Origin: an uncultured Gammaproteobacteria bacterium
GTDB lineage: Bacteria > Patescibacteriota > Patescibacteriia > Patescibacteriales > UBA12465
DNA: 64,000 nt
Reading direction: 5' to 3'
NCBI GenBank assembly: GCA_964616855.1
Contig: CAZTUJ010000001.1
Span: forward strand, 524,784 to 588,783
The notes beneath the pieces were generated by a model. The model was not told the origin of the DNA. It searched no databases and worked only from the letters and a program-made list of their open reading frames with translations. The translations under genes were made by a program, and so were the position numbers. This document shows, in pieces, positions 1-64,000 of this stretch. Positions within the stretch are counted from its first letter, which is position 1. Each line of letters begins with the position of its first letter.

Positions 1-1098
1 AACACTCCCGCCCTCCGCGTGATGTTTAGCTACCGCTGCTTCTAGTGCCTCACAAGCTTGGAATTGAGCGCCTCGGTCCATGGTTAAAACTAAATCACTA
101 CCAGCTTCGGGCTTAACATATTCACGGTCGTTAACAATAATAGTATTACTGACACCGCGTTCCCCTTTCAAATAGCCAGATTTGCCCGCCAACTCTTCGT
201 TAAAAAATTCCTCCAGCCCATAACGTCCGAGTGCCTCTTCATCAACATAGCTGACAAAGCCAACGATATTGGCGGCCATATTATTTTCTGGATAAAAACG
301 GTAGCTTTTCAAATTAAAACCAATACCGGGAACAATCAATTCCTCCCCACTCTGTTTAAAAACCACCTTATCTAAACGTCTTTCTAAATCTGAAGCGACA
401 ATTGTCTTGTCCGCCGAACTCGCTAAAGACGCATAAAGACTAAGGAGTTCTTCATCGCTCATTTTATCTTTCAAAGGTTCATAGGGATCGCCGGGCTTAT
501 CTAATTTTTTCAAATAAGTCTCAATGATACCTTCTTGACGATCTTTAATTAAATGATCAAGAGAAATTTCCTGTAATTCTTGCCACTCCGGATGGCTTAG
601 CTTGCTCGCCGCTAATTCTTGAGCGGCCTTGATTCGTGCCGCCTTATCCTCAGGGCTATATTCTGAGGCATTGATTATCTCAATTTCCCTTTGCAGTGCT
701 GCTTGGCTGTCTTTTTCCATTTCTGCCTTCACCTGGGCTTCAAGTTGAGGTTTATCAAAAAAAATAAATAATTTTTCCGCCAAAGCCCTCGTTTCCTTAA
801 TGTCTTTGGGTACGGCATACAAAAAAGAAAAATCTTTATTAGTTGCCAAAGGATAAAGTTGATCTTGCCCCTTCAGCTTCTCATGCAACATAATTTTCCC
901 CCGTTCCGGTTGGAGGAGACTAGAAATCTGATGTTGATTAGAAGCAAGGACACTATACCAGTCCCCTTGAGCAATCTGTAGAAAATATAGGCGGTAAACA
1001 ATACCTCCTAACAATAAAAAAATAAGCGCCGCAAAGAGGCGCAAACGCGGATTAACACTAGCCGTAACCGGATTTTTTTGCCGATACTCTCGCCACAT
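1..1098 (-). CDS. ftsI: Penicillin-binding protein 2 / FtsI-type, N-terminal part (gene continues past window start)
   Basis: Not in the ORF track because it runs off the edge. My translation from ATG at 1098 gives MWREYRQKNPVTASVNPRLRLFAALIFLLLGGIVYRLYFLQIAQGDWY..., one N-terminal TM helix. PBP dimerisation-domain-like sequence follows (...GRYGLEEFFNEELAGKSGY...TMDRGAQFQACEAL...). It follows mraZ-rsmH-ftsL in canonical dcw order. Confidence 0.75.
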   Translation of the reverse strand, partial: MWREYRQKNPVTASVNPRLRLFAALIFLLLGGIVYRLYFLQIAQGDWYSVLASNQHQISSLLQPERGKIMLHEKLKGQDQLYPLATNKDFSFLYAVPKDIKETRALAEKLFIFFDKPQLEAQVKAEMEKDSQAALQREIEIINASEYSPEDKAARIKAAQELAASKLSHPEWQELQEISLDHLIKDRQEGIIETYLKKLDKPGDPYEPLKDKMSDEELLSLYASLASSADKTIVASDLERRLDKVVFKQSGEELIVPGIGFNLKSYRFYPENNMAANIVGFVSYVDEEALGRYGLEEFFNEELAGKSGYLKGERGVSNTIIVNDREYVKPEAGSDLVLTMDRGAQFQACEALEAAVAKHHAEGGSV

Positions 1099-1116
1099 AA
1101 ATTCAGGAAGAAAAAA

Positions 1117-1452
1117 TTATTTTTTTGCCACTACTGGTGCTTGCGGGGAGAAATAAGCGACATCTTCCACCGCCACCATGTCTAGGCCCTGTAAACGCGG
1201 AGAAAGGGCGGTATATGACTGTAAAGTTAAGGCTCGAGCTTGAAGATCCTGGTTTTCCGCGGCTAATAAATTAGCACGGCTCTTCAAATCTTTAAGGACA
1301 AAACCCTTAACGGTTAGGTCGTTCATACCCACTAAATAGGTAACACCGAAGATGAGGCAGGTGGCCACTAAAAAAATATTTACGGAGCGCCATGACAGCG
1401 AGTGCTGCACTTGCTTATGCCTAGGTTTAAGATTAGTAGGGCGAATATTCAT
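1117..1452 (-). CDS. FtsL-like single-pass membrane cell-division protein (by position)
   Basis: 111 aa with a basic N-terminus, one TM helix (VNIFLVATCLIFGVTYLV) and a coiled-coil-like tail. It occupies the ftsL slot between rsmH and the PBP gene. I have no sequence-level recognition. Confidence 0.5.
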   Translation of the reverse strand: MNIRPTNLKPRHKQVQHSLSWRSVNIFLVATCLIFGVTYLVGMNDLTVKGFVLKDLKSRANLLAAENQDLQARALTLQSYTALSPRLQGLDMVAVEDVAYFSPQAPVVAKK

Positions 1453-1499
1453 AAAAGGGGTAACGGCACTAAGTCCGTAAAATTATGTAACATTGAAAA

Positions 1500-2441
1500 T
1501 TATCTTATTTTTTCCGCCGCGCGGAGTTTAGCACTGCGGGCACGGGGGTTATTTTGAATTTCTTCTATTCCGGGAGTAAGCGGCTTTTTAAGTAATGGCT
1601 GGAGTCGGGCTTGATGGCCACAAACGCAGACAGGAGCTCTTGGCGGGCAGAGACAAGTAGTACTTTCTTCTTTTAGCCATTGTTTCACAATCCGATCTTC
1701 TCCACTGTGGAAGGAAACAATTACCACTCTACCACCGATCTTTAAAAGATTAGTAACCGCCGCTAAAGCACTCCGGAGACTACCAAATTCATCATTAGTG
1801 GCCAGACGTAAAGCTTGAAAAGCACGAGTAGCGGGATGGATTTTACCCGTTCGGAAACGAGCGGGTGTTATTTTTAAAATTATATCTACTAATTCTTTAG
1901 TATTACTTAAAGCTTTAATCTTCCGAGCGGCCACTATTTCTTTGGCTAAACGATAGGCTTGAGGCTCTTCTCCTAATTCTCTAAAAATTTGACTTAATTC
2001 TGATAAAGAGGCTGTTCTTAATAAATTACTCGTACTAATAGCCTCGCCGGCACCGAAAGCCATATCAAGGGGGCGTGAACCCTGGAAAGAAAAACCCCTG
2101 CTCTCGTCAGCTAATTGAGCGGAAGATAAGCCGAGATCAAAGACGATACCATCTACTGGTGCTAATGCCTGTTCGGCGGCGATGGCAGCTAGATTCTGAA
2201 AATTGTTATGGACTAAAGCAACATTCTCTAATTTTTTATCAAGTAATACTTGTTGGGCGTTATCAATGGCCAGCTGATCTGCATCAATCGCTATGATTTT
2301 TCCCTTAGAACCAACTAGTTCAGCGAGAGCGAGCGTGTAACCAGCGCCACCGAGTGTACAATCGATATAAGTTTGACCGGCTTGAGGTTGAAGAATTTTT
2401 AATATTTCTGGTAAAAGGACTGAGGTGTGCTGATAATTCAT
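1500..2441 (-). CDS. rsmH: 16S rRNA (cytosine1402-N4)-methyltransferase RsmH/MraW
   Basis: 313 aa. Contains MraW family hallmarks (HTSVLLPEIL..., DCTLGGAGYT, SFHSGEDRIVK) and lies directly after mraZ. Confidence 0.95.
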   Translation of the reverse strand: MNYQHTSVLLPEILKILQPQAGQTYIDCTLGGAGYTLALAELVGSKGKIIAIDADQLAIDNAQQVLLDKKLENVALVHNNFQNLAAIAAEQALAPVDGIVFDLGLSSAQLADESRGFSFQGSRPLDMAFGAGEAISTSNLLRTASLSELSQIFRELGEEPQAYRLAKEIVAARKIKALSNTKELVDIILKITPARFRTGKIHPATRAFQALRLATNDEFGSLRSALAAVTNLLKIGGRVVIVSFHSGEDRIVKQWLKEESTTCLCPPRAPVCVCGHQARLQPLLKKPLTPGIEEIQNNPRARSAKLRAAEKIR

Positions 2442-2442
2442 A

Positions 2443-2874
2443 TTAAATACCCAAAGCTCCTAATTCCTCGGCGATACTGTTACTATTCTGTTCGGCTGCC
2501 TGTTTATAATTATTCCAAGCAGCTTCATCCCAGATTTCTAAATGATCATATAAACCGGCAATAATAATTCCCTTCTTCAAACTGGAAAACTTTCTTAAAT
2601 ATTCAGGCAAGGTAATGCGTCCTTGATTATCAAACTCCAAATCCATTGCTCCGGCGAGCATGTGGCGGGAAAAAGCCCGAGCCTTAGCTTGACTTAAGGG
2701 GAGGCTGGCAAACTTCTGAGCAATTTTTTCAAACTGCTCCTTAGAATACAAAAATAAACAATTATCCAAACCCTTGGTAACAACTGCTCCTTTTTTTAAG
2801 ATGGCGCGGAACTTAGCCGGAATGGCTAAGCGTCCTTTGTCATCTAAGTTGTGATTGTATTCCCCGATAAACAT
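2443..2874 (-). CDS. mraZ: Transcriptional regulator MraZ
   Basis: 143 aa. Starts MFIGEYNHNLDDKGRLAIPAKFR and has a second DxxGRITLP repeat, the duplicated SpoVT/AbrB-like MraZ fold signature. Confidence 0.95.
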   Translation of the reverse strand: MFIGEYNHNLDDKGRLAIPAKFRAILKKGAVVTKGLDNCLFLYSKEQFEKIAQKFASLPLSQAKARAFSRHMLAGAMDLEFDNQGRITLPEYLRKFSSLKKGIIIAGLYDHLEIWDEAAWNNYKQAAEQNSNSIAEELGALGI

Positions 2875-2909
2875 GGGTGGAGGGTGGATAAAGTGTCAAC
2901 AAAGTGATT

Positions 2910-2973
2910 CCCCTTTGTTCCCCACTTTTCACCTTAATGATTTAATTATACACCACCAAGCCCCGCCGGTCAA
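2910..2973 (-). promoter_or_regulatory. dcw/mraZ promoter plus three phased G-rich boxes (putative MraZ operator)
   Basis: On the minus strand: TTGACC (2973..2968), 17-nt spacer, TATAAT (2950..2945). GGTG (2933..2930), GTGGGG (2925..2920) and GGGG (2913..2910) follow at about 10-bp phasing, ahead of the mraZ ATG at 2874. Confidence 0.55.
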
Positions 2974-3004
2974 CTCTGTAAACCCTAGAAAAATAAGGGA
3001 AAAA

Positions 3005-3037
3005 TTAAAAAAAGACAGCTTTATCCCCAAGCTGTCT
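3005..3037 (-). terminator. Rho-independent terminator after the tsaB-like gene
   Basis: Minus-strand hairpin AGACAGCUU-GGGGAUA-AAGCUGUCU followed by a U7-8 run. Confidence 0.7.
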
Positions 3038-3066
3038 TTGAAATCAAAAAAAATGAAAAAAAGTTA

Positions 3067-3441
3067 TCAACAGGCGCTCGCCCGCGGCTTACCAATATTA
3101 GGTTCGCTGGCATAATGAGGCTTCACCGCCTGACCGCCAGGAAAAGCAAAAACTTCACCATCAGTCAGGGCTCTAGCGGGAATACCTAAAGCATAAGCTA
3201 AGGCATTAGCAGTTAAAACGCCAACCCGCAAAGAAGTAAAACTGGCCCCCTGATTTTGAACACGGATTTCTTTAATGTCTTCCCAGATTATCCCTTTAGC
3301 CGCCATCATCTTCACTAATAAAGGCAAAAGCTTTTCTGTTTGGAGCCTTGGCGCTTTTATTTTCTTTATTATCTTCTTGTCGCCCCCGATTAAAGAAATT
3401 TGAATATAGTCATTTAAAGTTGTATCAATTGTTAAAACCAT
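3067..3441 (-). CDS. tsaB: TsaB (YeaZ)-like protein, N-terminal half only
   Basis: 124 aa. LTIDTT...IRVQNQGASFTSLRVGVLTANALAYALGIP matches the TsaB N-terminal ASKHA half. The C-terminal half found in ~230-aa TsaB is absent, and a terminator follows directly. Overlaps dus by 17 nt. Confidence 0.65.
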   Translation of the reverse strand: MVLTIDTTLNDYIQISLIGGDKKIIKKIKAPRLQTEKLLPLLVKMMAAKGIIWEDIKEIRVQNQGASFTSLRVGVLTANALAYALGIPARALTDGEVFAFPGGQAVKPHYASEPNIGKPRASAC

Positions 3442-4399
3442 AGTCTTTTAAAATATCTTCTAATTGTTTAAGAGTAGAAACTTGTACCAAGCGACTCCGC
3501 AAATTGCTGGCACCCGCTAAACCCTGAACATACCAGCAAGACTGTTTGCGCCATTCCACTAGAGCCGACTCGCCCTTCAAAGAGACTAAAAGAGAGGCGT
3601 GGCGATAAAGTAAAGCACAAATCTCGGCTTGCCCATAAATAATTTCTCTGTCCTCTCTAATTTCTTGAAATAGCCAAGGTCGGGCCAGCGCCCCCCTGGC
3701 CAGGCCTAAACCATCAGCTCCGCTTAAAGTTAGCGCTCGTTTAGCGGCAGCTAAATCGTTAATACCGCCATTCATTAAAATAACCCCTTTAAAATAAGGT
3801 CGCACTTTTTCGGCTAAGCTAAAATCCGCTTCCCCGGTAAATCCCTGATTTAAACTGCGACCATGAATCATGATAGCGGCAATTGGTAAATCGGCAATAT
3901 TTTTTACAAAATCAATTGCTTCCACTTCTCCGGACTTAGCCCTAATCTTTACTGCTAAAGGTAAGGAGGAATTAGATAAAACTTCTTCAATCACTGCCCG
4001 GGCACCATTGAGGTTTTTCATTAAATCCGCCCCAGCCCCTTGCTTAATCACTTTACTAACCGGACAGCCGAAGTTGATATCTAGACCCTGGGGTTTAATG
4101 GTTTTTTCTATAATTTTAGCAGCCACCCCAAAATGTTCGGGCTTAGAACCAAATAACTGAACAACGAAATTAGCCTCTTTCTTCTCATCCCACTGTAAGA
4201 GACGCAAAGTGTCATTATCAGCGTCGCCTTGATGATAATAAAGGGCGGTAGCTGAGGCCATTTCACTATAAACAACATCCGCTCCGTAAGCGGAGCAGAT
4301 TTGACGAAAGGCAATATCGGTAAAACCAGCCATCGGCGCTAAAGCCATTATCGGCCGCCCCGAACTCTTTAATTTTTCCCAAAAATTTTTAGACATCAA
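3425..4399 (-). CDS. dus: tRNA-dihydrouridine synthase
   Basis: 324 aa. LAPMAGFTDIAFRQIC..., DINFGCP and IMIHGR are Dus family TIM-barrel motifs. Confidence 0.9.
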   Translation of the reverse strand: MMSKNFWEKLKSSGRPIMALAPMAGFTDIAFRQICSAYGADVVYSEMASATALYYHQGDADNDTLRLLQWDEKKEANFVVQLFGSKPEHFGVAAKIIEKTIKPQGLDINFGCPVSKVIKQGAGADLMKNLNGARAVIEEVLSNSSLPLAVKIRAKSGEVEAIDFVKNIADLPIAAIMIHGRSLNQGFTGEADFSLAEKVRPYFKGVILMNGGINDLAAAKRALTLSGADGLGLARGALARPWLFQEIREDREIIYGQAEICALLYRHASLLVSLKGESALVEWRKQSCWYVQGLAGASNLRSRLVQVSTLKQLEDILKDYGFNN

Positions 4400-4408
4400 A
4401 TAATAAAC

Positions 4409-5821
4409 TTATTTTTTACGACTCAAACGATAGACAGCTTCGCCTTTGCCATCCTCCATAATATAGCCCTGCCCCTCCAAAGCGTGGCGCAATTTATCTG
4501 CTTGCTCCCAATCCTTAACTGCCCGCGCCTCTAAGCGTTCTTGCACTAAAACTTGGATATCTTCTGGCAAATCCGATAAAGTCAAATTATTATCAGCCTC
4601 GTCTTTTTTTTCCGCAAAATTTAAACCTAGGATTCGATCAAAGTCTAAGGCGGTAGCGAGCTTATCCTCTTTACTTAAATCTGATTTTAAAACTTTAAAC
4701 AAAACAGCCAGAGCCTGAGGCATATTTAAATCATCATTAATTGCCCGGTTAAATTCCTCTCGCAAATTATTCTCAACCGCCCCTAGATCTGAGCCTAAGG
4801 CCATAATCTGAGAATATAGAGCTGAAAGACCCTGCTCTGCCTGACGTAGATTGCTCTCACTATATTCCATTGGCTTCCGATAGTGCACTTGCAAAGCGGC
4901 AAAACGATAGGCAAAGGGATTAAAGCCCTTTTTCAATAAAGCATTATCCAGGGTCAAAAAATCACCCGTACTTTTGGCCATTTTCTTCCCGCCATTAATA
5001 TTAAGGAAGGCGCCGTGTAACCAGTAATTAAAAAACTTCTTGCCCGTAGCGGCTTCACTCTGAGCAATTTCATTAGTATGATGGACGTTAATATGATCGA
5101 TGCCACCACAATGAATATCCTGTTCTTCGCCTAAATACTTTAGACTCATGGCCGAGCATTCCAAATGCCAGCCAGGGAAACCGACGCCCCAGGGAGAATC
5201 CCATTCCATTTGTCTTTTACTACCTGTCGGCGAAAATTTCCAGACAGCAAAGTCGGTCGGATTTTTCTTTTCGGGATTTTTTTCTACTCTCGCCCCTTCC
5301 CTTAACTCTTCTAAGGGCAAATGGCTTAAACGATTATAGTCGTTAAATTTAGAAGTATCATAATAAATACCGTCACTAGTACGATAAGTGTAGTCCTTGT
5401 CTTCCAATAACTTAACCAAGGCGATCTGTTCAGGAATATTGTCGGTCGCCCGGCACCAAATATCAGGTGCAATAATATTCAAAGAAGCCAAATCTTCCTT
5501 AAAAGCGTCTGTATAATAAGCAGCAATATCCCAAGCACTCCGCCCTTCCCGCTCCGCCCCCTGTTCAATCTTATCTTCGCCCATATCCATATCGCCGCTG
5601 AGATGGCCAACATCAGTAATATTCATCACCCGCTTAATCTCGTAGCCATTATAGGCCAGGGTACGTACCAAAAAATCTTCAAACAAATAAGTGCGCAAAT
5701 TACCGATATGGGCAAAGTTATAAACAGTCGGGCCGCAGGTGTAGACGCCAACGTGACCAGGCACCAGTGCTACAAATTTTTCTTTCTCTAAACTTAAAGA
5801 ATTGTATAAATATAAATCCAT
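4409..5821 (-). CDS. cysS: Cysteine--tRNA ligase
   Basis: 470 aa. Class I HIGH ([10 protein letters not shown]) and KMSKS-like (KMAKSTG) motifs, plus GWHLECSAM zinc-site context. Confidence 0.95.
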
Positions 5822-5825
5822 AAAA

Positions 5826-6650
5826 TTATTCTGACCAAGCCTCTAAAGATTGAGCGAACAAAGCTACATTGGCTTTAAGATTCCGGTCCAAGGGCAAAGA
5901 CTCATAAGACTTAATCTGCTGTGACAAAGAAGAGCGTAAACGGGAAAAAAGCTCGCGCTCAGTTGGAGTCGCTTCATCCTGACTGAGGTCCTGACAAAGT
6001 ATCGCTAATTCTGAGGGACTTAAAGAAAGATAAAAAGCAGGGACATTCTTTAAATTTCCTAATTGCAAAGATCCACCCTCAACCCTAACCCCATATTTTA
6101 CCTTCGCGCCACCATTAAGCATCTTTTTGCGTATTTTTTCTTCTTTTTTACTAGGACCAGTATTACCTTCGCGATCAATAACTTCATCAATACCACACAC
6201 CACTGAACCATTCGCACGATCAATAATTAGCTGATCAACCCCATTATAATCATCATAGCGAGCCGAGCGCACCACCATAAAACGCTCCGGTAAGAGGCGC
6301 TGCAAGCTTAAAGTCAAAGCCATCTCTGTTAAAGAGGCTGGATTTTTTTCCTTATCAATCAGCCATTGCTCTCGACTTTTGCCGCTCTCTGCCGCCCACT
6401 GTTTTTCCTGTTCATCTGCTATAAGTTCATCCTTCTCCCAATCTGGATGCTCAGGAAGATTAATGCTTCCGTCGGAATTAAGCCAGTTATGAGAATGAAT
6501 ACGGTTATATTCCTCGGCTTTGACCGCTAGCTTTTCTTTCATAAGCATTAAAAAAGACTCTGGGCGCGGCGGTGCTTGTTTAGGACGCTCAAAACGATTA
6601 AGATCAATTTTCATGCCCGGTTGGATGCCGGATAAATAATCAATTCCCAT
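5826..6650 (-). CDS. Hypothetical protein
   Basis: 274-aa ORF packed 4 nt upstream of cysS. No family recognised. Confidence 0.5.
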
Positions 6651-6654
6651 ATAA

Positions 6655-7257
6655 TTAAGGCTGAAGGCGTACCGGATAAGCTACTTGTGCCTCATTTTCC
6701 GGTAAACCCGAAGGGTTATCCTTCTTAATAATCAATTCTCCCATTTTTTCCGTACTAGTGCTAAAGACTAAGTCCGCTTCAAAAGGCACCCAGTCGCTGG
6801 TCATCCAATCACCCTGTGCTTGCCCGTAGGTCTCAACTAAAATATTACCCGCCGCATCTTTTAAAACTATGGGCAGAGTAGCTTCAAAAAACCAAGAACC
6901 CCGCGCCCGGCCCTGAACTTTATAAGGACTAGTTAACAACTCCCCAGCTTGAGGAGAAATTAACTCCACTTCCGCTACCGTTAAAACTTTATCAGAATCA
7001 GAGTCAGCAACAGGAGTACTAGTTGGAGTCGAAGAGGCGGTGGGTGGTTTTAAGATAGATGACAAGACCTCAATTTCCGATTCAACTGAATTAGGGTTAA
7101 AACAGGCTTTTTGGGGAGCCGGAGAGCTGGGCTTACCCTGAGCCCGCCATTCACCCTCAACACAAACCCAGCGATTACGAGGGGTTGCCACCCGCAATAG
7201 CAAGGCACAGGCGATAATAATTAAACCGACAATAAGCCAAAGATTGGATTTTTCCAT
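6655..7257 (-). CDS. Membrane-anchored Gmad2 immunoglobulin-like domain protein
   Basis: 200 aa. N-terminal TM, an S/T/P linker, then LTSPYKVQGRARGSWFFEATLPIVLKDAAGNIL...DWVPFEADLVF, typical of the Gmad2 Ig-like domain. Confidence 0.6.
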   Translation of the reverse strand: MEKSNLWLIVGLIIIACALLLRVATPRNRWVCVEGEWRAQGKPSSPAPQKACFNPNSVESEIEVLSSILKPPTASSTPTSTPVADSDSDKVLTVAEVELISPQAGELLTSPYKVQGRARGSWFFEATLPIVLKDAAGNILVETYGQAQGDWMTSDWVPFEADLVFSTSTEKMGELIIKKDNPSGLPENEAQVAYPVRLQP

Positions 7258-7330
7258 ATATTTTCAAATCTCTTTCATTTTAACATATATTATCAAAAAA
7301 TCTATTAAATTAGCCACTCAGTCTATCCCC

Positions 7331-7359
7331 TTGACAATTTTAAATATAAATAGTAATAT
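7331..7359 (+). promoter_or_regulatory. Near-consensus sigma70-type promoter with no downstream plus-strand gene
   Basis: TTGACA (7331..7336), 17-nt spacer, TAATAT (7354..7359). Confidence 0.5.
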
Positions 7360-7365
7360 GAAATG

Positions 7366-7468
7366 GTTCTTTCCCTAAACTAAAAAATATCAAAATATAT
7401 ACTATTGCCAAGGTTACTGCTTTTTCCTTAGCAATGGCGAGAGAGGCACTATCGGGGCCTCTTTTTTT
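7366..7468 (+). ncRNA. Candidate small RNA (~100 nt), family unknown
   Basis: Bounded by the promoter above and an intrinsic terminator, AGAGGC-9 nt-GCCUCU plus U7 (7441..7468). Has an internal hairpin UUGCCAAGG...CCUUAGCAA. No ORF, and no plus-strand CDS downstream. Confidence 0.35.
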
Positions 7469-7472
7469 ATTT

Positions 7473-7493
7473 AAAAAAGGCCCCTTACGGAGC
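7473..7493 (-). terminator. Terminator of the 7508..7867 gene
   Basis: Minus strand: GCUCC-GUAA-GGGGC followed by CUUUUUU. It sits back-to-back with the plus-strand terminator at 7441..7468. Confidence 0.6.
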
Positions 7494-7507
7494 GCTAAAA
7501 TAAATAA

Positions 7508-7867
7508 TTAAACAAAAGTATTAAACTCATCTGATGGCAGCTGGCAAAATTTTTCATAGACGGGCAGATTGAAAAGCTCTCCAGCCTCATGTTGGTCTAA
7601 AATCACTTGTCGGGCAGCTAAAAATAACTCCCGACCTTCAATCTGGTGGCCTAAACGCTTAGTTGCCTTTGATATCAATTCCGCTAAACGCTCCTGCCAA
7701 CGTTCGGCTTTTTCCGGAGAAACTTCTCGTCCCTGGATAAAATCAAGAAACTCCGGACGATCAGCCAGGTGATCGAGAATAAACTTAGCAATTTCTTCAG
7801 CGCTCTTCTGCCAATTACGAGCGTGCTCGCTATAAGGCAAAGAAGGGCTTTCAAAATTATCTTTCAT
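7508..7867 (-). CDS. Hypothetical protein
   Basis: 119-aa acidic, helical ORF with no family recognised. Has its own terminator. Confidence 0.45.
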   Translation of the reverse strand: MKDNFESPSLPYSEHARNWQKSAEEIAKFILDHLADRPEFLDFIQGREVSPEKAERWQERLAELISKATKRLGHQIEGRELFLAARQVILDQHEAGELFNLPVYEKFCQLPSDEFNTFV

Positions 7868-7872
7868 AAAGG

Positions 7873-7946
7873 TGGTCGTTAGTGGACTCGAACCACTGAC
7901 CTCTGCGATGTGAACGCAGCGCTCTAACCAGCTGAGCTAAACGACC
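7873..7946 (-). tRNA. tRNA-Val (anticodon CAC)
   Basis: Minus-strand cloverleaf: acceptor GGTCGTT/AACGACC, anticodon arm CTGCG-TTCACAT-CGCAG, T-loop GGTTCGAGTCC. CCA is not encoded. Confidence 0.9.
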
Positions 7947-7977
7947 AGATATGTTTTTTGTACCACATCTTGTGGCT

Positions 7978-9831
7978 TTAATCAAGCTTTGTTTCGTCTA
8001 AGAAAAGCGCCATCACGCAACGACTACAGTCAAAAGCCAAACGATAACGTCGGCTCTCATTTTCTAAATATAAAGGCTCAACTAGTTTTTTTGCCCCCGC
8101 TTGTTTCGGGCAAGCCCCTAAAGAAAAACGCAAACAATGCTTAGTGGTCATTAAGGGGCGGCCTGTAAAATCTCCACTTAACTCAATTGCCTCCTCCTTA
8201 ACTCGAGCGCCATGCCGAACATAAAAAGCTCGAGCCAGCTGATTGGCCACATTATAACTATAATCAAGCTCTTGTTTGGGATAGGGCTGTTTATTATCAT
8301 GCCAGGGTTTTAGAGATATTCCTTGATATCCCTGAAGACTATCTTTTTCTAAAACTTCTACCGCTTGCCGGCGCCACTCGTTAATCAAGCTAAGGGCTAA
8401 AAATGGAATTTCTCCAGAGACAAAGAAATTACGTCCATAAAAATGACTGCCGCCAAGCTTAAATAACTGCCGCTGTAAATTTATCCTGGCTAATGCCTGG
8501 TCTTTAGCGAGTTCGCCCATATAGGGAAAGTTCAATTCGGCACTGGCACCATTTTCTGCCTTCACTGTTAAATAAGCTTTCTGCTTAGAAAAACGACAAG
8601 ACCAGTCGCTCGCCAACAGCCGCTGTGCCCCTTTTTGGGCTCGCTTTTCAAACTCAGGATTCTCATTCCGAAAAACCAAATCACCCACTTGCAGAGCTAA
8701 AACTTTATTAAATTTATACCAAGAGCCCGTCTGATTAATATAGGCACCGCCCATGATTTCTTTATCCCGGACAAACACCAAACCATCACCAGACTTTAAA
8801 ATAGTAGAGCTCTCAATTTGATATTTACCCGCCTGCACTGACGTAATCTGACCAATTTTTTCACCCAAGGAATTAGGAGCCAGAGCCAACCAGTCCTGGC
8901 GCTGAGCTTTGAGAAAATAATCCGTATAGCCGCGATTAAAACTCTTGCTTAAATCCGGCTCATAGGAAAAATCTACCCGCCCAAAAGAAGCGCGGACATA
9001 GGAGCCCTGGCTCTGAGCAATAATTTTGTCCAGAGCCAAACGATAAGCAGCGGTGACATTGGCGACATAGGTATCATCTTTCAAACGACCTTCAATCTTA
9101 AAGGAAGTGACGCCGGCCTTAATCAAAGCCTCTAAATGCTCTTCGGCCTTAAAATCCTTTAGGCAGAGCCAGGGCTTAGCCTTCCCTGTTAACAAGCGAC
9201 CATTAGCATCCAACAAACGATAAGGTAAGCGGCAAGCTTGCATACAGGCACCGCGGTTAGCGCTCCGACCGCTCATTTGCTGGCTAAGATAGCAACGACC
9301 GCTATAACTGACACATAAAGCCCCATGGACAAAAGTCTCTAATTCAATCTGGCTATGACGACGAATTTCAGTAATTTCTTCAATGCTTAATTCCCTACCC
9401 AAAATTACCCGCTGACAGCCAAGCTCCTCCCAAAACAAAACTTGCTCCAAACTAACATTATGTGCCTGAGTACTCATGAAAATAGGCAAAGCAGGCAAAC
9501 GCAGATTAAAAATACCAGGGTCCTGAATAATTAAAGCATCTACACCAGAGCTTCCTGCTTTATCTAAAGCATCTTGCATCGCCCCTATTTCTTCATCAAA
9601 AAAAATGGTGTTTAAAACTAAATAAACCCGCGCGCCAAAAATATGGGCGTAACGGGTTAAAGCACTAATATCCTCCCAGGAATTACCAGCCGCCTGACGG
9701 GCACCAAAACGAGGCGAAGCAATATAAACAGCATCCGCCCCATTAGCAATTGCCAGCTTACCCGCACCTAAAGTCCGAGCTGGCGCCAAAAGCTCTAAGG
9801 GGGCTACTTTATTTTTAAGCGCTGTTTTCAT
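7978..9831 (-). CDS. U32 family peptidase-like protein (collagenase-like PrtC/RlhA/TrhP family)
   Basis: 617 aa. N-terminal U32 TIM-barrel region (LELLAPA...GADAVY, ...EXFXHGALCXXYSGRC...) with a long C-terminal extension. Confidence 0.8.
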   Translation of the reverse strand: MKTALKNKVAPLELLAPARTLGAGKLAIANGADAVYIASPRFGARQAAGNSWEDISALTRYAHIFGARVYLVLNTIFFDEEIGAMQDALDKAGSSGVDALIIQDPGIFNLRLPALPIFMSTQAHNVSLEQVLFWEELGCQRVILGRELSIEEITEIRRHSQIELETFVHGALCVSYSGRCYLSQQMSGRSANRGACMQACRLPYRLLDANGRLLTGKAKPWLCLKDFKAEEHLEALIKAGVTSFKIEGRLKDDTYVANVTAAYRLALDKIIAQSQGSYVRASFGRVDFSYEPDLSKSFNRGYTDYFLKAQRQDWLALAPNSLGEKIGQITSVQAGKYQIESSTILKSGDGLVFVRDKEIMGGAYINQTGSWYKFNKVLALQVGDLVFRNENPEFEKRAQKGAQRLLASDWSCRFSKQKAYLTVKAENGASAELNFPYMGELAKDQALARINLQRQLFKLGGSHFYGRNFFVSGEIPFLALSLINEWRRQAVEVLEKDSLQGYQGISLKPWHDNKQPYPKQELDYSYNVANQLARAFYVRHGARVKEEAIELSGDFTGRPLMTTKHCLRFSLGACPKQAGAKKLVEPLYLENESRRYRLAFDCSRCVMALFLDETKLD

Positions 9832-9901
9832 CTTTTTATTCTATTATGCCTAAAAGAAAAAGGCAAACAAAAAACGCCGTCAAAACAGCGCTCTTTTAAT
9901 G

Positions 9902-9985
9902 TGCCCGAAGGGGGACTCGAACCCCCACCTCCTTACGAAGACTAGCTCCTGAAGCTAGCGCGTCTACCAGTTCCGCCATCCGGGC
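9902..9985 (-). tRNA. tRNA-Leu (anticodon CAG), type II long variable arm
   Basis: Minus strand: GCCCGGA...CTAGC-TTCAGGA-GCTAG...GGTTCGAGTCCCCC...TTCGGGCA. CCA is not encoded. Confidence 0.9.
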
Positions 9986-10047
9986 TTCATTAATTCTTCC
10001 TATAGATTGCCACAGGCAAAAAACTTTGTAAAGGCGAACTATTGCCT

Positions 10048-10091
10048 AAAAAAACAAGAGCCCGCATCCTTGTAAAAATAAAGATGCGGGC
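10048..10091 (-). terminator. Terminator of the 10101..10592 gene
   Basis: Minus strand: GCCCGCAUC-14 nt-GAUGCGGGC, then a UCUUGUUUUUUU tail. Confidence 0.6.
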
Positions 10092-10100
10092 ACAAGAAAA

Positions 10101-10592
10101 CTAATTAAAGTAGGAGAGAGCTTCTTTGAGGACGACTAAATATTCTGTCTGAATCTCGTTATCGAAATAAGTCGATTCTTCGGTTTCCGCCCAATAGTGA
10201 TAAATACCCACACGATGCTCGTCCCAACTACCATTAAGATGGTAGTCTTTATAACCCTGTAGGTCATCAGGGTCATCGCTTCCCTCTTTCCGTACATACA
10301 CGGATAAAAATTCGTCATTGATCAGTGACGGATCACCGGCCTGCCACTGGTAATAGATAGAAAATCTTTTACCATTGCAACAGAAAACGAAAAATTTCTG
10401 GTAAACACCAGCGACATCGGTAGTGACATTACCGGAGAGGAGAAATTTTTTATCGGTATTGTTGAGCTTGTTGGCGAGTTTCCTGGCCAGGATAATACCC
10501 TGCTCATCAATACGAAAAGGTGAAGAAAAAGATTGCCCAAATCCAGAAAAGAAAGTGAGCGCGAGCGTAAGAATCAAAATTGCTTTTTTCAT
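10101..10592 (-). CDS. Hypothetical secreted protein
   Basis: 163 aa with an N-terminal signal peptide (MKKAILILTLALTFFSGFG). No family recognised. Confidence 0.5.
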   Translation of the reverse strand: MKKAILILTLALTFFSGFGQSFSSPFRIDEQGIILARKLANKLNNTDKKFLLSGNVTTDVAGVYQKFFVFCCNGKRFSIYYQWQAGDPSLINDEFLSVYVRKEGSDDPDDLQGYKDYHLNGSWDEHRVGIYHYWAETEESTYFDNEIQTEYLVVLKEALSYFN

Positions 10593-10702
10593 TGCTACGA
10601 GTTTTAAATTAAAAATGAACTAAAAATTATCAATTTAAACTACCATTACTTTAATTTTATGTCAATAACAAAGAAAAAAATAAAATGCTATAATAAATAA
10701 AT

Positions 10703-11338
10703 ATGCTTGATTTAGCAACAGAACAAAAAATATTCTCTTCTGGCTATAAATTAATCGGCGGGATTGATGAGGCCGGCCGCGGACCCCTGGCCGGACCGGT
10801 GGTAGCGGCTTGCGTCGTTATTGGTCCCGAGTTTCAAATTAACAGCCATGAGTTAGAATTAGTCGCCGATTCAAAAAAACTGACAGCCAAGCGCCGAGAG
10901 CAGCTTTTTAGCGTTATCCGGCGCAAAACTCTAGCCGTAGAAATCGGCGTGGTTAATAATAAAGTGATTGATAAAATTAATATTCTGCAAGGCACTTTTT
11001 TAGCTATGCGCCAAGCTCTTAGTCGTCTAGATATCTCTCCGGAATATATTTTAGTAGATGGCAATCTAAAAGTGCCGGGTATAAAACAACCGCAAAAGGC
11101 GATTATCGATGGTGACGCTAAAGTTTTTGTAATTGCCGCCGCGTCCATCATCGCCAAATTCAGCCGCGACTGGCTCATGGCCGAAGCCGATAAGCAATAT
11201 CCGGAATATGAATTTGCTCGCCATAAAGGCTACGGCACTAAACGTCACCTAGAAAAAATTAAAGAATTCGGCCCCTGCCCCCTACACCGTCTCAGCTTTG
11301 CCCCTTTTAAAATCAAAGAAAAAAAGCACCCAAAATAG
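10703..11338 (+). CDS. rnhB: Ribonuclease HII
   Basis: 211 aa. GIDEAGRGPLAGPVV and DSKKLT motifs, with HKGYG in the C-terminal region. Confidence 0.95.
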   Translation: MLDLATEQKIFSSGYKLIGGIDEAGRGPLAGPVVAACVVIGPEFQINSHELELVADSKKLTAKRREQLFSVIRRKTLAVEIGVVNNKVIDKINILQGTFLAMRQALSRLDISPEYILVDGNLKVPGIKQPQKAIIDGDAKVFVIAAASIIAKFSRDWLMAEADKQYPEYEFARHKGYGTKRHLEKIKEFGPCPLHRLSFAPFKIKEKKHPK

Positions 11339-11368
11339 AGGATGCTTTTTTCAAAAAGGACAAAACAG

Positions 11369-12031
11369 TTAAATAAAGATCAAGGCTTCGGGCAGCTCAA
11401 TAACACTTTTGAATATGTGCGTTACTCTAACCCCAGCCCGAACAAATTCGCCCATCGAATGAAGTCCACTTGTAATGGCCACAAAGCTTAAGGGTGGGTT
11501 GTGTCTGCGAGCAGCTTCTAAATCGTGCTCAATACTGTCGCCAATGTAAAGAGTCTCCAAGGGGTCAAACCCAGCGCCATTCCAAAATTTTTCAAAAATT
11601 CTTGGATCCGGCTTACTGACTCCACGATCGGCAGTCTGGATATGATGAAATAACTTCTCATCAATTCCGTGTTGCTGCAAACGCCAGCTTAAACTATGGG
11701 CATCGCGGTTCGAGGCAATACCGAGGCGATAACGACCAGAGAGAAATTCTAAAGTTTCAACCAGCTTCGCCTGCTGCGGATAAACGGTAGAGTCGGCGAG
11801 TGATAAAAAAGTCTCCGCCACTTTTTTCACATTACCTTCAGACCAGGAACATTGTTGAGAAATTAAGGGGATTAACTCTGATTCCAGTCTACGCCCCCAA
11901 ATCTTCCGCACATCTTCAAAGCTTGGAGCATTTAAACCACAAGTGGTAATAGCTTTTAATAGCGTATTAATACCAACTTTGGTTGAAAGCAACAACACCC
12001 CATCGGCGTCAAAAATTAAATTTTTTTTCAT
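11369..12031 (-). CDS. HAD-superfamily hydrolase (subfamily IA-like phosphatase)
   Basis: 220 aa. Motif I (LIFDADGVLL), motif II (ASN) and a GDSxxD C-terminal motif. Confidence 0.8.
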   Translation of the reverse strand: MKKNLIFDADGVLLLSTKVGINTLLKAITTCGLNAPSFEDVRKIWGRRLESELIPLISQQCSWSEGNVKKVAETFLSLADSTVYPQQAKLVETLEFLSGRYRLGIASNRDAHSLSWRLQQHGIDEKLFHHIQTADRGVSKPDPRIFEKFWNGAGFDPLETLYIGDSIEHDLEAARRHNPPLSFVAITSGLHSMGEFVRAGVRVTHIFKSVIELPEALIFI

Positions 12032-12059
12032 CTTTTCTCTGCTTTTTTTGTAAATAACG

Positions 12060-12090
12060 AAAAAGATTACTGACGTTCAGTAATCTTTTT
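12060..12090 (-). terminator. Bidirectional hairpin terminator after hisS
   Basis: GAUUACUGA-CGU-UCAGUAAUC, flanked by A5 and T5 runs. Confidence 0.65.
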
Positions 12091-12120
12091 ATTTAAATAC
12101 AAAATTTGAACTCTGTCAAT

Positions 12121-13404
12121 CTATAATTTAGGCAAGCCTTGAATTAGTTCCTCCCCACTCTTCATATCCTTAACCTTATACTGCCCTTCAGCCTTTTCTT
12201 CTGTGCCAAAGATAATGACTCGGGCTACCCCCAGTTTATTGGCAAATTCTAGAGCTTTGCCCGGTCTTTGCGGCTCGAAGCCAAAGAGAATGTCTTTACC
12301 TTCAGACCGCAGAGCAGCTGCCAATTTCTGACTTTCTGCCAACAAATCAGCACTTAAAAGGGGAAAATAATAACGCTGATCGTTAAGAACCGGCAAAATG
12401 TTCCAACTCTCTAAGAATAAGCGCGTAGTTTCATCGCCCGGAGCCACTCCCACCGCTGGGAAGCTTTCCGTACCAAAAATTTCGGCCAAGCCGTTATAGC
12501 GCCCGCCGCCGAACAAAGCTCGGCGATTATCAGGATGATTGTCAAAAACCTCAAAAACTAAGCCGTCATAATAATCAAAGCCGCGAATCAGGGTTGGATC
12601 AAACTTAGCTTGATTATAACCAAGAGACGATAATTGTTTTAAAACGAAGTCAATCTCCTGTTTAGCAGCACGCAAAGCTTCATTCTCTTGCAAAGCGGCT
12701 GTAAACAAATTCTGCTCGCCACCCCGCATAAATGATTCTAAGCGAACAGCGGCCTCTTCTTCAGCTCCCACTGCTACTAAACGACGTACAAATTCAGCGG
12801 CTTCAATTTTAGCGTGCTTATCTAAAATGCGAAAAATTGAAGAGCTATCTTTAACTTTAATCTTAAAAGCGGGTAATAAATTATCTAAAAGCTTGCGACT
12901 ATTAAGCCGCAGAGTAAAAGAGCCGTCAGGGGCACCGAAGGCTTTCATAATATCTAAAGAAAGCTGAAAAATTTCCAAGTCGGCCGCCAAAGAAGCACTA
13001 CCAAAAATATCACAGTTAAGCTGCCAAAATTCACGATTACGCCCTCTCTGCGGTTTTTCATTACGCATAAAGTTGGCAATTGAGAAAAACTTCAAAGGTT
13101 TGGGAGAGGACGCATAGATTTTAGAAACTAAACGAGTTACTGATGGCGTCATTTCCGGGCGAATACAGAGTTCACGTCCGCCTAAATCGGTAAAAGTCAC
13201 CAATTCCTTGCCGCCCACATCTTCTCCGGACTTAGCCCGATAAATATCTGCTGCCTCCACTAAAGGCGTGAGATATTCCTGAAAGCCGTAAGCATGGCAA
13301 AGGCGACGCCAAGTTTCAAAAATATAATTCCTAATAGCAAATTCCGTTGGCAGCCAATCACTTGTTCCTTTGGGCTCCTGATTGCTTAGTTTTACTTTAC
13401 TCAT
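12121..13404 (-). CDS. hisS: Histidine--tRNA ligase
   Basis: 427 aa. Class II motifs (RPEMTPSVTR, FWQLNCDIFG, GGGRY) and an anticodon-binding C-terminal domain. Confidence 0.95.
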   Translation of the reverse strand: MSKVKLSNQEPKGTSDWLPTEFAIRNYIFETWRRLCHAYGFQEYLTPLVEAADIYRAKSGEDVGGKELVTFTDLGGRELCIRPEMTPSVTRLVSKIYASSPKPLKFFSIANFMRNEKPQRGRNREFWQLNCDIFGSASLAADLEIFQLSLDIMKAFGAPDGSFTLRLNSRKLLDNLLPAFKIKVKDSSSIFRILDKHAKIEAAEFVRRLVAVGAEEEAAVRLESFMRGGEQNLFTAALQENEALRAAKQEIDFVLKQLSSLGYNQAKFDPTLIRGFDYYDGLVFEVFDNHPDNRRALFGGGRYNGLAEIFGTESFPAVGVAPGDETTRLFLESWNILPVLNDQRYYFPLLSADLLAESQKLAAALRSEGKDILFGFEPQRPGKALEFANKLGVARVIIFGTEEKAEGQYKVKDMKSGEELIQGLPKL

Positions 13405-13435
13405 AAAATTTATACTAATAGCTTAAACTGCTAAC

Positions 13436-13804
13436 TTAAGCTTCTTGATAATAATCTAAAAATTCTTCTAAAAAACTAATCTCAGCGGCCGGTAAATCCA
13501 GCCAATCTCTTTTATCATGATGGGGATTATAATCATATTTCTGCTGACGTTCGGCTAAGGACCGTTCACATGCCAACAAGAGCTTGCTTGCCTCCATTAA
13601 GACTAAGGAAGGCTTTTCATCCCGCAAAAGCGAACGAACAGCTAAGCGCTCGCTTAAACGCAAGTAATCGTTAAAATCAGCGATAATGTTATTAGAAAAA
13701 GAAAAAGATAACAAAGCCTTAATCCGACCATCCAAAGCATCATCAGGGCGATTGATATTTTTTTCAGGGCTAAGATCTAAAGATTTGATCATTTCTGAAG
13801 ACAT
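13436..13804 (-). CDS. Hypothetical protein
   Basis: 122-aa ORF, 31 nt upstream of hisS and probably co-transcribed. No family recognised. Confidence 0.45.
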   Translation of the reverse strand: MSSEMIKSLDLSPEKNINRPDDALDGRIKALLSFSFSNNIIADFNDYLRLSERLAVRSLLRDEKPSLVLMEASKLLLACERSLAERQQKYDYNPHHDKRDWLDLPAAEISFLEEFLDYYQEA

Positions 13805-13973
13805 AAAATTATTTTATATATCCACTATTCTTAGAGCTAATTATATTATAAAGGGAGAAAAAGGCTTTGGCAAACAAATTTATCAATAAAATAAGAAAAA
13901 GTTATCTGAATTTTAGGGTGAACCCGCTATACTCTAAACATTAATCCGCGCTAGCGGTGCTAAAGAATAATTT

Positions 13974-14651
13974 ATGAAAATATTAATCATCGATGATGAA
14001 AAAGACATTGGTGCCTTCTTAAGTAAAGGACTTAAAGCGCAGGCGCACACAGTTGACCTAGCCTATGACGGCGAAAGAGGCTGCTTCCTCGCTCGCTCCG
14101 GACATTATGATCTGATTGTCCTAGACTACAATCTACCAAAACTAAATGGCGCTGAAGTACTAATAGAAATCCGCCGCGAAGGCATAGAAACTCCGGTTCT
14201 GGCCTTAACCGTTAATGCCGAGCTGGAAAAAAAGGCAGAGATGTTTAAACAAGGAGCAGATGACTACTTAACTAAGCCTTTTCTCTTTGAAGAATTTCTC
14301 TGGCACGCAGAAGCTTTGTTGCGCCGTCCCAAAACTATTATCAGAAAAAATTGGCGCTTAGGCAATCTACAACTAGACAGCAAAAGCCAAGCTGCTATCA
14401 GAAACGGGCGGCGCATCTACTTAACCGGAAAAGAGTATGCCCTGCTTGAATTATTTTTTCGCCGGCAAGACGAAGTTTTATCTCGTAGCCAGATTATGGA
14501 CAATGTCTGGGAAAATGATGCCGACCCTTTTTCTAATACCATTGAAGCCCACATTATGAGCTTGCGTAAAAAATTAAATGAACAAGGCGAGGCTGACTAT
14601 ATCCACACCTTCCCGGGCCGAGGCTATAAATTCGGCTTAAGAAAATGCTAA
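13974..14651 (+). CDS. OmpR-family two-component response regulator (no adjacent histidine kinase)
   Basis: 225 aa. Receiver domain (ILIIDDE...DLIVLDYNLP...KPF) plus a winged-helix trans_reg_C domain (LTGKEYALLELF...GRGYKF). Confidence 0.9.
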   Translation: MKILIIDDEKDIGAFLSKGLKAQAHTVDLAYDGERGCFLARSGHYDLIVLDYNLPKLNGAEVLIEIRREGIETPVLALTVNAELEKKAEMFKQGADDYLTKPFLFEEFLWHAEALLRRPKTIIRKNWRLGNLQLDSKSQAAIRNGRRIYLTGKEYALLELFFRRQDEVLSRSQIMDNVWENDADPFSNTIEAHIMSLRKKLNEQGEADYIHTFPGRGYKFGLRKC

Positions 14652-14652
14652 G

Positions 14653-15831
14653 TTAAGATTTTAAAAATTTACGACCCTTAAGAACGGCGGGTAAATATTC
14701 TTGCTGGGAATCATCTTCTAAAGGAGTGTATTTATATCCTTGAGCATAGCCCAGATCCTTCATTAGTTTAGTGGGGGCATTGCGCAAGTAGAAAGGAACA
14801 GGTAGGTTGCCACTTTTTTGCACCTCCGCCGTCACATCGGTAAAAGCGGCATAAACTGCAATGCTTTTCGGCGACTTCGCTAAATAGGCAGTAGCATGAG
14901 CCAAGTGAACACCGCACTCTGGCAAACCAATATTCTTACAAGCATCAAAAGCGGCGGTAGCTAAAAGCAAGGCACTATTATTAGCCAGACCCACATCTTC
15001 ACTAGCAAAACGGACTAGACGACGAGCAATATAAAGCGGATCTTCCCCGGCCTCAAGCATGCGGGCTAAATAATAAAGGGCGGCATCGGGATTATTGCCT
15101 CGCATTGATTTGTGGAGAGCAGAAATAAGATTATAATGTTCTTCCCCACTTTTATCGTACAGTAAATTTGGCTTATTAATTATTTGCTTAACTAAATCAA
15201 CATCAATTTGCGCCTGGTGTTCGGCTGCCGTTTCTACAAGATTAATCGCTTTGCGCGCATCGCCATTAGCCAAGCGAGCCAACAGTCGCGCTGCCTCCGG
15301 CTTAATTTTTGCTTTTAAGGTCTTAACCGCCCGCTTAACAATAAGTAATAAGTCCTCTTCGTTTAAAGACTCTAAGACCGCCACCTTAACGCGAGAGAGT
15401 AAAGCGCCGTTAACAGCAAAGCTAGGATTTTCTGTAGTCGCTCCGATTAGAATAACGGTGCCATTTTCTACTTGCGGCAACAGAGCATCTTGCTGAGCTT
15501 TATTCCAACGATGGATTTCGTCAATAAACAAAATTGTCTTCAGACCTAAGCGCTTACCAGAGCGCGCTTTTTCAATAATCAGTTTCAGGTCTTTTACACC
15601 GCTCTCTGTCGCCGATAGTTGGACGAAGTCAGCTTTAGTCTCCTGGGCAATTAAAGAGGCGAGGGTGGTCTTGCCGGAGCCAGGGGGACCCCAGAAGATA
15701 AGCGAAGAGACGCGGTCATTTTTAATCGCTTGAACCAGCCAGCCCGAATCTTGAAGGAGATGGGCCTGACCGACAACTTCACTTAAATTCTTAGGGCGCA
15801 AATAAGCCGCCAAAGGTAAGCCACCAATCAT
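14653..15831 (-). CDS. rarA: Replication-associated recombination protein A (MgsA/RarA AAA+ ATPase)
   Basis: 392 aa. Walker A (GPPGSGKTT), Walker B (LFIDEIHR) and a MgsA C-terminal domain (HYNLISALHKSMRG). Confidence 0.9.
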   Translation of the reverse strand: MIGGLPLAAYLRPKNLSEVVGQAHLLQDSGWLVQAIKNDRVSSLIFWGPPGSGKTTLASLIAQETKADFVQLSATESGVKDLKLIIEKARSGKRLGLKTILFIDEIHRWNKAQQDALLPQVENGTVILIGATTENPSFAVNGALLSRVKVAVLESLNEEDLLLIVKRAVKTLKAKIKPEAARLLARLANGDARKAINLVETAAEHQAQIDVDLVKQIINKPNLLYDKSGEEHYNLISALHKSMRGNNPDAALYYLARMLEAGEDPLYIARRLVRFASEDVGLANNSALLLATAAFDACKNIGLPECGVHLAHATAYLAKSPKSIAVYAAFTDVTAEVQKSGNLPVPFYLRNAPTKLMKDLGYAQGYKYTPLEDDSQQEYLPAVLKGRKFLKS

Positions 15832-15871
15832 ATACTTATATTGTATACTGATTTATCCGCAGAAGCTACTC

Positions 15872-15900
15872 TTGACAAAATAAAAAAATAGTATTGTAAT
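15872..15900 (+). promoter_or_regulatory. Promoter of the 15937 membrane-protein gene
   Basis: TTGACA (15872..15877), 17-nt spacer, TGTAAT (15895..15900). Confidence 0.5.
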
Positions 15901-15936
15901 GGAAGCACGTCAAACCTTCATTAAAAACCAAAAAAG

Positions 15937-16452
15937 ATGAGCAAAAAAGCAATTCACCGTCTTTGGCAGCGCCTGCTAATTTTGTCCGTAATGGCCGCCT
16001 TATTCCTGATGATCCTCCAATCGGCCCATAAGCCGATATTAATCTTTAACTGGATTATAATCATGCTGATGTTTTGTAATTTCTGGTATGGCCAAAATAA
16101 AGAAAGTAGCATCTCCTTCTTTATTGGGATGCTGATGATGGCAATACTGATGGTGATATCAATACTAAGCTTCATCGGCTGGCTCTTCAACGTCGCCATG
16201 TTTAATGGCTTCTGGGGAAAAATATTCGGCTGGCCGAGCTTAGCCTGGGCATTCATTATAGCTATGTATTCTATGTTCATGCTCGACAAAGAGATGCATG
16301 AAGATATTAAGCGCGCTTGCCGGGAAAAAATAAAGGAACACGCCCCTTTAATAATAAGCGTTTCCCTCGTAATACTCCTCGCCGCCCTGGCGATTGCTAA
16401 ATGGGAAAACATATCTGAAACTTATTCATCAATAAGAAATTGCTTCCCATGA
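15937..16452 (+). CDS. Hypothetical integral membrane protein
   Basis: 171 aa with about 5 hydrophobic helices. A promoter lies upstream and a terminator downstream. The antisense ORF 15954..16412 is treated as a shadow. Confidence 0.5.
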   Translation: MSKKAIHRLWQRLLILSVMAALFLMILQSAHKPILIFNWIIIMLMFCNFWYGQNKESSISFFIGMLMMAILMVISILSFIGWLFNVAMFNGFWGKIFGWPSLAWAFIIAMYSMFMLDKEMHEDIKRACREKIKEHAPLIISVSLVILLAALAIAKWENISETYSSIRNCFP

Positions 16453-16538
16453 AAAAAATAACTGAGGCCATCCGCCTCTTTATCTGGGCTCGCGGCATCC
16501 GTCGCAAAGCCAAAAAAAAATCGTTCTTCTACGCCTAA
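16449..16538 (+). CDS. Possible translationally coupled 29-aa basic peptide
   Basis: ATGA start/stop overlap with the preceding gene. Encodes MKKITEAIRLFIWARGIRRKAKKKSFFYA and ends 18 nt before the terminator hairpin. No homology evidence. Confidence 0.25.
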   Translation: MKKITEAIRLFIWARGIRRKAKKKSFFYA

Positions 16539-16556
16539 TCTGGCGATACAAAAAAA

Positions 16557-16585
16557 GCGATGCTTCCAATTCGAGCATCGCTTTT
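16557..16585 (+). terminator. Rho-independent (bidirectional) terminator
   Basis: GCGAUGCU-9 nt-AGCAUCGC followed by UUUU, with an A-run upstream. Confidence 0.7.
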
Positions 16586-16603
16586 CTTATACCCAAATAT
16601 ATT

Positions 16604-16789
16604 TTAATAGCGACCCTTGTCCTTAATAAAAACCATGAACATCGTCGGGACAATAAAGAGAGTCAGAAAAGAAGACAACATTAAGCCGAAGATAACCGAG
16701 CCGCCCAAGGCCCGCCACATCTCGTTGGACATCGTAATCGGTAAGATACCAAAAATAGTACAAATGGAAGTGATAAAGATGGCTTCCAA
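16604..16789 (-). pseudogene. Remnant of the C-terminus of an RND (AcrB/HAE-type) efflux permease
   Basis: 61 codons starting at TTG. ...FGILPITMSNEMWRALGGSVIFGLMLSSFLTLFIVPTMFMVFIKDK resembles the last two TM helices of RND permeases. The other ~1000 aa are absent, and an in-frame stop lies 6 codons upstream. Confidence 0.5.
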
Positions 16790-16849
16790 TTGATAACTGT
16801 ATTCTTAAAATAAGCTAAAAAGATATTAAAGTCAAACTAAAAACCCGCA

Positions 16850-17629
16850 TTAGCGGGCTTTTTTAGGTAACCAAGGAATCAAGGCGCTAGTCCGGCGTCG
16901 GTACTCTTCAAAATCAGGACGACCGCGATAACGCTTTTCCATGGGCAGGCCCGATACGAACAATAAAATATAAGTGATGGTTAGTGGAGAAATAATTAGC
17001 ATCCAAGACTTAGGTGCGCCTAAGACTAATAAATATAGGCCCCACCAAAATAAAATTTCTCCAAAATAATTAGGATGACGGCTGTAACGCCAAAGACCAG
17101 AGGTAATTAACTTACCTTTATTTTCCGGTTTCTTCAAAAAATTATAACGTTGCTGATCGGCTACAATTTCCAAAAATAAACCAAAAAGCATTAATACTAG
17201 GCCAGGATAATTTACGGAAAATAAGGGCAAGGAAATTAAACGCAAACCATAAACTACGGGTAAGCCAATAATCATCATCAAAGCCCCTTGAAACATAAAA
17301 ATTTGAAAGAAAGAACAGATAGCATGCTGACAATCAGTGCCCTCGTGCCAATTATGATAGCGCCAGTCTTCTTCCTTGCTTAAATTTCTCCGCACCGTAT
17401 GGAAAGAAAGGCGCATCCCCCAGAGACTAACTAAAAAAAGAATCCAATAAGCCCTTTCATCAAGCGGTAATTCTCGAAAACTTAAAGAAGCCCAAGCCAA
17501 GAAAATAAAACCAGCCCCCCAAGCAATGTCAATTACATCTTTACGCTTGAGCCATAAGGATAGACCGAACCAAGCACTCATATAAATAAAGACGAAGACT
17601 GGCAAAAACCACAACAAAGACATGTGCAT
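16850..17629 (-). CDS. DUF1295 / steroid 5-alpha-reductase-like membrane protein
   Basis: 259 aa, polytopic. C-terminal GLWRYSRHPNYFGEILFWWGLYL motif typical of the DUF1295/ICMT-like fold. Confidence 0.7.
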   Translation of the reverse strand: MHMSLLWFLPVFVFIYMSAWFGLSLWLKRKDVIDIAWGAGFIFLAWASLSFRELPLDERAYWILFLVSLWGMRLSFHTVRRNLSKEEDWRYHNWHEGTDCQHAICSFFQIFMFQGALMMIIGLPVVYGLRLISLPLFSVNYPGLVLMLFGLFLEIVADQQRYNFLKKPENKGKLITSGLWRYSRHPNYFGEILFWWGLYLLVLGAPKSWMLIISPLTITYILLFVSGLPMEKRYRGRPDFEEYRRRTSALIPWLPKKAR

Positions 17630-17643
17630 ATATATATTTAAAC

Positions 17644-19746
17644 TTAATTAGATAAACTAAGGCGAGCGTCTAAAATTAATGCTCCCCGCTCTCTAGCTAT
17701 AACCGGATTTAAATCTAACTCTTTTATCTCTGGGAAGTCTCGCAATAAAACATCAAGCCGTAAAAGAATGTCAGCCAAGGCCTTCAGATCTGCTTTCTTG
17801 CCTCCGCGCGCTCCTGTCAACACCGCCTTAACCCGCAAAGAGGCAAACATTTGCCCCATCTTTTCTCTCGTAATTGGAGAAAGACCGAAGGCCACATCAT
17901 TTAAAGTTTCGGCATAGATTCCTCCCCAGCCCAGCATTAAAGCCGGACCAAGATTAATATCTCTTAGCCCGCCAATAATCAGCTCTGTAATTCCTGCTGC
18001 CGCCATCGGTGTTGCCAAAACCCCCTCAATTCTAGCCTGAGGACAATTTTTTTTCACTCTTGCTAATAACTGAGAATAGGCCCGAGGAACATCCTGAGGC
18101 TGAACATTTAAAATAATTCCCTGAACATCACTTTTATGCAAAATATCAAGGGAGGCAATTTTTAGGGCAAGTGGCATTGAAAAACGCTTTTTGGCTATTT
18201 TAGCGTCTTGCTCATTTTTAATTAAAAAGAAATCGGCAACTGGTAAAGAATAGGCTTTCAATATTGGTAAACTTAAAAATTCGGGTAAATGCGTAATCTT
18301 CAGGGTCCGGGCCTGGTCAAAGATTTTAATCACCTCTTTTCTTGCCTTTTTAGAAATTAACAGCTTCTTAGGGTTAAGTTTAAACTCCGATCGAGGGGAC
18401 TGAGAAAATCTAGATAAAGCTGCTAAAGAACGGGCGGCATCTTCCGGGTAAGAAAAGACGGCGATTCCCGCCTGTTGCAAACTTCTCGTAGCCTTTTGGA
18501 CTAACTCGGCCCCTAACAAACAAACAGCCAAGGGCTGATTGTGACGGCGACGCCAAGCAATTAAGGTTAAGACCAAATTATCCAGGTCTGTCATCGTCTG
18601 TACTGTTGCTAAAACTAAAATAGAGTCTACAGCCTTATCGGCCGCCACAAGATCCAAGACCTGCGCATATCTTGCCGCCAAGGCATCACCTAAGATATCA
18701 ATCGGATTTTGCCAAGAAGCGGCGCTAGGCAAAATCTTCTCCAAAGAAAGCTTAGTAGTGGCGCTTAAACTAGCTAAAGCTAAATTATTTTCTAAAGCGG
18801 CATCAACGGCGAGCACGCCAGGGCCGCCAGCATTAGTAATTATGGCTAAATTATTAACTTTTTTTAAATTATTGCGACTAAAAATTTGTAAATAATCAAA
18901 AAATTCAGAAATACTCTGCGCTCTTACCGCACCAGTGTCTCTTAAAAAAGCTTCGTAAATCTTGTCATCACCAGCAATCGCCCCAGTGTGAGAAGCGCTA
19001 GCCTTAGCGCCGGCATTAGTTCGTCCAGATTTCAAGACTACTACTGGCTTTGAGCTCTTAGCTAATAATTTTATGGCAGCTGCCAACTCTTCCGGTCGAC
19101 GCAAATCTTCCGCATAAATACCAACTACTCGCGTCTGTTTATCTCTCTCAATATAATTTAAAAAATCGGCTTCATCTAAAACTGCTTTATTACCCACACT
19201 AGTAAAAACAGAAAAACCAAGATTAAGATCGCGGGCATAGTCTAAAACAGCCGTACCGAGCGCGCCACTTTGAGAAAAAAAGGCAATGCCGCCAGAAGCC
19301 GGCAAAATATCGGTAAAAGTAGCATTCAGGTGCAAGCGAGAATTAATCAAGCCGAGACAATTAGGCCCTAGTACCGCTATCTGATAACGACGGGCGATAT
19401 CTTGTATAGATGTCTCTAAATCATCTCTACCCGCTTCTTTAAAACCGGCAGAAATAATAATAGCGGCCGGAACACCCAAAGAACCCGCCTCTTCTAATAC
19501 CGCTGGCACCGCCGCCGCCGGAATAATAATAATGACTAAATCAATTTTCTTCTTAATGGCTGTTAATTGCGGATAGCACTTTAAACCAGCAATTTTTTCC
19601 GCCTTAGGATTAACTGGAAAAATATCTCCTTTAAAACCAGATTTAATAATATTATCCAAAACCGCCCGGCCGACGCCACCAGCACTGCTAGAGGCACCAA
19701 CAACAGCAACCCGACGAGGAGAAAATAGATATTTTAAATCAGTCAT
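17644..19746 (-). CDS. ADP-forming acetyl-CoA synthetase (acetate--CoA ligase family: CoA-binding, succinyl-CoA-ligase-like and ATP-grasp domains)
   Basis: 700 aa. N-terminal CoA-binding Rossmann (PRRVAVVGAS), a phosphohistidine loop (ASHTGAIAG) and a C-terminal ATP-grasp_5-like region. Confidence 0.85.
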   Translation of the reverse strand: MTDLKYLFSPRRVAVVGASSSAGGVGRAVLDNIIKSGFKGDIFPVNPKAEKIAGLKCYPQLTAIKKKIDLVIIIIPAAAVPAVLEEAGSLGVPAAIIISAGFKEAGRDDLETSIQDIARRYQIAVLGPNCLGLINSRLHLNATFTDILPASGGIAFFSQSGALGTAVLDYARDLNLGFSVFTSVGNKAVLDEADFLNYIERDKQTRVVGIYAEDLRRPEELAAAIKLLAKSSKPVVVLKSGRTNAGAKASASHTGAIAGDDKIYEAFLRDTGAVRAQSISEFFDYLQIFSRNNLKKVNNLAIITNAGGPGVLAVDAALENNLALASLSATTKLSLEKILPSAASWQNPIDILGDALAARYAQVLDLVAADKAVDSILVLATVQTMTDLDNLVLTLIAWRRRHNQPLAVCLLGAELVQKATRSLQQAGIAVFSYPEDAARSLAALSRFSQSPRSEFKLNPKKLLISKKARKEVIKIFDQARTLKITHLPEFLSLPILKAYSLPVADFFLIKNEQDAKIAKKRFSMPLALKIASLDILHKSDVQGIILNVQPQDVPRAYSQLLARVKKNCPQARIEGVLATPMAAAGITELIIGGLRDINLGPALMLGWGGIYAETLNDVAFGLSPITREKMGQMFASLRVKAVLTGARGGKKADLKALADILLRLDVLLRDFPEIKELDLNPVIARERGALILDARLSLSN

Positions 19747-19752
19747 AAATAA

Positions 19753-20178
19753 TTATAAATATTTAAGAGCGGAGCGCGGAAATACACGTGCCTTATGTAG
19801 ATTTGCCCGACTCACCCATTCGGCTTGATGACCGTGGCGAGAATCAAGAATAGGAAAAAAATCGCGCTTATAGGCTTTAGCGGAGCGGAAAGAAGCTTCA
19901 TAAAGAAAGATGATTTCATGCGCCGGTAAACCGTTAAAAACAAAAATATTTTCTTCCACACTCAACAGATTTTTAACGGAAATTTCCAAACCCAACTCTT
20001 CTTTAATTTCCCGACGCAGGGCCTGGCGACTATCTTCACCAAATTCTATGCCCCCGCCCAATAAGCGATAATGATGACGCTTCCTAATCTTATCAAAACC
20101 AGGGCAAACTAAAAATTTGTCCTGATACTTAATCAAGGCTAAAGCGAGTACACGAAGATTTTTATGATCAATCGGCAT
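19753..20178 (-). CDS. NUDIX hydrolase
   Basis: 141 aa. Nudix box GGGIEFGEDSRQALRREIKEELG. Confidence 0.85.
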   Translation of the reverse strand: MPIDHKNLRVLALALIKYQDKFLVCPGFDKIRKRHHYRLLGGGIEFGEDSRQALRREIKEELGLEISVKNLLSVEENIFVFNGLPAHEIIFLYEASFRSAKAYKRDFFPILDSRHGHQAEWVSRANLHKARVFPRSALKYL

Positions 20179-21025
20179 AAGTAATAATTTCTTGTAAAAT
20201 TTCTAAAGGCAAACTAAAATCACCATCATTTAAAACCAAAGCATCATACAAAGAGCGATAGGCCGGTAAAGACTCCTGAATCTTATCATTCAAAAAACCA
20301 ATTTTTAATAAAGCTTGGTAAGAAAAACCTTCAGCCATACCGGCATCACCCAAAGAATCGCCCAAAAGTAAAACATTATTTCTATTCTTTACTCTCTCAA
20401 AACAACCAAAATCAACTAACATTGTCTCGTCTTTATTACCAGAATGAATAATAGGCGTCCTGACCGCTATCGCTTTACCGCTCTTGTCCCAAACAAAATC
20501 ATTAGCGATTAGGGAAATATTATCCGACCATAAATTCTCCTTTTCTAAAAAATATCTCAAGGCCGACTCACCTAAACCACTCGCCGAAAATATTACCAGA
20601 GGCACTTGGTGTTCAGCTAAAAGCCCAATGAACTCTGCCGCTCCGGGACGCAAATTAGCTAAACGGCTATCAATTACTTGATTAATATGGTTCCTATCCA
20701 AACCAGAATCAATCAATAATTGAAATTGCTTCTGCCACCATTCCGCCATCAAAGACTTACGGGCAGAGTTAGAAAGAGTCTGATCGTTTTCAAAAGGGCT
20801 ATAATAATCAAAAAGAGCCTGGGAACGTCGCTGATAATCAAGACCTAAAAAATTACTAGCCCGCAGAGCCCCTAAAAGAGACAAAGATTTCCGGCCTTGA
20901 TAAAAATTGGTGGTCAGGGTACGGTCAAAATCAGCAATTACTTGCAGTTTGGATAAAGTTCCCCGGACTAAGCGTTGCCGCTGCCGGTCAAAATTTTCCC
21001 GCCGAGTAATCATCAAATCTTCCAT
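20168..21025 (-). CDS. Pyrimidine 5'-nucleotidase, UMPH-1/NT5C3-like HAD hydrolase
   Basis: 285 aa. DFDRTLT motif I, VPLVIFSASGLG and LLLGDSLGDAGMAEG align in order with the cytosolic 5'-nucleotidase III family. Overlaps the NUDIX gene start by 11 nt. Confidence 0.7.
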   Translation of the reverse strand: MEDLMITRRENFDRQRQRLVRGTLSKLQVIADFDRTLTTNFYQGRKSLSLLGALRASNFLGLDYQRRSQALFDYYSPFENDQTLSNSARKSLMAEWWQKQFQLLIDSGLDRNHINQVIDSRLANLRPGAAEFIGLLAEHQVPLVIFSASGLGESALRYFLEKENLWSDNISLIANDFVWDKSGKAIAVRTPIIHSGNKDETMLVDFGCFERVKNRNNVLLLGDSLGDAGMAEGFSYQALLKIGFLNDKIQESLPAYRSLYDALVLNDGDFSLPLEILQEIITYAD

Positions 21026-21030
21026 AGAAA

Positions 21031-21507
21031 CTAATTAATAATCCAGATGGAATAGTTTAAAAAAGCAGCGAAAGAAACCCAGGCCAGATAAGGCCAAAGT
21101 AGCCAAGCAGCTCGCCGCTCTACCGCATAAAAAGCAATCATAGTAGCAACAATAGCCAGCCATAAAGCGATAATCTCTAAGAAAGCGAGACGAGGATTTT
21201 CTAGAACAAAGAAAAAATAGGACCAGACAATGTTGAAGCCTAATTGGATAAAAAATAATTTTAACCCCTTCCGAACACTATCTTGCCGCCATCCTTGCCG
21301 CCAGACTAAAAAAAGAGCAATCCCCATAATAATAAAAAGGATTGTCCAAACCGGACCAAAGAGCCAATTCGGTGGGTTAAAAAATGGCTTATTAAGAGCC
21401 GCGTACCAGCTATCCGGTCCCGTAACCGTAAAAATTGAACCGATTAAGCCCGCGCTTAGACTGATTGCTACACTAATAATTAATAAAAAGTAATCTTTTT
21501 TCTTCAT
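21031..21507 (-). CDS. tspO: TspO/MBR (tryptophan-rich sensory protein) family membrane protein
   Basis: 158 aa, 5 TM. W-rich motifs (KPFFNPPNWLFGPVWTILFIIMG, WPYLAWVSFAAFLN). Confidence 0.85.
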   Translation of the reverse strand: MKKKDYFLLIISVAISLSAGLIGSIFTVTGPDSWYAALNKPFFNPPNWLFGPVWTILFIIMGIALFLVWRQGWRQDSVRKGLKLFFIQLGFNIVWSYFFFVLENPRLAFLEIIALWLAIVATMIAFYAVERRAAWLLWPYLAWVSFAAFLNYSIWIIN

Positions 21508-21548
21508 AAAAAATAAAAAATTATACTTCTATTATAGCATAAATAAAG

Positions 21549-21584
21549 ACAAAAGCGACCCGGCCATTTTTAGGCCGAGTCGCT
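21549..21584 (-). terminator. Terminator after the sigma/anti-sigma unit
   Basis: Minus strand: AGCGACUCGGCC-UAAAAAU-GGCCGGGUCGCU followed by UUUUGUCUUU. Confidence 0.6.
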
Positions 21585-21676
21585 CGTATACTACTCTTAA
21601 ATAAGTAAAAATTATTTACTATTACCCTTGGCTGAGCGCCAACACCAACTACAGGAATATTAAAAATAGAGACAAT

Positions 21677-22636
21677 TTACTCCAAACAAGCTGAAAGAGT
21701 TTGTGGGCTTACACCGAGATTAGCGAGACTATTTAGAAAACTGGGGTCGTGTTCACTCAACTCTTTTACCAAATCCCTATTGGCTAATAAATTTTCTTCA
21801 AAAGTCTGCCTAAACTCAGGGGACTCTGATAAGAGCAGAGTTAAAGATTCCGATCGGAGCCCGCCACAATTAAGTGCCTCCGGTCCGGGACCACGACCCG
21901 CACCAGGCGGCGGCATTAATCCAGGATTCAAACGTTTAAAAAACTCTCGACCCGGCTTCATGGTCATAATCGCCTGAGCAGTAAACTCTTTTTTGCCGCT
22001 TAATTTACCAACAACTCGCACCGGCTGCCCCACCACCACTAAGTCGTTGTCTTTTTCGGAGTGGATAACAATCCACTCACCCCGCTCCCGATCAGCTAAG
22101 GTAAAATGCTGATCATCATTTAAGGCTATAACCAGACCAGCCAGGCGACCATCTTCCGGTTGAGACCAAAAGTCAATATGGGGATTAAAGAGACGGTCAT
22201 AAAGAGGTGCTCGACGACCTAAGACGTCATCAATTTTCGCCCCTAAGCCAAGAGCAAAAAAAGCCATTCCTAATAAAATACTGGCGGCAATCGCGAGACT
22301 GATAATTAAAGAAATTGAATAACGATAGCCCTTTTTGGTGTGCTTCAGATTATAGGATAAAAGCCAAAGGAATAAAGCTAAAAATACTAACCAAAAATAA
22401 GGAAGAGATAGAAGCAGCCAAGCGCCAAAGTTACGACCAGCTTTTTCATAAACCAGCCAATCATTATTATTAGCTAAATAAATCATAACAGAAACCGCTG
22501 CCGCTCCCACCAGCAAAGCGAGGATGCCAATAGTCCAAATTAAGCGCTCTTTTAATAAAAAATGCCAACGCGGTTTTGGTGACAAGCTTCCCGTTTTAAT
22601 TTTATCAATAATTTTCTGTTCTAAATTTTCTGACAT
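21677..22636 (-). CDS. Polytopic membrane protein downstream of the ECF sigma (possible anti-sigma/sensor)
   Basis: 319 aa with a short cytoplasmic N-terminus, 4 TM helices and a C-terminal soluble domain. Starts 4 nt after the sigma gene stop. The assignment rests on position only. Confidence 0.4.
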   Translation of the reverse strand: MSENLEQKIIDKIKTGSLSPKPRWHFLLKERLIWTIGILALLVGAAAVSVMIYLANNNDWLVYEKAGRNFGAWLLLSLPYFWLVFLALFLWLLSYNLKHTKKGYRYSISLIISLAIAASILLGMAFFALGLGAKIDDVLGRRAPLYDRLFNPHIDFWSQPEDGRLAGLVIALNDDQHFTLADRERGEWIVIHSEKDNDLVVVGQPVRVVGKLSGKKEFTAQAIMTMKPGREFFKRLNPGLMPPPGAGRGPGPEALNCGGLRSESLTLLLSESPEFRQTFEENLLANRDLVKELSEHDPSFLNSLANLGVSPQTLSACLE

Positions 22637-22640
22637 ATAT

Positions 22641-23222
22641 TTAAAATTGCTCGCCCGCAGGCAAAGCAGATTTAAGATCTTTTTTGGCTCGATTTAATAA
22701 AGAGGCCACTGTACCGAGAGGCTTTTTAAAAATATCGGAAATTTCCTGATAGCTCTTATCTTCAAAGAATTTTAAAACCAAAATTTCCCGATGCTTAGCA
22801 TCAATTTTATCTAAAGCCAGGGTTATTAGTTCCTGCCTCAGCTTTAAATCAGATTGCTGATCTAAGGCTAAATCATTTGCCAATAGCTGTAGGCCATCAC
22901 CGTCAATGGGCAAAGAATGCGCTTCTGGTCGAGCCTGGCGCTTCCGAAAATTACTGATGACTTGGTTATGAGCGATACGATAAATCCAGGAAGAAAACTT
23001 AAGATCTTGATTGAAATCGTTAAGATTAAGATAAACCTTCAAAAAAATATCCTGTAAAATATCTTCGGCGTCTTCTGGACTACTAGCACCGAGGCGGCGA
23101 ATATAACGCGCCAGCTTATCCTGATAACGGGAGATGATATAAGAAAATTTATCCGGGTCAGCTAAACTAAGCCGCACCAGCTCCGCGTCGTCCGCTTCTA
23201 AATTGACGGGCAAATTATCCAT
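22641..23222 (-). CDS. ECF-type RNA polymerase sigma-70 family factor
   Basis: Region 2 (DAEDILQDIFLKVY...WIYRIAHN) and region 4 (SYQEISDIFKKPLGTVASLLNRAK). Start moved to the internal ATG (MDNLPVN, 23222), because the track's longer form (to 23327) overlaps the GH3 gene end. Confidence 0.85.
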   Translation of the reverse strand: MDNLPVNLEADDAELVRLSLADPDKFSYIISRYQDKLARYIRRLGASSPEDAEDILQDIFLKVYLNLNDFNQDLKFSSWIYRIAHNQVISNFRKRQARPEAHSLPIDGDGLQLLANDLALDQQSDLKLRQELITLALDKIDAKHREILVLKFFEDKSYQEISDIFKKPLGTVASLLNRAKKDLKSALPAGEQF

Positions 23223-23280
23223 GAGATTACTTCTTATTACTAATAATACGCAGGCCCGATATTTTTCTTCTCCTAAATAT

Positions 23281-24795
23281 CTAGGAATTATTAAAAGACA
23301 AAAGTGCCTCCATGATTTGACGGTCATTAGCCAAGCGGGGAATTTTTGCCTGCCCGCCTAGGCGTCGGCGCTCTTTCAGCCAATCGTAGAAAAGACCAGG
23401 GCGCGCCTTAATTAAAACAGGGGCAGACAAATTCAAATCTTTATGTCGCTTAGCCTCATAATCAGAGTTACGGGCTTTCAGTTCTTCATCTAAAATCCGA
23501 CCGAATTCCAACCAATCCTGAGGCTCCTGCTCAAATTCAAAGAGCCATTGATGGCAAGCAGCGGCGGTGCCAGAATTATATAAAGGCGCTGCTGAATATT
23601 CTTTGACCAAGGCCTGGCAGCGCTGACAGGTAACAGCCAGAGCCTGATCAGCATTTTCTACCACCAATTCTTCCCCGCAGGCATTGATAAAACTTTTTGT
23701 CCGGCCAGTAACCACAATCCGAAAAGGTGATAAAGAGGTAAATTTAACCGTATCCCCAATTAAATAACGCCAAAGACCGGCATTAGTAGAAATTACTAAA
23801 GCATAGTTCTTACCCAATTCTACTTGTTCTAAAGTTAAGGCCCGGGGTTTAGGGGAGTCCAATTCTTCCAAGGGCACAAATTCATAAAAGACGCCGCCAT
23901 TTAAAAATAAAAGCATATCCGCACGAGACAGATCATCTTGAAAAGCAAAAAAACCCTCAGAAGCATTATAGACTTCCAGGTAGTGCATATTCGGCCCAGG
24001 AATCAAGGCTTCAAATTGAGCACGATAGGGGCAAAAACTGGTGCCGCCATGAACAAAAACTTCTAAATTCGGCCACACCTCTCGCAGATTATTCTTTCCG
24101 GTCATTTCTAAAATCTTCTTGGCTAAAATTAAATTCCAAGAAGGCACCCCCGACAAACTAACAATATTTTGATAAGCGATAATCTCGGCAATGCGCGCTA
24201 ATTTTGCCTCCCACTCAGACATTGAAGCTACGCTGAAACGAGGACTACGGCGTAATTGTGCCCACCAAGGCAAGTTCTTCATCAAGATAACGGAGACATC
24301 AGCAATATATTTATCTGCCCCAATTTCCGCATCCTGACGACTGCCGCCCAGAGCAAAGTTTTGTCCCAAAAGTAAATTGGAGTTAAGATTTTGGGCAAAA
24401 TACATCGCGAATAAACTCCGCCCACCCCGATAATGACAATCTTTTAAAGCACAGCTACTTACCGGAATATACTTACTCTTACTACTAGTGGTGCCGGATG
24501 ATTTGGAAAAATATTTAATTTTACCCGGCCAAAGTAAGTTTTTTTCGCCACGTAACAATTTTTCAATATAGGGTTGTATATCTTCATAACGACTAATCGG
24601 AACTACTTCTTGATACTGGGCAACATTCTTAATTTGCTGATAGTTATAATTTTTTCCCCAAGTCGTCCTTCTTCCCTGCTTTAAAAGATAACGAAAAACC
24701 TTAGCCTGAACCAAAAAAGGGCGCTCCATAAAATTACGCACCGCGTGCCGACGACGAGAGAAAGCCAAATTGGAAAGAGAAAACTTTTTCAACAT
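23281..24795 (-). CDS. GH3 family (auxin-responsive-promoter-like) adenylate-forming enzyme
   Basis: 504 aa. FSKSSGTTSSKSKYIP (acyl-adenylate P-loop-like) and the overall layout match bacterial GH3 proteins. Confidence 0.75.
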   Translation of the reverse strand: MLKKFSLSNLAFSRRRHAVRNFMERPFLVQAKVFRYLLKQGRRTTWGKNYNYQQIKNVAQYQEVVPISRYEDIQPYIEKLLRGEKNLLWPGKIKYFSKSSGTTSSKSKYIPVSSCALKDCHYRGGRSLFAMYFAQNLNSNLLLGQNFALGGSRQDAEIGADKYIADVSVILMKNLPWWAQLRRSPRFSVASMSEWEAKLARIAEIIAYQNIVSLSGVPSWNLILAKKILEMTGKNNLREVWPNLEVFVHGGTSFCPYRAQFEALIPGPNMHYLEVYNASEGFFAFQDDLSRADMLLFLNGGVFYEFVPLEELDSPKPRALTLEQVELGKNYALVISTNAGLWRYLIGDTVKFTSLSPFRIVVTGRTKSFINACGEELVVENADQALAVTCQRCQALVKEYSAAPLYNSGTAAACHQWLFEFEQEPQDWLEFGRILDEELKARNSDYEAKRHKDLNLSAPVLIKARPGLFYDWLKERRRLGGQAKIPRLANDRQIMEALLSFNNS

Positions 24796-24812
24796 AAAAA
24801 TTATTCACCGCC

Positions 24813-25172
24813 CTAATAACCAAGCGGGCAAACGACCGCACAACCACCACTGATACATTTAACCGTGAAGGGACAGCGTGATTGCATAGCATACTCCATT
24901 GGTAAAACGCAATCAGATTCAATTTGGCAAGCAGTACCTAAAGATGCTTCCACTTGATAATCATCGGCCGGCTGACCTTCCTCGACAATCTCTGCTGAAG
25001 AAGTGCTAAAAAGCAAAGAAGCGGCCTGACGACTGCGTTCTTCAAATTGAGCATTCTCTTGACGCCAAGACTGTTGTTGAAGATAAAAATCGAGAGCGTT
25101 AACCAAAGCAATCAGAATCAAAACAACGGCCATGACAATGAGACTAATCTTTAAAATTTTTTCTTTATTCAT
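24813..25172 (-). CDS. Membrane-anchored small protein with a Cys-rich C-terminal module
   Basis: 119 aa. N-terminal TM, and 6 Cys in the last 45 aa (ACQIESDCVLP...RCPFTVKCISGGCAVVCP). Lies 17 nt upstream of the GH3 gene. Confidence 0.5.
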   Translation of the reverse strand: MNKEKILKISLIVMAVVLILIALVNALDFYLQQQSWRQENAQFEERSRQAASLLFSTSSAEIVEEGQPADDYQVEASLGTACQIESDCVLPMEYAMQSRCPFTVKCISGGCAVVCPLGY

Positions 25173-25191
25173 ATTTATAAATTAATAAAAA

Positions 25192-26862
25192 TTAACTACC
25201 ATCCAAATCCCGAGCCTGCTGGCGACGATATTTTCCCCAAGCAGAGCGTCGGCCCAATTCCCCTTTCTCTACAATATCAGCCGCCCAAGCTCCTCCCAGT
25301 AAATGTGGCAAAATTACATAGTCAGCCCCAGCCCGATAAAGATGGGCTAAATATTTTTTATGATACAAGCTGGCAATCATCACCGCCTTGGGATTATACT
25401 TGCGCACAAAATTAATCAGAACCAATTGATCTGCCGGTGAAGGGATAGTGGAAACTACAATTTTAGCCTCAGTCAAGGGCAAAGAACGCAAAAATTCAAT
25501 ATCCGAAGCATCGCCAAAAAAAGTACGAATGCCTTGATGGCGAAAATGAGAAACACTTTCTGGATTGAAATCTACTGCCGCAAATTTTATGCCCTGCCTC
25601 TTCAAGGCTTCACCAATTTTCCAGCCAGTCCGGTGATAACCAAAAATTATCGCCGTGAATTTCTCTTTTTTAATCTCCGGCTGAGCGAAAGAATCACGGC
25701 CAAATAAAAGAAAGAAAGGCATTAAAAAATTATATAACCGATAGCTATAAGACATTAGATAAGAAGAAAAGAAAATGGTAATGATGGCGGCTACGGTAAA
25801 AATTGCCAACTCCCTGCCGTCCAAGTAAAGGGCGCCAGCAAAAAGAATAATAAAACCAAACTCACTTAGCTGTCCAGAGGTCAGGGCGGCTAAAAAACTG
25901 TTACGCCGGGTGAAGCGGCGCCAACGAAAAAGAAAATATAATATCAAAGGCTTAATAATTAAAACCGTACCCGCCAATATCGCCGCTGGAATCAGAACAC
26001 CCTCAACCTGCCTAAAATCAGCCTCACTGCCCAACAAAATAAAAAAGATTACCAAGAAAAAATCTCGCAAAGGCTTAACCCGGCTAGCAATCTCTGCCTG
26101 ATAACGGGAGGCTCCTAAACTAAGGCCGGCAATAACGGCCCCGAGTTCTAAAGAAAATCCACTCCAGAGCAAAAGAGAGGCGACGCCAAAACACCAGGCA
26201 ACCGTAAAGATAAAGAGAAACTCGCCCGAAGCCGCAATGCGACGCAAAAAAGAAGGTAAAATAAATTTAGCTATAATTATAATCCCGGCGATCACCGCCA
26301 CCGCGCGTAAAACTAACCACCAAGAAAAACCAGCAAAAGCACTGTCAGGGGCAATAAAACTAATTAAAAGTAAAATAAGAATGGAAATTAAATCTTGAAC
26401 CAACATTAAACCAATAGTATAACGACCATAAACAGATTCTTCATCATGCTTATCACCAAGCAACTTCAAAACAACAATCGTACTGGAAAAACAAGCGGCT
26501 ACAGCCAAAAAGGAAGCACTCGACCAGCTAAAACCAAAAAAATGGACCAAGGGCAACATCACGGCAAAATTAAGCACAAACTGGAGCAGACCAATCAAAG
26601 CCGCCTCTTTACCAATTTTTTTTAAATAAGAGAAATTTAAATCTAAACCAATAATAAAAAGGAGTAAAACCACGCCAAAACTAGCAAAAGCATCATACAT
26701 GTGCTCATCCGCCCCCAAAAGATTAAGTAAAAGCGGGCCCCCAATAATTCCGGCGATAATGTAAGCCACCAGCAAGGGCTGTTTAATTAGACGCACAAAA
26801 AAAGCCACACTAACGGTAATGGCTAAAAGAGCGCTAAGCTGGAGGAAAAGATTAGAATCCAT
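25192..26862 (-). CDS. Kef-type cation:proton antiporter with a C-terminal TrkA-N (RCK) domain
   Basis: 556 aa. About 12 TM of a Na_H_exchanger-like domain, then a Rossmann domain (IIFGYHRTGWKIG). Confidence 0.85.
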   Translation of the reverse strand: MDSNLFLQLSALLAITVSVAFFVRLIKQPLLVAYIIAGIIGGPLLLNLLGADEHMYDAFASFGVVLLLFIIGLDLNFSYLKKIGKEAALIGLLQFVLNFAVMLPLVHFFGFSWSSASFLAVAACFSSTIVVLKLLGDKHDEESVYGRYTIGLMLVQDLISILILLLISFIAPDSAFAGFSWWLVLRAVAVIAGIIIIAKFILPSFLRRIAASGEFLFIFTVAWCFGVASLLLWSGFSLELGAVIAGLSLGASRYQAEIASRVKPLRDFFLVIFFILLGSEADFRQVEGVLIPAAILAGTVLIIKPLILYFLFRWRRFTRRNSFLAALTSGQLSEFGFIILFAGALYLDGRELAIFTVAAIITIFFSSYLMSYSYRLYNFLMPFFLLFGRDSFAQPEIKKEKFTAIIFGYHRTGWKIGEALKRQGIKFAAVDFNPESVSHFRHQGIRTFFGDASDIEFLRSLPLTEAKIVVSTIPSPADQLVLINFVRKYNPKAVMIASLYHKKYLAHLYRAGADYVILPHLLGGAWAADIVEKGELGRRSAWGKYRRQQARDLDGS

Positions 26863-26917
26863 GAAAGCTGATTAAATTAAAACCTTAGTTAAATTATAAC
26901 ATAAAAATAGCTGAAGA

Positions 26918-26949
26918 CAAAAAACAAAAACCCCCTGCTTAAGGAGGTT
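26918..26949 (-). terminator. Terminator after 27010..27516
   Basis: Minus strand: AACCUCC-UUAAGCA-GGGGGUU followed by UUUGUUUUUUG. Confidence 0.6.
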
Positions 26950-27009
26950 TTTGCCTGGGCAGAAGCATTAATGCCTCCGCCAAGTTTAATATTACCAACA
27001 ACTATTAAT

Positions 27010-27516
27010 TTATTTAGACTCCGTAGCAGTGCTTCCGTGATTACCGAGGCCTAAACCTCTGCCCTGACCATGGCCCATTTTCTGGCCCATGCCCATGCCC
27101 ATACCTTCATCTAAGCCGATAGCCTTGAATTTCTCTTGAGCCTGAACCATCAATTTATGAGCTTCGACAAACTGAGCAAAATTATCAGCGGTCACCTTTT
27201 CTAAAATCGGAGCGTCTTCGCCCATCTGGGCTTTTACCGCCGCCACCCAAGTGTCATAGTTACCGCTATTAACGGCCGTCTGCATGGCTGCTCGCTTTAG
27301 CTCCATCGCCTTTTCTCTTTCGGCGCGCTTAGCCTCAAAATCCGCCTTTTGTTCGGCACTCATTTCCGTATTTATCTGGAAATGCTGACCGCGAACACGA
27401 TTTTCAGTAGTGGCGGTATTAGTATCTTGAGCATAAGCACTAAAGGCAAAGCCAGCTGCTAAAGCAATGCTAGCCAAACTTAAGGCACTAGTCGCCAAAA
27501 TATTTTTTCTTTTCAT
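27010..27516 (-). CDS. Secreted helical protein with a Met/Gly/His-rich tail
   Basis: 168 aa. Signal peptide, a charged helical core, then the tail GMGMGMGQKMGHGQGRGLGLGNHG. Confidence 0.5.
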   Translation of the reverse strand: MKRKNILATSALSLASIALAAGFAFSAYAQDTNTATTENRVRGQHFQINTEMSAEQKADFEAKRAEREKAMELKRAAMQTAVNSGNYDTWVAAVKAQMGEDAPILEKVTADNFAQFVEAHKLMVQAQEKFKAIGLDEGMGMGMGQKMGHGQGRGLGLGNHGSTATESK

Positions 27517-27661
27517 ATATTTTATCTTCTTCCCTGGACACAGCTAAGCTATGATTAGGGAAAGATTGGTTTAATTTGTAAATTAATGAAATGATCACGA
27601 GAGGCCCCTCTGTTTAATACTACGCCTCTCCACCTATTTTCTTCCAAATTTTAATTTAGAA

Positions 27662-27686
27662 AATAAAAAAGACCTCAAAGAGATCT
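27662..27686 (-). terminator. Terminator of the ABC efflux operon
   Basis: Minus strand: AGAUCUC-UUU-GAGGUCU followed by UUUUUUAUUU. Confidence 0.6.
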
Positions 27687-27705
27687 AATAAATAGAAAGA
27701 TAAAA

Positions 27706-28935
27706 TTATTCTACACGCAAAGCCGCCACCGGATCTAAACGCGCCGCCTGTTTGGCAGGACGATAGCCAAATAATAATCCACAAAGGAGGGAAAAAACTA
27801 AAGAAACCCCAATTCCTTGCAAGGGAAAATGAAAAGACCAGTTAAGACCGAAGGCCTGAGCCACTAAACTTAACAAGAAAGAGGTGAGCACGCCAATCAG
27901 GGCGCCCAAAAGCCAACCCCAAAAAGTAATAAGCAAAGATTCAATTAAAAATTGCCAAACAACATCTTGGCTAGTTGCCCCCATTGCCTTGCGCAAACCA
28001 ATTTCCGGAGTTCTCTCCGTCACCGTCACATACATAATATTCATAATACCAACACCACCCACCAGCAGAGAAATTAAAACAATGGCTAAAAGTAGATAAG
28101 TGACCGCCCCCGTAACCGTGCCTAAAGTTGCCAGCATCTCTGCCATGGTGGAAACCCGGAAGTCATCTTTTTCCGGATTACTGATTTCATGACGATCCCG
28201 TAATAAAACCCGAATTTCTTCCGCCGTTTCTTCCGCCCGCTCAACATCACGCAATTGATGCATGAAGTACATAGCATAATCAATGCCCAAAATACGCTTA
28301 TGCAGAGTCTCGATGGGAATATAAACCACGTTATCAAAATCAATAAAACTGGCACCGCCGCCCTGCTCTTCTAACACCCCGACCACCTGAAATTTTTTAC
28401 TACCAATCTTGATAAATTTATCCAAAGCTTCCTGATCACCAAATAAATATTCCTTTAAACCAGAGCCAAGCACAGCCACCGTCGCCTGTCCGCGATCATC
28501 TTCTTTCGTAAAAAAGGAACCGGCCGCCAACTTTGTCTTGGTATCAATCTGAGCGTAAGGAGCACTAACGCCAAAGATAAAAACTTTCTTACTCTCAGCG
28601 CCATAAGAAATTTTTTGTTGTCCTAAAGAAGCGGCATAACTCTGGACGACATTATCCAACTTATCAATTGCTTCCATATCCTCCAATTTCAGAGAGGTCA
28701 CTTCAGCCGAACTAGCACTATTTTTACCCGGTGTCTTCACCTCCGTCTGCACAACATTAGTGCCATAAGATTCCACCTCGCCGGAAACTAAACGACTAAT
28801 GCCGTCACCGGCCGCAAAGACAATAATAATCGCCGCCACCCCGATAACCACGCCCAAAACCGTCAAACTGGTCCGCAGAATGTTGAGGCGCAAAGAGCGC
28901 AATGCTAATTGGAAGGCGATAAAAAAACGACTCAT
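27706..28935 (-). CDS. ABC transporter permease, MacB/FtsX type (paralog 2)
   Basis: 409 aa. N-terminal TM, a MacB periplasmic domain and a C-terminal FtsX 3-TM bundle (GIMNIMYVTVTERTPEIGLRKAMGA). Confidence 0.9.
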   Translation of the reverse strand: MSRFFIAFQLALRSLRLNILRTSLTVLGVVIGVAAIIIVFAAGDGISRLVSGEVESYGTNVVQTEVKTPGKNSASSAEVTSLKLEDMEAIDKLDNVVQSYAASLGQQKISYGAESKKVFIFGVSAPYAQIDTKTKLAAGSFFTKEDDRGQATVAVLGSGLKEYLFGDQEALDKFIKIGSKKFQVVGVLEEQGGGASFIDFDNVVYIPIETLHKRILGIDYAMYFMHQLRDVERAEETAEEIRVLLRDRHEISNPEKDDFRVSTMAEMLATLGTVTGAVTYLLLAIVLISLLVGGVGIMNIMYVTVTERTPEIGLRKAMGATSQDVVWQFLIESLLITFWGWLLGALIGVLTSFLLSLVAQAFGLNWSFHFPLQGIGVSLVFSLLCGLLFGYRPAKQAARLDPVAALRVE

Positions 28936-28938
28936 AAA

Positions 28939-30186
28939 TTATTCATAACGTAAAGCGTCAATCGGGCTAAGACGGCTAGCCCGACGAGCCGGATAGTAGC
29001 CGAAAATAATGCCAATAAGAGTAGAAAGTCCAATCGCAATAAAGATAGAAAAAGCAGAAATCACAAAATCCCAGCGGTAGCCAAGAGAGCGGACAATGAG
29101 AGCCGTTAAATAAGAAAACAAACTACCAGCCAAAAGTCCAATTAAACCGCCGATTAGCGTTAAAGCAATGGCTTCAAAAAGAAACTGGCTCAATACTTGA
29201 CGGTTGGTTGCTCCTAAGGCTTTACGCAAACCAATCTCCCGCGTCCGTTCGGTCACACTCACCAACATGATATTCATAATACCAATACCACCTACCAACA
29301 AAGATAAAGCCGCCATCGCTGCCAAAAAATAACGGAGGGCATCGGTGATGCTGGTTACTAAATCTAAAGCATCGCGAAAACTGCGCACCGAAAAATCATC
29401 ATCACTAGGCCCATCTAAGTCATGACGCTCCCGCAAAGTTTGGGCGATCATCTCCATACTCTCATCAATATTATCAGCATTATCAACTTTGACCCGGACG
29501 GCACTTAGATAATTAACACCGGCAATCTCTTTTTGAGCAAACAGCAAGGGTGTTAACACTAAATCGTCATAATTTTGAAAACCAACCTGGCCCCTTTCCT
29601 TCATCGTGCCAATAACAGTAGCTGTTTGATTTTTAATTTTTATCTTCTGTCCAATCGCATCATTGCCACCAAAAAGTTCAGTCGCAACCGTACTGCCTAA
29701 AACTACTAAGCGCAAATTTGAATCTAATTCTTCGTCACTAAAAAAACGGCCCGCTTCAATTTCCCCGCCATCTACCTGTAGATATTCGCCATTAATGCCA
29801 TAAAGAGTGGAATCATATGACTGATCGCGCCAAGACAAAGAAACGCTAGCTTGATAATAGGCGACGACCGCCACCGTATGAGAAACATTTTTTTCCTGGC
29901 GCAAGGCTTCAGCGTCATCTAGCTTCAAACTCGTAACTTTGACACCAAAAACAGAGGCCGGTGGTCCTTTCTCATCAGATTGTCCCGGCAAGACTCCAAT
30001 CAAATCACTGCCGAAGCCTTCCAATTGTCCCAAAATTAAAGACTGGGCACCCGCTCCTAACGACATAATCAAAACAACCGCGCCGACGCCGATAATAATA
30101 CCAAGCATCGTTAAAAAACTCCGGGTCTTATTGCTCAGCAAGGCCCGGAAAACTAAAGATATTAATTGTTTAAAATTCTCCCACAT
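28939..30186 (-). CDS. ABC transporter permease, MacB/FtsX type (paralog 1)
   Basis: 415 aa with the same architecture (GIMNIMLVSVTERTREIGLRKALGA). Confidence 0.9.
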   Translation of the reverse strand: MWENFKQLISLVFRALLSNKTRSFLTMLGIIIGVGAVVLIMSLGAGAQSLILGQLEGFGSDLIGVLPGQSDEKGPPASVFGVKVTSLKLDDAEALRQEKNVSHTVAVVAYYQASVSLSWRDQSYDSTLYGINGEYLQVDGGEIEAGRFFSDEELDSNLRLVVLGSTVATELFGGNDAIGQKIKIKNQTATVIGTMKERGQVGFQNYDDLVLTPLLFAQKEIAGVNYLSAVRVKVDNADNIDESMEMIAQTLRERHDLDGPSDDDFSVRSFRDALDLVTSITDALRYFLAAMAALSLLVGGIGIMNIMLVSVTERTREIGLRKALGATNRQVLSQFLFEAIALTLIGGLIGLLAGSLFSYLTALIVRSLGYRWDFVISAFSIFIAIGLSTLIGIIFGYYPARRASRLSPIDALRYE

Positions 30187-30189
30187 AAC

Positions 30190-30912
30190 TTATTTAAGGG
30201 TTTCGCCGTCAGTGGCAAAACGGCGCTTCTTCACCTGATCATCGCCAATAATCCGGCCATCATGAACACGAATAATGCGCTGGGCGTGTTCAGCGGTAAA
30301 AGTTTCGTGCGTCACTAAAATAATAGTCTTACCCTGGGCATTCAAATTCTGTAAAATTTCCATCACTTGGACACCAGACTTTGAATCAAGATTACCCGTC
30401 GGTTCATCTGCAAAAATAACCGCTGGTTCATTAACTAAAGCCCGAGCAATGGCGACTCTCTGTTTTTCGCCGCCAGAAATCTGATTAGTATAATAATTAA
30501 GGCGATGGTCAAGGCCAACGCTTTTTAAAACCTTACGGGCACGCTCATCCATCTTGCGCTTATCTTGAGAATAGATCAAAGGCAATTTTACATTATCTAA
30601 AACGCTGGTACGAGCTAAGAGATTAAAAGCTTGAAATACAAAACCGATTTCTCGATTTCGTAAATGAGCCAAAGCTTCATCATCAAGATCATTAATATTT
30701 TTTCCAGCAAAATGGTAGGAGCCACTAGAGGGGCGCTCCAAAAGACCGAGAATATGCATCAAAGTCGATTTCCCTGAACCAGAGGGCCCCATAATAGAAA
30801 CAAATTCCCCTTTTTCGATGCGGAAATCAATTTCCTTCAAAACTTCCGTAGCCAAATCGCCACTCACATAAGTTTTCCCTAGCTGTTTTAATTCAATCAA
30901 AGCGTGCGGCAT
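30190..30912 (-). CDS. ABC transporter ATP-binding protein (MacB/LolD-like)
   Basis: 240 aa. Walker A (GPSGSGKST), signature ([15 protein letters not shown]) and Walker B ([11 protein letters not shown]). Confidence 0.95.
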
Positions 30913-30915
30913 ATT

Positions 30916-32856
30916 TTAATTAGCGGCGGCGCCGTTAGTTTTAGTAAAAGTAATCACGGTGTCACCTGACTTCAGGCCGCTGATAATTTCGATCATCCCT
31001 TCATCGCCGCGTAAACCAGTTTCTACCGGCACCTCCTGTGCCACCCCATCAACTAGTAAGCGCACAATCATGCCGCCATCCTTTTCAATCAAGGCCCGCG
31101 CCGGTACTTGCAAAGCGTTGGCGCGTTGGTCGGTGGTAACAGTCACATTAGCGGTCATACCGGCCTTCAAAGATAAACCACGGCTTTCAATCTGAGCCAT
31201 GGTGCTGGCTAAGTCACGGAAATCAATTTTAACTTTATAATAAACCACGTCTTGAATTAAAGTCTGAGCGGGTTCAATAAAACTAACCACCCCCTCAAGA
31301 ATAAAATCGTCAGGAAAAGCATCAAGCGTAATATCAACCACGTCGCCAGCCTTAATCTTACTGATGTTAGATTCGGCAATATCGACTTCGACGTTAAAGC
31401 TATTATTTACCAAGATGGAAATCATGGCCTTGCCTCCAGCGCCAAATTGCTCACCCACTTCATAGTTAACAGCGGTGACGACACCGTCTAAAGGGGCGCT
31501 TAAAATTGCTTCACTTAGCTGCTGTTCAATCCCCGCTAAACCAGCTTGGGCCTGACTAACTTGCGCCTGAGCTAAAGCAAGATCTTGGGAACGAGCCGGG
31601 GCAATTGTATTGTTCAACTGTGCCTGGGCCACCGCTACTCCCTGGTTAGCGCTGTCTAAACGCGCCTGAGCAGAAGCCAGCTGCTGTTCCCCGCTCAACT
31701 TAGTACTGCTAACGGCATTACGCGCGGCGGTAATCGCATTTTCTAAATTTACCTGGGCCTGACGAACCCCTTCTTCGGCACTAGAGAGACTAGTGTCATT
31801 ACTTAAAATAGAGTTATGAAAAGCTTGAACTGAAGATTCAACCGCCGTGCTGGCAGCATTAATCTGAGACGATTGAGTACTCACTAAAGTTTTATATGAA
31901 TCTAAACGACTCTGGGGAAAATCAACGCTGGTAATGGTTGCCTCCAAGGTGGCGTAAGTATAGTCTAAAGTGGTATCAGTCTGGCTTAATAAAGTTTTAA
32001 CTTTTGCCGCCGCATTATCAATATTAGTTTCCGTCCCGTTGGCCTTAGCCGTGGCTACCGCCGCCGAAGCTTCGGTTAAATAACTGAGGGCCAGCAAGCG
32101 CGCGGTTTTTGTCTTTCCTAAAAGAGCGCTATTTTTAACGCCCAAAACATCCTCAGCAGCATCATCCTCTAAAAGTGTATTGATATTATCCAAAGCAATC
32201 TGAGCACTTAAAACTTTATCACCCAGCGTTAAAAGTGCAGAGCTACGAGCGTTATCAATATTTTTCTGACCAGTCTTTTTGACATTCTCTAAACTATTTA
32301 AAGCAGCAGCGACTGCCTGCTCCGCCGCCGTTGGTGTTGAAGCGGAACTTGATTCTAAATCAGCCAAAGCCTTGGCGGCCTGGCGATTATTCTCGGCCAC
32401 ACTTTGCTTAGTCTTCTCTAAATCAATCTTAGCCGAAGCGGCACTAGCTTGGGCCTGAGTAATACTAGAACGAACCAAAGCGACCGATTCCGTGCTGGCA
32501 CCAGCAATAATCTTAGATAAAGAAGCTTCAGCAATTTTCAAACCGGCCAGCGCCTCCAATTTCCGAGACTGCAAAGAGCTGTCATCCAGCATTGCTAAAA
32601 CTGTGCCCGCACTAACTTTATCGCCCACCTTCACATTAATTGCTTTAATCCGACCAGCCGACAAGAAATTAAGAGAGACTTCTTTAACGGGCTTAAGGGT
32701 GCCAGTTTCACTGACAGTTTGAACCAGCGGCCCACTTTCGGCAACCACCGTGGAATAAGAGGGCTCTTGGTTACGACTAGAAAGCCACCACCAAACAAGA
32801 GCGCCCACAATTATAATTACTAAAAAAATCCAAAGCCATTTTTTTGCTTTTTTCAT
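30916..32856 (-). CDS. HlyD/MacA-family membrane-fusion (periplasmic adaptor) protein with a greatly extended helical hairpin
   Basis: 646 aa. N-terminal TM and lipoyl/beta-barrel halves at both ends (GRIKAINVKVGDKV... and ...AGMTANVTV). They are separated by about 330 aa of A/S/T/Q-rich helix. Confidence 0.85.
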   Translation of the reverse strand: MKKAKKWLWIFLVIIIVGALVWWWLSSRNQEPSYSTVVAESGPLVQTVSETGTLKPVKEVSLNFLSAGRIKAINVKVGDKVSAGTVLAMLDDSSLQSRKLEALAGLKIAEASLSKIIAGASTESVALVRSSITQAQASAASAKIDLEKTKQSVAENNRQAAKALADLESSSASTPTAAEQAVAAALNSLENVKKTGQKNIDNARSSALLTLGDKVLSAQIALDNINTLLEDDAAEDVLGVKNSALLGKTKTARLLALSYLTEASAAVATAKANGTETNIDNAAAKVKTLLSQTDTTLDYTYATLEATITSVDFPQSRLDSYKTLVSTQSSQINAASTAVESSVQAFHNSILSNDTSLSSAEEGVRQAQVNLENAITAARNAVSSTKLSGEQQLASAQARLDSANQGVAVAQAQLNNTIAPARSQDLALAQAQVSQAQAGLAGIEQQLSEAILSAPLDGVVTAVNYEVGEQFGAGGKAMISILVNNSFNVEVDIAESNISKIKAGDVVDITLDAFPDDFILEGVVSFIEPAQTLIQDVVYYKVKIDFRDLASTMAQIESRGLSLKAGMTANVTVTTDQRANALQVPARALIEKDGGMIVRLLVDGVAQEVPVETGLRGDEGMIEIISGLKSGDTVITFTKTNGAAAN

Positions 32857-33034
32857 AAAGGTATAAAAATTAATCTGGCTAAATTATAGCAGAAAAAACC
32901 CTTAAAAGAAAGCTAAAAATCCAATGATAATTAAGTGAATAGCTAAAAAATCAGTTCTTGACAAAAAAAGCTTAAAATTATAAAGTAAGGGGTCAAACCG
33001 ACAAATCTTCATTAACAATTCAAACCCTTCAGTC

Positions 33035-33688
33035 ATGAAAAAAAAGCAGTATGTCCGCAAAAATTCTGAATTCATCAGAAGAAACAACCTCCTAACCCTA
33101 TGGACGGTAATTAGCTTACTGGTAGTAATTATCAGTACCAGTTTAACTTTAATTAAAGTGCCAAATAACATTTTTATTGTTAGTGGCTACGTGTCCTGGG
33201 CAAGCTCTGCCACAGTGTTGGTAATTTCTGCCTTCTTTTTGTACCGCAACTTCTCCCCTAAGGTGGCCAATAAAGTGATAAGCGACGAAATTAAGCAATG
33301 CTTCCGCACACTAAGGGAAATTCCCCAGGCCAATCACCAACACGATGCCATCAGCTCGCGACTGAGCAACCTCATTCATTACGCCGGCCACGACAGCGAA
33401 ACCATGGAAAAAGTAAGGCAGTATTTAAAGAAGACTAACTTCGACTACATCCTGCCCAATGTCAGTGAGCAAATTGAATTAGAAAGCGACTGCAGCCTCT
33501 ATCAAACAATCGGCGCTTCTTTCGAGGAACTACTCGGACACTTTAAAAGCATTGGCTGGGGTGAATATCACCACCGTCTTCGGGGAAACATGAAACTTAG
33601 TCTTCACGAAGAAGAATCTAGGCAACTAAAACTCGCCGTAGAAAAAATCAACAAACACCTTGAGTTCATATCGAACTTAGAAAACTAA
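33035..33688 (+). CDS. Hypothetical membrane protein
   Basis: 217 aa with two N-terminal TM helices and a soluble helical C-terminus. No family recognised. Confidence 0.5.
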   Translation: MKKKQYVRKNSEFIRRNNLLTLWTVISLLVVIISTSLTLIKVPNNIFIVSGYVSWASSATVLVISAFFLYRNFSPKVANKVISDEIKQCFRTLREIPQANHQHDAISSRLSNLIHYAGHDSETMEKVRQYLKKTNFDYILPNVSEQIELESDCSLYQTIGASFEELLGHFKSIGWGEYHHRLRGNMKLSLHEEESRQLKLAVEKINKHLEFISNLEN

Positions 33689-33700
33689 ACGTCCTTTGTA

Positions 33701-33732
33701 AAAAAGCGGCCGCTACCAGCGACCGCTTTTTT
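33701..33732. terminator. Bidirectional terminator between convergent genes
   Basis: AAAAAGCGG...CCGCUUUUUU hairpin between 33688 (+) and 33738 (-). Confidence 0.6.
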
Positions 33733-33737
33733 CTTAC

Positions 33738-34268
33738 CTAAAGACGACGGAGCGCTTGCCGCCGTTGCTGATAGTCAGGAATCAGGCGACTGACCAGAGT
33801 CCAAAAAGCCGGACTATGATTAAGCTCGCCCAGATGACAGAGCTCGTGAACCACGACATAGTCAACTAATTTCTCGTCTAGAAATAAGAGGCGATAATTA
33901 AAATTCAAGCCGCCGCGCTTAGAACAACTACCCCAGCGGCTGCGCTGGTCACGAATACTAATACGATTGATTGGGAATTTATAAAAAGAATTAAAGTGTT
34001 CGATTTTAGCCAAGACTAAAGATCGCGCCGCCTCCTTGTGCTGCAGATAATCTTTGCGACCACCCCGCCGGAGTTGATTATCAGGACGTGCTTGTAATTC
34101 CTGCCATTTTTCTGCCAGCCAAGCCCGTTTACTTTCTAAAAATTCCCTTGCACTTTTTTCCGAAACCCAAAAAGGACGCGTGAGTAAAACGCGCCCGTCG
34201 GCCGACAAGCTGAGGCGGAGATGACGCGAGCGTCGAACGCGCCGATGTTTTATTTCCAATTCAGACAT
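33738..34268 (-). CDS. YgjP-like (DUF45/M48-type) zinc metallopeptidase
   Basis: 176 aa. HELCHL (HExxH) with a downstream NHSxxFW, typical of the DUF45 family. Confidence 0.75.
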   Translation of the reverse strand: MSELEIKHRRVRRSRHLRLSLSADGRVLLTRPFWVSEKSAREFLESKRAWLAEKWQELQARPDNQLRRGGRKDYLQHKEAARSLVLAKIEHFNSFYKFPINRISIRDQRSRWGSCSKRGGLNFNYRLLFLDEKLVDYVVVHELCHLGELNHSPAFWTLVSRLIPDYQQRRQALRRL

Positions 34269-34270
34269 GA

Positions 34271-34906
34271 TTATTTACTATAAGTACCAACCACTTGATA
34301 TTTATTCAAAAAACTTTCAGGATGCTCGCTATGAAAAGCGGCGCTTAAATCTTGGCCAGCACTATGGCCGGCATGTTTGCCATTACGGAAAAGACGAGAG
34401 AAATCATAGACTACGCCATCAACTGCCGCGTAAGCGGGCTGACCCTGGAGACCATTGTAAACCGAGAGACTAGTAGCATCAAAAACGGCCTGCGTAGTCG
34501 CAACGACATTGTTATTTGTTACTAAATTACTGCTAGTACTTTGATAAGATTTCGAACTAGCTAAAGGATAGAAAAAATGAACGAAAATAAAGAAGCTGAG
34601 CAAAATTAAATAAAACAATAAAAGAGCGGCCTTCCCTGCCCAATTCCAGATACGCCAGCGTTTGAAAGATAAATGAATGGCCCAAGCGGTGTGAATAATA
34701 AAAGCGACCAAACCTAATCCCCCCAACCAGCCTAAATGCCAGGAACGAGCCAAATCTTGATCAATCAAACCCTTGGTCATGCCGTAGCCAGTAATAGCAT
34801 AAGCCAACATCACCACCAATAATACCCAGGCCGCCCAACGGTCGAGTTTGCACATGAATAAGTTAAGATTAAAAGTGCGCTGAGGTGCACTAGCTAGATT
34901 CTCCAT
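34271..34906 (-). CDS. Membrane protein with a C-terminal cytochrome b5-like heme/steroid-binding domain
   Basis: 211 aa with 4 TM helices. The C-terminus (SVYNGLQGQPAYAAVDGVVYDFS...GKHAGHSAGQDLS) resembles the Cyt-b5/PGRMC-type fold. Confidence 0.6.
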   Translation of the reverse strand: MENLASAPQRTFNLNLFMCKLDRWAAWVLLVVMLAYAITGYGMTKGLIDQDLARSWHLGWLGGLGLVAFIIHTAWAIHLSFKRWRIWNWAGKAALLLFYLILLSFFIFVHFFYPLASSKSYQSTSSNLVTNNNVVATTQAVFDATSLSVYNGLQGQPAYAAVDGVVYDFSRLFRNGKHAGHSAGQDLSAAFHSEHPESFLNKYQVVGTYSK

Positions 34907-34970
34907 AAAAATGATAATAAATTATTAAATGCTAATTCTAATACGTCTTCAAAAAGAAAAGCTTCTGCAA

Positions 34971-35474
34971 CTAAAGCTGAGAAGCCGCCTGTTTAATAAT
35001 TTCTAAACTGCCGGCACTACCAAGATGATTATAAAATTTCAGTCCTTCCAGTTTATCCAAATCCAGCCAAGTAGCTAAACCCAAATAACTCTTCTCCGCT
35101 TCATCAAAATTAGCGGTTGATAATTCACCGCCAATTTGAGTGACTAAAAAATGTAACAAAACGCAATTCCAATAAACAGAGGTCTCTCCTGAGCGAGGCC
35201 GAGGTGCATAAAAAGAAGTGCAAGCCTTAACAATTTTACCAACTTCTACTTCCAAGCCAGTTTCTTCCCAAAATTCCCGCCGCAAAGCTTCTTCTAAATC
35301 TTCTTCAATCTTGATACCACCACCGGGAAAATCATAACCGTCCCACTGCGGAGAAAGCAGGATTTTACCCTCACGGATTAAGAGGCCATAAACGGAAGGT
35401 CGAAATTGTAATTTAGAGGCGGGCACCAGCAATTCTTCCCCGCGGACATTATGACATAAAATTTCTTTGGCCAT
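34971..35474 (-). CDS. NUDIX hydrolase
   Basis: 167 aa. Nudix box GGGIKIEEDLEEALRREFWEETG. Confidence 0.85.
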   Translation of the reverse strand: MAKEILCHNVRGEELLVPASKLQFRPSVYGLLIREGKILLSPQWDGYDFPGGGIKIEEDLEEALRREFWEETGLEVEVGKIVKACTSFYAPRPRSGETSVYWNCVLLHFLVTQIGGELSTANFDEAEKSYLGLATWLDLDKLEGLKFYNHLGSAGSLEIIKQAASQL

Positions 35475-35493
35475 AGATATAAAAATAATTTTA

Positions 35494-36363
35494 CTACTTC
35501 AGCTTCTTTACCCAAGCACGAATCATAGGCGCCAGCTTATTTTCATAACCAGCAAAGCTATGAATCGCTCCGGCAATAACCTTAATCTGATTATGACGAG
35601 ATTTGCCTAATATTTTTTCAAACCAAGCCGCAATCTCTAAAGCCGGGCGATCACCAAATTCATCCGCTTCCGCTAAAACGGTAAAAAGCGGTTTTTTTAC
35701 GGCCTGCAAAGCAAAAGGCTTGCGGCCAGAAGCATAGGTAAAAATTTCCTCTTGGCTTTTAGCGGTATACAAACTTAAAAATCTCTGTGCATCTAAAGGT
35801 GTTGGCCAAAGCCCAGTCGGCAACAAAGCGTGCGGTTTGCCCATCCGCTTCAATCTCTCCGCCGCCGCTAAGGCCCGGCGGTAATCTGGCTGATCAAGCT
35901 TAGCAACGACATCAGAGTAGTCGCTAATCGGAGCCAAGAGAATTGCCCCTTGAACACGGGAACGGGGACGCTTAGCTAAATAATAAATACTCTTCTGACA
36001 ACCAGTGGAATGACCCAGTAAAAAAATATTTTTTACACCCCGCTGACGAGCATAGGCCACCACGCCATCTAAGTCATCTAAGCATTCAGTAAAAACTTCA
36101 TGGGCGACGCCACCAAGCAGACTACCCGTTTTCCCCTTCTTCCTTGTCCAGAAATAATTAATCGTACCCGAGCCCCGATTATTAAAAGTAAAAACAGCGT
36201 CTTTACCTTTACCCAGAGCCATTGACAAAGCCGCCCGGGAAAAGAGGCTACCACCCAAGCCATGGACTAAGATATAGAGATTATCCGGCTGAGAGCTTCC
36301 CAACCAAACGCCCTTAAGCTCTATTTTCTTGGGCGTTAAAAAAGAAACTAAAATATTGTTCAT
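35494..36363 (-). CDS. Alpha/beta hydrolase (DUF1749-like)
   Basis: 289 aa. HGLGG oxyanion region and GHSTG nucleophile elbow. Confidence 0.75.
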   Translation of the reverse strand: MNNILVSFLTPKKIELKGVWLGSSQPDNLYILVHGLGGSLFSRAALSMALGKGKDAVFTFNNRGSGTINYFWTRKKGKTGSLLGGVAHEVFTECLDDLDGVVAYARQRGVKNIFLLGHSTGCQKSIYYLAKRPRSRVQGAILLAPISDYSDVVAKLDQPDYRRALAAAERLKRMGKPHALLPTGLWPTPLDAQRFLSLYTAKSQEEIFTYASGRKPFALQAVKKPLFTVLAEADEFGDRPALEIAAWFEKILGKSRHNQIKVIAGAIHSFAGYENKLAPMIRAWVKKLK

Positions 36364-36421
36364 AAAAAAATTAATAAAAGCTCTAATAATTATAAACTAT
36401 AAATCTCCTTAAAGCCATAAC

Positions 36422-36449
36422 AAAAAACCGCCACGGTGACCGTGGCGGT
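36422..36449 (-). terminator. Terminator of the DEAD-box helicase gene
   Basis: Minus strand: ACCGCCACGG-UCA-CCGUGGCGGU followed by UUUUUUG. Confidence 0.75.
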
Positions 36450-36456
36450 TTGGCAA

Positions 36457-38319
36457 CTATTTTCTTTTGAAACGAGGAGTAAATGATTTAGCTCGGAAAG
36501 CAGGGCGAGCCGGACGGGCGGGACGTGGAGTCTCACCATCAACAGCACTCACCGCCGCTCGACCGGCACCACTCTTAAACACCTTAAAACCGGAAGAGCG
36601 CACACCAACATTACGCTCATGAAAATTATCAGCCGAACGGACAGGGGCTGTTTTCCTAACAACTCTTTCCGGTCCGCGTGCCGGCGCAGCTTTATAAGGA
36701 GCGCGTGGAGTCACGGGACGCCCCTTGGCCTCTTCTTTTAAGAGATACATCGCGCGACGGAAAGCAAAGCGATTACCACCATCAAAACTAGGATTAACAA
36801 TCGGCGGAACAGAGGCGGACTCAAAGCGAGCCGGCCGTTTATTAGTCCTCAGTGGTCGCGGGGACTCCTCAAAACCTTGAGGACGGACGCGAGGCGAACG
36901 GGACTGAGAGTCAAATCTTTCTGAACGCTGGCTGCGCGGGGCTTCGCTACGGGCACGGCGAGGCTGTAAATAGTCGGGAGTTTCAGTGGGATCAATGACT
37001 GTCGGGCGCTTACGGAAACCAAGGCTACTGTGACGAGTATCAGCTACGGCCTCAACTCTAACATTACTCTGAACAAATTTTTTGACCGGCTGAGCAGGAC
37101 GGGCTTTACCCATACTGACCGCGGAACGGACCGGCGGGCGGCTAGGAGCGGCGGGACGAGAGAAATTAGGTCGATTAGCACCAGAAGAACCCATGGTTGT
37201 AACCATTAAATTCTGACGGATTAAACGTTCAATTTTCTGAATTTCTCGACGCTGATCCGGGGCGACAAACGAAATGGCCTTCCCTTTCTTACCCGCTCTA
37301 GCGGTACGGCCAATACGATGAACGTAGTCTTCGGAATTATCGGGTAAATCAAAATTTAAAACCAACTCGATACCGTTAATATCCAAACCACGAGCGGCTA
37401 CGTCGGTGGCTACTAAGATGCGGTGTTGACCGCTCCGGAAACCGGCTAAGGAAGCCTGACGCTGAGCAAAGGAAAGATTGGAATGAATTTCGGCGGCTTT
37501 AAATTTTTCTAATTGTAATTTCTTGGCCAATTTAGAAGCACCGTGCTTGGTGCGGACGAAAATTAAAACTGATTCTTTATAGATGGATAAAAGTCTTAAC
37601 AACTGCCCCCAGCGATCATCGCGGGACAAGATATACATTTCTTGTTCGACTAAATCAGCGGTGGTACCAGCCGGAGCCACTTCCACGCGAACCGGAGTGC
37701 GCAAATGTTTTTCTGCCAACTTCATCACCGCTACCGGCATGGTGGCGGAAAACAATAAAGTCTGTCTTTCGGCGGGTACGCGCTTTAAGACCTCTTCAAT
37801 CTGCGGGGCAAAGCCCATATCAAACATCATATCGGCTTCGTCTAAAACTAAAACCGAGATGTCATCTAAATGGACAGAACCGCGCTTGAGGTGATCAATT
37901 AAGCGACCAGGGGTGGCCACTAAAATGTGCGGGCGACGACGCAAAGCAATTAATTGCCGGCTAATGGCTTCACCGCCGATAAGGGAGACCGTACGCAAAC
38001 CTAAAGGTCCGCCTAAAGTCCGTAAGCTGTTTTCTACTTGACCGGCCAATTCTCTGGTCGGCAAAAGGACCAGGCCGCGGCCTTTAAGTAAGGCCAGGCG
38101 CTGGAGCATAGGAATACCAAAAGCAAAAGTTTTGCCAGTTCCCGTTTGGGCAATGCCCACGATGTCTTCGCCGCTTAAAGCAGCCGGAATAGCCTGATGC
38201 TGAATGGGGGTAGGAATAGTCAGGCCGAGATCGGCGATGACTTGTAAAATAGAGTCCTTGATGCCTAAACCGGAAAAATCGAGAATGGCGCCCGGAGTCT
38301 TGAGTTCATTTTTTGACAT
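36457..38319 (-). CDS. DEAD-box ATP-dependent RNA helicase with a long Arg/Pro/Ser-rich C-terminal tail
   Basis: Q motif, AQTGTGKT, DEAD, SAT and HRIGRTARAG motifs. About 230 aa of basic low-complexity tail. Start set at MSKNELKT (38319); the track's longer N-terminus looks non-coding. Confidence 0.9.
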   Translation of the reverse strand: MSKNELKTPGAILDFSGLGIKDSILQVIADLGLTIPTPIQHQAIPAALSGEDIVGIAQTGTGKTFAFGIPMLQRLALLKGRGLVLLPTRELAGQVENSLRTLGGPLGLRTVSLIGGEAISRQLIALRRRPHILVATPGRLIDHLKRGSVHLDDISVLVLDEADMMFDMGFAPQIEEVLKRVPAERQTLLFSATMPVAVMKLAEKHLRTPVRVEVAPAGTTADLVEQEMYILSRDDRWGQLLRLLSIYKESVLIFVRTKHGASKLAKKLQLEKFKAAEIHSNLSFAQRQASLAGFRSGQHRILVATDVAARGLDINGIELVLNFDLPDNSEDYVHRIGRTARAGKKGKAISFVAPDQRREIQKIERLIRQNLMVTTMGSSGANRPNFSRPAAPSRPPVRSAVSMGKARPAQPVKKFVQSNVRVEAVADTRHSSLGFRKRPTVIDPTETPDYLQPRRARSEAPRSQRSERFDSQSRSPRVRPQGFEESPRPLRTNKRPARFESASVPPIVNPSFDGGNRFAFRRAMYLLKEEAKGRPVTPRAPYKAAPARGPERVVRKTAPVRSADNFHERNVGVRSSGFKVFKSGAGRAAVSAVDGETPRPARPARPAFRAKSFTPRFKRK

Positions 38320-38488
38320 AAAAATAAGCGGCTGGGGATTATCAGCCACTTCAACGATTATAAGATAATTAATGGAGAAGCATATTCTGCTTTCAATATA
38401 ACACAAAAACTCAAAATAAGTCAAATCACTGCCAAGATATTGCCTTAAAGCCGGGCTTAGCTTATGATAAGCGTATATTGATAAACAT

Positions 38489-38989
38489 ATGCAAGTACCA
38501 ATTAGAAAAGGCGATGCCCGCCTCTTTAGCCCCTTAGACTATCATCTCAGCCCGGAAAAATACCGGGAATTAGAGGAGTCTTTAAAAAAACTACTCAGCC
38601 GCCGGCCCAAAGAAGCAGCTGAAGTCAAACGCCTCGCCGAAATGGGTGACTTTTCTGAAAACGCCGGCTACCAGCTAGCCAAGGGTCGACTGCGCGGTTT
38701 AAACCAAAGAATTTTAGATATTGAAAATCTTCTTAAGAAAGCCGAGATTGTGATTGCCGACACGGATACCAGTGTGGTTAAAGTCGGCCATCGCGTCCTC
38801 TTGTCGGTGGGCGGTCAAGAAAAAAGCTATACCATTCTTGGCGCCAGCGAAAGTAATCCCTCCACCGGCATCATCTCCCATAATTCTCCTTTAGGCGCGG
38901 CCTTGCTCGGCCGTCGTCCCGGCGATACGATTAAACTACCGGTCAACGGCCAGGAGAAAATCTACAAACTTATCAAAATCGAAGCCTAG
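38489..38989 (+). CDS. greA: Transcription elongation factor GreA
   Basis: 166 aa. Coiled-coil region with GDFSENAGY and a C-terminal FKBP-like domain (ISHNSPLGAALLGRRPGD). Confidence 0.9.
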   Translation: MQVPIRKGDARLFSPLDYHLSPEKYRELEESLKKLLSRRPKEAAEVKRLAEMGDFSENAGYQLAKGRLRGLNQRILDIENLLKKAEIVIADTDTSVVKVGHRVLLSVGGQEKSYTILGASESNPSTGIISHNSPLGAALLGRRPGDTIKLPVNGQEKIYKLIKIEA

Positions 38990-38995
38990 ACACCT

Positions 38996-40771
38996 ATGCC
39001 CATCCTCCTGCAAGCCAGCAATCTCAGTAAAGAATATAGCGGCCAGAATATTTTTTCTGGCCTGTCTTTTGCTGTTTCCGAAAAACAGAAAATTGGAGTC
39101 ATTGGCCGCAACGGCGCCGGTAAATCTACTCTCTTTCGTATCCTAAGCCAGGAAGAACAAGCAGATAGCGGTGAAATTATTATCCATGCGGAAACGAATA
39201 TTGGCTATCTCCAGCAAACTGAAGATTGGCGAGCCGGAGAAAGTGCTCTCGCCTACCTACAAAGACAGAGCGGTCGGCCGGAATGGCGGGCCCGCCAAGT
39301 AGCGAGTAAATTTGAATTGAGAAATGAAAGACTAGAACAGGAAGCGAGTAGTCTTTCTGGCGGTTGGCGCATGCGCTTGCGTCTGACCGCCATGCTTTTA
39401 AAAGACCCTAACATTTTCCTACTAGACGAACCGAGTAACTATTTAGACCTCAATACCATCTTACTGTTAGAAAATTATCTCCGCGCCTATCGCGGCAGTT
39501 TTCTCATCATCTCCCATGACCGCGAATTTCTGAAGCGTACCTGCAAAGAAACAATAGAAATTTCTAAAAGCGGTTGCTATCATTATCCCGGTAACATTGA
39601 AGCCTATCTTGCCTTTAAAGAACAAAAACTCAACGCTCTTATTAAGGCTAATGAAAGTCTAGAGCGTCAGCAGGAACACTGGCAAGACTTTGTTGATCGC
39701 TTCCGCTTCAAAGCCTCTAAGGCCAAGCAGGCCCAAGCGATGGTGCGTAAGATTAATAAGCTGGAAGAAAAACGCATCACCATTGAACACCGTGCCGGTA
39801 TCACCCGCATCAGCATTCCGCCCGTTCCCAAAAAAAGTAATTTTGCTTTAAAGATAAATAATTTGGATATCGGCTACGGCGAACAAGTAGTGGTTAAGGA
39901 TATTGATTTTGACTGCCGGGCCGGAGAAAAACTCGCCATCTTAGGCCTCAACGGCCAAGGTAAGACTACCCTGATTAAAACTCTCACCGGCCGCATCCCC
40001 ACCCTGAGTGGTTCTTTCCGTTTTGCCGCCAACAGCCGCTTTGCCTATCACGGTCAGGAAGAAATGGAAAAGATGGATGGCCAAGAACAAGCCGGCGACT
40101 TCCTGCGTCGCTCCGCTGCCGCTGATCTTAAAACTGAGGCTGTTTTGAAAATGGCTGGCGACTTTCTCTTCCGAGATGAAGATTTAAAAAAACCGATTGC
40201 CGTCCTTTCCGGCGGAGAACGCTCCCGCCTGCTGCTAGCCGCCCTCCTTCTTTCTAAACCTGATATTCTAATTCTGGATGAACCCACCTGCCACCTAGAC
40301 TTTGAAACCACTGAAGCCCTAGCTTTCGCTTTGCAAAAATTCGCCGGCACCATTCTCTTTGCCAGCCATGACCGCACCTTCTCCAGCCTCGTGGCCACCG
40401 GCGTCGTGGAAATAAAAAACGGACGCGCTCAGCGCCGCCATGAAGATTATGGTGATTTCGTTGCCCGTTTAGAAAAAGAATTATGGCGCGAAACCCTGAC
40501 AGAAACGGCGCCAATTACCGATAAGGCTCAAGATCAAAAACGCTATCAAGAGAATAAAGCCCGCCAGAAAAAAATCCAAGCCCTAGAAAGAGACTTGGAA
40601 AAATTACAACAATATAAACAAGAGTTGCTCGCCTATTTCCTGGAACACTATCAGGACTATCAACCGCAAAAGGCACAAGAACTCGAAGATGTAAAACGGA
40701 TGATTATCGACAAAGAAGACCTCTGGCTAGAGCTAAATGCCGAAATAGAAGCAGAAAAGAATTTAAACTAA
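38996..40771 (+). CDS. ABC-F family ATPase (translation-factor-type; no TM domain)
   Basis: 591 aa. Two ABC cassettes (GRNGAGKST / GLNGQGKTT; LSGGWRMR / LSGGERSR), an inter-domain linker and a charged C-terminal coiled coil. Confidence 0.9.
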   Translation: MPILLQASNLSKEYSGQNIFSGLSFAVSEKQKIGVIGRNGAGKSTLFRILSQEEQADSGEIIIHAETNIGYLQQTEDWRAGESALAYLQRQSGRPEWRARQVASKFELRNERLEQEASSLSGGWRMRLRLTAMLLKDPNIFLLDEPSNYLDLNTILLLENYLRAYRGSFLIISHDREFLKRTCKETIEISKSGCYHYPGNIEAYLAFKEQKLNALIKANESLERQQEHWQDFVDRFRFKASKAKQAQAMVRKINKLEEKRITIEHRAGITRISIPPVPKKSNFALKINNLDIGYGEQVVVKDIDFDCRAGEKLAILGLNGQGKTTLIKTLTGRIPTLSGSFRFAANSRFAYHGQEEMEKMDGQEQAGDFLRRSAAADLKTEAVLKMAGDFLFRDEDLKKPIAVLSGGERSRLLLAALLLSKPDILILDEPTCHLDFETTEALAFALQKFAGTILFASHDRTFSSLVATGVVEIKNGRAQRRHEDYGDFVARLEKELWRETLTETAPITDKAQDQKRYQENKARQKKIQALERDLEKLQQYKQELLAYFLEHYQDYQPQKAQELEDVKRMIIDKEDLWLELNAEIEAEKNLN

Positions 40772-41134
40772 AGGCAAAGAAGCGACGGCACCCTGCAAAG
40801 CCCGCAAGCCGATTAAAGCACACTTTTGTCGCCGGAAACTAATTTCAATTCCCAATAATTGCTGTAAGGATTCCTGATTCATAGCCAAAATATCCGCTGG
40901 AGTCTTGCCTAGAAAAAATTCACTTAAGATAGAAGCAGTAGCGGTAGAGATAGCACAACCCTGACCCTCAAAGGAGATGGCCTCAATCAGGCCATCTTTT
41001 AATTTTAGATAAACTTTAAAATCATCACCACAACTACGATTGAGCTCATGAAAAGAAGCGTCAGCCGCAGCTAAGGCCCCGCGATGACGTGGTCGCTGGT
41101 AGTGGTCTAAAATGTTACGCGCGTAGATATCCAT
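40763..41134 (-). CDS. sufU: SufU/IscU-like Fe-S cluster scaffold/sulfur acceptor
   Basis: Three conserved Cys contexts (NRSCGD, GQGCAIS, RRQKCA). Start set at MDIYARNILDHY (41134), 1 nt after the sufS stop. Its 3' end overlaps the convergent ABC-F gene by 9 nt. Confidence 0.85.
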   Translation of the reverse strand: MDIYARNILDHYQRPRHRGALAAADASFHELNRSCGDDFKVYLKLKDGLIEAISFEGQGCAISTATASILSEFFLGKTPADILAMNQESLQQLLGIEISFRRQKCALIGLRALQGAVASLPLV

Positions 41135-41135
41135 A

Positions 41136-42347
41136 TTAATGCTGAAACGATTTTCTGATCTCACTTAAAGTCGAGAAGAAATAATCAATTTCTGCTTCTG
41201 TATTATAAAAAGCTAAACTGGCACGCAGACTAGCACTGATACCCAAAGAATCATGGAGCGGCTGAGCACAATGATGGCCAGCGCGGGTGACAATCCCCTG
41301 CTCACCGAGCAAGTCAGCGGCATCATGGGGGTGCAAACCATCAATCACTAAAGAAAATAAAGGTAAACGATTTTCCCTCCCGCCCAAAAGCCGCAGCCAA
41401 GGATAAGAAGCTAACTTCTCTAAAAAATAATTACTCAATTCCTGCTCACATTTAAAAATTTCTGCCCGGCCGATAGTTTGCAAGTAGCGACAGGCTGTTC
41501 CCAGAGCAATCGCGCCTTCGATATTAGGGGTGCCGGCTTCAAATTTAGTCGGACCAGTCTCCACCGAAAAAGAATCAGCTTTAACTTCAGTAATCATACC
41601 GCCACCGCCTAAAAAAGGCGGCATAGATAAAAGCACTTCGCTCCGAATATAAAGGACACCGACACCACTAGGAGCAAATAATTTATGGCCGGAAAAAACT
41701 AAAAAATCACAGTCAAGCTGACGAACATTAATCTCGTGATGAACAACACTTTGAGCAGCGTCAACTAAAGTCAGGACGCCCCGCGCTTTCGCGGACGCTA
41801 AAATATTTTTAAGTTCATAAAACTGCCCCAAGACATTGGAGACTTGGGTAATTGCCAACAAGCGCAAGCGCGGACAAGCCAGGACAGCCGCTAAGCTATC
41901 CGCATCAAAAGTGCCATCCTCTTGCAATTCAATATACTGTAACTTAATTTGGCGCTTCGCTTGCAGTTGCAGCCAAGGCACAATATTAGCGTGATGTTCC
42001 GCTCGCGTTAAGGCAATGACATCACCGGCCTGCAAATTTTCTTCTCCCCAAGACCGTGCCACCAAATTAATCCCAGCAGTTGTTCCAGACGTGAAAATAA
42101 TTTCCTCAGTATCAGCGCCAATAAAGTCAGCCACGCGCCGGCGCGCTTCCTCGTAGAGTAAAGTTGCTTCTTCGGCTAAAAAATTAGGACCACGGTGAAT
42201 ATTGGCATTATGGTGCAAATAATAATCATTAAGGGCGTCTAAAACGACCTGCGGTTTCAAAGCGGTGGCAGCATTATCAAAATAGACCAAGTCTTTATCT
42301 TGATAACGGCGAGCGAGCATGGGAAAGTCAGCACGATAGTTTTTCAT
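41136..42347 (-). CDS. sufS: Cysteine desulfurase SufS (class V aminotransferase)
   Basis: 403 aa. PLP-Lys context (FSGHKLFAPSGVG) and catalytic loop (RAGHHCAQPL). Confidence 0.95.
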   Translation of the reverse strand: MKNYRADFPMLARRYQDKDLVYFDNAATALKPQVVLDALNDYYLHHNANIHRGPNFLAEEATLLYEEARRRVADFIGADTEEIIFTSGTTAGINLVARSWGEENLQAGDVIALTRAEHHANIVPWLQLQAKRQIKLQYIELQEDGTFDADSLAAVLACPRLRLLAITQVSNVLGQFYELKNILASAKARGVLTLVDAAQSVVHHEINVRQLDCDFLVFSGHKLFAPSGVGVLYIRSEVLLSMPPFLGGGGMITEVKADSFSVETGPTKFEAGTPNIEGAIALGTACRYLQTIGRAEIFKCEQELSNYFLEKLASYPWLRLLGGRENRLPLFSLVIDGLHPHDAADLLGEQGIVTRAGHHCAQPLHDSLGISASLRASLAFYNTEAEIDYFFSTLSEIRKSFQH

Positions 42348-43108
42348 AAACGGGCAGAAATTAAAGATAAAATTTCGGCAGACAACTCATTATCACCCAA
42401 GCCTTTGACAAAATTACGGCTAAGCGATAAGGCAAATAATTTTTGCGCCGCTTCTGGACTCAAACCCCGGCTGCGCAGATAAAATAAATCTTCTTTGGAT
42501 AATTGAAAAGTGCTGGCACTATGACCAGCCCGGACATCATTAGCGGCAATATTTAAACCGGGAATCAATTGACCACGGGCGGCCTTACTGGCTAAACGCA
42601 AGCGCATATCCACCCGAGTATCACTCTGCTGAGCAGTCGCTAACACATTAAGATCAGCGTCATAGCGTAGACGTGAGTCACCATCAAGCCAAGCATCCAC
42701 CTGCACCCGGCCGAAACTTCCTCGCCCGGCAAAATCATAACTTGCTTTTACCTCCAGACTGTCCTGCTCCCAACCCAAAAACAAAGAATGACTTTCAATC
42801 TTCGCCCGGTCAGCTAAGTAGTATTGAAGTTGCCAAGTACCGCTCTTGGCTTCTAAAAATAAATAATAGGTCTGTAGAACCGCCCCCGCCTCTAAGTGCC
42901 AAGAGCGGCGAATCTTTTCTAAAGACACTCCCTGCTCCACTAAGAGGAGATAGCGAGCGTGAGCGTTTTCCGCCAGTGTAAAATTTCGCTCGGGTAGACA
43001 GGCGTCTTTACCCAGCCTTTCCAATAAAAAAGTATCGTCACCAGCCTCCAGTTTAATTGTTGTTTCTGTTTGTAAATTGATTAAGCTTTGCATAAAATTA
43101 ACCGACAC
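42344..43108 (-). CDS. sufD: Fe-S assembly protein SufD (short form)
   Basis: 254 aa. C-terminal SufBD beta-helix signature (DVRAGHSASTFQLSKEDLFYLRSRGL). Lies between sufB and sufS. Confidence 0.85.
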   Translation of the reverse strand: MSVNFMQSLINLQTETTIKLEAGDDTFLLERLGKDACLPERNFTLAENAHARYLLLVEQGVSLEKIRRSWHLEAGAVLQTYYLFLEAKSGTWQLQYYLADRAKIESHSLFLGWEQDSLEVKASYDFAGRGSFGRVQVDAWLDGDSRLRYDADLNVLATAQQSDTRVDMRLRLASKAARGQLIPGLNIAANDVRAGHSASTFQLSKEDLFYLRSRGLSPEAAQKLFALSLSRNFVKGLGDNELSAEILSLISARL

Positions 43109-44492
43109 TATTTTCCATTTCTAATTCCACCATCCGATTCATTTCCACCGAATATTCCAAGGGCAACTCTTTGGTAATTGGTTCAATAAAGCCGTTAACC
43201 ACCATGGCCGCCGCTTCCGCTTCTTTCAAGCCGCGACTGCGCAGATAGAAAAGATCTTCGGCATTAATTTTGCCGGCACTAGCTTCATGAGCAATCGTGG
43301 CGCTGGCATTATTAATCTTCATCACCGGAATCGTATCGGAAATTGAGAATTCATCGAGCAATAGAGCGTCACATTTAACGGAGACGGCCGCGTCTTCGGC
43401 GCCTGGACCGACTTCCACCAAACCGCGATAAACGGACTTCCCTCCGTTTTTGCTAATACTCTTCATGACAATATTAGAAGTGGTGCGTGGCGCGACATGG
43501 ATAACCTTGGCTCCAGTATCTTGAATCTGTCCTTGATTAGCAAAGGCCACACCGAGGTGATCGGCGCTCGCCCCTTCTCCGACCAAAATCGAACAAGGAT
43601 AGAGCATCGTGGTATTACTACCAAAATTACCCCCCACCCATTCCATGTGGGCTTTCTTTTCGACAATCGCTCTTTTCGTATTGAGATTATAGGCATCTTT
43701 ACTCCAGCTTTCAACACTACTGTAGCGGAAACGAGCCCCTTCTTTAACATAAATTTCGACACCGCCGGCGTGAAGAGAATCAACGCCGTAGCGCGGAGCA
43801 CTACAACCTTCAATATAATGAGCTTGGGCGCCGCTCTCCACAATAATTAAGGTATGTTCAAACTGACCCATACCTTTAGCATTCATGCGGAAATAGGCTT
43901 GTAAGGGTTCTTTGATTTTTACCCCTGCCGGAATATATAAAAAAGTACCGCCGCTCCAAACCGCTCCATGTAAAGCCGCAAACTTATGTAAAGACACGGG
44001 CATGGCTTTCATAAAATAAGGCTGCACCAGCTCTGGATATTTCTTCACCGCGACATCTAAATCTTCAAAAATTACGCCTTGTCTTTTAAATTCTGCCTTG
44101 AGGCTATGATAAACCACGGTCGACTCATATTGGGCTCCGACCCCGGCTAGTACCTCCTGCTCGGCTTTAGGAATACCCAACTTATCAAAAGTATTTTTAA
44201 TATCGATAGGCACATCATCCCAAGATTGCGCTTGTCCCTCCATCGCCTTAGCGTAATAGGTAATCTTATCAAGATCCAAACGGGAAAGATCTGGACCCCA
44301 AGTCGGTAAAGGCATTTCTTTAAAAATCGCCAAAGCCGCCAAACGACGCGTGAGCATCCATTCCGGTTCTTCTTTCTCTAAAGAAATTCGCCGCACTAAA
44401 GCTTCATCCACCCCGCTTTTAGCGCTGCGCATGTACTCCGAGGGATTATATTCATCCCAAAGGGAGTCGTTTGTTTTTAAATCTTCCGCCAT
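43098..44492 (-). CDS. sufB: Fe-S assembly protein SufB
   Basis: 464 aa. Conserved SufB sequence throughout (e.g. GGNFGSNTTMLYPCSIL, ATIAHEASAGKINAEDLFYLRSRGL). Confidence 0.95.
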   Translation of the reverse strand: MAEDLKTNDSLWDEYNPSEYMRSAKSGVDEALVRRISLEKEEPEWMLTRRLAALAIFKEMPLPTWGPDLSRLDLDKITYYAKAMEGQAQSWDDVPIDIKNTFDKLGIPKAEQEVLAGVGAQYESTVVYHSLKAEFKRQGVIFEDLDVAVKKYPELVQPYFMKAMPVSLHKFAALHGAVWSGGTFLYIPAGVKIKEPLQAYFRMNAKGMGQFEHTLIIVESGAQAHYIEGCSAPRYGVDSLHAGGVEIYVKEGARFRYSSVESWSKDAYNLNTKRAIVEKKAHMEWVGGNFGSNTTMLYPCSILVGEGASADHLGVAFANQGQIQDTGAKVIHVAPRTTSNIVMKSISKNGGKSVYRGLVEVGPGAEDAAVSVKCDALLLDEFSISDTIPVMKINNASATIAHEASAGKINAEDLFYLRSRGLKEAEAAAMVVNGFIEPITKELPLEYSVEMNRMVELEMENSVG

Positions 44493-44502
44493 AATTAATA
44501 AT

Positions 44503-45246
44503 TTATTCCAGTCCTAAGAAACCTTCTTTCTCTAATTGCGCCGCTAATTCGGCCCCGCCGCTTTTAACAATCCGTCCGCCTGACATCACTAATACTTGAT
44601 CAGGTTTAATGTATTTTAAAACGCGCTGATAATGCGTCACCGCTAAAATACTAGTCTTCTCCGTTTTAAAACGGCTAAGAGCCTGACCGGCTACTTCTAA
44701 AGCATCAACGTCCAAGCCAGAATCAATTTCATCTAGAATGGCTAAGCGCGGAGATGCTAAAGCTAATTGCAAAAGCTCCGCCTTCTTCTTTTCCCCTCCG
44801 GAAAAATCTTGATTAAGGTGGCGAGAAGACCAATCCCCCTGGACTGATAAAGCCGCTAACTCCGTATCCAATTTTTCCTTAAAGGCAAATACGCTTTCAG
44901 CTTCTTCCCCCCGAGCAAGGTGCAAGGATTTATAGGCATCAAAAAGGAAAGGAAATAATTCCAAGCCCGCAATTTCCCGCGGCTCTTGAAAAGCTAAAAA
45001 TAAACCGGCAGCCGCTTTTTCTTCTGGCTTGGCCGCGGTAATATCTTGACCACGGAAAGTAATCTTACCACTCAGGATCTGATAGTCGGGATGCCCCATC
45101 AGGACATTAGCCAAAGTGCTTTTACCAGAACCATTGGGTCCCATGACAACTACACTCTCACCTTCGGCCACACTAAAGCTGACCTCATGCAAGATTTCTT
45201 TGTCACCGGCCGCTACGGTCAAATTTTCTACTACTAACATTTTCAT
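44503..45246 (-). CDS. sufC: Fe-S assembly ATPase SufC
   Basis: 247 aa. Walker A (GPNGSGKST), FSGGEKKK signature and ILDEIDSGLD. Confidence 0.95.
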   Translation of the reverse strand: MKMLVVENLTVAAGDKEILHEVSFSVAEGESVVVMGPNGSGKSTLANVLMGHPDYQILSGKITFRGQDITAAKPEEKAAAGLFLAFQEPREIAGLELFPFLFDAYKSLHLARGEEAESVFAFKEKLDTELAALSVQGDWSSRHLNQDFSGGEKKKAELLQLALASPRLAILDEIDSGLDVDALEVAGQALSRFKTEKTSILAVTHYQRVLKYIKPDQVLVMSGGRIVKSGGAELAAQLEKEGFLGLE

Positions 45247-45650
45247 ATTTTTTTAGCTAAGAGCGAAGCCAAACTACGTTTGGCCAAGCTTTGTTTGATA
45301 TCGCCCAGCAACAAGGGCCAAGCACTTTTCAAGCCACATTCCTTAAAATGCGGACAAGTCTTGGCTTCACCGTGGGCACAACGGACCTTAATTTCGCCCG
45401 ACAAGGCTTCTAAGATTTCTAAAACTTTTATTTTCTCAGCGGGGCGAGCTAGATAATAGCCGCCACCTGACCCCTCTCGACTCTTAACCAAACCAGCCGC
45501 TGATAGGGATTTAGCAATCTGACTGAGATAAGGAGAAGACACCCCCAAGCTCTTGGCCAGCGGGGATAAAGGCACAACCTGGCCGGAAAAATTAGCTAAT
45601 TGCAGCATGATTAAGAGACCGTAGTCGGTTTTGGCACTAATTTGAAACAT
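45243..45650 (-). CDS. Rrf2-family transcriptional regulator (IscR/SufR-like, with Cys ligands)
   Basis: 135 aa. Winged HTH (SPYLSQIAKSLSAAGLVKSREGSGGGY) and a C-x6-C-x5-C cluster (RCAHGEAKTCPHFKEC). First gene of the suf operon. Confidence 0.9.
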   Translation of the reverse strand: MFQISAKTDYGLLIMLQLANFSGQVVPLSPLAKSLGVSSPYLSQIAKSLSAAGLVKSREGSGGGYYLARPAEKIKVLEILEALSGEIKVRCAHGEAKTCPHFKECGLKSAWPLLLGDIKQSLAKRSLASLLAKKI

Positions 45651-45664
45651 AGAATAATAAAAGT

Positions 45665-45710
45665 TTAACTATAAGTAAATACATTATAGTTAATTCTCTA
45701 AAAAAATCAA
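45665..45710 (-). promoter_or_regulatory. Putative suf promoter with an overlapping 10-bp inverted repeat (candidate Rrf2 operator)
   Basis: Minus strand: TTGATT (45710..45705), 16-nt spacer, TATAAT (45688..45683). A perfect inverted repeat, TTAACTATAA-9 nt-TTATAGTTAA (45665..45693), spans the -10 element, 15-45 nt upstream of the Rrf2 ATG. Confidence 0.5.
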
Positions 45711-45718
45711 GCACTAAG

Positions 45719-45995
45719 AAAAAAGGCTGTCACGAACGAATCGCAACAGCCCGCCTTTTTCGGACCTAAAGATACCGATGAGCGTTGTATCAAGCCCGAA
45801 AAGACAAAACTAGTGAACTAAAAAGAACTATCTGCCGCGCACGACAGGTCATGGTCCTTTTCCCCAAGATCGCACCCGGGGGCAAGTTCGACTAGTAACC
45901 TTAAACGTATTTCCAAAATACCTATCAAAACCACCGTAGGAAAAATAGGTAATATCTGGAAATAATATAAAGAACGGTCACCTCCTTATACAGTT
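45719..45995 (-). ncRNA. Candidate ~275-nt structured RNA, family not recognised (stand-alone ncRNA or suf leader)
   Basis: Flanked by the consensus promoter at 46002..46030 and the terminator GGCUGU-15 nt-ACAGCC plus U6 (45751..45719). Contains several strong hairpins (plus coordinates 45908..45964, 45810..45895 including 45832..45847, and 45757..45802). No ORF of 60 aa or more on either strand. Confidence 0.5.
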
Positions 45996-46001
45996 ATCCC
46001 T

Positions 46002-46030
46002 ATTATAGTCAGGGGCTAGGAGCCTGTCAA
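46002..46030 (-). promoter_or_regulatory. Perfect-consensus sigma70-type promoter of the candidate RNA
   Basis: Minus strand: TTGACA (46030..46025), 17-nt spacer (ggctcctagcccctgac), TATAAT (46007..46002). Confidence 0.6.
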
Positions 46031-46033
46031 ATC

Positions 46034-46055
46034 AAAAAGCTCCAGGATTGGAGCT
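46034..46055 (-). terminator. Terminator of the PurM-like gene
   Basis: Minus strand: AGCUCCA-AUCC-UGGAGCU followed by UUUUUGAU, 26 nt after the stop at 46081. Confidence 0.7.
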
Positions 46056-46080
46056 TTTCTTTTACAAAAAATAACAAATC

Positions 46081-47259
46081 TTAATATTGAAACTCCCCAA
46101 AAGGAGTGCGCAGGATTACCTCATTTTGAGGTTGGAGAGAGTCAACGCATTCACCCAAAACTGGAGCCTGGAGCTGACAGAATTTAGCGGTCTCTTCAAC
46201 GGCGGCCAGAAATACTTTATCCGGTTCACCAATGATATCGATACCGATACCGCCATTAAATGATCGGTACATGTTGCGCCAAAGCTCTTTGCTTTCTGTT
46301 TTAATTAAGCGGAAAATGGGCGGAGGCGGAGGCATGTGTTTGCGATAAGTAATACCACCAGTACCAACGCGGCGGATTTTAGTGGCGCCGCCGCCAGTGT
46401 TCATGCTAATACCATGCAGAAATTGCAAAGCACCAGCTTCTTTGAGTAAGTCAATCAATTTCTTGATGACGAAGGCCCACTGACGTGTAGGCGAGGTTAA
46501 AGCCTCTCCCACCGACATCCCGGATAATTCCTGGAGGTAGTCATTACTCAAATAGCGACCGCGATAGGCATTACGCCCTCTAAGCTGCGGGTATTTCTGA
46601 TTGTAGTCCGTCCGCATTAAGACGGTGCGGCCCATGGTCAGGCCGTTGGACATAATACCAGAGTTAAGTTGGTCCTCCCACGACGCTTGGCCATCACTTT
46701 GGAAGCCAAAGATAATGTCGCCCGCCCGTACATTGCCAGTGATTAACTCAGATTTCTGATTCCAGGCAGTGACGGCAACGTTGAAAACGCCGCTGAGCAC
46801 CTGATCAGGAAGATCGGCGGTCTCGCCGCCGAGAAATTTAATCTGGAAGCCATGGTCTTCATAAAGGGACAAAACTTCCTGAAATCTTCTAGCGACAGCG
46901 GACATAACTACTTTCTTTAAATCTCCCGGTAGGCTTAAATCAAGCACATCGGAAATAATCCAGGGCCCAGAAACGAAACCACTGGCAGCGATATCACCGG
47001 CATTCATACCGATTCCATCATCAACCATGCCGCCAAAAATATTGGCATTGCCGGTTTCATAATAATGCAAAAGCCGCTGGATGAATTTACTGCCATCACC
47101 GTCCTGATGTTGAGTGAGGGCACGGGTAGGGTCAAAGGGGTCCGTGACAATGTTCACGAAAGCCCCAGGGTACTCATTGTTGATAATTTTTTCAAAAGCT
47201 TCTCTGACAGAATCTTTGTCGGGGTCAACGCCCATGTTTTCATACTGGCTATTATTCAT
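46081..47259 (-). CDS. PurM-like protein (AIR synthase-related family), divergent
   Basis: NMGVDPDKDSVREAF, QDGDGSKF, GGETADLP and MYRSFNGGIGIDI are collinear with PurM motifs. Start set at MNNSQYENMG (47259), because the track's upstream extension contains the preceding gene's terminator. Confidence 0.7.
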   Translation of the reverse strand: MNNSQYENMGVDPDKDSVREAFEKIINNEYPGAFVNIVTDPFDPTRALTQHQDGDGSKFIQRLLHYYETGNANIFGGMVDDGIGMNAGDIAASGFVSGPWIISDVLDLSLPGDLKKVVMSAVARRFQEVLSLYEDHGFQIKFLGGETADLPDQVLSGVFNVAVTAWNQKSELITGNVRAGDIIFGFQSDGQASWEDQLNSGIMSNGLTMGRTVLMRTDYNQKYPQLRGRNAYRGRYLSNDYLQELSGMSVGEALTSPTRQWAFVIKKLIDLLKEAGALQFLHGISMNTGGGATKIRRVGTGGITYRKHMPPPPPIFRLIKTESKELWRNMYRSFNGGIGIDIIGEPDKVFLAAVEETAKFCQLQAPVLGECVDSLQPQNEVILRTPFGEFQY

Positions 47260-47361
47260 GCTGATAGGGATTAGGGTGAGTATTAAGATGATTTTTTTAA
47301 GAACGATTAATAGGTTGACATTAATATAAAAATGAAAAATAGTCAAATGGAAAGAGTCCAC

Positions 47362-47388
47362 AAAAAACAGGCCATCAGCCTGTTTTTT
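47362..47388 (-). terminator. Terminator of the DMT-riboflavin kinase gene
   Basis: AAAAAACAGGC-5 nt loop-GCCUGUUUUUU, 19 nt after the stop at 47407. Confidence 0.7.
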
Positions 47389-47406
47389 AGATAAAACCAT
47401 TATATA

Positions 47407-48705
47407 TTATTTGAGCCCTAGCCTTTCCAAAGCTCGCCAATCATCAGCAATGGCCGCCAACAACTCATCCTTACCGGCAAATTTCTGCACTTCCCTAATT
47501 TTCTCTACCACCGTCACAGTCAAAGTCTGACCATAGATATCTTGAGAAAAATCTTTAATCAAAACCTCCAGCGACACCGCGGCGGCAAAAATATCCTTAA
47601 AGCCAAAGTGCATTAAGCCCTGATAATTCTTTCCCTCCCAGGAAACCATCACGGCATAAATGCCATGAGGAATATCCAAGTCATTCTTATCAAGATTAGC
47701 CGTGGGCAAACCAATACTCCGACCCTTGCCTTGGCCGGCAATCACCTTAGCAGAAAAAATAATTTTCTTGGGACGGCTTAAAGCCGAAACTTTAAAGAAG
47801 ACAAACAATAAAACCAGAAAGGCTAAACTCTGAGCCCAATTCAAATAGCTATCATTAAAAATATAGTCGAGAATCAAAGCCGAGAAAGGCCAAAACAATT
47901 CTAAGATGGTGGCCGCCGAAGCACTTAAACGGCGCAGGCCGAAATAATAGATAAACATCGCCCCCGCGCCGCTAGTCAAAACAATGATAACCAGCAACTG
48001 CCACTGCCCGCTACTAATTGTCTGGGTTAAACCAGCCGTCCCGCTGATTACTATCAAGATTAAAGCTAAAACGGAGGTGAGACCGAAACGCAGAGCCGCC
48101 ACCGCCTTGTAGTCCAAATGATTAGCGATGCGCTTGCCAAAAACCGTGGAAGAGCCAAAAGCAAAAGCGGCAATGAAAGCAAACAAAGCGGCGTTATGGC
48201 GCCAGTCAATAGCCATGACATTTAAACCATTTTGCCCAAAAGCTAAAACGTAGCTAGCAATAATTGCTAAAGCCGCCCAAAGATAGAAAGTCCGGGGTAA
48301 TTTTTCTTTCAGTACCAAACGAGCCAAGAGCAAGGCAAAGACCGGCTGCAATTTTTGCAAAATCACCACCGTCGCAAAACTAACTTCCCCGTCCATGGCC
48401 GCAAAGAAAGCTTTAGTAATATAGATGGTGCCAATTAAACCACCAAACAAACTAATCCAAAAAACCGCCGCCCAGCTTTTTCGACTCAGCGTCTTAATTT
48501 TTGCCCGGTAAATATAGAGAAAGGGGCTCAAGACAATGAAGCCGAGAAAATGCTCCCAAAAAACCACCAAGCTGGCGGGCAGGATATAGAATTGCGGCCG
48601 CCAAAACATACCGTCCAAACTCCAAAGGAGGGCGGCCAGCATAATGGCTAAGGCACCGGCTAATTGTCCGGGCTTTAATATTTTTTTCATTCCGATAATT
48701 GACAT
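47407..48705 (-). CDS. Fusion protein: EamA/DMT 10-TM permease plus a C-terminal riboflavin kinase domain
   Basis: 432 aa. Residues ~1-315 form two EamA repeats with about 10 TM helices. Residues ~318-432 (KVIAGQGKGRSIGLPTANLD...GIYAVMV...LEVLIKDFSQDIYGQTLTVTVVEKIREVQKF...ELLAAIADD) match the RibF C-terminal kinase domain. An alternative start at MKKILKPG (48690) is possible. Confidence 0.75.
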   Translation of the reverse strand: MSIIGMKKILKPGQLAGALAIMLAALLWSLDGMFWRPQFYILPASLVVFWEHFLGFIVLSPFLYIYRAKIKTLSRKSWAAVFWISLFGGLIGTIYITKAFFAAMDGEVSFATVVILQKLQPVFALLLARLVLKEKLPRTFYLWAALAIIASYVLAFGQNGLNVMAIDWRHNAALFAFIAAFAFGSSTVFGKRIANHLDYKAVAALRFGLTSVLALILIVISGTAGLTQTISSGQWQLLVIIVLTSGAGAMFIYYFGLRRLSASAATILELFWPFSALILDYIFNDSYLNWAQSLAFLVLLFVFFKVSALSRPKKIIFSAKVIAGQGKGRSIGLPTANLDKNDLDIPHGIYAVMVSWEGKNYQGLMHFGFKDIFAAAVSLEVLIKDFSQDIYGQTLTVTVVEKIREVQKFAGKDELLAAIADDWRALERLGLK

Positions 48706-48809
48706 AATGGCCGATAAAAAGATAGAACATCGGTCCTATCTTTTTATTTTAGCTCCAAATCTAAAAATAGAGGAGCCTGAACTAATATTTGCTACTGAGG
48801 ACCCTGGCC

Positions 48810-49532
48810 TTAAGCTTTCTTCTTCTTGGCCGGGGCTTTCTTGACTTTAACTTCTTTGACTTTAGCTTCTTTCTTCACAACCTTAACTGCCTTTTCTTTT
48901 TTCGGAGCAATTACCGCTGCTACTTCCTTAACTACCTTTTCAACAGCTGCGACTACTGGTTTCTTTTCTGCTTTTTCCTCCCGAACATTGCCGCCCTTCA
49001 AAAGGTTCATAATCTGATCAAGCTTGGCGTGGATAGCGGTAAGTTCGTCCTGATGACCATCATGGGACTTCTGGGGCTTACGGCCCTGATCAGCGCCATG
49101 AAAACATTCGGAACAGAAAATTGGCTTACCAGCGGTCGGACGGAAAGGAACTTCGCAGTCATTGCCGCACTCCTGACAAACAGCGTGGAACATTTCTTTT
49201 TCAGCGCGGTCAAAGTCACGGCTGCCACGATCGAAATCGCGACCACCACGATCACGTCCGCCGAAAGCAGGACGGTCGTTACCGCCTTTTTGCACAGAGA
49301 AACAGGAACTGCAAAGAACCGGTTTCGTACCATTCGGACGAAAAGGAACTTCACAATCGTTGCCGCAATCACTGCAGATTGCTTTATGCATAGTTGGGCG
49401 CTCTGAATCGCGACCACCGCGGCCGCCGAAGCCACCACGATCACCGAAACCGCCCCGGGAGGAACCCCCGAAACCACCGCGCGAAGAACCACCGAAACCG
49501 CCCGGTTTTCTCGGACTCTTAAAATCTTTCAT
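48810..49532 (-). CDS. CxxC-x17-CxxC zinc-ribbon protein with an RGG-rich N-terminus and a Lys-rich C-terminus
   Basis: 240 aa. Two copies of C-x2-CGNDCEVPFRP-x6-8-C-x2-CF, N-terminal GGFGGSSRGGFG repeats and a C-terminal KKEAKVKEVKVKKAPAKKKKA tail. Confidence 0.8.
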   Translation of the reverse strand: MKDFKSPRKPGGFGGSSRGGFGGSSRGGFGDRGGFGGRGGRDSERPTMHKAICSDCGNDCEVPFRPNGTKPVLCSSCFSVQKGGNDRPAFGGRDRGGRDFDRGSRDFDRAEKEMFHAVCQECGNDCEVPFRPTAGKPIFCSECFHGADQGRKPQKSHDGHQDELTAIHAKLDQIMNLLKGGNVREEKAEKKPVVAAVEKVVKEVAAVIAPKKEKAVKVVKKEAKVKEVKVKKAPAKKKKA

Positions 49533-49665
49533 AATGTAATGATAAATTTATTAATTATATTAGCTAAACAAGAGACAAGCGGCGAGGCCATGTCTCCAGG
49601 TAGCGTTATCGTACCACAGAAATGCAATTATGGGAAATGGCAAGGGTAAGTCCGGCTTAACTTGG

Positions 49666-49968
49666 CTAAAAACTAAAACTGAGTGTTCCTGCCTCCTGAC
49701 TGAAAAATAGGTAGAGACAATAAAGGAGAGCAAGGTTCTCAATAATCAAAAGGGGGATGCCAAGGAGAAAATACCAAGTGCGGGTTTTATGTCGGCAGGC
49801 AAACATACCGGCGTAGACGCCGACTGCCCCCAAAGCCGTGGCCAGGAAAAAAAGCAGCCCCTCAGAAAGGCGTTCCTGACTGCCCCGAACCGCTTTCGCT
49901 TTATCAACTAACATTAAAACGAAAGCAAAGACGTTGAAGATAATAAAAGCGGCCAAATAATAGTTCAT
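49666..49968 (-). CDS. DUF1294 family small membrane protein
   Basis: 100 aa, 3 TM. MLVDKAKA-x-RG-x-RLSE...GA-x-G-x-YAGMFACRHKTR pattern. Confidence 0.7.
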   Translation of the reverse strand: MNYYLAAFIIFNVFAFVLMLVDKAKAVRGSQERLSEGLLFFLATALGAVGVYAGMFACRHKTRTWYFLLGIPLLIIENLALLYCLYLFFSQEAGTLSFSF

Positions 49969-49984
49969 AAAAATAATCTAAAAA

Positions 49985-51283
49985 CTAATAAGCTAAACGA
50001 TTCTGACCTTTTAAAGCCCGAGGAGTGATATTGACCCGCGCCTCTTCGGACAAAAGAATTAATTCCCGATCAAAAGCAAAAACCTGAGGGTCTAACTTAT
50101 AGGCCATCTCATTAATACCTAATAAATATAAACCAGCCAGACTACTTAAACGAGAAAGAGCGACATAGCCCATGCCGTAGCCAAAGGAACGGCTTAAATC
50201 AATCTCCGCCGCCTCCAAAGTCATGCCCTGACTCTTGTGAACACTAATTGCCCAGGCTAAACGTAAAGGAAGCTGATTGATGCGGGCTAAAATTTTGTCA
50301 TCATCGTCAATAGTCCAACTATCAGGACCAACCACAATCTCTTCGCCACTACGCAAGCGCACGATGGGAAAATTATATTCATCAAAAGCCACTACCACGC
50401 CAGTAGTGCCATTAACATAAACCGCTTTCTCCTCCTTAAATTTATTTTTCACAAACATCACTAAAGCTCCTTTCTTTAACACTAAATCCGAGGGGGCGAG
50501 ACAACTCTTCTGCAAAGTCGCCACCAATTTTTTATCGCCACTATTAGTCATGTGATAGACATGAGCTTCAGCTTCAATTAAATCTAGCTCTTGATTGTTA
50601 ATGCGATCAACATCAACGTTATGGGTAAACAGACGTACCGGGCTAATTCCCTTTGGCCTTTCTTTAATCCGATTCTGCAAAAGAGCGATTGTCTCCGCGC
50701 CAACCTCATCGCGACGCAGACTCCCTAAAATCCTCGTCATCTTCTCGTCGTTTTGCCGATGCTGTTCTTCTAAATAGCAAACGCGGATATCCATCTCCGG
50801 CCAGACTTGGGCTTTGTACACAAACTCCGCCTCTTCATTGCCAGGAGAAATTGGCGGCAACTGAAAAAAGTCGCCGGACAGTACCACCTGCAAACCGCCA
50901 AAGGGCAGAAAATTCTTTTTCAAAACCTGGCAGACCTGATTAACCATATCCAAGCGGTGAGCATGGAGCATGGAAATTTCGTCGATAATTAAAACCTCAG
51001 TTTTTTCAAATTGTTTTTTGAGATAAGCTTTCTTGGCTAAGGATTGCAGGTCCCGCTGACTCAAACTATCTTTAATGCCAATCCCGGCCCAAGAATGAAT
51101 GGTGCGACCACCAATATGAGTAGCGGCGATGCCAGTGGAGGCGGTAATAGCGACGCCAATTCCCTTCTTCTTGAGATAAGCACTATATTGATTCAATAAA
51201 AAAGTCTTGCCACTACCGGCCGGACCGGTTAACAGCACATTATGACCTGCCTCTAAAATTCTCAATGCTTCCTTCTGTTTCAT
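49985..51283 (-). CDS. PIF1/RecD-like SF1 DNA helicase
   Basis: 432 aa. Walker A (GPAGSGKTF), IIDEISM and a C-terminal SVHKSQGMT motif. Confidence 0.85.
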   Translation of the reverse strand: MKQKEALRILEAGHNVLLTGPAGSGKTFLLNQYSAYLKKKGIGVAITASTGIAATHIGGRTIHSWAGIGIKDSLSQRDLQSLAKKAYLKKQFEKTEVLIIDEISMLHAHRLDMVNQVCQVLKKNFLPFGGLQVVLSGDFFQLPPISPGNEEAEFVYKAQVWPEMDIRVCYLEEQHRQNDEKMTRILGSLRRDEVGAETIALLQNRIKERPKGISPVRLFTHNVDVDRINNQELDLIEAEAHVYHMTNSGDKKLVATLQKSCLAPSDLVLKKGALVMFVKNKFKEEKAVYVNGTTGVVVAFDEYNFPIVRLRSGEEIVVGPDSWTIDDDDKILARINQLPLRLAWAISVHKSQGMTLEAAEIDLSRSFGYGMGYVALSRLSSLAGLYLLGINEMAYKLDPQVFAFDRELILLSEEARVNITPRALKGQNRLAY

Positions 51284-51363
51284 ATTTCCTATTATAGTAT
51301 GAATACCTTAGATACACAAAAGCGGGCAGTTAAAGCCCGCTTTCATTATTTCTTTTTCTCGGT

Positions 51364-52104
51364 CTAGCGTAAAATATAGCCACCATCCACCACTAAGGTC
51401 TGACCAGTGATATAGTCGGCACCAGCGGAAGCCAAGAAAGCCACAGCGGCGGCAATATCCTCTGGCTGACCCATGCGGCCCCAAGGAATATTACTGTTCA
51501 TCTGCTTTTTTGCTTCTTCCGTCATCGCCCCGGTAGCGCCCGGAGTTTCAATTGCTCCCGGCGCAACGTTGTTAACATTGATTTTCTTTTCTGCTAGTTC
51601 TAAGGCTAAAGCCCGGGTCATGCCATTCATCCCCCCTTTAGAAGCACAGTAGTGAGTAAGGCCGGCAAAACCAACAAAGGAGGCAATGGAAGAAATATTA
51701 ACAATCTTTCCGCCCGCCGGCATAATCTTAGCGGCCGCTTGGGCAGTGAAGAAAATACTTTTCAAGTTAACATCAATTACCTTGTCCCACTCGCTTTCTG
51801 ACATTTCCAAGAAAGGCTTAAAAGGATAAATGCCAGCATTGTTAACCAAGATGTCTAAAGCTCCGAACTTAGCAGTGGCCTCAGCCATTAACTTGTCCAC
51901 CGCTTCCTTTTGGGAAACATCACACTGCACGGCTAAGGCCTGAGCACCCTGCTTTTCTAATTCCGCCACTACGCTCAGACAGTCTTCGTGATTAAGATCA
52001 CTGACGACTACTTTTGCCCCTTCACGCGCCAGCATTAAAGCGATACCCCGGCCAATGCCTCGGCCCGCTCCGGTAACGATGGCGACTTTGTCTTTTAAGA
52101 TCAT
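51364..52104 (-). CDS. Short-chain dehydrogenase/reductase (FabG-like)
   Basis: 246 aa. [12 protein letters not shown] and YxxxK (YCASK) motifs. Confidence 0.9.
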
Positions 52105-52171
52105 AAAGTTGAAAGATTAATAAGCTATATGGATATTATAGCAAAAAAGGGACAGAAATTACAGCCGAAGA

Positions 52172-53422
52172 TTAATAGGAATGGTCGCAGAGGCCGTCTT
52201 GATTATTATCAACATATAAACCGCAATCTCCCGGAAATTCACAATCTTTAGTCCGGGAAGGACAATCGGCTTGGCTGGCGTTAGGATCGTAATTGCTGAC
52301 TACTTGCCGAAAATCTTCCGTCTCTAAAATAAGCCCGTCTTTATTATATAAATTATAAGTCGGGCCAATATCTTTAAGCTTCAACGAAATATCAACCTTT
52401 AAAGGTAAAGATAACTTTTTCTGAAACTCAGCTAAAGGCACTCCCGTAACCTCAATTAAATAGGCTAAAGTATTACTCCCTCTGATATCGGCGACATTGA
52501 TTTCACCCTGGACATTAACAATATTTGATTCTGGCTTTGTCTGCCAAAAAGGGGTGAAGGGGGCAATAATCAAGGGCAGGGCCACTAATAATACCACCAA
52601 CCAAGAAAAAAGCCTTTTGGAAATAGGATGACCAAAAATGTAGAAACTAAGGCTATCTTTGGGGCAATCACTAATACAACGGCCACAACTAATACAGTCA
52701 GCATCCTTAATTTCTTTAGCCGTCGCAATCTGTAAATTAGCGGGACATTGACGGTCACACAAGGAACAACTAATACAAGAAGATTCTTCCCTTTTGATTT
52801 TTAAAAACCCTATCTTTTTAAAGATAGCGAAAAAAGCACCTAAAGGACAAAGATAGCGGCACCACCAGCTCTTGGAAAATAAAGCACTTATTAAAAAAAT
52901 AAAAAGTAAAAGGTAGGCAACAATTTTTTCTTCAAATTCAAGACCTAAATGCATCAAAGCTGAATAAGGGTCATAGTTACGAAAAATTAAATCTCCTAAA
53001 TAAAAAGAAAAATAAACGACGATGATTAAAACAAGATATTTTAAATAACGCAGATACTTATCCACCCCTGCCGGCAATTCCCAATCTTTTCTAAAGCCCA
53101 GCTTCTTTCCTAAAAAACGTAACCATTCTTGCAGGGCTCCGAAAGGACAAAAATATCCACAAAACACTCGACCAAAAAATAAAGTGGCCACTAAAAAGAT
53201 GCCCATTAAAATAAAGGAGCTGGTAAAAATACGTTTCAAAAACTCACCTTTAAAAATTAAAGTAAAAAAACTCTCCACCGCTCCAAATGGACAATAGGCG
53301 TCAACGGGAGCAGCTTTTTCAATGCCCAATTTTTGATGGATGATGGCTAGAGTAAAAACAGTAACGACAATAGAGAGTTGAACAAAAAACCTTAAAGAGA
53401 ATTTAAACGGCATTTTTTTCAT
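52172..53422 (-). CDS. Polytopic 4Fe-4S ferredoxin-type membrane protein (NapH/MauN-like)
   Basis: 416 aa. Repeated CxxFCPxGA TM-adjacent motifs, two CxxCxxCxxxCP clusters and a Cys-rich C-terminal soluble domain. Confidence 0.75.
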   Translation of the reverse strand: MKKMPFKFSLRFFVQLSIVVTVFTLAIIHQKLGIEKAAPVDAYCPFGAVESFFTLIFKGEFLKRIFTSSFILMGIFLVATLFFGRVFCGYFCPFGALQEWLRFLGKKLGFRKDWELPAGVDKYLRYLKYLVLIIVVYFSFYLGDLIFRNYDPYSALMHLGLEFEEKIVAYLLLFIFLISALFSKSWWCRYLCPLGAFFAIFKKIGFLKIKREESSCISCSLCDRQCPANLQIATAKEIKDADCISCGRCISDCPKDSLSFYIFGHPISKRLFSWLVVLLVALPLIIAPFTPFWQTKPESNIVNVQGEINVADIRGSNTLAYLIEVTGVPLAEFQKKLSLPLKVDISLKLKDIGPTYNLYNKDGLILETEDFRQVVSNYDPNASQADCPSRTKDCEFPGDCGLYVDNNQDGLCDHSY

Positions 53423-53509
53423 AAAAATAAAAAAGATTACAACTTATTTATAAATCTAGGAATACTCTTTTATCATAGCAAAAAAGGGGCGAAAACTACA
53501 GTAAGCCCC

Positions 53510-54265
53510 CTAAGCCTCAAACTCACAGATTAGGGGTAAGTGGTCGGAGACATCCACGTCTGGGCAAGAAGATTTAAGCACCTTGATGTCCGGGCTGGCA
53601 AAGATAAAGTCCACGGCAAAGTCAGCAAACTTCGGATTCTGCTTCTGGCGGAGATTGAAAGTGCTAGAAAGTCGCCCGGAAAAAACATTAACGAGTTGAG
53701 CTTCAATATTGGCAATCGTTTTGGTGCCGGGGACAACATTTAAATCCCCACCTAAAATCACTCTTTCTCGACCCTTAACTTGTTTAACGATAGTTTGGCT
53801 CATCTGCAGTCGACGCTCACTGTCTTCATCATTGCAAGCCCAGATACCCTGAGTATTGAAAATCTGATAGCTCTGATTATCAATCAACACCGAAGCCCGC
53901 TGGAGATTACGGGGGCTAAGAGTATGATCAGCACTCACATCCTCATAGTGAGGCACACTAGTAAAAGGCTGATCAAAAAAGATGGTCTCCGTTTCTTGAA
54001 AAGGAAAGCGAGACAAGATGGCGTTACCAAATTCCACGCCCGCCCCCGGAAAGAAGCCGGCCGGAGAAAAAAAGACGAAAGGCAGAGATAGAGCCTTCTG
54101 AATAAGAGCTAAGGAACGGAAGCGCTCTTCTAAAGCTAAATCAGTACCGCTATAGGCTTCCTGTAAAATTAAAATATCCGGCTCTTCCTGCCGGAGAAAG
54201 TCGAGGATATTGGGCAATAATTTGCCGCCCAACCAGAGATTGAGGGAAACTAATTTGAAAGACAT
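53510..54265 (-). CDS. Endonuclease/exonuclease/phosphatase (EEP) family protein
   Basis: 251 aa. N-terminal LNLW..., LILQE, GDLN and a C-terminal SDHLP motif. Confidence 0.85.
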   Translation of the reverse strand: MSFKLVSLNLWLGGKLLPNILDFLRQEEPDILILQEAYSGTDLALEERFRSLALIQKALSLPFVFFSPAGFFPGAGVEFGNAILSRFPFQETETIFFDQPFTSVPHYEDVSADHTLSPRNLQRASVLIDNQSYQIFNTQGIWACNDEDSERRLQMSQTIVKQVKGRERVILGGDLNVVPGTKTIANIEAQLVNVFSGRLSSTFNLRQKQNPKFADFAVDFIFASPDIKVLKSSCPDVDVSDHLPLICEFEA

Positions 54266-54308
54266 AAAAGGATAATTATAAAATCCATACTAGCAGATAT
54301 GAGCTAAA

Positions 54309-54340
54309 TTGACAAAAATAAAAATATTTGTGATATTATA
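54309..54340 (+). promoter_or_regulatory. Promoter of PurN-like gene 1 (copy A of a duplicated 32-bp element)
   Basis: TTGACA (54309..54314), 17-nt spacer ending in TGT, then GATATT (extended -10). 31/32 identical to 55105..55136. Confidence 0.55.
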
Positions 54341-54379
54341 AAGCTCACTAAAGACGCACCTTCAAAAACAGCAAGAACA

Positions 54380-55039
54380 ATGAAAAAAAGAATCTTAGTC
54401 TTTGCTTCCGGCGATAAGATCGGCGGGGGCTCTGGTTTCCAGGAAATGGTCGAAAGATCAAGAACAAAGCCGGCAATCTTAGATGCCGAAATTGTGGCCG
54501 TAGTCTGCAATTATGAACACGGCGGTGTTTGGGAAAGAGCTCATCAGCTCGAAGTACCCTTCATCTACTTCCCCGGCCCCTATACGGCTGAAACCTACCA
54601 AAAAATCTTTGAAGAAAGTAAGGCCGACTACGTAATGTGCTCAGGCTGGAAAAAAAAGGTTTTCGGTTTAAAGGAAAATTTAACCATTAATATTCATCCC
54701 GGTCCCTTGCCCCGCTTCGGTGGTAAAGGCATGTACGGACGCAATGTCCACGAAGCCGTAATCAAAGCCTATCGCCGGGGAGAAATCCAACAGAGTGCCG
54801 TTTGCATCCACTTCGTTAACCCAGATTATGATAAAGGGGCGGGCATCGTGCAGATACCGGTTACCATCAGGCACAATGACAGCGCCGAGACTTTAGCGGA
54901 GAGAGTGCTGAAGGTAGAGCATATCTACCAGAGCATCATCTTAAACGAAATCGTGCACAGAAGAATTATCCTCAACAAGTTGGGAAACGTTCTCTTTGAA
55001 AACGAAGAACTCTTCCGCTTCGCCTTCACTAACGAATAG
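54380..55039 (+). CDS. PurN-like formyltransferase (catalytic residues retained)
   Basis: 219 aa. ILVFASGDKIGGGSGFQ (GAR-loop-like), INIHPGPLPRFGG (N-x-H motif) and HFVNPDYDKGAGIVQ (Asp retained). Confidence 0.7.
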   Translation: MKKRILVFASGDKIGGGSGFQEMVERSRTKPAILDAEIVAVVCNYEHGGVWERAHQLEVPFIYFPGPYTAETYQKIFEESKADYVMCSGWKKKVFGLKENLTINIHPGPLPRFGGKGMYGRNVHEAVIKAYRRGEIQQSAVCIHFVNPDYDKGAGIVQIPVTIRHNDSAETLAERVLKVEHIYQSIILNEIVHRRIILNKLGNVLFENEELFRFAFTNE

Positions 55040-55054
55040 CAAAGATTAAGATTC

Positions 55055-55086
55055 AAAAAGGCAGTAATACACTGCCTTTTTGTTTT
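55055..55086 (+). terminator. Terminator of PurN-like gene 1
   Basis: AAAAAGGCAG-7 nt-CUGCCUUUUUGUUUU. Confidence 0.75.
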
Positions 55087-55104
55087 GGCTGATTTTTATG
55101 ATAA

Positions 55105-55136
55105 TTGACAAAGATAAAAATATTTGTGATATTATA
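55105..55136 (+). promoter_or_regulatory. Promoter of PurN-like gene 2 (copy B)
   Basis: Same TTGACA-N17-GATATT element, 31/32 identical to copy A. Confidence 0.55.
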
Positions 55137-55173
55137 ATTCCAGTAAATAGCACCTTCTAAACTTAATATTATC

Positions 55174-55821
55174 ATGAAAAAAAGAATCCTGATTTTTAGC
55201 GCCGATACTAAAATCGGCAGTGAATGCTTTGAAAGCATCGTTGAGGCCACCAAAACTAATCCGCCGGTATTAAAAGCGGAAATTGGCGGCATTGTCTCTG
55301 CCACGGCTAACGGCTGTATCCAGAAAAAGGCCGAACGCCTAAAAATACCCTTTATCTACTTCCCCGGCCCCTATACGGCTGAAAGCTACCAACAAATTTT
55401 TGAAGACAGCCAGGCCAACTACGCTATTTCCACAGGCTGGACCAAAAAGATTATCGGTATTGAAGACAACCTTGCCATCAACACCACCCTCGGGCCGCTG
55501 CCTGATTGCGCCGGCCAATATGGCAAAAAAATGCAAAGAAACATCATCACCATGTGGCGCCAGAAAAAAATCAAACAGAGCGCCATCTCTATTCACTTTA
55601 TTAACAAGGACTACAACAAGGGGGCGGGTATTATCCAAATCCCAGTATCCATCAGACCAGATGACACTGAAGACACGCTGCTGATAAGAGCAGCTAAAAC
55701 CTCCCATTACTATCAAATTGCGGTCATGAACGAAATCATAAAAGGCCGGATTTATTTAGTGAATGAACATCACACCTTCATCCACAATAAAGAATTAGGA
55801 CGGTTCGCTTTTCATGGATAA
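55174..55821 (+). CDS. PurN-like paralog lacking the catalytic His/Asp (probable pseudoenzyme)
   Basis: 215 aa, clearly alignable to gene 1 over its full length. It has INTTLGPLPDCAG instead of INIHPGPLP, DYNKGAG instead of DYDKGAG, and a degenerate G-rich loop (FSADTKIGSECFES). Confidence 0.65.
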   Translation: MKKRILIFSADTKIGSECFESIVEATKTNPPVLKAEIGGIVSATANGCIQKKAERLKIPFIYFPGPYTAESYQQIFEDSQANYAISTGWTKKIIGIEDNLAINTTLGPLPDCAGQYGKKMQRNIITMWRQKKIKQSAISIHFINKDYNKGAGIIQIPVSIRPDDTEDTLLIRAAKTSHYYQIAVMNEIIKGRIYLVNEHHTFIHNKELGRFAFHG

Positions 55822-55837
55822 AAGAACTAAAACAAAG

Positions 55838-55866
55838 AAAAAAGGCAGCCACAGGACTGCCTTTTT
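55838..55866. terminator. Bidirectional terminator (PurN-like gene 2 / PEP-mobile-domain gene)
   Basis: AAAAAAGGCAG-8 nt-CUGCCUUUUU. The stem sequence resembles the terminator at 55055..55086. Confidence 0.7.
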
Positions 55867-55887
55867 ACTTTGTCTATTTATAGAAAA

Positions 55888-57177
55888 TCAATTTAAGATT
55901 TTTATAATCCCTTGATCAGCATCAACTTCCACCTCGTCACCGTCTTTTAAGACCTTAGTAGCAATCTTGGTGCCAATAATACAGGGGGTGCTTATTTCCC
56001 TCGCCACTACCGCCGCATGGCACAAGAGCCCGCCGATATCAGTTACAATTGCCCTAGCATTTTTCATTAAAAACAAAAAATCGGGAGTGGTCATGGTCGA
56101 TACCAAAATATTTCCTTTTTTAAACTTATCAAAATCTTTTAAAGAGGCGATAATACTCACCTTGCCGCGAACACATCCTGGGAAAGCCGTGGTACCTTTA
56201 ATTTCGGCTTGACCGCGACCAGGTGTCGGAGCAAACAAGTCGGCTATTTTTTTAATTAACTTTCTATCAGTAATAAAATGAGCCAAATTATTATGCCGCA
56301 TTAATAACCAATTACTTTTAATCGCTTTATAGCCCCCTTCTTTTTTTAACATGCCACCAATAACATCAGCGGGTGCCTGCAGCATCATCTCATATGTTAT
56401 TCCAATCTTTTTACACACTTTCTTTAATAAAGGATAGTGTAAATAAGTACACTTAGAAAAATATTCAGAGCTAGCCTGCTTAGTATAGCCCATCAGGGCG
56501 AATAACTTTAAAAACTCTTTGATCTCTTGAGGTAATTTATTATATTCTGACTTTCTGGCACCAGTGCTTTTCGAAATATCTTTTAAATCCTGTATAGTGA
56601 CCGGGGTAACAATAAAATTAGCGGTTTTAATCCAGGCATATTCACTCCTGATATCTTTAAGGCTGGATGAATGATGTAATTTTTTCTCTAAGGCAAATAA
56701 AGGTGTCTTTATTTTAGGCACCGCCTGCATATATCTCACACTTTCTTCCTTAGAAAATCTTTCCTTCCAAACCAATTCAAAGGCCTCGTTAATAAATACC
56801 GCCACCACCCACAGAGACATAATTCTTTTAGCTCTGACTAAAAACTGCTCATAGGCATTTACCAAATTAGTATCAGTTACCACCCGAGAATTATCCTCTA
56901 ATATCTTTTTCACTTTCTTATTCCAACTATTCCAAAAATCAATATTATTAGCCACAATCCATCTTTTCATTTTCTGTGTCTCTTTATCATTAACAATAAC
57001 ATAGCCGTTATTAAAAAATACGATCGCGTCCTCTTTAATTGGCACCCGCAGAGTATTAAACAATTCCTCATCAAACCAGTCAATCCAAAAAGACGCAGAA
57101 AAAATATCCTGAGGCCAAAAACCTAAAAAATACCAATCTTTTTTATTTATTTTTAGCAAGGCTTCTTTGGCGTTCAT
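55888..57177 (-). CDS. Protein with a C-terminal PEP-utilizing-enzyme mobile (phosphohistidine swivel) domain and an unassigned N-terminal region
   Basis: 429 aa. The last ~90 aa (GKVSIIASLKDFDKFKKGNILVSTMTTPDFLFLMKNARAIVTDIGGLLCHAAVVAREISTPCIIG) are a swivel domain with the conserved His. I did not recognise the first ~330 aa. Confidence 0.65.
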   Translation of the reverse strand: MNAKEALLKINKKDWYFLGFWPQDIFSASFWIDWFDEELFNTLRVPIKEDAIVFFNNGYVIVNDKETQKMKRWIVANNIDFWNSWNKKVKKILEDNSRVVTDTNLVNAYEQFLVRAKRIMSLWVVAVFINEAFELVWKERFSKEESVRYMQAVPKIKTPLFALEKKLHHSSSLKDIRSEYAWIKTANFIVTPVTIQDLKDISKSTGARKSEYNKLPQEIKEFLKLFALMGYTKQASSEYFSKCTYLHYPLLKKVCKKIGITYEMMLQAPADVIGGMLKKEGGYKAIKSNWLLMRHNNLAHFITDRKLIKKIADLFAPTPGRGQAEIKGTTAFPGCVRGKVSIIASLKDFDKFKKGNILVSTMTTPDFLFLMKNARAIVTDIGGLLCHAAVVAREISTPCIIGTKIATKVLKDGDEVEVDADQGIIKILN

Positions 57178-57236
57178 AGATTTAGACCAACATGAATAAA
57201 GAGATTATAAAAGATAATTTGAATTAGCTCTGGATG

Positions 57237-58193
57237 CTACCAGCAAGTATTTACCTCTGCACCAATCTTATCCATTAAATATTCCTCAACTTCATAAATT
57301 CCACCGATTCTGTCTATCAAACCATTATCTAAAGCCATTTGCGCGGGCATTGAGGCTCCATCCGCTAAAGCTCTTACTTTATTTATATCTAAGTTGCGAT
57401 CATTAGCAACAGTTTTAATAAAGTTTTCATTAACAATATTTATATCTCTCATTAATAAAGCTCTTTCCTCCTCCGTTAACTCTTTATTAGGATTAGTATA
57501 ATCTTTAAATTTACCAGTACTTAATGAGTTATAGGTTAGACCATCCTCATTGTTCTTGGCGGAATTATCTAAATAGGACATGGTTACACCAATACTACCA
57601 ATATCTGAAGAAGGAGAAGCAAAAATAATATCACCCCCAACAGCGGACCAATAAGCAGCCGAGTTAGCGGCTGAGCGCACCATCACCACGACCGGCTTAG
57701 TAACTTTGTGAAGGGCTTTATTAACTTCTTCAGCGGCAACAGGTGTTCCTCCGTAAGAATCAACTTCTAAAATAACGGCTTTAATAGCATCATCCGATTC
57801 CGCCTCATTGAGGGCATAAATTATATATTCGGAAGCGGTCTCATCAATTAATGACAGGCCTTCTGTATTTTCGTTCTCAGGAACAATATAAGTAACTAAA
57901 TCACCATGCAATTCAATACCGCTCACATTGCAAATATCTTCATCCATATTACTTTCGTCTAAAATTTCCTCATCCGAATATTCTTCGTCGGTAGACCAGT
58001 AACCGACACCAAACTGATATTCATATTCATCCTTAACAATAATGAAAGCTCCTAAAAAAATAATCAGAAAGGCTAGGCCTCTGATTACTTTTTTAAATGA
58101 CAGCTTCTTCCATTTTTTTGGATTAAACCTTGAATAATTAATCTTAAATTTAGCAACTTTAAAAAATAATATCTTTTTTATAAGATTGTTCAT
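57237..58193 (-). CDS. sppA: Signal peptide peptidase SppA (S49 family), membrane-anchored
   Basis: 318 aa. N-terminal TM, ClpP/crotonase fold with SYGGTPVAAEE and SAAYW motifs, and SIGV. Confidence 0.8.
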   Translation of the reverse strand: MNNLIKKILFFKVAKFKINYSRFNPKKWKKLSFKKVIRGLAFLIIFLGAFIIVKDEYEYQFGVGYWSTDEEYSDEEILDESNMDEDICNVSGIELHGDLVTYIVPENENTEGLSLIDETASEYIIYALNEAESDDAIKAVILEVDSYGGTPVAAEEVNKALHKVTKPVVVMVRSAANSAAYWSAVGGDIIFASPSSDIGSIGVTMSYLDNSAKNNEDGLTYNSLSTGKFKDYTNPNKELTEEERALLMRDINIVNENFIKTVANDRNLDINKVRALADGASMPAQMALDNGLIDRIGGIYEVEEYLMDKIGAEVNTCW

Positions 58194-58318
58194 AAGATTA
58201 TTATAAAAATGTTATCATACTCATAATCCCATAATTTTGCTAAAAAGTCAAAAAAAGCCCAATAATTAGGCTTTTTTACGACTTTATTTACTTATGCTTC
58301 GCTTATTGTCAATTTACT

Positions 58319-58346
58319 AAAAAAGACCCATCTCTGGGTCTTTTTT
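58319..58346. terminator. Bidirectional hairpin terminator downstream of tRNA-Trp
   Basis: AAAAAAGACCCA-UCUC-UGGGUCUUUUUU. Confidence 0.7.
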
Positions 58347-58361
58347 AGTAATTCTATATTG

Positions 58362-58432
58362 CACGGGATGAGGGAATCGAACCCCCGCCGATTGATTTGG
58401 AATCAAGCATGCTGCCACTACACCAATCCCGC
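58362..58432 (-). tRNA. tRNA-Trp (anticodon CCA)
   Basis: Minus strand: GCGGGAT...TTGA-TTCCAAA-TCAA...GGTTCGATTCCC...ATCCCGTG, with a G1-U72 wobble. CCA is not encoded. Promoter TTGTCA (58513..58508)-17 nt-TAGAAT (58490..58485), followed by a leader of about 50 nt. Confidence 0.85.
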
Positions 58433-58535
58433 AATTCTTAGCTCAATCTTCCCCCAAGTAAGCGAGAAGAAAAGCTCTTTTAGTATTCTACTATCTCTCT
58501 TCTAAATTGACAAGCTAGGCGCTCCTAAAGCATAA

Positions 58536-58554
58536 ACCCTCCGCTGCGGAGGGT
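58536..58554 (-). terminator. Hairpin after the rubrerythrin-desulforedoxin pair
   Basis: ACCCUCCG-CAG-CGGAGGGU (8-bp GC-rich stem) followed by a U-rich tract (UUAUGCUUU). Confidence 0.55.
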
Positions 58555-58583
58555 CTAGCAAGCACCTTTTTGCCATTTTCAAG

Positions 58584-58724
58584 CTACTCCTCCCGATCAA
58601 AACCTTCTTTCTTAATCTGCATCTCTTGGCCACAGCAAATAATCTTGCCCCCACCATCTTTCACAAATTTCACTTCATTACCGCAGATGCGGCAATAGTA
58701 ATTTCGGTCGACACGATCACTCAT
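58584..58724 (-). CDS. Desulforedoxin-like small Fe(Cys)4 protein
   Basis: Below the ORF-track cutoff. My translation: MSDRVDRNYYCRICGNEVKFVKDGGGKIICCGQEMQIKKEGFDREE (46 aa). It has the C-x2-C ... CC-G desulforedoxin motif and starts 7 nt after the rubrerythrin stop. Confidence 0.8.
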   Translation of the reverse strand: MSDRVDRNYYCRICGNEVKFVKDGGGKIICCGQEMQIKKEGFDREE

Positions 58725-58731
58725 ATGTTTA

Positions 58732-59262
58732 TTAATAAGTTTCTACAAAGACCTCAAAATGAGCTTGAGGATGCTGGCAGGAAGGACATTTCTCCGGCGC
58801 TTCTGTGCCCTCATGGATATAGCCGCAATTATTACACTTCCAACGCTTCACTTCTGTCTTCTTGAACACTTCCCCTTTTTCCATATTCTCCTGTAGTTTC
58901 TGGTAGCGGGCGGCGTGAGCTTGTTCGGCCTTAGCCACATTACGGAAAAGCATCGCAATTTCATGATGGCCTTCAGCCGTTGCTTCCTCGGCCATGCGCG
59001 GATACATCTCCGAATGCTCATAGGTCTCGCCTTTGACCGCCTCCATCAAGTTTTTAATGGTGTCTTCGCTGATAAGTTCCAATTGCTTAGCCCAGAGCTT
59101 AGCGTGCTCCTTTTCATTTAAAGCACTTTCTTCAAAGATATTGGCAATCTGGACATAGCCAGCTTTACGGGCAACAGAGGCAAAATAGTCATACTTATTG
59201 CGGGCCATGGATTCACCGGCAAAAGCTTCTGCTAAATTCTTCTTAGTTTTTTCTCCCAACAT
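58732..59262 (-). CDS. rbr: Rubrerythrin
   Basis: 176 aa. Di-iron four-helix bundle (E-x-x-H motifs: EKEHAKLW, GETYEHSEMY) plus a C-terminal rubredoxin-like C-x2-C...C-x2-C (WKCNNCGY...EKCPSCQ). Confidence 0.95.
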   Translation of the reverse strand: MLGEKTKKNLAEAFAGESMARNKYDYFASVARKAGYVQIANIFEESALNEKEHAKLWAKQLELISEDTIKNLMEAVKGETYEHSEMYPRMAEEATAEGHHEIAMLFRNVAKAEQAHAARYQKLQENMEKGEVFKKTEVKRWKCNNCGYIHEGTEAPEKCPSCQHPQAHFEVFVETY

Positions 59263-59279
59263 ATAATTATATTGATTAT

Positions 59280-60467
59280 CTATAGACCCGAGCGGCGCCC
59301 AAAGTTCTTTAAGGTCGCTTTATGTCTTTTCTTCTCTGCCACCGCCTCTTCTTCCCTTTCTTCCTTCACTTTCTTCTCGGCCAACTTGATTTCCCGACTA
59401 TCGGTAGAACAACCGCCGTCTAAAGACTCACAGAACTCCAACTCATAGATATGGAAGATGGTAACAGCGATAGCGACGACTAAAGGACCAAGGACCACTC
59501 CCCAGAAACCGAAAAGGGCAATACCGCCTAGGATGGAAAAGACAACGAAGATGGGATTGACCTGCGCCTTACCTTTAATCATATAGGCCCGGATGATGTT
59601 ATCAACATTGCCAATAATCACCGCTCCCCACAGGAGCACGAAGACTCCCTGCCAAATTTTACCCACCATCAAATAATATAGTCCGACCGGGACATAGAAA
59701 ATCATGGAACCGAGATAGGGTAGGAGGGAAAGCAAAGCCACCACCACGCCGGCTAAGAAAGCGGGAAAGCCAACAATAGCAAAACCAATCGCCCCAATCA
59801 CACCTTGAGCACCAGCAGTGACAAAGGTGGAAAGAATGGTGGTATAGCTAACGGTGCGGAACTTCTGGAAAATTTCTCGGTCATAGGCATTGGGCAAGGG
59901 GGAAAGATACATCAAGCGCTCCATCATCTTCTTACCGTCAACGAAGAAGAAAAACATGGTGACAATAATAATGAATAAGGAAACGACGAAACTAGTCGTG
60001 CCCTTCACTAAAATCGTTGCCCCAGACAACAGCCAGTTGCTAGATTTCTTTAAGACATCTAAGAAAACATTCTTGAAAGCCTCGTTGTCATAATACTGAG
60101 TGATGTCCATCACCCCAAAGAGTTTATCCGGCAAAGCACTGGGCTGAAGAACGCCGTCAACACTGTGGTCGTTAAAGAAATTAACTGCCTGGGCATAGGC
60201 GTCAACCGACTGCTGACCGGCGTAGATAACTAGACGCACGGTCGGGATGATAATAATCAGCACCAAAAAAAGACACATTAAAAGAGCGGCCAGGTTCTGG
60301 CGCCCTTTTAAGAATTTGGTCAGTTTAAGATAAGGAGTGTAGAAGATGGAAACCAAGATGGCCGCCACCAAAATATCCGTGAGGAAGGGTTTGAAAACAA
60401 AATAACAACCGATAATCACTAATCCAATAAGCAGGATTAGGAAAGGCTTGGTCAGGCTTTTAGTCAT
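59280..60467 (-). CDS. AI-2E family transporter (PerM/YhhT-like permease)
   Basis: Polytopic, with a characteristic C-terminal half (LLPYLGSMIFYVPVGLYYL...NPIFVVFSILGG...FGFWGVVLGP). Start set at ATG (MTKSL, 60467); the track's form starts at TTG 60491. Confidence 0.8.
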   Translation of the reverse strand: MTKSLTKPFLILLIGLVIIGCYFVFKPFLTDILVAAILVSIFYTPYLKLTKFLKGRQNLAALLMCLFLVLIIIIPTVRLVIYAGQQSVDAYAQAVNFFNDHSVDGVLQPSALPDKLFGVMDITQYYDNEAFKNVFLDVLKKSSNWLLSGATILVKGTTSFVVSLFIIIVTMFFFFVDGKKMMERLMYLSPLPNAYDREIFQKFRTVSYTTILSTFVTAGAQGVIGAIGFAIVGFPAFLAGVVVALLSLLPYLGSMIFYVPVGLYYLMVGKIWQGVFVLLWGAVIIGNVDNIIRAYMIKGKAQVNPIFVVFSILGGIALFGFWGVVLGPLVVAIAVTIFHIYELEFCESLDGGCSTDSREIKLAEKKVKEEREEEAVAEKKRHKATLKNFGRRSGL

Positions 60468-60549
60468 AATTGCATGGGGTGGCCGTGACAAGCGGCCGAT
60501 TAAAAACTAAAGCTTATAAAAACCGGACCGCAAAGGCGGCCGGTATAAT

Positions 60550-60705
60550 TTATTTCGTTTCTTTATGGAGAGTATGCTTCTTGCAGGTGTTGCAATACTT
60601 CTTCATTTCCAACCTTTCCTTCAAGACTTTCTTATTCTTGTGAGAAAAATAGTTGACGGTTTTGCACTCAGTGCATTCCAACTTGATCATGTTGTCCTGG
60701 GACAT
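60550..60705 (-). CDS. rpmG: 50S ribosomal protein L33
   Basis: Below the ORF-track cutoff. My translation: [51 protein letters not shown] (51 aa), the L33 zinc-ribbon pattern C-x2-C...C-x2-C...HKE.K. The plus-strand ORF 60565..60747 is its shadow. Confidence 0.9.
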
Positions 60706-60837
60706 AAAAATCACAAACGACCAAGACGCGATTCCCTAAAAGCTTGAACACGCGCCAGTCGTACAATTTTACAAATTTATTACTCTAATACAATAAATAA
60801 AAATCAGACAAAAGTCAAATATTACGGCTAAGATTTC

Positions 60838-61719
60838 CTATTTTTGACAATGTTGGCAATAATGGGTGCCTCTGCCCGCCACTTTCATTTTCTGTAAAGG
60901 CTGGCCGCACCGAGGGCAGGCCTGCCCGTGACGCTGATAAACCTGCAAATAATCAACAAAATTACCTTTCTTGCCCTGACCATCCACAAAATTACGGAAA
61001 GTCGTACCCCGCGCCTTGATAGCGCGCTTAATCACATCGACAATAGCACTGTGTAGGGCTTTAATCGCCGCTAGCTTCAAATCTCGAGCTAATCGCCGCG
61101 GGTCAATGCCGGCCATAAACAAGGCTTCATCGGCATAGATATTACCCAAGCCAGCAATTAGTTTCTGATTCAAAATTACGGCCTTCACCGGGGCTGAGCG
61201 CTTAGTAAAAATATGCTGCAGCCAAGCCGGACTAAATTCTTTGTCCATTGGCTCCGGTCCGTAGTTGTTGGTGAGAATGCGCGCTAATTCTTCCCCGGAA
61301 CAAAGTTTGATATAACCAAACTTACGCATATCATTAAAGAACAAAGAAGCACCGTTATCAAAGGTAAAATAAGCCCGGGTAAACTTATTCGGCAATTCTC
61401 CGCCCACCGAAGCAGCAAAAGACTGATTAGAAAGACTATGTCCACCGGCCACGGCGGTCTGGCCGCTACTAAAAATCAATTGACCAGTCATCTTTAAATG
61501 GAAAAGCAGGTGCTGACCAGACTGATCTAAATCTAAAATTAAAAGCTTGCCCCTTCTCCTGACCGCAATAATTGCCCTGCCCTTTAAAGCCTTAGCTAAA
61601 AAAGCCGCTCCCGGAGCGACATTCTTGAAGTCAATAATTTTAAGGCTGAGGAAACGAGCACCGACTAGATATTTACTCAAATCCCGGCGGACCGTCTCCA
61701 CTTCCGGTAATTCTGGCAT
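60838..61719 (-). CDS. mutM: Formamidopyrimidine-DNA glycosylase (Fpg/MutM)
   Basis: 293 aa. N-terminal MPELPEVE catalytic motif, H2TH region and a C-terminal zinc finger (CPRCG...YCQHCQ). Confidence 0.95.
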   Translation of the reverse strand: MPELPEVETVRRDLSKYLVGARFLSLKIIDFKNVAPGAAFLAKALKGRAIIAVRRRGKLLILDLDQSGQHLLFHLKMTGQLIFSSGQTAVAGGHSLSNQSFAASVGGELPNKFTRAYFTFDNGASLFFNDMRKFGYIKLCSGEELARILTNNYGPEPMDKEFSPAWLQHIFTKRSAPVKAVILNQKLIAGLGNIYADEALFMAGIDPRRLARDLKLAAIKALHSAIVDVIKRAIKARGTTFRNFVDGQGKKGNFVDYLQVYQRHGQACPRCGQPLQKMKVAGRGTHYCQHCQK

Positions 61720-61720
61720 A

Positions 61721-61825
61721 TTAGAGAATGGCCACTAGCATGATGATTATTACCAAAGACGCGAGTTCAATGGCAAATATTTTCGTCAGGCTCCAGCCAA
61801 TTTTATCAGGGTCAATTAAAGGCAT
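61721..61825 (-). CDS. Possible 34-aa hydrophobic peptide immediately upstream of mutM
   Basis: My translation: MPLIDPDKIGWSLTKIFAIELASLVIIIMLVAIL. Its stop, TAA, is 1 nt before the mutM ATG. No Shine-Dalgarno and no homology evidence. Confidence 0.2.
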   Translation of the reverse strand: MPLIDPDKIGWSLTKIFAIELASLVIIIMLVAIL

Positions 61826-61852
61826 ATGCAGATATTGTAGCAAGAAAAAAGA

Positions 61853-61882
61853 GAAAAATAAAGCTCCCGCTAAAGGGAGCTT
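61853..61882 (-). terminator. Terminator of the 61913..62686 gene
   Basis: Minus strand: AAGCUCCC-UUUAGC-GGGAGCUU followed by UAUUUUUCU. Confidence 0.65.
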
Positions 61883-61912
61883 TAATAAAAAACAGGGGGA
61901 AGGAAAAGAATT

Positions 61913-62686
61913 TTAGGGCAGGAGATTGGAGACCGGACAATTATTTTCAGTAGCGGTGCCCATCAAGCAAGGAGAAGCGGACTGAGAAGCCGCCGGTGCG
62001 CCTAGACAAGGAGATTTGACGGAAGCATTCAGCGCGCAAGGAGAAAAGGAGGCGGGAGTGGCTGCAGCTTTACCTTTAAGGAAGAAGGCGCCGGTGACTG
62101 TTAGCCAAATGATAAAAATCACAAAAGCTAAGGCAATGATAATCTGGACAGCACTAATATTTTGAATCTCTTCTTTCTTCAAAACTTCACAGACACCACC
62201 TGGGCAAAGCTGCGCCTTTTCTTTATTAAAAAGATTATAGATTTTACAGCCGACACAAATACCGAAGGCGCTTTCGAAAAATAAAAGAAAAAGACAAATT
62301 AAACAAACTAAACAAGTTAAAGCTCCCGATAAACCGCTAACCACGGTCGTAAAAAACATAAAGAGGGCCAAAATTAATCCCAAAATCCAAGCAAAACGTT
62401 TCTGCGGAGCACCAACATATTCCGGCTTTTGCTTAGACACCGCCATCCGCCCTAAAATTAAACTCGGGGCATATTTAGGGTTGATAAAAATCCGGACGAT
62501 AAAATCAAGGACAAAGGCAATAATGAAAAGCTTAATCACATAAAAATTACCTATTAACAAAACATTCATTAAGGAAATCATGGCAAAGAAAAACAAGATA
62601 CCGGCTCCGGCTCGTAATTCCCTTTCATTGAGAACTCGCACGGAAAACTCGGCTTTCTGCTCACCAAAGTAAAAGATATTTTTCAT
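61913..62686 (-). CDS. Polytopic membrane protein (DUF4395-like) with a Cys/Ala/Ser-rich tail
   Basis: 257 aa. The N-terminal NERELRAGAG... segment, 4-5 TM helices and the CVGCKIYN motif resemble DUF4395. The C-terminal 50 aa have repeated SPC/ASPC motifs. Confidence 0.5.
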   Translation of the reverse strand: MKNIFYFGEQKAEFSVRVLNERELRAGAGILFFFAMISLMNVLLIGNFYVIKLFIIAFVLDFIVRIFINPKYAPSLILGRMAVSKQKPEYVGAPQKRFAWILGLILALFMFFTTVVSGLSGALTCLVCLICLFLLFFESAFGICVGCKIYNLFNKEKAQLCPGGVCEVLKKEEIQNISAVQIIIALAFVIFIIWLTVTGAFFLKGKAAATPASFSPCALNASVKSPCLGAPAASQSASPCLMGTATENNCPVSNLLP

Positions 62687-62774
62687 AAAAATTATTAGTT
62701 AATAAGAGTCATTATATAATAATTACCTCAAAACTCAAAGCTCTAAAAAATCCTTCTAAAAAGAAGGATTTTAA

Positions 62775-62860
62775 TGGTGGGCCGGGAAGGATTCGAACCT
62801 TCGAAGGCGTGAGCCAACAGATTTACAGTCTGTCCCGTTTGACCGCTTCGGTACCGACCC
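62775..62860 (-). tRNA. tRNA-Tyr (anticodon GTA), long variable arm, CCA encoded
   Basis: Minus strand: GGGTCGG...ACAGA-CTGTAAA-TCTGT...GAAGG-TTCGAAT-CCTTC-CCGGCCC-ACCA. Confidence 0.9.
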
Positions 62861-62895
62861 CTTTAAAACAAAGCGCCTGAGTCCAGGCTGTTTTC

Positions 62896-62923
62896 ATTAT
62901 ATAAAATTTTCAATAATTGTCAA
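62896..62923 (-). promoter_or_regulatory. tRNA-Tyr promoter
   Basis: Minus strand: TTGACA (62923..62918), 16-nt spacer, TATAAT (62901..62896), about 35 nt upstream of the tRNA 5' end. Confidence 0.6.
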
Positions 62924-62957
62924 ACAAAACCGCGTGAAGCCAGATAGCGCCACGCGG
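62922..62957 (-). terminator. Terminator of the pilin-like gene
   Basis: Minus strand: CCGCGUG-14 nt-CACGCGG followed by UUUUGUUUG. Confidence 0.6.
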
Positions 62958-62979
62958 CTGGAAAAATAGAAGATTTTAG

Positions 62980-63363
62980 CTAAGCGCCGACGCCTTGAAT
63001 GACGAAACGAATGATACCGTAGGCGGAAAAGATGATAACCAGACCGATAGCCGCCCAAATCAAGATGTCCTTACCTTTCTTAACCTGATCAGAGGAACCG
63101 GAAGAGGTCATCCAAATCAAACCGCCATAGACAAACATTACTAAAGCCAGTGAACCAACCACCCCTAAGATGCTATTAATCACCCGGCCGATTAAGAGCT
63201 GAGGACTGTCAACATTAAGAGGATTGGTGATGTTGATGGGTTCCGTGCCATTAACGGCATTACCCTGATTACCGCCGCCATTAACGGCGTTACCGGACTG
63301 GGCCAAGGCAACACTAAAGCTAAACAAGAATGCCAAAAAAGCAAAGGCTAGAATTTTTTTCAT
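62980..63363 (-). CDS. TrbC/VirB2-like type IV secretion pilin-family protein
   Basis: 127 aa. Signal peptide, a G/N-rich repeat (GNAVNGGGNQGNAVNG), then two TM helices flanking ...GGLIWMTSSGSSDQVKKGKDILIWAAIGLVI..., the pattern of small T4SS pilin-like proteins common in CPR and Firmicutes. Confidence 0.55.
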   Translation of the reverse strand: MKKILAFAFLAFLFSFSVALAQSGNAVNGGGNQGNAVNGTEPINITNPLNVDSPQLLIGRVINSILGVVGSLALVMFVYGGLIWMTSSGSSDQVKKGKDILIWAAIGLVIIFSAYGIIRFVIQGVGA

Positions 63364-63409
63364 AGAAATAAAAGAAATTATATTTACATTATAGCAATTT
63401 TTAGGAAAA

Positions 63410-63445
63410 TAAAAAAGAGGCTTACTTGAGCAAGCCTCTTTTTTA
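63410..63445 (-). terminator. Terminator of the 63459.. gene (bidirectional hairpin)
   Basis: AAAAAAGAGGCUU-8 nt-AAGCCUCUUUUUU. Confidence 0.7.
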
Positions 63446-63458
63446 AAAGATCAAACTA

Positions 63459-63995
63459 TCATCGTACTGTCACCCGTACCAATTGGTTTGGTTTGGTGGC
63501 GACAATATTCATCGCAGGGTGTTCTACATCCGGTAAGACACCGGTAGCACTGCCATGGAAAGGTTTGGAATTACCGAAAAGATAAATATCATATCCATAA
63601 TTCCCAGAAGATATCTGGTATGGATAAGTACGACCTTCGGGAAACTGGAAAAATCCGGTTTCATCACCAATGTTTTCCAAGAGGAAAGTGTGGGTACCGA
63701 CGCCCAGGGTAGGGATGTCAGCAACGTTCTGAAGTTCTGATGATTTCTCATCATCTGGTTTATTACTCTCATACTTTGTGTATCCACTCAACATGAAGTA
63801 GACAAACAAAGCGAGAATAAACAGAACTACGGCAGCAGGGATACCCTTATGCTTTGATTTGGTCGCAGCGGAAAACCCCCAGAGAAATAATAACGATATT
63901 ACCAGGGCCCAAATTTCTTTGGCCCACCATGCAATACCGTCAGGAATAACGCTCCTGATAACAAGATAGACCACTAAAGCGATTACCATAGCCAC
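63459..63995 (-). CDS. Hypothetical membrane protein (5' end may lie beyond the window)
   Basis: 178-aa ORF with a non-ATG start. The frame is still open at the window edge. Three TM helices followed by a beta-rich soluble domain. No family recognised. Confidence 0.45.
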   Translation of the reverse strand: MAMVIALVVYLVIRSVIPDGIAWWAKEIWALVISLLFLWGFSAATKSKHKGIPAAVVLFILALFVYFMLSGYTKYESNKPDDEKSSELQNVADIPTLGVGTHTFLLENIGDETGFFQFPEGRTYPYQISSGNYGYDIYLFGNSKPFHGSATGVLPDVEHPAMNIVATKPNQLVRVTVR

Positions 63996-64000
63996 GAGAG

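Follow-up and report, generated by a model that had tools for sequence, protein, structure and literature searches.

The 64-kb window analysed here, a continuous stretch of 64,000 nucleotides from the tiny genome of a Patescibacteria (CPR) bacterium, carries on its minus strand what is probably an independent gene for a stable, structured small RNA (sRNA) of ~277 nt, which belongs to no described family, has so far been seen only in a narrow Falkowbacteria-like lineage, occupies a variable slot before an Rrf2-controlled suf promoter and acts in trans. The existence of this RNA gene and its independence from the operon beside it are well supported; its mode of action is one that we infer from the features set out below.

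The RNA gene lies between the end of a gene for a PurM-like protein (46081) and the ATG of Rrf2 (45650, minus strand), with Rrf2, sufC, sufB and sufD following it in that order on the minus strand. The PurM-like protein, its upstream neighbour, has no Pfam match; homologues of this protein are annotated as Falkowbacteria, Moranbacteria or 'Patescibacteria group', and a Candidatus Falkowbacteria MAG was among the loci found by anchoring on Rrf2. A preliminary description of this DNA had called the region the only large ORF-free gap in the window. Two further gaps of at least 340 nt are present (16453..16849 and 60492..60837), but neither is empty: the first contains an apparent C-terminal fragment of an efflux-transporter gene, pseudogene-like in appearance, and the second a 49-aa rpmG (L33) gene. 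Because each of these gaps holds a gene or gene fragment, the point broadly holds, although not as a statement about gap size. The signals that delimit the RNA gene and its neighbours are as follows.

46034..46058, minus strand: intrinsic terminator of the PurM-like gene, AAAAGCUCC-loop-GGAGCUUUUU, recognised by reading the sequence
46002..46030, minus strand: RNA promoter, TTGACA (46030-46025), a 17-nt spacer and TATAAT (46007-46002), a 12/12 match to the consensus
45718..45752, minus strand: intrinsic terminator of the RNA, a 12-bp stem with 6 G-C pairs (45752..45724), a 5-nt loop and UUUUUU, from a terminator scan
45665..45710, minus strand: suf promoter, TTGATT (45710-45705), a 16-nt spacer and TATAAT (45688-45683), a 10/12 match in a promoter scan, outside the RNA
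45665..45693, minus strand: inverted repeat TTAACTATAA-N9-TTATAGTTAA, perfect over 10 bp and overlapping the suf promoter, the presumed Rrf2 operator

The textbook promoter reported in the preliminary description proved correct in both sequence and position, and by a simple arithmetic estimate chance would supply only ~0.02 promoters of 12/12 quality and optimal spacing in 128 kb. It begins directly after the terminator of the PurM-like gene. This terminator is kept in the related loci L003 and L008 with compensating loop and stem changes, and would shield the RNA promoter from upstream transcription. Judged from the promoter position, transcription starts near 45995 and gives a transcript of ~277 nt (~45995..45718, minus strand). 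The strong terminator that had been described at its 3' end was likewise recovered in place, and shows compensatory and wobble changes across L003, L008, L081 and L009. The RNA has a G+C fraction of 0.44, compared with 0.27-0.36 in the other units that occupy the slot. Taken as a whole, the unit has the parts by which an sRNA gene is recognised: a promoter and an intrinsic terminator of its own, with no ORF that is conserved.

The neighbour proteins, together with the highly conserved suf operator TTAACTATAAT-N-TTATAGTT, served as anchors and brought in ~40 related loci. The RNA is identical to that of the window in L001 and L002, 93% identical in L008 and 84% identical in L003; it is also found in L081 and L082, and in L075 its 3' end alone was recovered. 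L009, L086 and L087 carry a divergent, shorter form. In all this amounts to five or six distinct sequences: four close variants, a fifth represented by its 3' end, and the divergent form. Every copy lies directly upstream of the suf promoter and is co-oriented with suf, while the left-hand neighbour is different in L087 and probably also in a contig that has a helicase between the PurM-like gene and Rrf2. Across the suf loci and ~0.68 Mb of DNA surveyed, the carriers are close relatives only, all of them Falkowbacteria-like Patescibacteria. No second copy of the RNA was found in the window or in the ~0.68 Mb of gathered loci, a covariance model of its core detected nothing beyond L009 in ~290 kb of related loci, and blastn of the RNA against phage and plasmid collections gave no match. 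A weak covariance-model match in L067 was discarded, as it falls inside a transporter gene. A pattern scan of IMG/VR with ATGAC-N-ACAACGCTNATCGG returned 37 matches, all in unrelated, mostly G+C-rich sequence and attributed to chance; a stricter pattern returned one match, which the covariance model rejected. Within the loci surveyed, then, the RNA was seen in one subclade and at the suf locus alone.

Its position invites a different reading, in which the RNA is a cis-acting leader or attenuator that senses Fe-S status, cysteine or a metabolite, and conditional read-through of its terminator drives Rrf2-sufCBDS from the strong promoter of the RNA. In every homologue the RNA does point the same way as suf and lie immediately before it, only ~70 nt separate its terminator from the Rrf2 ATG, and its core is of riboswitch-like size with a three-way junction. 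Co-orientation is expected anyway, since 56 of the 65 genes of the window are on the minus strand. Moreover, the short interval between the terminator and Rrf2 contains a complete 10/12 promoter and an Rrf2-type operator, as had been noted at the outset, and relatives devoid of the RNA conserve this promoter-operator as well. It is kept in every related locus examined (>15 distinct loci), whatever lies upstream. In L054, L011-L013, L061 and L094-97 it is identical and preceded solely by the terminator of the upstream gene, and at least six relative lineages retain suf and its promoter-operator but not the RNA, so that the suf promoter evidently works as a separate unit with no obligatory leader. 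The strength of the RNA terminator (12 bp followed by U6) also speaks against attenuation. The only putative alternative pairing seen by eye in the window type, between the 3' strand of junction helix P3b (CGGCAG) and the 5' arm of the terminator (CUGUUG), could not form in L009 on the same inspection; and in other relatives the slot holds unrelated units or a tRNA. We consider a suf leader unlikely. The preference for a stand-alone non-coding RNA already expressed in the preliminary description is upheld, both by the promoter and terminator that the RNA has for itself and by the retention of the suf promoter-operator where the RNA is absent.

The contents of the slot vary widely. Unrelated units, in which a TTGACA-17-TAnnAT promoter and a terminator enclose an A/U-rich body, are found in L056, L058 (two units), L059, L064, L070, L071 and L077, and in L080 the slot is occupied by a tRNA-Trp that follows a promoter-like sequence (the latter identified by eye). 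Relatives that lack the RNA have terminators at the same position with GCUG.. stems that look similar by eye, the nhmmer similarity being non-significant. Kinship between the window RNA and the other slot units was considered and rejected: nhmmer gave weak, non-significant similarity restricted to the terminator region, the covariance model gave none, and no 8-mers were shared beyond chance. Eight 8-mers, mostly from the terminator, are shared by at least three unit types, compared with 0.87 non-low-complexity 8-mers in shuffled units; since shuffled units also share 8-mers at this rate, the occurrence of the single motif GGUGGUUU in three unit types carries little weight. Next to suf, then, these relatives have a variable slot in which different stable-RNA genes are found.

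The transcript (~280 nt) is predicted to fold with a minimum free energy (MFE) of -99.4 kcal/mol, against -72.3 +/- 4.8 kcal/mol for 200 dinucleotide shuffles (z = -5.63), none of which was as stable. All of the stems that had earlier been named by eye (45908..45964, 45810..45895, 45832..45847 and 45757..45802) recur in the MFE and consensus folds. The consensus folds predict the domain order, from 5' to 3', as a 5' hairpin (H1), a long hairpin (H2), a three-way junction, a loop-presenting hairpin (H5) and the terminator. The parts upstream of the terminator are listed below.

45965..45991, minus strand: H1, the 5' hairpin, predicted at -6.8 kcal/mol and bearing UAAGGAGGUGA (45988-45978)
45909..45963, minus strand: H2, the predicted long hairpin, with almost no variation in its loop and 3' strand CGGUGGUUUUGAUAGGUAUUU and a 5' strand that varies with pairing kept
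45809..45896, minus strand: the three-way junction (P1, P2, P3), from the MFE and consensus folds
45755..45804, minus strand: H5, a hairpin with the 11-nt loop AACGCUCAUCG (45786-45776) closed by AC/GU, from the predicted fold and homologue comparison

H1 is invariant in all five window-type sequences and missing from L009. Changes in the H2 stem are mostly one-sided and wobble-compatible, and L009 has a different 5' hairpin in its place. In the junction, P1 is formed by ACUAGU-C-GAACU / AGUUC-ACUAGU and P2 is a CCCC...GGGG hairpin. P3 consists of AAAAGGAC/GUUCUUUU and CUGUCG-UGCG-CGGCAG, split by an internal loop, CAUGAC / AUA (45853-45848 / 45831-45829), that is kink-turn-like in look. Changes on both sides with pairing retained affect 6 of the 11 pairs of P1 and 4 of the 6 pairs of P3b. 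The lower stem of H5 is more striking still, its strands being effectively swapped between the window type (CUUUUCG...CGAAAAG) and L009 (CGAAAG...CUUUUCG), both partners being altered in 7 of 11 pairs. The loop above it is identical in all homologues at 10 of its 11 positions, position seven being the one that varies (consensus AACGCUNAUCG), and most of its positions are predicted to be unpaired, with probabilities of 0.4-1.0.

No described family accounts for this RNA. Rfam 15 at gathering score identified only four tRNAs in the whole window and no family at the RNA region. At E <= 10, the window, L003 and L009 versions gave scattered chance matches of 12-22 bits, far below gathering score, with no family recurring; the Rfam comparison that the preliminary description had proposed thus yielded no credible assignment. 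ARAGORN found no tRNA or tmRNA in 45500-46200. A 6S RNA folds into a rod in which the 5' end pairs with the 3' end around a large central bubble. The window RNA has five separate domains with a terminator hairpin at its 3' end, and gave no match to 6S RNA (RF00013) at gathering score or at E <= 10. The corresponding hallmarks are the GGAA loop motif of domain IV for SRP RNA, the P4 sequence GAGGAAAGUCC for RNase P RNA, and tRNA-like ends with a tag ORF for tmRNA. On reading the sequence these were not seen, and with no Rfam match and no ARAGORN prediction the three assignments were rejected, in agreement with the earlier observation that signs of RNase P, tmRNA, SRP, the T-box and the B12 box are missing here. 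A likeness of AGGUCCGAAAAAGG to SRP domain IV was dismissed by eye, because this sequence is a stem strand in the window RNA and is missing from L009. For raiA, ROOL, HEARO, OLE, GOLLD and the riboswitch classes, Rfam 15 gave only chance matches at E <= 10 with the three versions. The term 'orphan' is therefore supported in the sense that the RNA has no described family.

Comparison of the window type with L009 defines a common core of 188 nt, of equal length in both, which comprises a closing stem round two hairpins (the three-way junction), an AUGAC internal loop, the AACGCUNAUCG-loop hairpin closed by AC/GU, and the terminator. The SD-like hairpin H1 and H2 are both missing from L009, where another 5' hairpin is present, and both consequently lie outside the conserved core. 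The covariance model of the core contains 51 pairs and scores L009 at 18.3 bits (E about 0.05). The alignment comprises five distinct sequences from two or three lineages, fitted to the model's own structure, and on this CM-based alignment 92.8% of cells are paired. Covariation, which the preliminary description had proposed to look for in the syntenic gap of relatives, is indicated: 19 of the 51 pairs change on both sides and still pair, compared with 5.0 +/- 1.9 in 500 column shuffles and 3-8 when the partner is slid by 1-3 columns, counts that depend largely on the one divergent sequence, L009, aligned by a model of the same structure. Among the five close variants, stem substitutions are mostly wobble-compatible and two pairs are fully compensated.

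Sequence constraint was gauged by comparing the window with L003, using the four-fold degenerate sites of Rrf2, sufC, sufB and the PurM-like gene, of which 308/500 (62%) are identical (52-72% per gene). The RNA is 84% identical, with 240 of 286 positions unchanged against ~176 expected at 62%. By segment, identity is 97% in the promoter, 95% in H1, 84% in H5, 80% in the three-way junction and 73% in H2. As identity in the RNA is significantly above that of the four-fold sites, the unit is under purifying selection, which on the segment values is strongest on the promoter and 5' hairpin.

The same data bear on whether the unit might be a near-functionless, fast-evolving one, in which a promoter and terminator in a recombination-prone slot enclose a body that folds by chance, perhaps as the remnant of an element or a lost gene. 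Consistent with this, the slot is highly variable among relatives whose Rrf2 proteins are 72-87% identical, its unit types share no sequence save the terminator, H2 is little above the four-fold sites in its identity to L003, and another gap of the window contains a pseudogene fragment. The excess of identical positions over the four-fold expectation, the near-invariance of the promoter and H1, and the preservation of pairing by both-side changes, L009 included, all point the other way. So do the H5 loop, with its 10 of 11 identical positions in the homologues, the raised G+C of the RNA relative to the other units, and the fold z-score of -5.6. An essentially idle unit is, in our judgement, improbable, and we favour a functional stand-alone sRNA.

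Two elements of the core of this sRNA stand out as possible contact sites. The H5 loop, on the strength of its conservation and predicted exposure, is the best candidate for a recognition element of the RNA. When targets of this loop were sought in the 64-kb window, the best pairing, near 12010 where a HAD-like gene starts, had -20.2 kcal/mol, and 11 of 40 shuffled loops did as well. Five candidate seeds compared with 64 translation-initiation regions produced no outlier, and the suf genes were unremarkable. The second element is the P3 internal loop. The kink-turn consensus consists of a C-stem, a 3-nt bulge, tandem sheared G.A / A.G pairs and an NC stem. The P3 loop of L009, GGC-GAU-GA-CACAUUG ... 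CAGUGUG-GA-GCC, with GGC/GCC as C-stem and GAU as bulge, matches this consensus exactly in sequence. The window type resembles it in the bulged strand (GGAC-CAU-GA-C) and departs from it in the other, which reads AUA or CUA and not GA; with UA in place of GA the 2b.2n pair would be A.U, which is unusual, and the match is partial. The loop is a lead that points to a possible protein partner.

The 5' end of the RNA bears a different kind of feature. The sequence UAAGGAGGUGA at 45988..45978 (minus strand), ~8-18 nt from the presumed start of transcription, is complementary over 11 nt to the canonical 16S 3' tail and has no other exact copy in the 64-kb window. No AUG, GUG or UUG lies 5-12 nt downstream of it. 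The preliminary description had drawn attention both to this long SD-like motif with no usable start codon and to the lack of strong Shine-Dalgarno sequences at genes of the region, and both observations are borne out: 63 of the 65 ORF starts have no SD-like motif, their upstream regions being A/U-rich. With the host's tail assumed to be canonical, a duplex between it and UAAGGAGGUGA is predicted at -17 to -21 kcal/mol, whereas H1, which partly hides the motif, has -6.8 kcal/mol. As the genome does not use SD sequences, the 11-nt complement is unlikely to be an initiation signal, and its absence from L009 makes it an accessory element and not part of the core.

Nevertheless, such a motif could belong to the mRNA of a very small hydrophobic peptide, for example a type I toxin, with a strong SD and either the GUG inside GGAGGUGA or a non-canonical start. 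In favour of this, the strongest SD-like sequence of the 64-kb window is near the 5' end of the RNA, and by hand translation the frame from the GUG at 45980 encodes similar hydrophobic peptides of 18-25 aa in the window, L081 and L003. Several findings stand on the other side: the spacing between the SD core and the GUG of GGAGGUGA is zero, AUG, GUG and UUG are all absent from the usual distance, a 1-nt insertion in L008 shifts the GUG frame after six codons, and the genome initiates translation without SD sequences. The ORFs in the gap are of 25-38 aa with GTG or TTG starts only, and 1-nt indels between close relatives mean that they are not conserved. The 38-aa GTG ORF (45934..45818) was rejected as coding, being broken in L003 and L008, and both the SD and the ORF are lacking from L009. 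A peptide mRNA is scarcely credible.

The closest precedent is the STAB-SD, an SD-like sequence near the 5' end of a transcript that binds 30S subunits and blocks RNase J with no role in initiation (PMC4113751). What is found here corresponds in sequence: an SD-like motif near the 5' end, complementary to the (assumed) 16S tail, with no start codon after it. CPR genomes reportedly keep RNase J (PMC12641178); no rnj gene was present among eight large ORFs scanned in the window. SD-blind Bacteroidia keep the anti-SD (PMC7797042, PMC9976891), which makes it plausible that the host of this RNA has a 16S tail that is idle yet present. By analogy, the most plausible role for UAAGGAGGUGA would be to stabilise the 5' end in the way of a STAB-SD.

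We therefore envisage a stand-alone RNA that would act in trans, with the three-way junction and its kink-turn-like loop, together with the H5 loop, forming a surface that recognises an RNA or protein partner. H1 and the 11-nt anti-anti-SD would protect the 5' end in the manner of a STAB-SD, with either the 30S subunit or the hairpin alone blocking 5'-to-3' decay by RNase J. The RNA terminator may also insulate the regulated suf promoter from the very strong constitutive promoter of the RNA. A bolder version, which we rate as very unlikely, is that the RNA docks on the 30S subunit through its 11-nt complement to the idle 16S tail and is a ribosome-associated non-coding RNA, its junction core and H5 loop bringing a partner to, or modulating, a subpopulation of ribosomes. 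If this were true, the SD-like sequence would be more than a stabiliser, and the RNA an abundant one in a lineage without SD-led initiation.

The literature searched contained no described families of sRNAs or regulatory RNAs in Patescibacteria (CPR). These organisms account for a large share of bacterial diversity, and the RNA, whose fold is conserved, whose promoter is close to ideal and whose core motif is defined, offers a concrete regulatory-RNA candidate among them. It also reveals a fast-changing slot beside an Fe-S assembly operon, filled with different stable-RNA genes in different lineages, and raises the question of what role a very long anti-anti-SD has where SD sequences are otherwise not in use. 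We conclude that this is a bacterial stand-alone sRNA gene, real, conserved and structured, present in a handful of closely related genomes of an under-explored phylum, with a putative function in trans and an intriguing SD-like 5' element that may be a stabiliser.

Compared with known systems, the window RNA resembles stand-alone bacterial sRNAs, such as the large multi-hairpin regulators of Gram-positive bacteria, in its sigma-70-type promoter, intrinsic terminator, lack of an ORF and multi-hairpin fold, and also in its conserved unpaired loop (a possible seed), narrow phylogenetic range and rapid locus turnover. It differs from most base-pairing sRNAs in being larger and more elaborate, ~277 nt with a three-way junction, and no target complementarity was found. 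Its 5' element is like the cry3A STAB-SD of Bacillus thuringiensis (PMC4113751) in its complementarity to the 16S 3' end, in taking no part in translation initiation and in belonging to a host lineage with RNase J (PMC12641178). Unlike that element, however, it is on a non-coding RNA, lies partly within a hairpin, occurs in a genome otherwise without SD use and is lacking from the divergent homologue L009, while 30S binding and stabilisation are putative here. The extended SD of rpsU in SD-blind Bacteroidia (PMC9976891, PMC7797042) is similar in being a rare, very long SD where genes lack SD sequences. That SD precedes a real start codon and serves autoregulation of bS21, whereas no ORF follows the motif of the window RNA, but the resemblance suggests that here, too, the anti-SD tail may be put to a special use.

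The promoter of the suf operon is overlapped by a perfect 10-bp inverted repeat, TTAACTATAA-N9-TTATAGTTAA, which sequence comparison showed to be almost invariant among relatives with Rrf2 proteins 72-100% identical. Besides the window, this promoter-operator is found at the related loci L009-L013, L054-L061, L064, L070, L071, L076, L077 and L080. The repeat is presumably the autoregulatory operator of Rrf2. At loci L067 and L068 the same operator lies in front of an unrelated lipoprotein-like gene, hinting at a regulon of small size.

Window 45665-45710, minus strand: suf promoter with overlapping inverted repeat
L056:2540-2900, L058:2290-2650 and L059:2740-2930, also at L064, L070, L071 and L077: slot units directly upstream of the suf promoter
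L080:2122-2193, minus strand: tRNA-Trp (CCA), as occupant of that same slot

The slot between the upstream gene's terminator and the suf promoter has other occupants in relatives. In the units at these seven loci, all unrelated to the window RNA, a TTGACA-17-TAnnAT promoter leads into an A/U-rich body 90-280 nt long, closed by a terminator. None matched an Rfam family and no conserved ORF was found in them; additional lineage-specific sRNAs are one possible reading, units in decay another. The tRNA-Trp at L080 was called by ARAGORN, with the Rfam tRNA model scoring below its gathering score there, and is flanked by sequences that by eye resemble a promoter and a terminator.

Window ~45930-45938: motif GGUGGUUU(U), in the loop of the long hairpin H2 of the window RNA

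This motif is common to three otherwise unrelated slot units (the window type, L059 and L071), and in two of the three it lies in a hairpin loop adjoining the 3' stem strand. As a signal the sharing is weak, because comparable 8-mers recur among shuffled units at about the same rate.

Window 46081-47400, minus strand: PurM-like gene, mechanically called ORF of 439 aa

This ORF is probably overlong by about 47 codons. Its homologues measure 391-399 aa, and moving the start to 47256 gives a 391-aa product collinear with that of L003, the locus of a close RNA homologue. The protein has no Pfam match; its JGI name is cyclo-ligase. At the locus of P0004, in a relative with 70% identity in this protein, two insertions separate the PurM-like gene from Rrf2: a gene for an 876-aa AAA_11/AAA_12 helicase and one of 102 aa. 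A gap of 404 nt is left upstream of Rrf2. Were the RNA present there, it would stay with suf and not with the PurM-like gene.

Window 16458-16800, minus strand: gap with a probable transporter remnant, read by eye
Window 60518-60783, minus strand: gap with an unlisted rpmG gene

All that the first gap encodes is what seems, by eye, to be the transmembrane C-terminus of an RND/AcrB-like transporter (...FLTLFIVPTMFMVFIKDKGRY*). Hairpins come after this stretch, which is probably the fragment of a pseudogene. The second encodes a 49-aa ribosomal protein L33 with the CxxC...CxxC pattern, preceded by a hairpin-containing leader of ~95 nt and, upstream of that, a promoter-like TTGACT-17-TATTGT site.

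Window 45829-45853, minus strand, and L009:220-255: internal loop of P3, an arm of the three-way junction

This loop resembles a kink-turn. Compared with the consensus, the window type is non-canonical, with UA in place of GA, whereas the divergent shorter form at L009 matches exactly (GGC-GAU-GA ... GA-GCC). Across the window, 63 of 65 ORF starts lack a Shine-Dalgarno sequence, and on this sample the host genome is essentially without them. A/U-rich stretches precede the start codons, for example AATAATTTT-ATG, as they likewise do in Bacteroidia.

Follow-up and report, generated by a model that had tools for sequence, protein, structure and literature searches.

A permease and a kinase in one open reading frame

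In the window, the 64,000-nucleotide stretch of DNA that was analysed here, a gene on the minus strand raises the question of whether a single polypeptide can both import riboflavin and trap it by phosphorylation. The gene is a single ORF of 432 codons plus a stop (Table 1), whose product the sequence-only reading had described as a ten-helix EamA domain joined to a C-terminal kinase domain; Pfam was expected to return EamA twice and Flavokinase PF01687. Both domains were found: two stretches match EamA (PF00892; E=1.8e-25), and residues 314-427 match Flavokinase (E=1.3e-27, 96.9 bits versus a cut-off of 19.6). Ten transmembrane helices are seen in the EamA part by hydropathy as well as in an AF2 model of the fusion protein (pLDDT 83, pTM 0.81), where they span residues 12-39 through 290-309, in agreement with that description. 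When the AF2 model was searched with Foldseek, the permease fold matched YddG (5i20) and LicB (7paf) with target-normalised TM-scores of 0.74-0.79, and TPT and SLC35 were matched as well. Lysine and arginine residues of the permease number 19 on the inside versus 2 on the outside, indicating an N-in/C-in topology, and because of this charge distribution the kinase domain is predicted to lie on the cytoplasmic side.

Table 1. Features of the fusion gene and its flanks, in window coordinates
Feature	Position	Strand	Details and basis
Complete fusion gene	47407..48705	-	432 codons + TAA stop at 47407-47409; ORF list, Pfam EamA x2 + Flavokinase
Probable ImpX-family DMT transporter module	47779..48672	-	residues 12-309, ten TM helices
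Linker SRPKK, TM10 to first kinase strand	47764..47778	-	residues 310-314; AF2 secondary structure
Riboflavin kinase (flavokinase) domain, predicted cytoplasmic	47422..47763	-	residues 315-428; PF01687, structure matches
PTAN nucleotide/Mg-binding motif	47695..47706	-	residues 334-337; conservation, alignment to known kinases
Glu380 codon, predicted catalytic base	47566..47568	-	invariant in 76/76 and 18/18 sequences
Terminator-like hairpin + U-tract, directly after stop codon	47357..47391	-	RNA fold
Strong 15-bp hairpin + U-tract, ending 8 nt before start codon	48714..48747	-	RNA fold

The junction between the two domains (nucleotides ~47740-47780, corresponding to residues ~310-320) had been flagged as a possible frameshift or assembly join, and proved to be a genuine linker. 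The segment aligned to residues 305-318 measures 13-14 amino acids in all 76 homologues, indicating that the length of the linker is constant, and a protein of identical sequence (P0001) is present in NCBI and in an independently assembled Logan contig. An assembly or frameshift artefact was rejected, since independent assemblies contain the identical protein and hundreds of sequences share its architecture.

The fusion is conserved in many genomes

A survey of relatives, which had been suggested as a check, found the same fusion in numerous species and independent assemblies. The two-domain architecture is shared by more than 120 protein clusters at 60-100% identity, EamA and Flavokinase being carried by every one of the best 120, and the mean column identity in the 76-sequence alignment is 68%. 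About 60 of the best 80 genome loci, mostly labelled Patescibacteria (CPR), encode the fusion in one ORF; at L050, L054, L072 and L077 the gene is fused but translation with table 11 interrupts it, and the L054 copy is intact under code 25. At the 50%-identity level there are about 15 fused clusters, with identities down to 33%. The refuting case of orthologues that are always split is contradicted by this wide conservation. Some orthologues are unfused, and the fusion is therefore lineage-specific.

Fused and unfused forms are interleaved in the permease tree, with fused/unfused sister pairs supported in 199/200 and 178/200 bootstraps. Neighbor-joining (NJ) bootstrapping (200 replicates) left the deep phylogeny of the permease domain unsettled, and a sister relationship of the window clade to Cloacimonadota, present in the first tree, was dropped at 12/200 support. 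One related permease, P0190, is fused to a HAD-type hydrolase instead of a kinase. We found no description of an ImpX-riboflavin kinase fusion in the searchable literature, and the protein appears to be a new combination of known parts.

The C-terminal domain resembles known riboflavin kinases

The motifs on which a likeness to the kinase half of RibF had been proposed (GQGKGRSIGLPTANL, GIYAV, SLEVLIKDF..DIYG and KIREVQKF) are all present and align with those of solved kinases. At the sequence level the domain aligns with 1mrz (E=7e-13), 3op1 and 1q9s/1nb0, while Foldseek matches its fold to 1q9s and 5a8a (target-normalised TM-scores of 0.71 and 0.66, respectively) and to the kinase modules of 1mrz and 3op1. 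In the AF2 model, strands at residues 315-404 are followed by a C-terminal helix, consistent with the six-stranded beta-barrel fold of riboflavin kinases.

Residues of the predicted active site are strongly conserved. T335 in the PTAN motif is invariant (76/76 close homologues and 18/18 divergent sequences), and N337 is retained in at least 90% of the 76 and in 16/18 of the divergent set; the motif aligns with PTAN of the human, T. maritima and E. coli enzymes. Glu380 corresponds to the Glu within the ...LEV/MET... motif in solved riboflavin kinases, which is the catalytic base (E268 in C. ammoniagenes); the E268D mutant structure (3zug) is among the fold matches of the model. G324, G328, G332, T335, E380 and R404 are invariant in the 76-sequence alignment, the last three also in the most divergent fusions and in E. 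coli RibF. The kinase match is to PF01687 only, PF01982 (the archaeal CTP-dependent riboflavin kinase) giving no match to the window protein in Pfam, and the kinase is presumably active with ATP.

The window protein thus shares with RibF the flavokinase fold and family (PF01687), the PTAN motif and the catalytic Glu, but a membrane permease stands where RibF has its N-terminal FMN adenylyltransferase module. Neither Pfam nor the NCBIfam RibF models detect that half (FAD_syn, PF06574) in the fusion protein; the RibF models match the kinase half alone, at profile positions ~172-290 and with scores far below the full-length cut-offs. Since PF06574 is lacking and only the ~110 C-terminal positions of RibF are matched, a bifunctional RibF was rejected. 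Because the adenylyltransferase module has been replaced by a permease, the window protein could make FMN but not FAD.

The sequence-only reading had advised looking elsewhere in the genome for ribF, FAD synthetase and riboflavin biosynthesis genes. Our search took in the window and related loci, and covered ~10% of the genome. No FAD_syn gene lies near the fusion gene, and phmmer with the N-terminal half of E. coli RibF, a single-sequence probe, detected no FMN adenylyltransferase in the window and 88 loci (~780 kb). Likewise, no rib genes were found in the window or, the locus of an SR1 bacterium apart, near more than 60 other fused loci; the neighbourhood of the fusion gene is conserved only among close relatives. 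We infer that the host is a riboflavin auxotroph, unable to make the vitamin. It would nevertheless require FMN, because the window encodes a Dus-family tRNA-dihydrouridine synthase (3425-4399) and Dus enzymes are FMN-dependent.

The transporter half is a probable ImpX-family member

The window protein is 38% identical to F. nucleatum ImpX over 281 of 299 amino acids (E=6e-62), which places it right on the threshold for ImpX orthology of identity above 38% (PMC4418817). Identity to ImpX is 46% for an archaeal fusion (P0144) and 40% for an unfused Cloacimonadota homologue (L068). The motifs LW..DG, QKLQP(I/V)FA, F(S/A)FGS(S/A)TVFGKR and YYFGLR are common to ImpX and the window protein, and both are ten-helix permeases with two EamA repeats. 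On sequence grounds the transporter half probably belongs to the ImpX family, and the homology is unambiguous. ImpX imports riboflavin, as established by complementation of E. coli delta-ribB, and was reported in a 2015 survey only from riboflavin-prototrophic Proteobacteria, Firmicutes and Fusobacteria (PMC4418817). We recovered the F. nucleatum impX locus via both published primers, with an FMN riboswitch upstream. ImpX is a stand-alone protein of ~300 amino acids under such a riboswitch, whereas the window protein is extended by a C-terminal kinase, lacks a riboswitch and resides in a CPR genome; among its close unfused relatives the FMN riboswitch characteristic of impX is retained.

A 2013 paper in J Bacteriol reportedly presents RibN as a separate DMT-type riboflavin importer, and we know of no report of RibN fused to a kinase. 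RibN, of alpha- and gamma-Proteobacteria, likewise is a DMT riboflavin importer encoded by a gene of its own (PMC4418817), but the demonstrated relative of the window protein is ImpX. The earlier comparison to a DMT riboflavin importer therefore stands as regards riboflavin, given the ImpX identity and the rib linkage described below, and changes as regards the closest characterised relative, which appears to be ImpX and not RibN.

The permease clade is linked to riboflavin in other genomes

Genomic context associates the clade with riboflavin in bacteria and archaea. L068, 56% identical to the window permease (E=4e-110), has an FMN riboswitch directly upstream. Such a riboswitch occurs at 4/4 Cloacimonadota loci: at one it lies immediately before the homologue, and at three it heads a rib operon, in which ribD-ribE-ribBA-ribH are followed by the homologue as the last gene. 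No FMN riboswitch was found upstream of unfused homologues from Neomarinimicrobiota, Fidelibacterota, Melioribacteraceae, Caldithrix and one 4.7-Mb genome, and the riboswitch link consequently rests on one phylum and Fusobacterium. At the SR1 locus (code 25), ribE-ribH come after the fusion gene, an arrangement that fits precursor salvage as well as riboflavin import.

The same permease clade is partnered with RbkR/RibK in archaea. In 3/3 DPANN archaeal loci the unfused homologue adjoins or overlaps an upstream rbkR/ribK gene, and four clusters (P0144 and P0285-P0287), from rare archaeal contigs, carry a C-terminal PF01982 kinase on the permease, which is 38% identical to that of the window; the contig of one of these clusters also encodes an archaeal RNase P subunit. 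RbkR/RibK belongs to another Pfam family (PF01982) and uses CTP (PMC5397151), unlike the bacterial ATP-type domain in the window, and it appears from these sequences that archaea independently combined an ImpX-type permease with their own kinase. The only archaeal riboflavin transporters listed in PMC5397151 are RibU and the MFS-type RibT, and this DMT clade is not among them.

Taken together, ImpX identity, linkage to FMN riboswitches and rib operons, rbkR operons and the archaeal kinase fusion support the riboflavin specificity that had been guessed for the permease. Transport by the window protein is probably inward, a direction that follows from ImpX and riboswitch logic only. Substrate shifts are common within DMT clades, and many DMT proteins are exporters.

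The fusion gene lacks an FMN riboswitch

The absence of an FMN riboswitch upstream of the gene, already noted by eye, was confirmed with Rfam: none was found anywhere in the window at gathering score, nor was there any weak match at E<=10 in the 3.2 kb around the gene (47000-50200). FMN riboswitches were also not found at 18 diverse fused loci. The 110-nt intergenic region upstream of the fusion gene folds stably (dG -33.8, z=-3.73) and returned nothing credible from Rfam; its hairpin probably terminates transcription of the zf_Tbcl_2 gene upstream. The 3' hairpin has a dG of -18.7 kcal/mol (z=-4.05), and 0/200 shuffles were as stable. Matches to MicC (E about 2-4), which fall in the region of the terminator-like hairpin, were discarded as far below gathering score.

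Proposed import and trapping of riboflavin by one polypeptide

These comparisons favour the reading, to which we assign a probability of roughly 75%, that the gene encodes a one-polypeptide riboflavin salvage module by which the vitamin would be phosphorylated and trapped on entry. The computational support consists of both domains, a conserved fusion, conserved catalytic residues, a predicted cytoplasmic kinase and a riboflavin-linked permease clade. The N-terminal ten-helix permease would let riboflavin cross the membrane, and the kinase, tethered to the cytoplasmic end of TM10 through a constant linker of ~5 residues, would use ATP-Mg to convert incoming riboflavin to FMN. Since FMN is charged and not expected to be an exit substrate, uptake would be effectively one-way and the inward gradient would be maintained. 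Such metabolic trapping would be functionally close to group translocation, and the two steps are presumably coupled, kinetically or physically, rather than merely co-located. The known product inhibition of riboflavin kinases may also replace the lost riboswitch as feedback.

Trapping by a facilitator and a kinase has precedents in PnuC/NadR for nicotinamide riboside and in RibM/PnuX with RibF, where net uptake is driven by cytoplasmic phosphorylation. The window protein may follow the same permease-plus-phosphorylation logic, but those systems are separate proteins with transporters of other families, whereas here permease and kinase form one chain. A stronger version, which we regard as conceivable though doubtful, is that ImpX-kinase fusions are true vitamin group translocators in which translocation is obligatorily coupled to the use of ATP (or CTP); the kinase would then dock over the cytoplasmic vestibule and phosphorylate riboflavin before its release.

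An alternative, which we consider improbable, is that the two activities are co-located but not mechanistically coupled: the only riboflavin kinase of the cell would be anchored to the permease, with riboflavin freed into the cytoplasm and phosphorylated there as by a soluble enzyme. As a Rosetta-stone fusion, the protein would ensure that a tiny genome expresses both parts 1:1. Other lineages pair unfused ImpX homologues with separate kinases, and the interleaving of fused and unfused forms makes the fusion appear easily gained or lost, as this alternative would have it. Against it, the very short, constant linker and the high whole-chain pTM suggest a fixed docking geometry, and the convergent archaeal fusion to another kinase family argues for selection on proximity itself.

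It is less probable still that the permease carries another flavin-related compound (6,7-dimethyl-8-ribityllumazine, 5-amino-6-ribitylaminouracil, a flavin analogue or FMN/FAD) and that the kinase acts after a further step. The SR1 fusion is followed only by ribE and ribH, the last two biosynthetic steps, the Cloacimonadota homologue closes a complete rib operon in a prototroph, and the P0190 relative has a hydrolase in place of the kinase. Two unrelated riboflavin kinases, the substrate of which is riboflavin itself, are nevertheless fused to the permease; rib genes are missing from the window and from the surroundings of the other fused loci; and riboflavin uptake has been validated for the family prototype, ImpX (PMC4418817).

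Finally, the kinase-like domain might be a flavin or nucleotide sensor that gates a DMT exporter or other transporter instead of an enzyme, given that many EamA/DMT proteins are exporters and that YddG, the closest fold in the PDB, is one of them. Regulation of transporters by ligand-binding domains in the cytoplasm is also common. We hold this to be very improbable, because residues needed for catalysis only (Thr and Asn of PTAN, Glu380, Arg404) are kept down to 33% identity (Asn nearly so), FMN-riboswitch repression in relatives follows importer logic, and ImpX is an importer (PMC4418817).

Significance for flavin acquisition

For their vitamins, CPR bacteria and DPANN archaea are believed to rely on partners, yet the ways in which they take up and keep flavins are poorly defined. 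In hundreds of genomes the protein has no annotation beyond "EamA family transporter" or "riboflavin kinase", and our reading gives it a specific, testable function. It also extends the ImpX family, known in the 2015 survey from riboflavin producers only (PMC4418817), to CPR, DPANN archaea and several other uncultured bacterial phyla, and it likely identifies a missing archaeal riboflavin transporter, encoded beside rbkR. With riboflavin kinase parted from FMN adenylyltransferase, the fusion also raises the question of where such organisms obtain FAD. If group translocation were true, phosphorylation would drive uptake by a mechanism that has no relation to the sugar PTS and arose at least twice (in CPR bacteria and in archaea), with product inhibition of the kinase taking the place of riboswitch control. 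The fusion offers a compact natural model in which to ask whether a covalently attached kinase can drive a secondary-type permease.

The fusion is a genuine, conserved reading frame

A single ORF joining an EamA-type permease to a riboflavin kinase domain had been read from the sequence, and the ORF list returned 432 codons at exactly matching coordinates. Both expected Pfam models match the protein, EamA in two stretches (E=1.8e-25) and Flavokinase over residues 314-427 (E=1.3e-27; 96.9 bits against a 19.6-bit cut-off). Against the NCBIfam RibF models the protein aligns with nothing but their C-terminal kinase portion and scores far under the full-length cut-offs, and therefore the FMN adenylyltransferase (FMNAT) half of RibF is absent from the protein.

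The fusion is not an assembly artefact or a frameshift, a possibility that the sequence-only reading had left to be checked: the identical protein is encoded both by a 626-kb NCBI contig and by a Logan assembly made independently, and both domains are present in 120 of the 120 best homologous clusters (60-100% identity; sources Patescibacteria, Falkowbacteria or Parcubacteria). These clusters are named only "EamA family transporter", "DMT-like permease" or "riboflavin kinase". The survey of relatives that had been proposed, run on one genome per GTDB species (550 relatives) with HMMs applied to the best 80 loci, found both domains in one ORF in about 60 of the 80. Several further loci hold fusions with interruptions when table 11 is used; one of them, in an SR1 bacterium (L054), is intact under code 25. 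An all-against-all search of representatives, clustered at 50%, gave about 15 clusters with the fusion, the most distant at 33% identity. Among named relatives, Falkowbacteria come nearest (L007, 77%). Unfused homologues occupy 17 of the best 80 loci (Neomarinimicrobiota, Cloacimonadota, Fidelibacterota and one Patescibacteria MAG); they share 51-61% identity across residues ~17-306, and none has a kinase domain closer than 4 kb.

A Falkowbacteria MAG (L049) carries a tandem pair of fusion paralogues, the second with a lower family-HMM score. Bacterial-type fusions also lie on loci labelled Nanoarchaeota, Woesearchaeota, Methanosarcinales, archaeon or Gammaproteobacteria (L028, L032, L039, L061), and many 'uncultured Gammaproteobacteria' TPA MAGs are among such carriers. 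The odd labels suggest that CPR contigs were mis-binned or mis-labelled, or that the gene was transferred into DPANN archaea.

Features of the window, the fusion protein and related loci
Feature	Location	Strand	Description
Dus	3425-4399	-	Dus-family tRNA-dihydrouridine synthase
UMPH-1	20168-21025	-	UMPH-1-type pyrimidine 5'-nucleotidase
GH3	23281-24795	-	GH3-family (acyl-acid amido synthetase-like) protein
Fe-S assembly operon	41136-45650	-	Rrf2-family regulator, then sufC, sufB, sufD, sufS
Downstream ORF	46081-47400	-	divergent PurM/AIR-synthetase-like protein
Fusion gene	47407-48705	-	permease and flavokinase domain
Region holding the upstream hairpin	48706-48809	-	15-bp hairpin and U-tract
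Upstream gene	48810-49532	-	duplicated treble-clef zinc finger (zf_Tbcl_2), Gly/Arg-rich N-terminus, Lys-rich tail
Membrane part (AlphaFold2)	residues 12-309		ten long helices
Connector (AlphaFold2)	between 309 and 315		five residues
Kinase part (AlphaFold2)	residues 315-404		beta-barrel, then C-terminal helix
Tandem paralogues	L049 3974-6569		Falkowbacteria MAG
Fusion, ribE, ribH	L054 2845-5347		SR1, code 25, same strand
Archaeal permease-kinase fusions	L086 8001-9287; L088 8001-9263		P0144, P0285-P0287 group
rbkR/ribK and ImpX-family DMT pairs	L093 4339-5942; L094 1834-3377; L095 3346-4945		Aenigmatarchaeota, Woesearchaeota, Micrarchaeota (DPANN)

Domain structure and catalytic residues

Foldseek searches with a confident AlphaFold2 model built from 76 homologues (mean pLDDT 83.4, pTM 0.81) placed the membrane part with the DMT structures YddG, LicB, TPT and SLC35; riboflavin kinase modules were the matches for the C-terminal part. 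Of the Lys and Arg residues in loops between the model helices, 19 face the predicted cytoplasmic side and 2 the opposite side, which places both termini, and hence the kinase domain, in the cytoplasm according to the model. The junction-spanning segment measures 13-14 residues in all 76 homologues, whose mean column identity is 68%.

The kinase segment aligns with the FAD synthetases of T. maritima and S. pneumoniae and the riboflavin kinases of human and S. pombe, and in that alignment PTAN and the catalytic Glu line up. G324, G328, G332, T335, E380 and R404 are invariant in the 76-sequence alignment and N337 is kept in at least 90% of sequences; when the most divergent fusions were aligned with E. 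coli RibF, T335, E380 and R404 were kept in 18/18 sequences and N337 in 16/18. Catalysis in riboflavin kinases depends on the PTAN Thr and Asn together with this Glu (here E380).

The permease half is an ImpX homologue

Five lines of evidence, each independent of the fusion itself, bear on the permease substrate. An FMN riboswitch (Rfam) lies on the same strand as the unfused homologue in 4/4 Cloacimonadota loci. In L068 it directly precedes a stand-alone 306-aa gene (56% identity to the window's permease half, E=4e-110), and in L070, L075 and L083 it stands in front of ribD-ribE-ribBA-ribH, with the homologue coming after ribH. In the SR1 locus, ribE and ribH follow the intact fusion and ribD and ribBA are absent from the 8 kb, so that a partial pathway or precursor salvage may operate there.

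The F. nucleatum impX locus was recovered from a metagenome contig via published primers (PMC4418817); both match exactly, with an FMN riboswitch and an ORF of 299 aa lying between them. Identity to this ORF is 38% for the window protein (over 281 aa, E=6e-62), 46% for P0144 (an archaeal-type fusion) and 40% for L068. With ImpX, an E. coli strain auxotrophic for riboflavin grew again when riboflavin was low (PMC4418817).

In P0144 and three further clusters (P0285-P0287), a homologous permease is joined to an archaeal CTP-dependent riboflavin kinase (PF01982, E=3e-29; ribK_Meth model, E=2e-24). The permease halves of the archaeal-kinase and window fusions share 38% identity over 325 aa (E=8e-67), and a gene for an archaeal RNase P subunit lies on one of the contigs with a PF01982 fusion. 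These ImpX-family fusions are rare and archaeal, their architecture convergent with that of the CPR fusion. An unfused homologue abuts or overlaps an upstream PF01982-kinase gene in all three DPANN loci inspected, and in two the kinase gene also encodes a MarR-type wHTH domain, the architecture of RbkR (PMC5397151). This adjacency suggests that the DMT gene encodes a riboflavin transporter other than the archaeal ones listed there, RibU and RibT (PMC5397151).

On these five lines, ImpX homology included, the permease half is probably a member of the ImpX family, not merely a generic EamA protein. The proposal of riboflavin as its substrate gains from the recurrent association of its clade with FMN riboswitches, rib genes and riboflavin kinases.

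Permease-domain NJ trees with 200 bootstrap replicates never united the bacterial-kinase fusions in one clade (0/200). They gave good support to some fused/unfused sister pairs (199/200 and 178/200) but lacked resolution in the deep branches, with no specific sister group for the window clade. The two kinase families mark separate fusion events. Both parts are of known kinds and fused proteins already stand in public databases under generic names; a literature search that left out most subscription journals turned up no description of the fusion or its identity as ImpX, of its counterpart in archaea, or of rbkR-impX operons.

In one relative of the permease (P0190, 574 aa, single Logan contig, 38% identity), a HAD-type hydrolase takes the place of the kinase. 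Riboflavin biosynthesis and FMN hydrolysis both involve HAD phosphatases, and P0190 may therefore be another flavin-related fusion.

Genomic context

The fusion gene looks like a stand-alone unit, flanked on both sides by significantly stable hairpins with U-tracts. The upstream hairpin ends only 8 nt before the ATG, so there is no room for a Shine-Dalgarno sequence or promoter; read-through, leaderless expression or an internal start at Met6 are possible routes. As the sequence-only reading had it for the upstream region, no FMN riboswitch was found in the window, nor in 18 diverse fused loci. The neighbourhood is kept only among close relatives; the zf_Tbcl_2 gene also adjoins the fusion gene in the 73%-identical L002. 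The downstream ORF matches PDB 3mdo (E=8.5e-44) and, under its cut-off, TIGR00878 (E=7e-20), with no Pfam match at E<=0.001. Translation of this ORF probably begins at the ATG at 47259, since the fusion gene's terminator-like hairpin falls inside the 47-codon N-terminal extension. The suf operon follows ~430 nt downstream.

Flavin genes had been suggested as a further check. No FAD synthetase gene was found near the fusion gene. The window, a weak sample at about a tenth of the genome, holds no rib genes and no FAD_syn domain among its about 40 annotated ORFs, and the FMNAT half of E. coli RibF as phmmer probe had no match in the window and ~780 kb of related loci, likewise a weak negative with only about a tenth of the host genome covered. 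Those annotated ORFs include a Dus enzyme; Dus enzymes are FMN-dependent, so it would be a client for the FMN that the fusion would produce. The GH3 and UMPH-1 families, also present, are associated mainly with eukaryotes.

Proposed import and trapping of riboflavin

Import-and-trap is the best-supported reading of a protein with these domain identities, conserved catalytic residues, predicted cytoplasmic kinase and homology to the validated importer ImpX. Mere co-location of permease and kinase, without coupling, is unlikely, the junction length being near-constant; a related but different permease substrate, such as a precursor, is more improbable still, ImpX itself having supported growth at low riboflavin. 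That the kinase-like domain, its catalytic residues conserved, is a sensor is very improbable.

Under import-and-trap, the ImpX-type permease would admit riboflavin, and the tethered cytoplasmic kinase, presumably using ATP, would turn it into FMN, blocking back-flux and keeping uptake going; transport and phosphorylation would be coupled, kinetically or physically. The host may be a riboflavin auxotroph, and product inhibition may provide feedback in place of a riboswitch.

Follow-up and report, generated by a model that had tools for sequence, protein, structure and literature searches.

Within the window, a 64,000-nucleotide stretch of DNA, two adjacent plus-strand genes encode proteins related to GAR transformylase (PurN). 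The first gene (copy 1; 54380..55039, 219 amino acids) is best read as that of a working PurN and the second (copy 2; 55174..55821, 215 amino acids) as an old tandem paralog kept as a non-catalytic or repurposed pseudoenzyme, an interpretation of sequence comparisons to which we assign a probability of roughly 0.6. Judging from profiles, alignments to PDB chains, and homologs, copy 1 is a divergent but catalytically complete PurN-like formyltransferase. Copy 2, assessed by alignments, a structure model, and selection, is a PurN-fold paralog of which the catalytic residues have been lost; it is homologous to an active enzyme and has an intact frame, purifying selection, and expression signals of its own. 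The scope of the finding is one species-level clade of an uncultured small-genome Patescibacteria-like bacterium.

PurN fold and active-site residues of the two copies

The two proteins share 48% sequence identity over 216 residues (BLASTP; E value of 1e-76), in agreement with the original prediction of two adjacent PurN-fold genes that align over their full length. With PF00551 (Formyl_trans_N), copy 1 scores 62.4 bits against a cutoff of 26.1, and copy 2 stays below the cutoff with 23.3 bits and is matched only in its C-terminal part. With TIGR00639 (PurN), the scores are 72.7 and 31.4 bits, respectively, both below the curated equivalog cutoff of 150.1. The AlphaFold model of copy 2 has a pLDDT of 94.7, and Foldseek aligns it to the human and Escherichia coli GAR transformylases with TM scores of 0.77 to 0.83 and a probability of 1.00. 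Both copies can thus be assigned the Formyl_trans_N/GAR transformylase fold, copy 2 by its model. Public databases label both genes "PurN."

Copy 1 has 2,016 homologs at E values of ≤1e-5 and by its sequence is a member of a divergent PurN clade common to Patescibacteria and Syntrophia-type Deltaproteobacteria. Like both copies, E. coli PurN and the C-terminal domain of human GART are single domains of about 215 amino acids with the same fold. Copy 1 differs from them in its profile score, which is far below the equivalog cutoff, in a Gly-rich loop that is longer by 4 residues (GDKIGGGSGFQ, a lengthened variant of the G-x-G-S-N type), and in a loop-helix after HPGPLP that is longer by 8 residues. 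The hydrolase domain of PurU (formyl-THF deformylase) also has a homologous fold and ranks second among the NCBIfam and Foldseek matches, but the N-terminal ACT domain of PurU is absent from both copies, and the profile score here is 40.8 bits against a cutoff of 285.95. PurU depends on a His/Asp pair as well, so copy 2 is predicted to be incapable of acting as a hydrolase of the PurU type. PHROGs matched copy 1 alone, to a PurN auxiliary gene of cyanophages, and PADLOC gave no match; a defense or phage origin was rejected.

The catalytic residues of E. coli PurN are His108 and Asp144 (PMC3261824). We established residue equivalence by direct HMMER alignments to PDB PurN chains, including 3p9x and 3tqr for copy 2, and by a family alignment. 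Copy 1 was predicted to keep the N-x-H motif and the downstream Asp, and in these alignments its NIHPG pairs with NIHPS and its DYDKG with the Asp-x-Gly of PurN. Asn106, His108, and Asp144 (E. coli numbering) are matched by N104, H106, and D151, with Asn104-Ile-His106 encoded at 54689-54697 and Asp151 at 54830-54832, and the Glu of the VEH motif (Glu180) is kept. In copy 2, the His is replaced by Thr (INTTLG pairs with VNIHPS; Asn103-Thr-Thr at 55480-55488), the Asp by Asn (DYNKGAG pairs with GMDTGPI; Asn148 at 55615-55617), and the Glu by Ser (KTSH pairs with AVEH). The Gly-rich loop is degenerate, as had been proposed, with IGGGSG of copy 1 changed to KIGSEC. We take this loop to bind the phosphate of GAR and the VEH Glu to bind the ribose. 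No shifted His or Asp that would restore the motif in copy 2 was found in the alignments to PDB PurN chains, and none of the four copy 2 alleles departs from the replacing Asn-Thr-Thr, Asn, and Ser, so the predicted loss of both residues stands. With these His-to-Thr and Asp-to-Asn changes, copy 2 is not classed as a PurN enzyme.

Among 93 family-conserved positions, taken as those with a conservation of at least 90% across 58 members of the catalytic type, copy 2 deviates at 42 and copy 1 at 2, and other members deviate at 0 to 8 (median, 2). Copy 2 still has the complete fold and the majority of its folate-side loops (GW.KK and HF.N.DY.KGAGI.Q), which points to a protein retained in a non-catalytic or repurposed form. 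The equivalent of Asn106 is also kept, an Asp remains close by (KDYN), and Cys residues have been gained (GSEC and PDCAG); given these, copy 2 may have altered chemistry of some kind.

The assignment of the family is helped by its gene context elsewhere. In at least 10 loci, a family member directly adjoins purL, and one such member is 66% identical to copy 1. PurL catalyzes the pathway step that follows PurN, and with such neighbors the family is, on genomic context, real purN. In the window, tblastn with PurL found no purL, and no pur gene was found among the flanking 20 genes scanned; here and in close CPR relatives the gene stands solo among unrelated genes. We therefore infer the physiological role of copy 1 from its homologs.

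Duplicated expression signals and age of the duplication

Each gene has its own promoter element on the plus strand, as the original prediction held. It is a 33-mer, TTGACAAA[A/G]ATAAAAATATTTGTGATATTATAA, which lies at 54309..54341 for copy 1 and 55105..55137 for copy 2 and is identical at 32 of 33 positions. The element is composed of TTGACA, 17 bp, and TGT-GATATT, scores as TTGACA-17-GATATT with an upstream TG, and varies only at spacer position 9 (A for copy 1 and G for copy 2). No further 33-mer was found in the 64 kb at up to 3 mismatches, nor any in 100 shuffles; the region upstream of gene 15937 bears a loose resemblance only. In 14 of 14 clade loci, the 33-mer is exact at both genes, and the A/G difference is fixed in all strains. 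The stretch from the −35 element to the ATG of copy 1 is nearly invariant between strains, compared with a coding dS of 0.25 to 0.43. A regulon-wide operator is unsupported, as the 33-mer and its 15-nucleotide inverted-repeat core occur within the 64 kb at these two genes only.

The leader of copy 1 (54342..54379, plus strand) is short and unstructured, folding no better than shuffled sequences (z of +1.0), and the same holds for the fold of the copy 2 leader (55138..55173, plus strand). Both contain GCACCTTC 16 nucleotides before the ATG, at 54356-54363 and 55150-55157, respectively. The copy 1 leader has no Shine-Dalgarno sequence, and GGAGG was found upstream of none of the 60 genes checked in the window. 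A riboswitch or structured leader was rejected, there being no Rfam match near gathering scores in 54200-55950.

A similar terminator for each gene had also been predicted, and the two hairpins indeed have identical stems (AAAAAGGCAG/CTGCCTTTTT) with different loops. The intrinsic terminator of copy 1 (55054..55082, plus strand), a 12-pair stem followed by a T-run, is kept in all clade loci. The terminator of copy 2 (55839..55866) scores on both strands and is common to a convergent gene (55888..57177), the end of which, at 55888, is faced by the minus-strand score. Its stem shows a compensatory change, being GGCAG/CTGCC in the window and L020 and GGCGG/CCGCC in L001 and L017 to L019.

Promoter, gene, and terminator are thus all doubled, and the proposed duplication of a whole transcription unit holds in that respect, but the promoter identity is not a sign of recency. 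Between the copies, synonymous sites are saturated (dS of about 2.8) except at the promoter/5′ end and in one coding tract. By this measure the tandem duplication is old, a recent duplication is ruled out, and the promoters do not owe their near-identity to one. The coding tract comprises codons of about 57 to 85 in copy 1 (VPFIYFPGPYTAETYQKIFEE...; 54548..54634, plus strand) and about 56 to 84 in copy 2 (55339..55425, plus strand), and it is identified as a gene-conversion tract by third-position identity, dS, and outgroup codons. Third-position identity between the copies is 0.8 to 0.93 in the tract versus 0.13 to 0.4 elsewhere, and dS within the tract (0.32 for the window, 0.53 for L017, and 1.23 for L020) contrasts with saturation outside it. 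In outgroup genes, these residues are encoded by other codons, which argues against nucleotide-level constraint as the source of the identical tract. On this sequence evidence, the identical promoter and coding tract reflect gene conversion and/or selection.

Distribution, selection, and alternative readings of copy 2

Both genes occur in tandem in the window, in L016 to L019, and in L020 to L024, which amounts to 4 of 7 distinct haplotypes, and the pair is limited to one species-level clade. It is therefore not conserved as a pair beyond that clade, and inside it either copy can be deleted. In L001, which has only copy 2 at the locus, recombination between the promoter repeats removed copy 1; the junction falls exactly within the promoter repeat, and the copy 2 promoter is the right repeat of this deletion. 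In L002 and L005, which have only copy 1, it was recombination between the terminators that removed copy 2, with junctions exactly within the terminator repeat and the copy 1 terminator as the left repeat.

An exhaustive phmmer search of 1.84 billion representatives for wider orthologs of copy 2 gave matches of 98% identity and then a drop to 46%. A word-indexed search found one cluster of 5 sequences only, one species representative in GTDB carries copy 2, and JGI metagenomes gave no match. No tandem second copy was seen in 44 more distant JGI loci of the family, all of which are single-copy. About 20 other cluster representatives of the PurN subfamily also are without the His or Asp. One degenerate PurN-like member of the same subfamily, P0122/P0275 (Patescibacteria genome GCA_028692765.1; L008/L025), has a disturbed His position (NICHGPFP), Asn for Asp (LNRGSG), and Gly for Glu, and clusters with copy 2 in neighbor-joining trees (199 to 200 of 200 bootstraps). 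Unlike tandem copy 2, it is solo, at the position occupied by a normal copy in its relative P0021, and it bears an A7 homopolymer frameshift near the 5′ end, whereas copy 2 is intact. The two have different residues at 18 shared deviant positions, and where their residues agree the change is mostly Val to Ile; because of these differences, convergent decay or long-branch attraction is as likely as orthology.

Across its four alleles, copy 2 has a dN/dS of 0.07 to 0.15 at a dS of up to 0.41 (binomial P of 1e-7 to 4e-15), an estimate that covers a short time because the orthologs span only about 10% protein divergence. The frame is intact in 9 loci (nine assemblies), with no stop and no frameshift, and the constraint is as tight as that on copy 1 and on the neighboring gene. 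The promoter, leader, and terminator of copy 2 are conserved across clade loci. The dN/dS check in relatives thus revealed neither neutral evolution nor frameshifts, and the earlier view that copy 2 is kept rather than decaying is borne out; by these alignments it is retained by purifying selection. Copy 1 has a dN/dS of 0.09 to 0.24 overall.

The dispensability of either gene bears on an unlikely alternative, in which copy 2 would act as a non-catalytic subunit dedicated to tuning the activity or stability of copy 1 in a heterodimer, in the manner of a "prozyme." Matched expression would then come from the promoters, and a compatible interface from the converted tract. This would fit the identical private promoter at both genes in all strains, the co-occurrence of the pair in 4 of the 7 haplotypes, and the position of the gene-conversion tract, which covers a helix that we take to be at the dimer interface of E. 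coli PurN (E70A monomeric mutant, PDB 2GAR/3GAR). However, copy 1 without copy 2 has a dN/dS of 0.089 (L002 versus L005), if anything tighter than the 0.15 to 0.24 in pair-bearing strains, so copy 2 is probably not an obligatory binding partner of copy 1. Moreover, a strain with copy 2 alone exists (L001), and the single copy in 44 of 44 distant loci suggests that the enzyme works alone. The presence of copy 2 alone in L001 fits an independent role, but the deletion of copy 1 there may just be recent, with only 5 synonymous and 1 non-synonymous lineage-specific changes.

Less probable still is a neofunctionalized enzyme that would use the PurN scaffold for another acceptor or chemistry, for example, via the new Cys in two active-site loops. 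Purifying selection as strong as that on true enzymes, the invariance of the replacement residues across the copy 2 alleles (NTTLG, GSEC, PDCAG, and KTSH), and the retention of Asn106 and the folate-side loops are consistent with it. To our knowledge, however, every characterized formyltransferase-fold enzyme uses the Asn/His/Asp set. Dependence on these residues, as in PurN (PMC3261824), argues against the neofunctionalized enzyme, as do the absence of copy 2 orthologs beyond one species-level clade and the neighboring genes, none of which hints at a new pathway for copy 2. That copy 2 is a slowly decaying pseudogene or a neutral passenger is highly improbable, since the loss of the catalytic residues, the deletability of either copy, the frameshift in P0122/P0275, and the roughly 20 other representatives without His or Asp speak for it but the low dN/dS (P down to 4e-15), the 9 intact loci, and the conserved signals with a compensatory change in the terminator stem already contradict it.

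Predicted function and comparison with inactive paralogs

Under the preferred reading, copy 1 would be the folate-dependent GAR transformylase of the host bacterium, with formyl transfer predicted. In copy 2, His/Asp-assisted formyl transfer would no longer be possible after the loss of the His, the Asp, the Gly-rich loop, and the VEH Glu, and the most likely mode of action would be binding rather than catalysis. Copy 2 might bind a folate or a pterin, or it might form a non-essential association with copy 1 or some other partner. As copy 2 has its own copy of the promoter that serves copy 1, both are probably made together in similar amounts, with copy 2 as an accessory on which copy 1 would not depend. 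The direct repeats of promoter and terminator enable recombination to delete either gene and also permit gene-conversion patches between the copies.

We found no PurN or formyltransferase-fold pseudoenzyme described in the literature. That copy 2 is the first one with a real job, as a folate-binding or PurN-associating modulator of one-carbon or purine metabolism in an ultra-small bacterium, is a rather doubtful proposal. If it is true, the scattered members of the PurN subclade without His or Asp may be dead paralogs that arise repeatedly, an unrecognized functional class. In a genome of about 0.6 Mb (a 626,278-bp contig), the keeping of a useless gene would be unexpected. Close strains with both genes, the active one only, or the dead one only provide natural controls with sequence-resolved deletion junctions, which, together with the clear selection on copy 2, make the function testable by simple biochemistry. 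For annotation, the practical lesson is that with both genes labeled "PurN," genomes of candidate phyla are credited with too much purine-pathway capacity.

Dead enzymes that have been retained are familiar from eukaryotes but sparsely catalogued in bacteria. HisZ is an inactive HisRS paralog that regulates HisG, and the AdoMetDC "prozyme" of trypanosomatids is an inactive paralog that arose by duplication beside the active gene. Like both, copy 2 appears to be an inactive paralog of a metabolic enzyme retained under selection, and it shares with the prozyme the duplication beside the active gene. Whereas HisZ and the prozyme are needed for full activity of the active enzyme, copy 1, as seen in its genes alone, is constrained even where copy 2 is absent.

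Layout and expression signals of the pair

Copies 1 and 2 are head-to-tail plus-strand ORFs (54380..55039, 219 aa, and 55174..55821, 215 aa) with minus-strand genes around them, and their proteins align end to end with 48% identity (E 1e-76). Each is preceded by a 33-bp promoter element, TTGACAAA[A/G]ATAAAAATATTTGTGATATTATAA (54309-54341 for copy 1 and 55105-55137 for copy 2, 32/33 identical), consisting of a -35 TTGACA, a 17-bp spacer, and a TG-extended GATATT. The element has no match in the window beyond these two, and 0 occurred in 100 shuffles. The hairpin terminators (55054-55082 for copy 1 and 55839-55866 for copy 2) have the stem AAAAAGGCAG/CTGCCTTTTT in common and differ in their loops; that of copy 2 also scores on the minus strand, towards the convergent gene ending at 55888. 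The original prediction of two PurN-like ORFs aligning over their full length, each with a near-identical promoter and a similar terminator, is thus right in every particular.

Across all 14 loci of the species-level clade, both genes carry exact copies of the 33-mer, and the one A/G position that separates the promoters is fixed in all strains. From -35 to ATG, each upstream region has 0 to 2 base differences between strains, versus about 18% in the adjoining 44 upstream bases, which points to selection on promoter and leader, conversion alone probably being insufficient. The terminator stem of copy 2 shows a compensatory double change across strains (GGCAG/CTGCC versus GGCGG/CCGCC; the window and the homologous loci L001, L017-L019, and L020 compared), which supports a functional role for this predicted hairpin.

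None of 60 window genes checked has GGAGG in the upstream 50 nt, and 52% of the 60 have ATAAT within 50 nt of ATG. It appears that translation in this organism starts from very short, A/T-rich leaders and does not use Shine-Dalgarno pairing. The motif (G/A)(C/A)ACCTT(C/T/A)AA, like the anti-Shine-Dalgarno sequence and unlike Shine-Dalgarno, is found about 13 to 21 nt before the start codon in the window copies (54356-54363 and 55150-55157, exactly 16 nt before both starts) and in several distant relatives (L009, L014, L025, and L011 were looked at); a deltaproteobacterium has it farther upstream. A similar layout is seen at 15873-15939, where TTGACAAAA and an A-rich spacer precede ACCTTC, itself 17 nt ahead of ATG. 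The plus-strand ORF downstream (15937..16452) encodes a membrane protein of 171 aa that matches no Pfam family. The resemblance may reflect a promoter/leader design in common, or may have arisen by chance, the DNA being A/T-rich.

Copy 1 in a divergent purN family

Copy 1 scores 62.4 bits against Pfam Formyl_trans_N and 72.7 bits against NCBIfam PurN, below the equivalog cut-off of 150.1. Among solved structures, it best matches GAR transformylases of bacteria and human, with NIHPG aligned to NIHPS, D-K-G to D-T-G, and VEH to VEH. There are 2016 homologues at E <= 1e-5, the named ones including some from Patescibacteria and Candidatus Falkowbacteria (62 to 66% identity) and from Syntrophaceae, Thermodesulfobacteriota, and Deltaproteobacteria (about 58 to 61%). 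One deltaproteobacterial contig has the homologue just upstream of a large purL, which encodes FGAR amidotransferase, the next pathway step. Using this PurL as a tblastn query, we found purL directly adjoining a family member in at least 10 independent loci, one of these members having 66% identity to copy 1. This adjacency argues that the family is a genuine, divergent purN clade, of which copy 1 is a new member. In another of the purL loci, L069:3002-3165, only 33 codons of the purN-like gene are left (MKKRILVLATGEKTVELGGGSGFQEMVEFSRTNP...), and the purL directly after them is intact and has 61% identity to that of the deltaproteobacterium, a case of purN loss ahead of purL.

In the window, part of a 626-kb genome, and in the loci examined from close candidate-phyla relatives, no pur genes were found near the PurN-like gene, which is solitary and on the strand opposite to its neighbors. 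The presence of purN is not odd in itself, since a survey reported that about one in three candidate-phyla genomes has a complete module for de novo purine synthesis (PMC11608272).

Copy 2: residues, selection, and history

The Formyl_trans_N (PF00551) assignment stands for copy 1 and falls short for copy 2, which matches by its C-terminal part only (23.3 bits, below the 26.1 cut-off). Direct alignment to the PurN chains 3p9x and 3tqr places INTTLG of copy 2 opposite VNIHPS, DYNKGAG opposite GMDTGPI, and KTSH opposite AVEH, so that His is replaced by Thr, Asp by Asn, and the conserved Glu by Ser; KIGSECFE stands in place of the Gly-rich loop IGGGSGFQ. The predicted loss of His and Asp, cited as catalytic in E. 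coli PurN (His108 and Asp144; PMC3261824), is therefore real and not a shift in alignment, and the loop is degenerate as described. Copy 2 would be incapable of canonical His/Asp-assisted formyl transfer. Its predicted fold is kept complete, as a confident AlphaFold model (pLDDT 94.7, from a 60-sequence alignment) fits GAR transformylases, those of human and E. coli among them, with TM 0.77 to 0.83. At 93 positions at least 90% conserved among 58 catalytic-type relatives, copy 2 departs at 42, copy 1 at 2, and other members at 0 to 8 (median 2). The departures concentrate in the N-terminal loop (10/18) and in Asn-x-His plus the following loop-helix (13/21).

Orthologues of copy 2 were found only at 90% identity or above, as one cluster of five sequences; when 1.84 billion cluster representatives were searched exhaustively, the next best match had 46% identity. 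One GTDB species representative carries it, and no orthologue was found in JGI metagenome contigs. The orthologues span nine loci and comprise four alleles, all intact, with the replaced motifs NTTLG, DYNKG, KTS, and GSEC identical throughout. The dN/dS (Nei-Gojobori) is 0.07 to 0.12 for copy 2 alleles (dS up to 0.41), 0.09 to 0.24 for copy 1, and 0.04 to 0.15 for the neighboring phosphatase-family gene. In a count-based test, the window allele has 15 synonymous and 4 non-synonymous differences from L001 and 39 and 21 from L020 (pN/pS of 0.07 to 0.15; neutrality probability of 1e-7 to 4e-15). Copy 2 is thus under selection.

Between the copies, dN is 0.42 and dS is saturated at about 2.8, so the duplication is old. 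Two regions diverge little, the promoter with the first five codons and a tract at codons about 57 to 85 (third-position identity of 0.8 to 0.93; dS of 0.32 in the window, 0.53 in L017, and 1.23 in L020). Outgroup genes use other codons for the tract's peptide, which rules out a universal nucleotide constraint and argues for gene conversion.

The pair is conserved as a pair in part of the clade (window, L016-L019, and L020-L024). L001 has copy 2 only, its upstream flank being that of copy 1 with a switch to copy 2 sequence within the promoter repeat; L002/L003 and L005 have copy 1 only, and past its terminator the sequence is that following copy 2 in L020. Each single-gene state thus arose by deletion between direct repeats. 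Among the strains compared, the flanking gene diverges most in that of the window, which has the pair, as do L017 and L020, so the pair is ancestral to the clade. In 44 loci of more distant family members, no second copy was seen within 3 kb. Copy 2 is thus dispensable in some strains, and copy 1, with a dN/dS of 0.089 in the two copy-1-only lineages, apparently works without it.

The locus history looks mosaic, with between-strain recombination. In the comparison of the window with L001, dS is 0.48 for the flanking phosphatase-family gene (53510..54265) and only 0.12 for copy 2. The interval from the SDR gene to the phosphatase-family gene (52172..53422) holds a 4Fe-4S membrane protein in the window and L017, a 350-aa IMPDH/GMP-reductase-like gene in L001, L002, L020, and L025, both in L009, and neither in L005. 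Downstream of the PurN-like gene(s), every strain differs (window 55888..58193; L001:6726-12146; L002:7412-12660; L020:7384-9832; L025:12603-18529), the relatives being rich in genes of restriction/defence type (Mrr, ResIII helicase, N6/N4 and C5 methylases, HEPN, AIPR, ICEA, an AAA_15 ATPase, MazG-like). In the window and L017, the pair is followed by a 429-aa protein (55888..57177, minus strand) whose only recognised domain, PEP-utilising mobile (PF00391), is C-terminal; Pfam matches none of the first 350 residues, and among PHROGs there is a weak hit to "kinase". The pair borders a variable island, a position that may favor the recombination seen.

Possible role of copy 2 and related cases

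We consider copy 2 to be, with a probability of roughly 0.6, a retained non-catalytic paralogue accessory to copy 1. With its own conserved expression signals, apparently the same as those of copy 1, it would be co-expressed with copy 1 and act by binding, not catalysis. The residues lost, in the phosphate loop, His, and VEH Glu, are GAR binders in PurN, and the folate-side loops are similar to those of copy 1. On this basis, copy 2 may hold a folate or pterin, or may associate with copy 1 in a non-obligatory way. A dedicated heterodimer partnership is unlikely, as copy 1 stays constrained where it is alone, and new enzymatic chemistry in copy 2 seems more doubtful still. Decay into a pseudogene is rejected as highly improbable by the four intact alleles and their low dN/dS, which upholds the original preference for a retained pseudoenzyme. 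Copy 2 is a real, well-behaved pseudoenzyme candidate restricted to one lineage.

A solo degenerate PurN-like gene (NICHGPFP, LNRGSG, KTGY), identical in nucleotide sequence in two assemblies (L008:489-1141 and L025:9968-10618; GCA_028692765.1, Patescibacteria), occupies the position of the normal copy in a relative (protein P0021 of L009). Its frame is broken by an A7 run near the 5' end, and one added A gives a full-length ORF. NJ trees join it to copy 2 (199 to 200 of 200), the changes in common being mostly Val to Ile. About 20 of some 250 sampled PurN-subclade members are without the catalytic His and/or Asp (P0129, P0136, P0152, P0164, P0170, P0175, P0190, P0193, P0199, P0037, and others), with, for example, NIN, NIR, or NIY for the His motif, or Gly, Ser, Cys, or Asn for Asp. 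Loss of the catalytic residues seems recurrent in the subclade; given these cases, the dead-PurN phenomenon may be wider than copy 2, or the others may simply be decay.

We found no pseudoenzyme of the formyltransferase fold described in the literature. HisZ and the trypanosome prozymes are dead-paralogue regulators; copy 2 is like them in being a dead paralogue but lacks their obligatory partnership.
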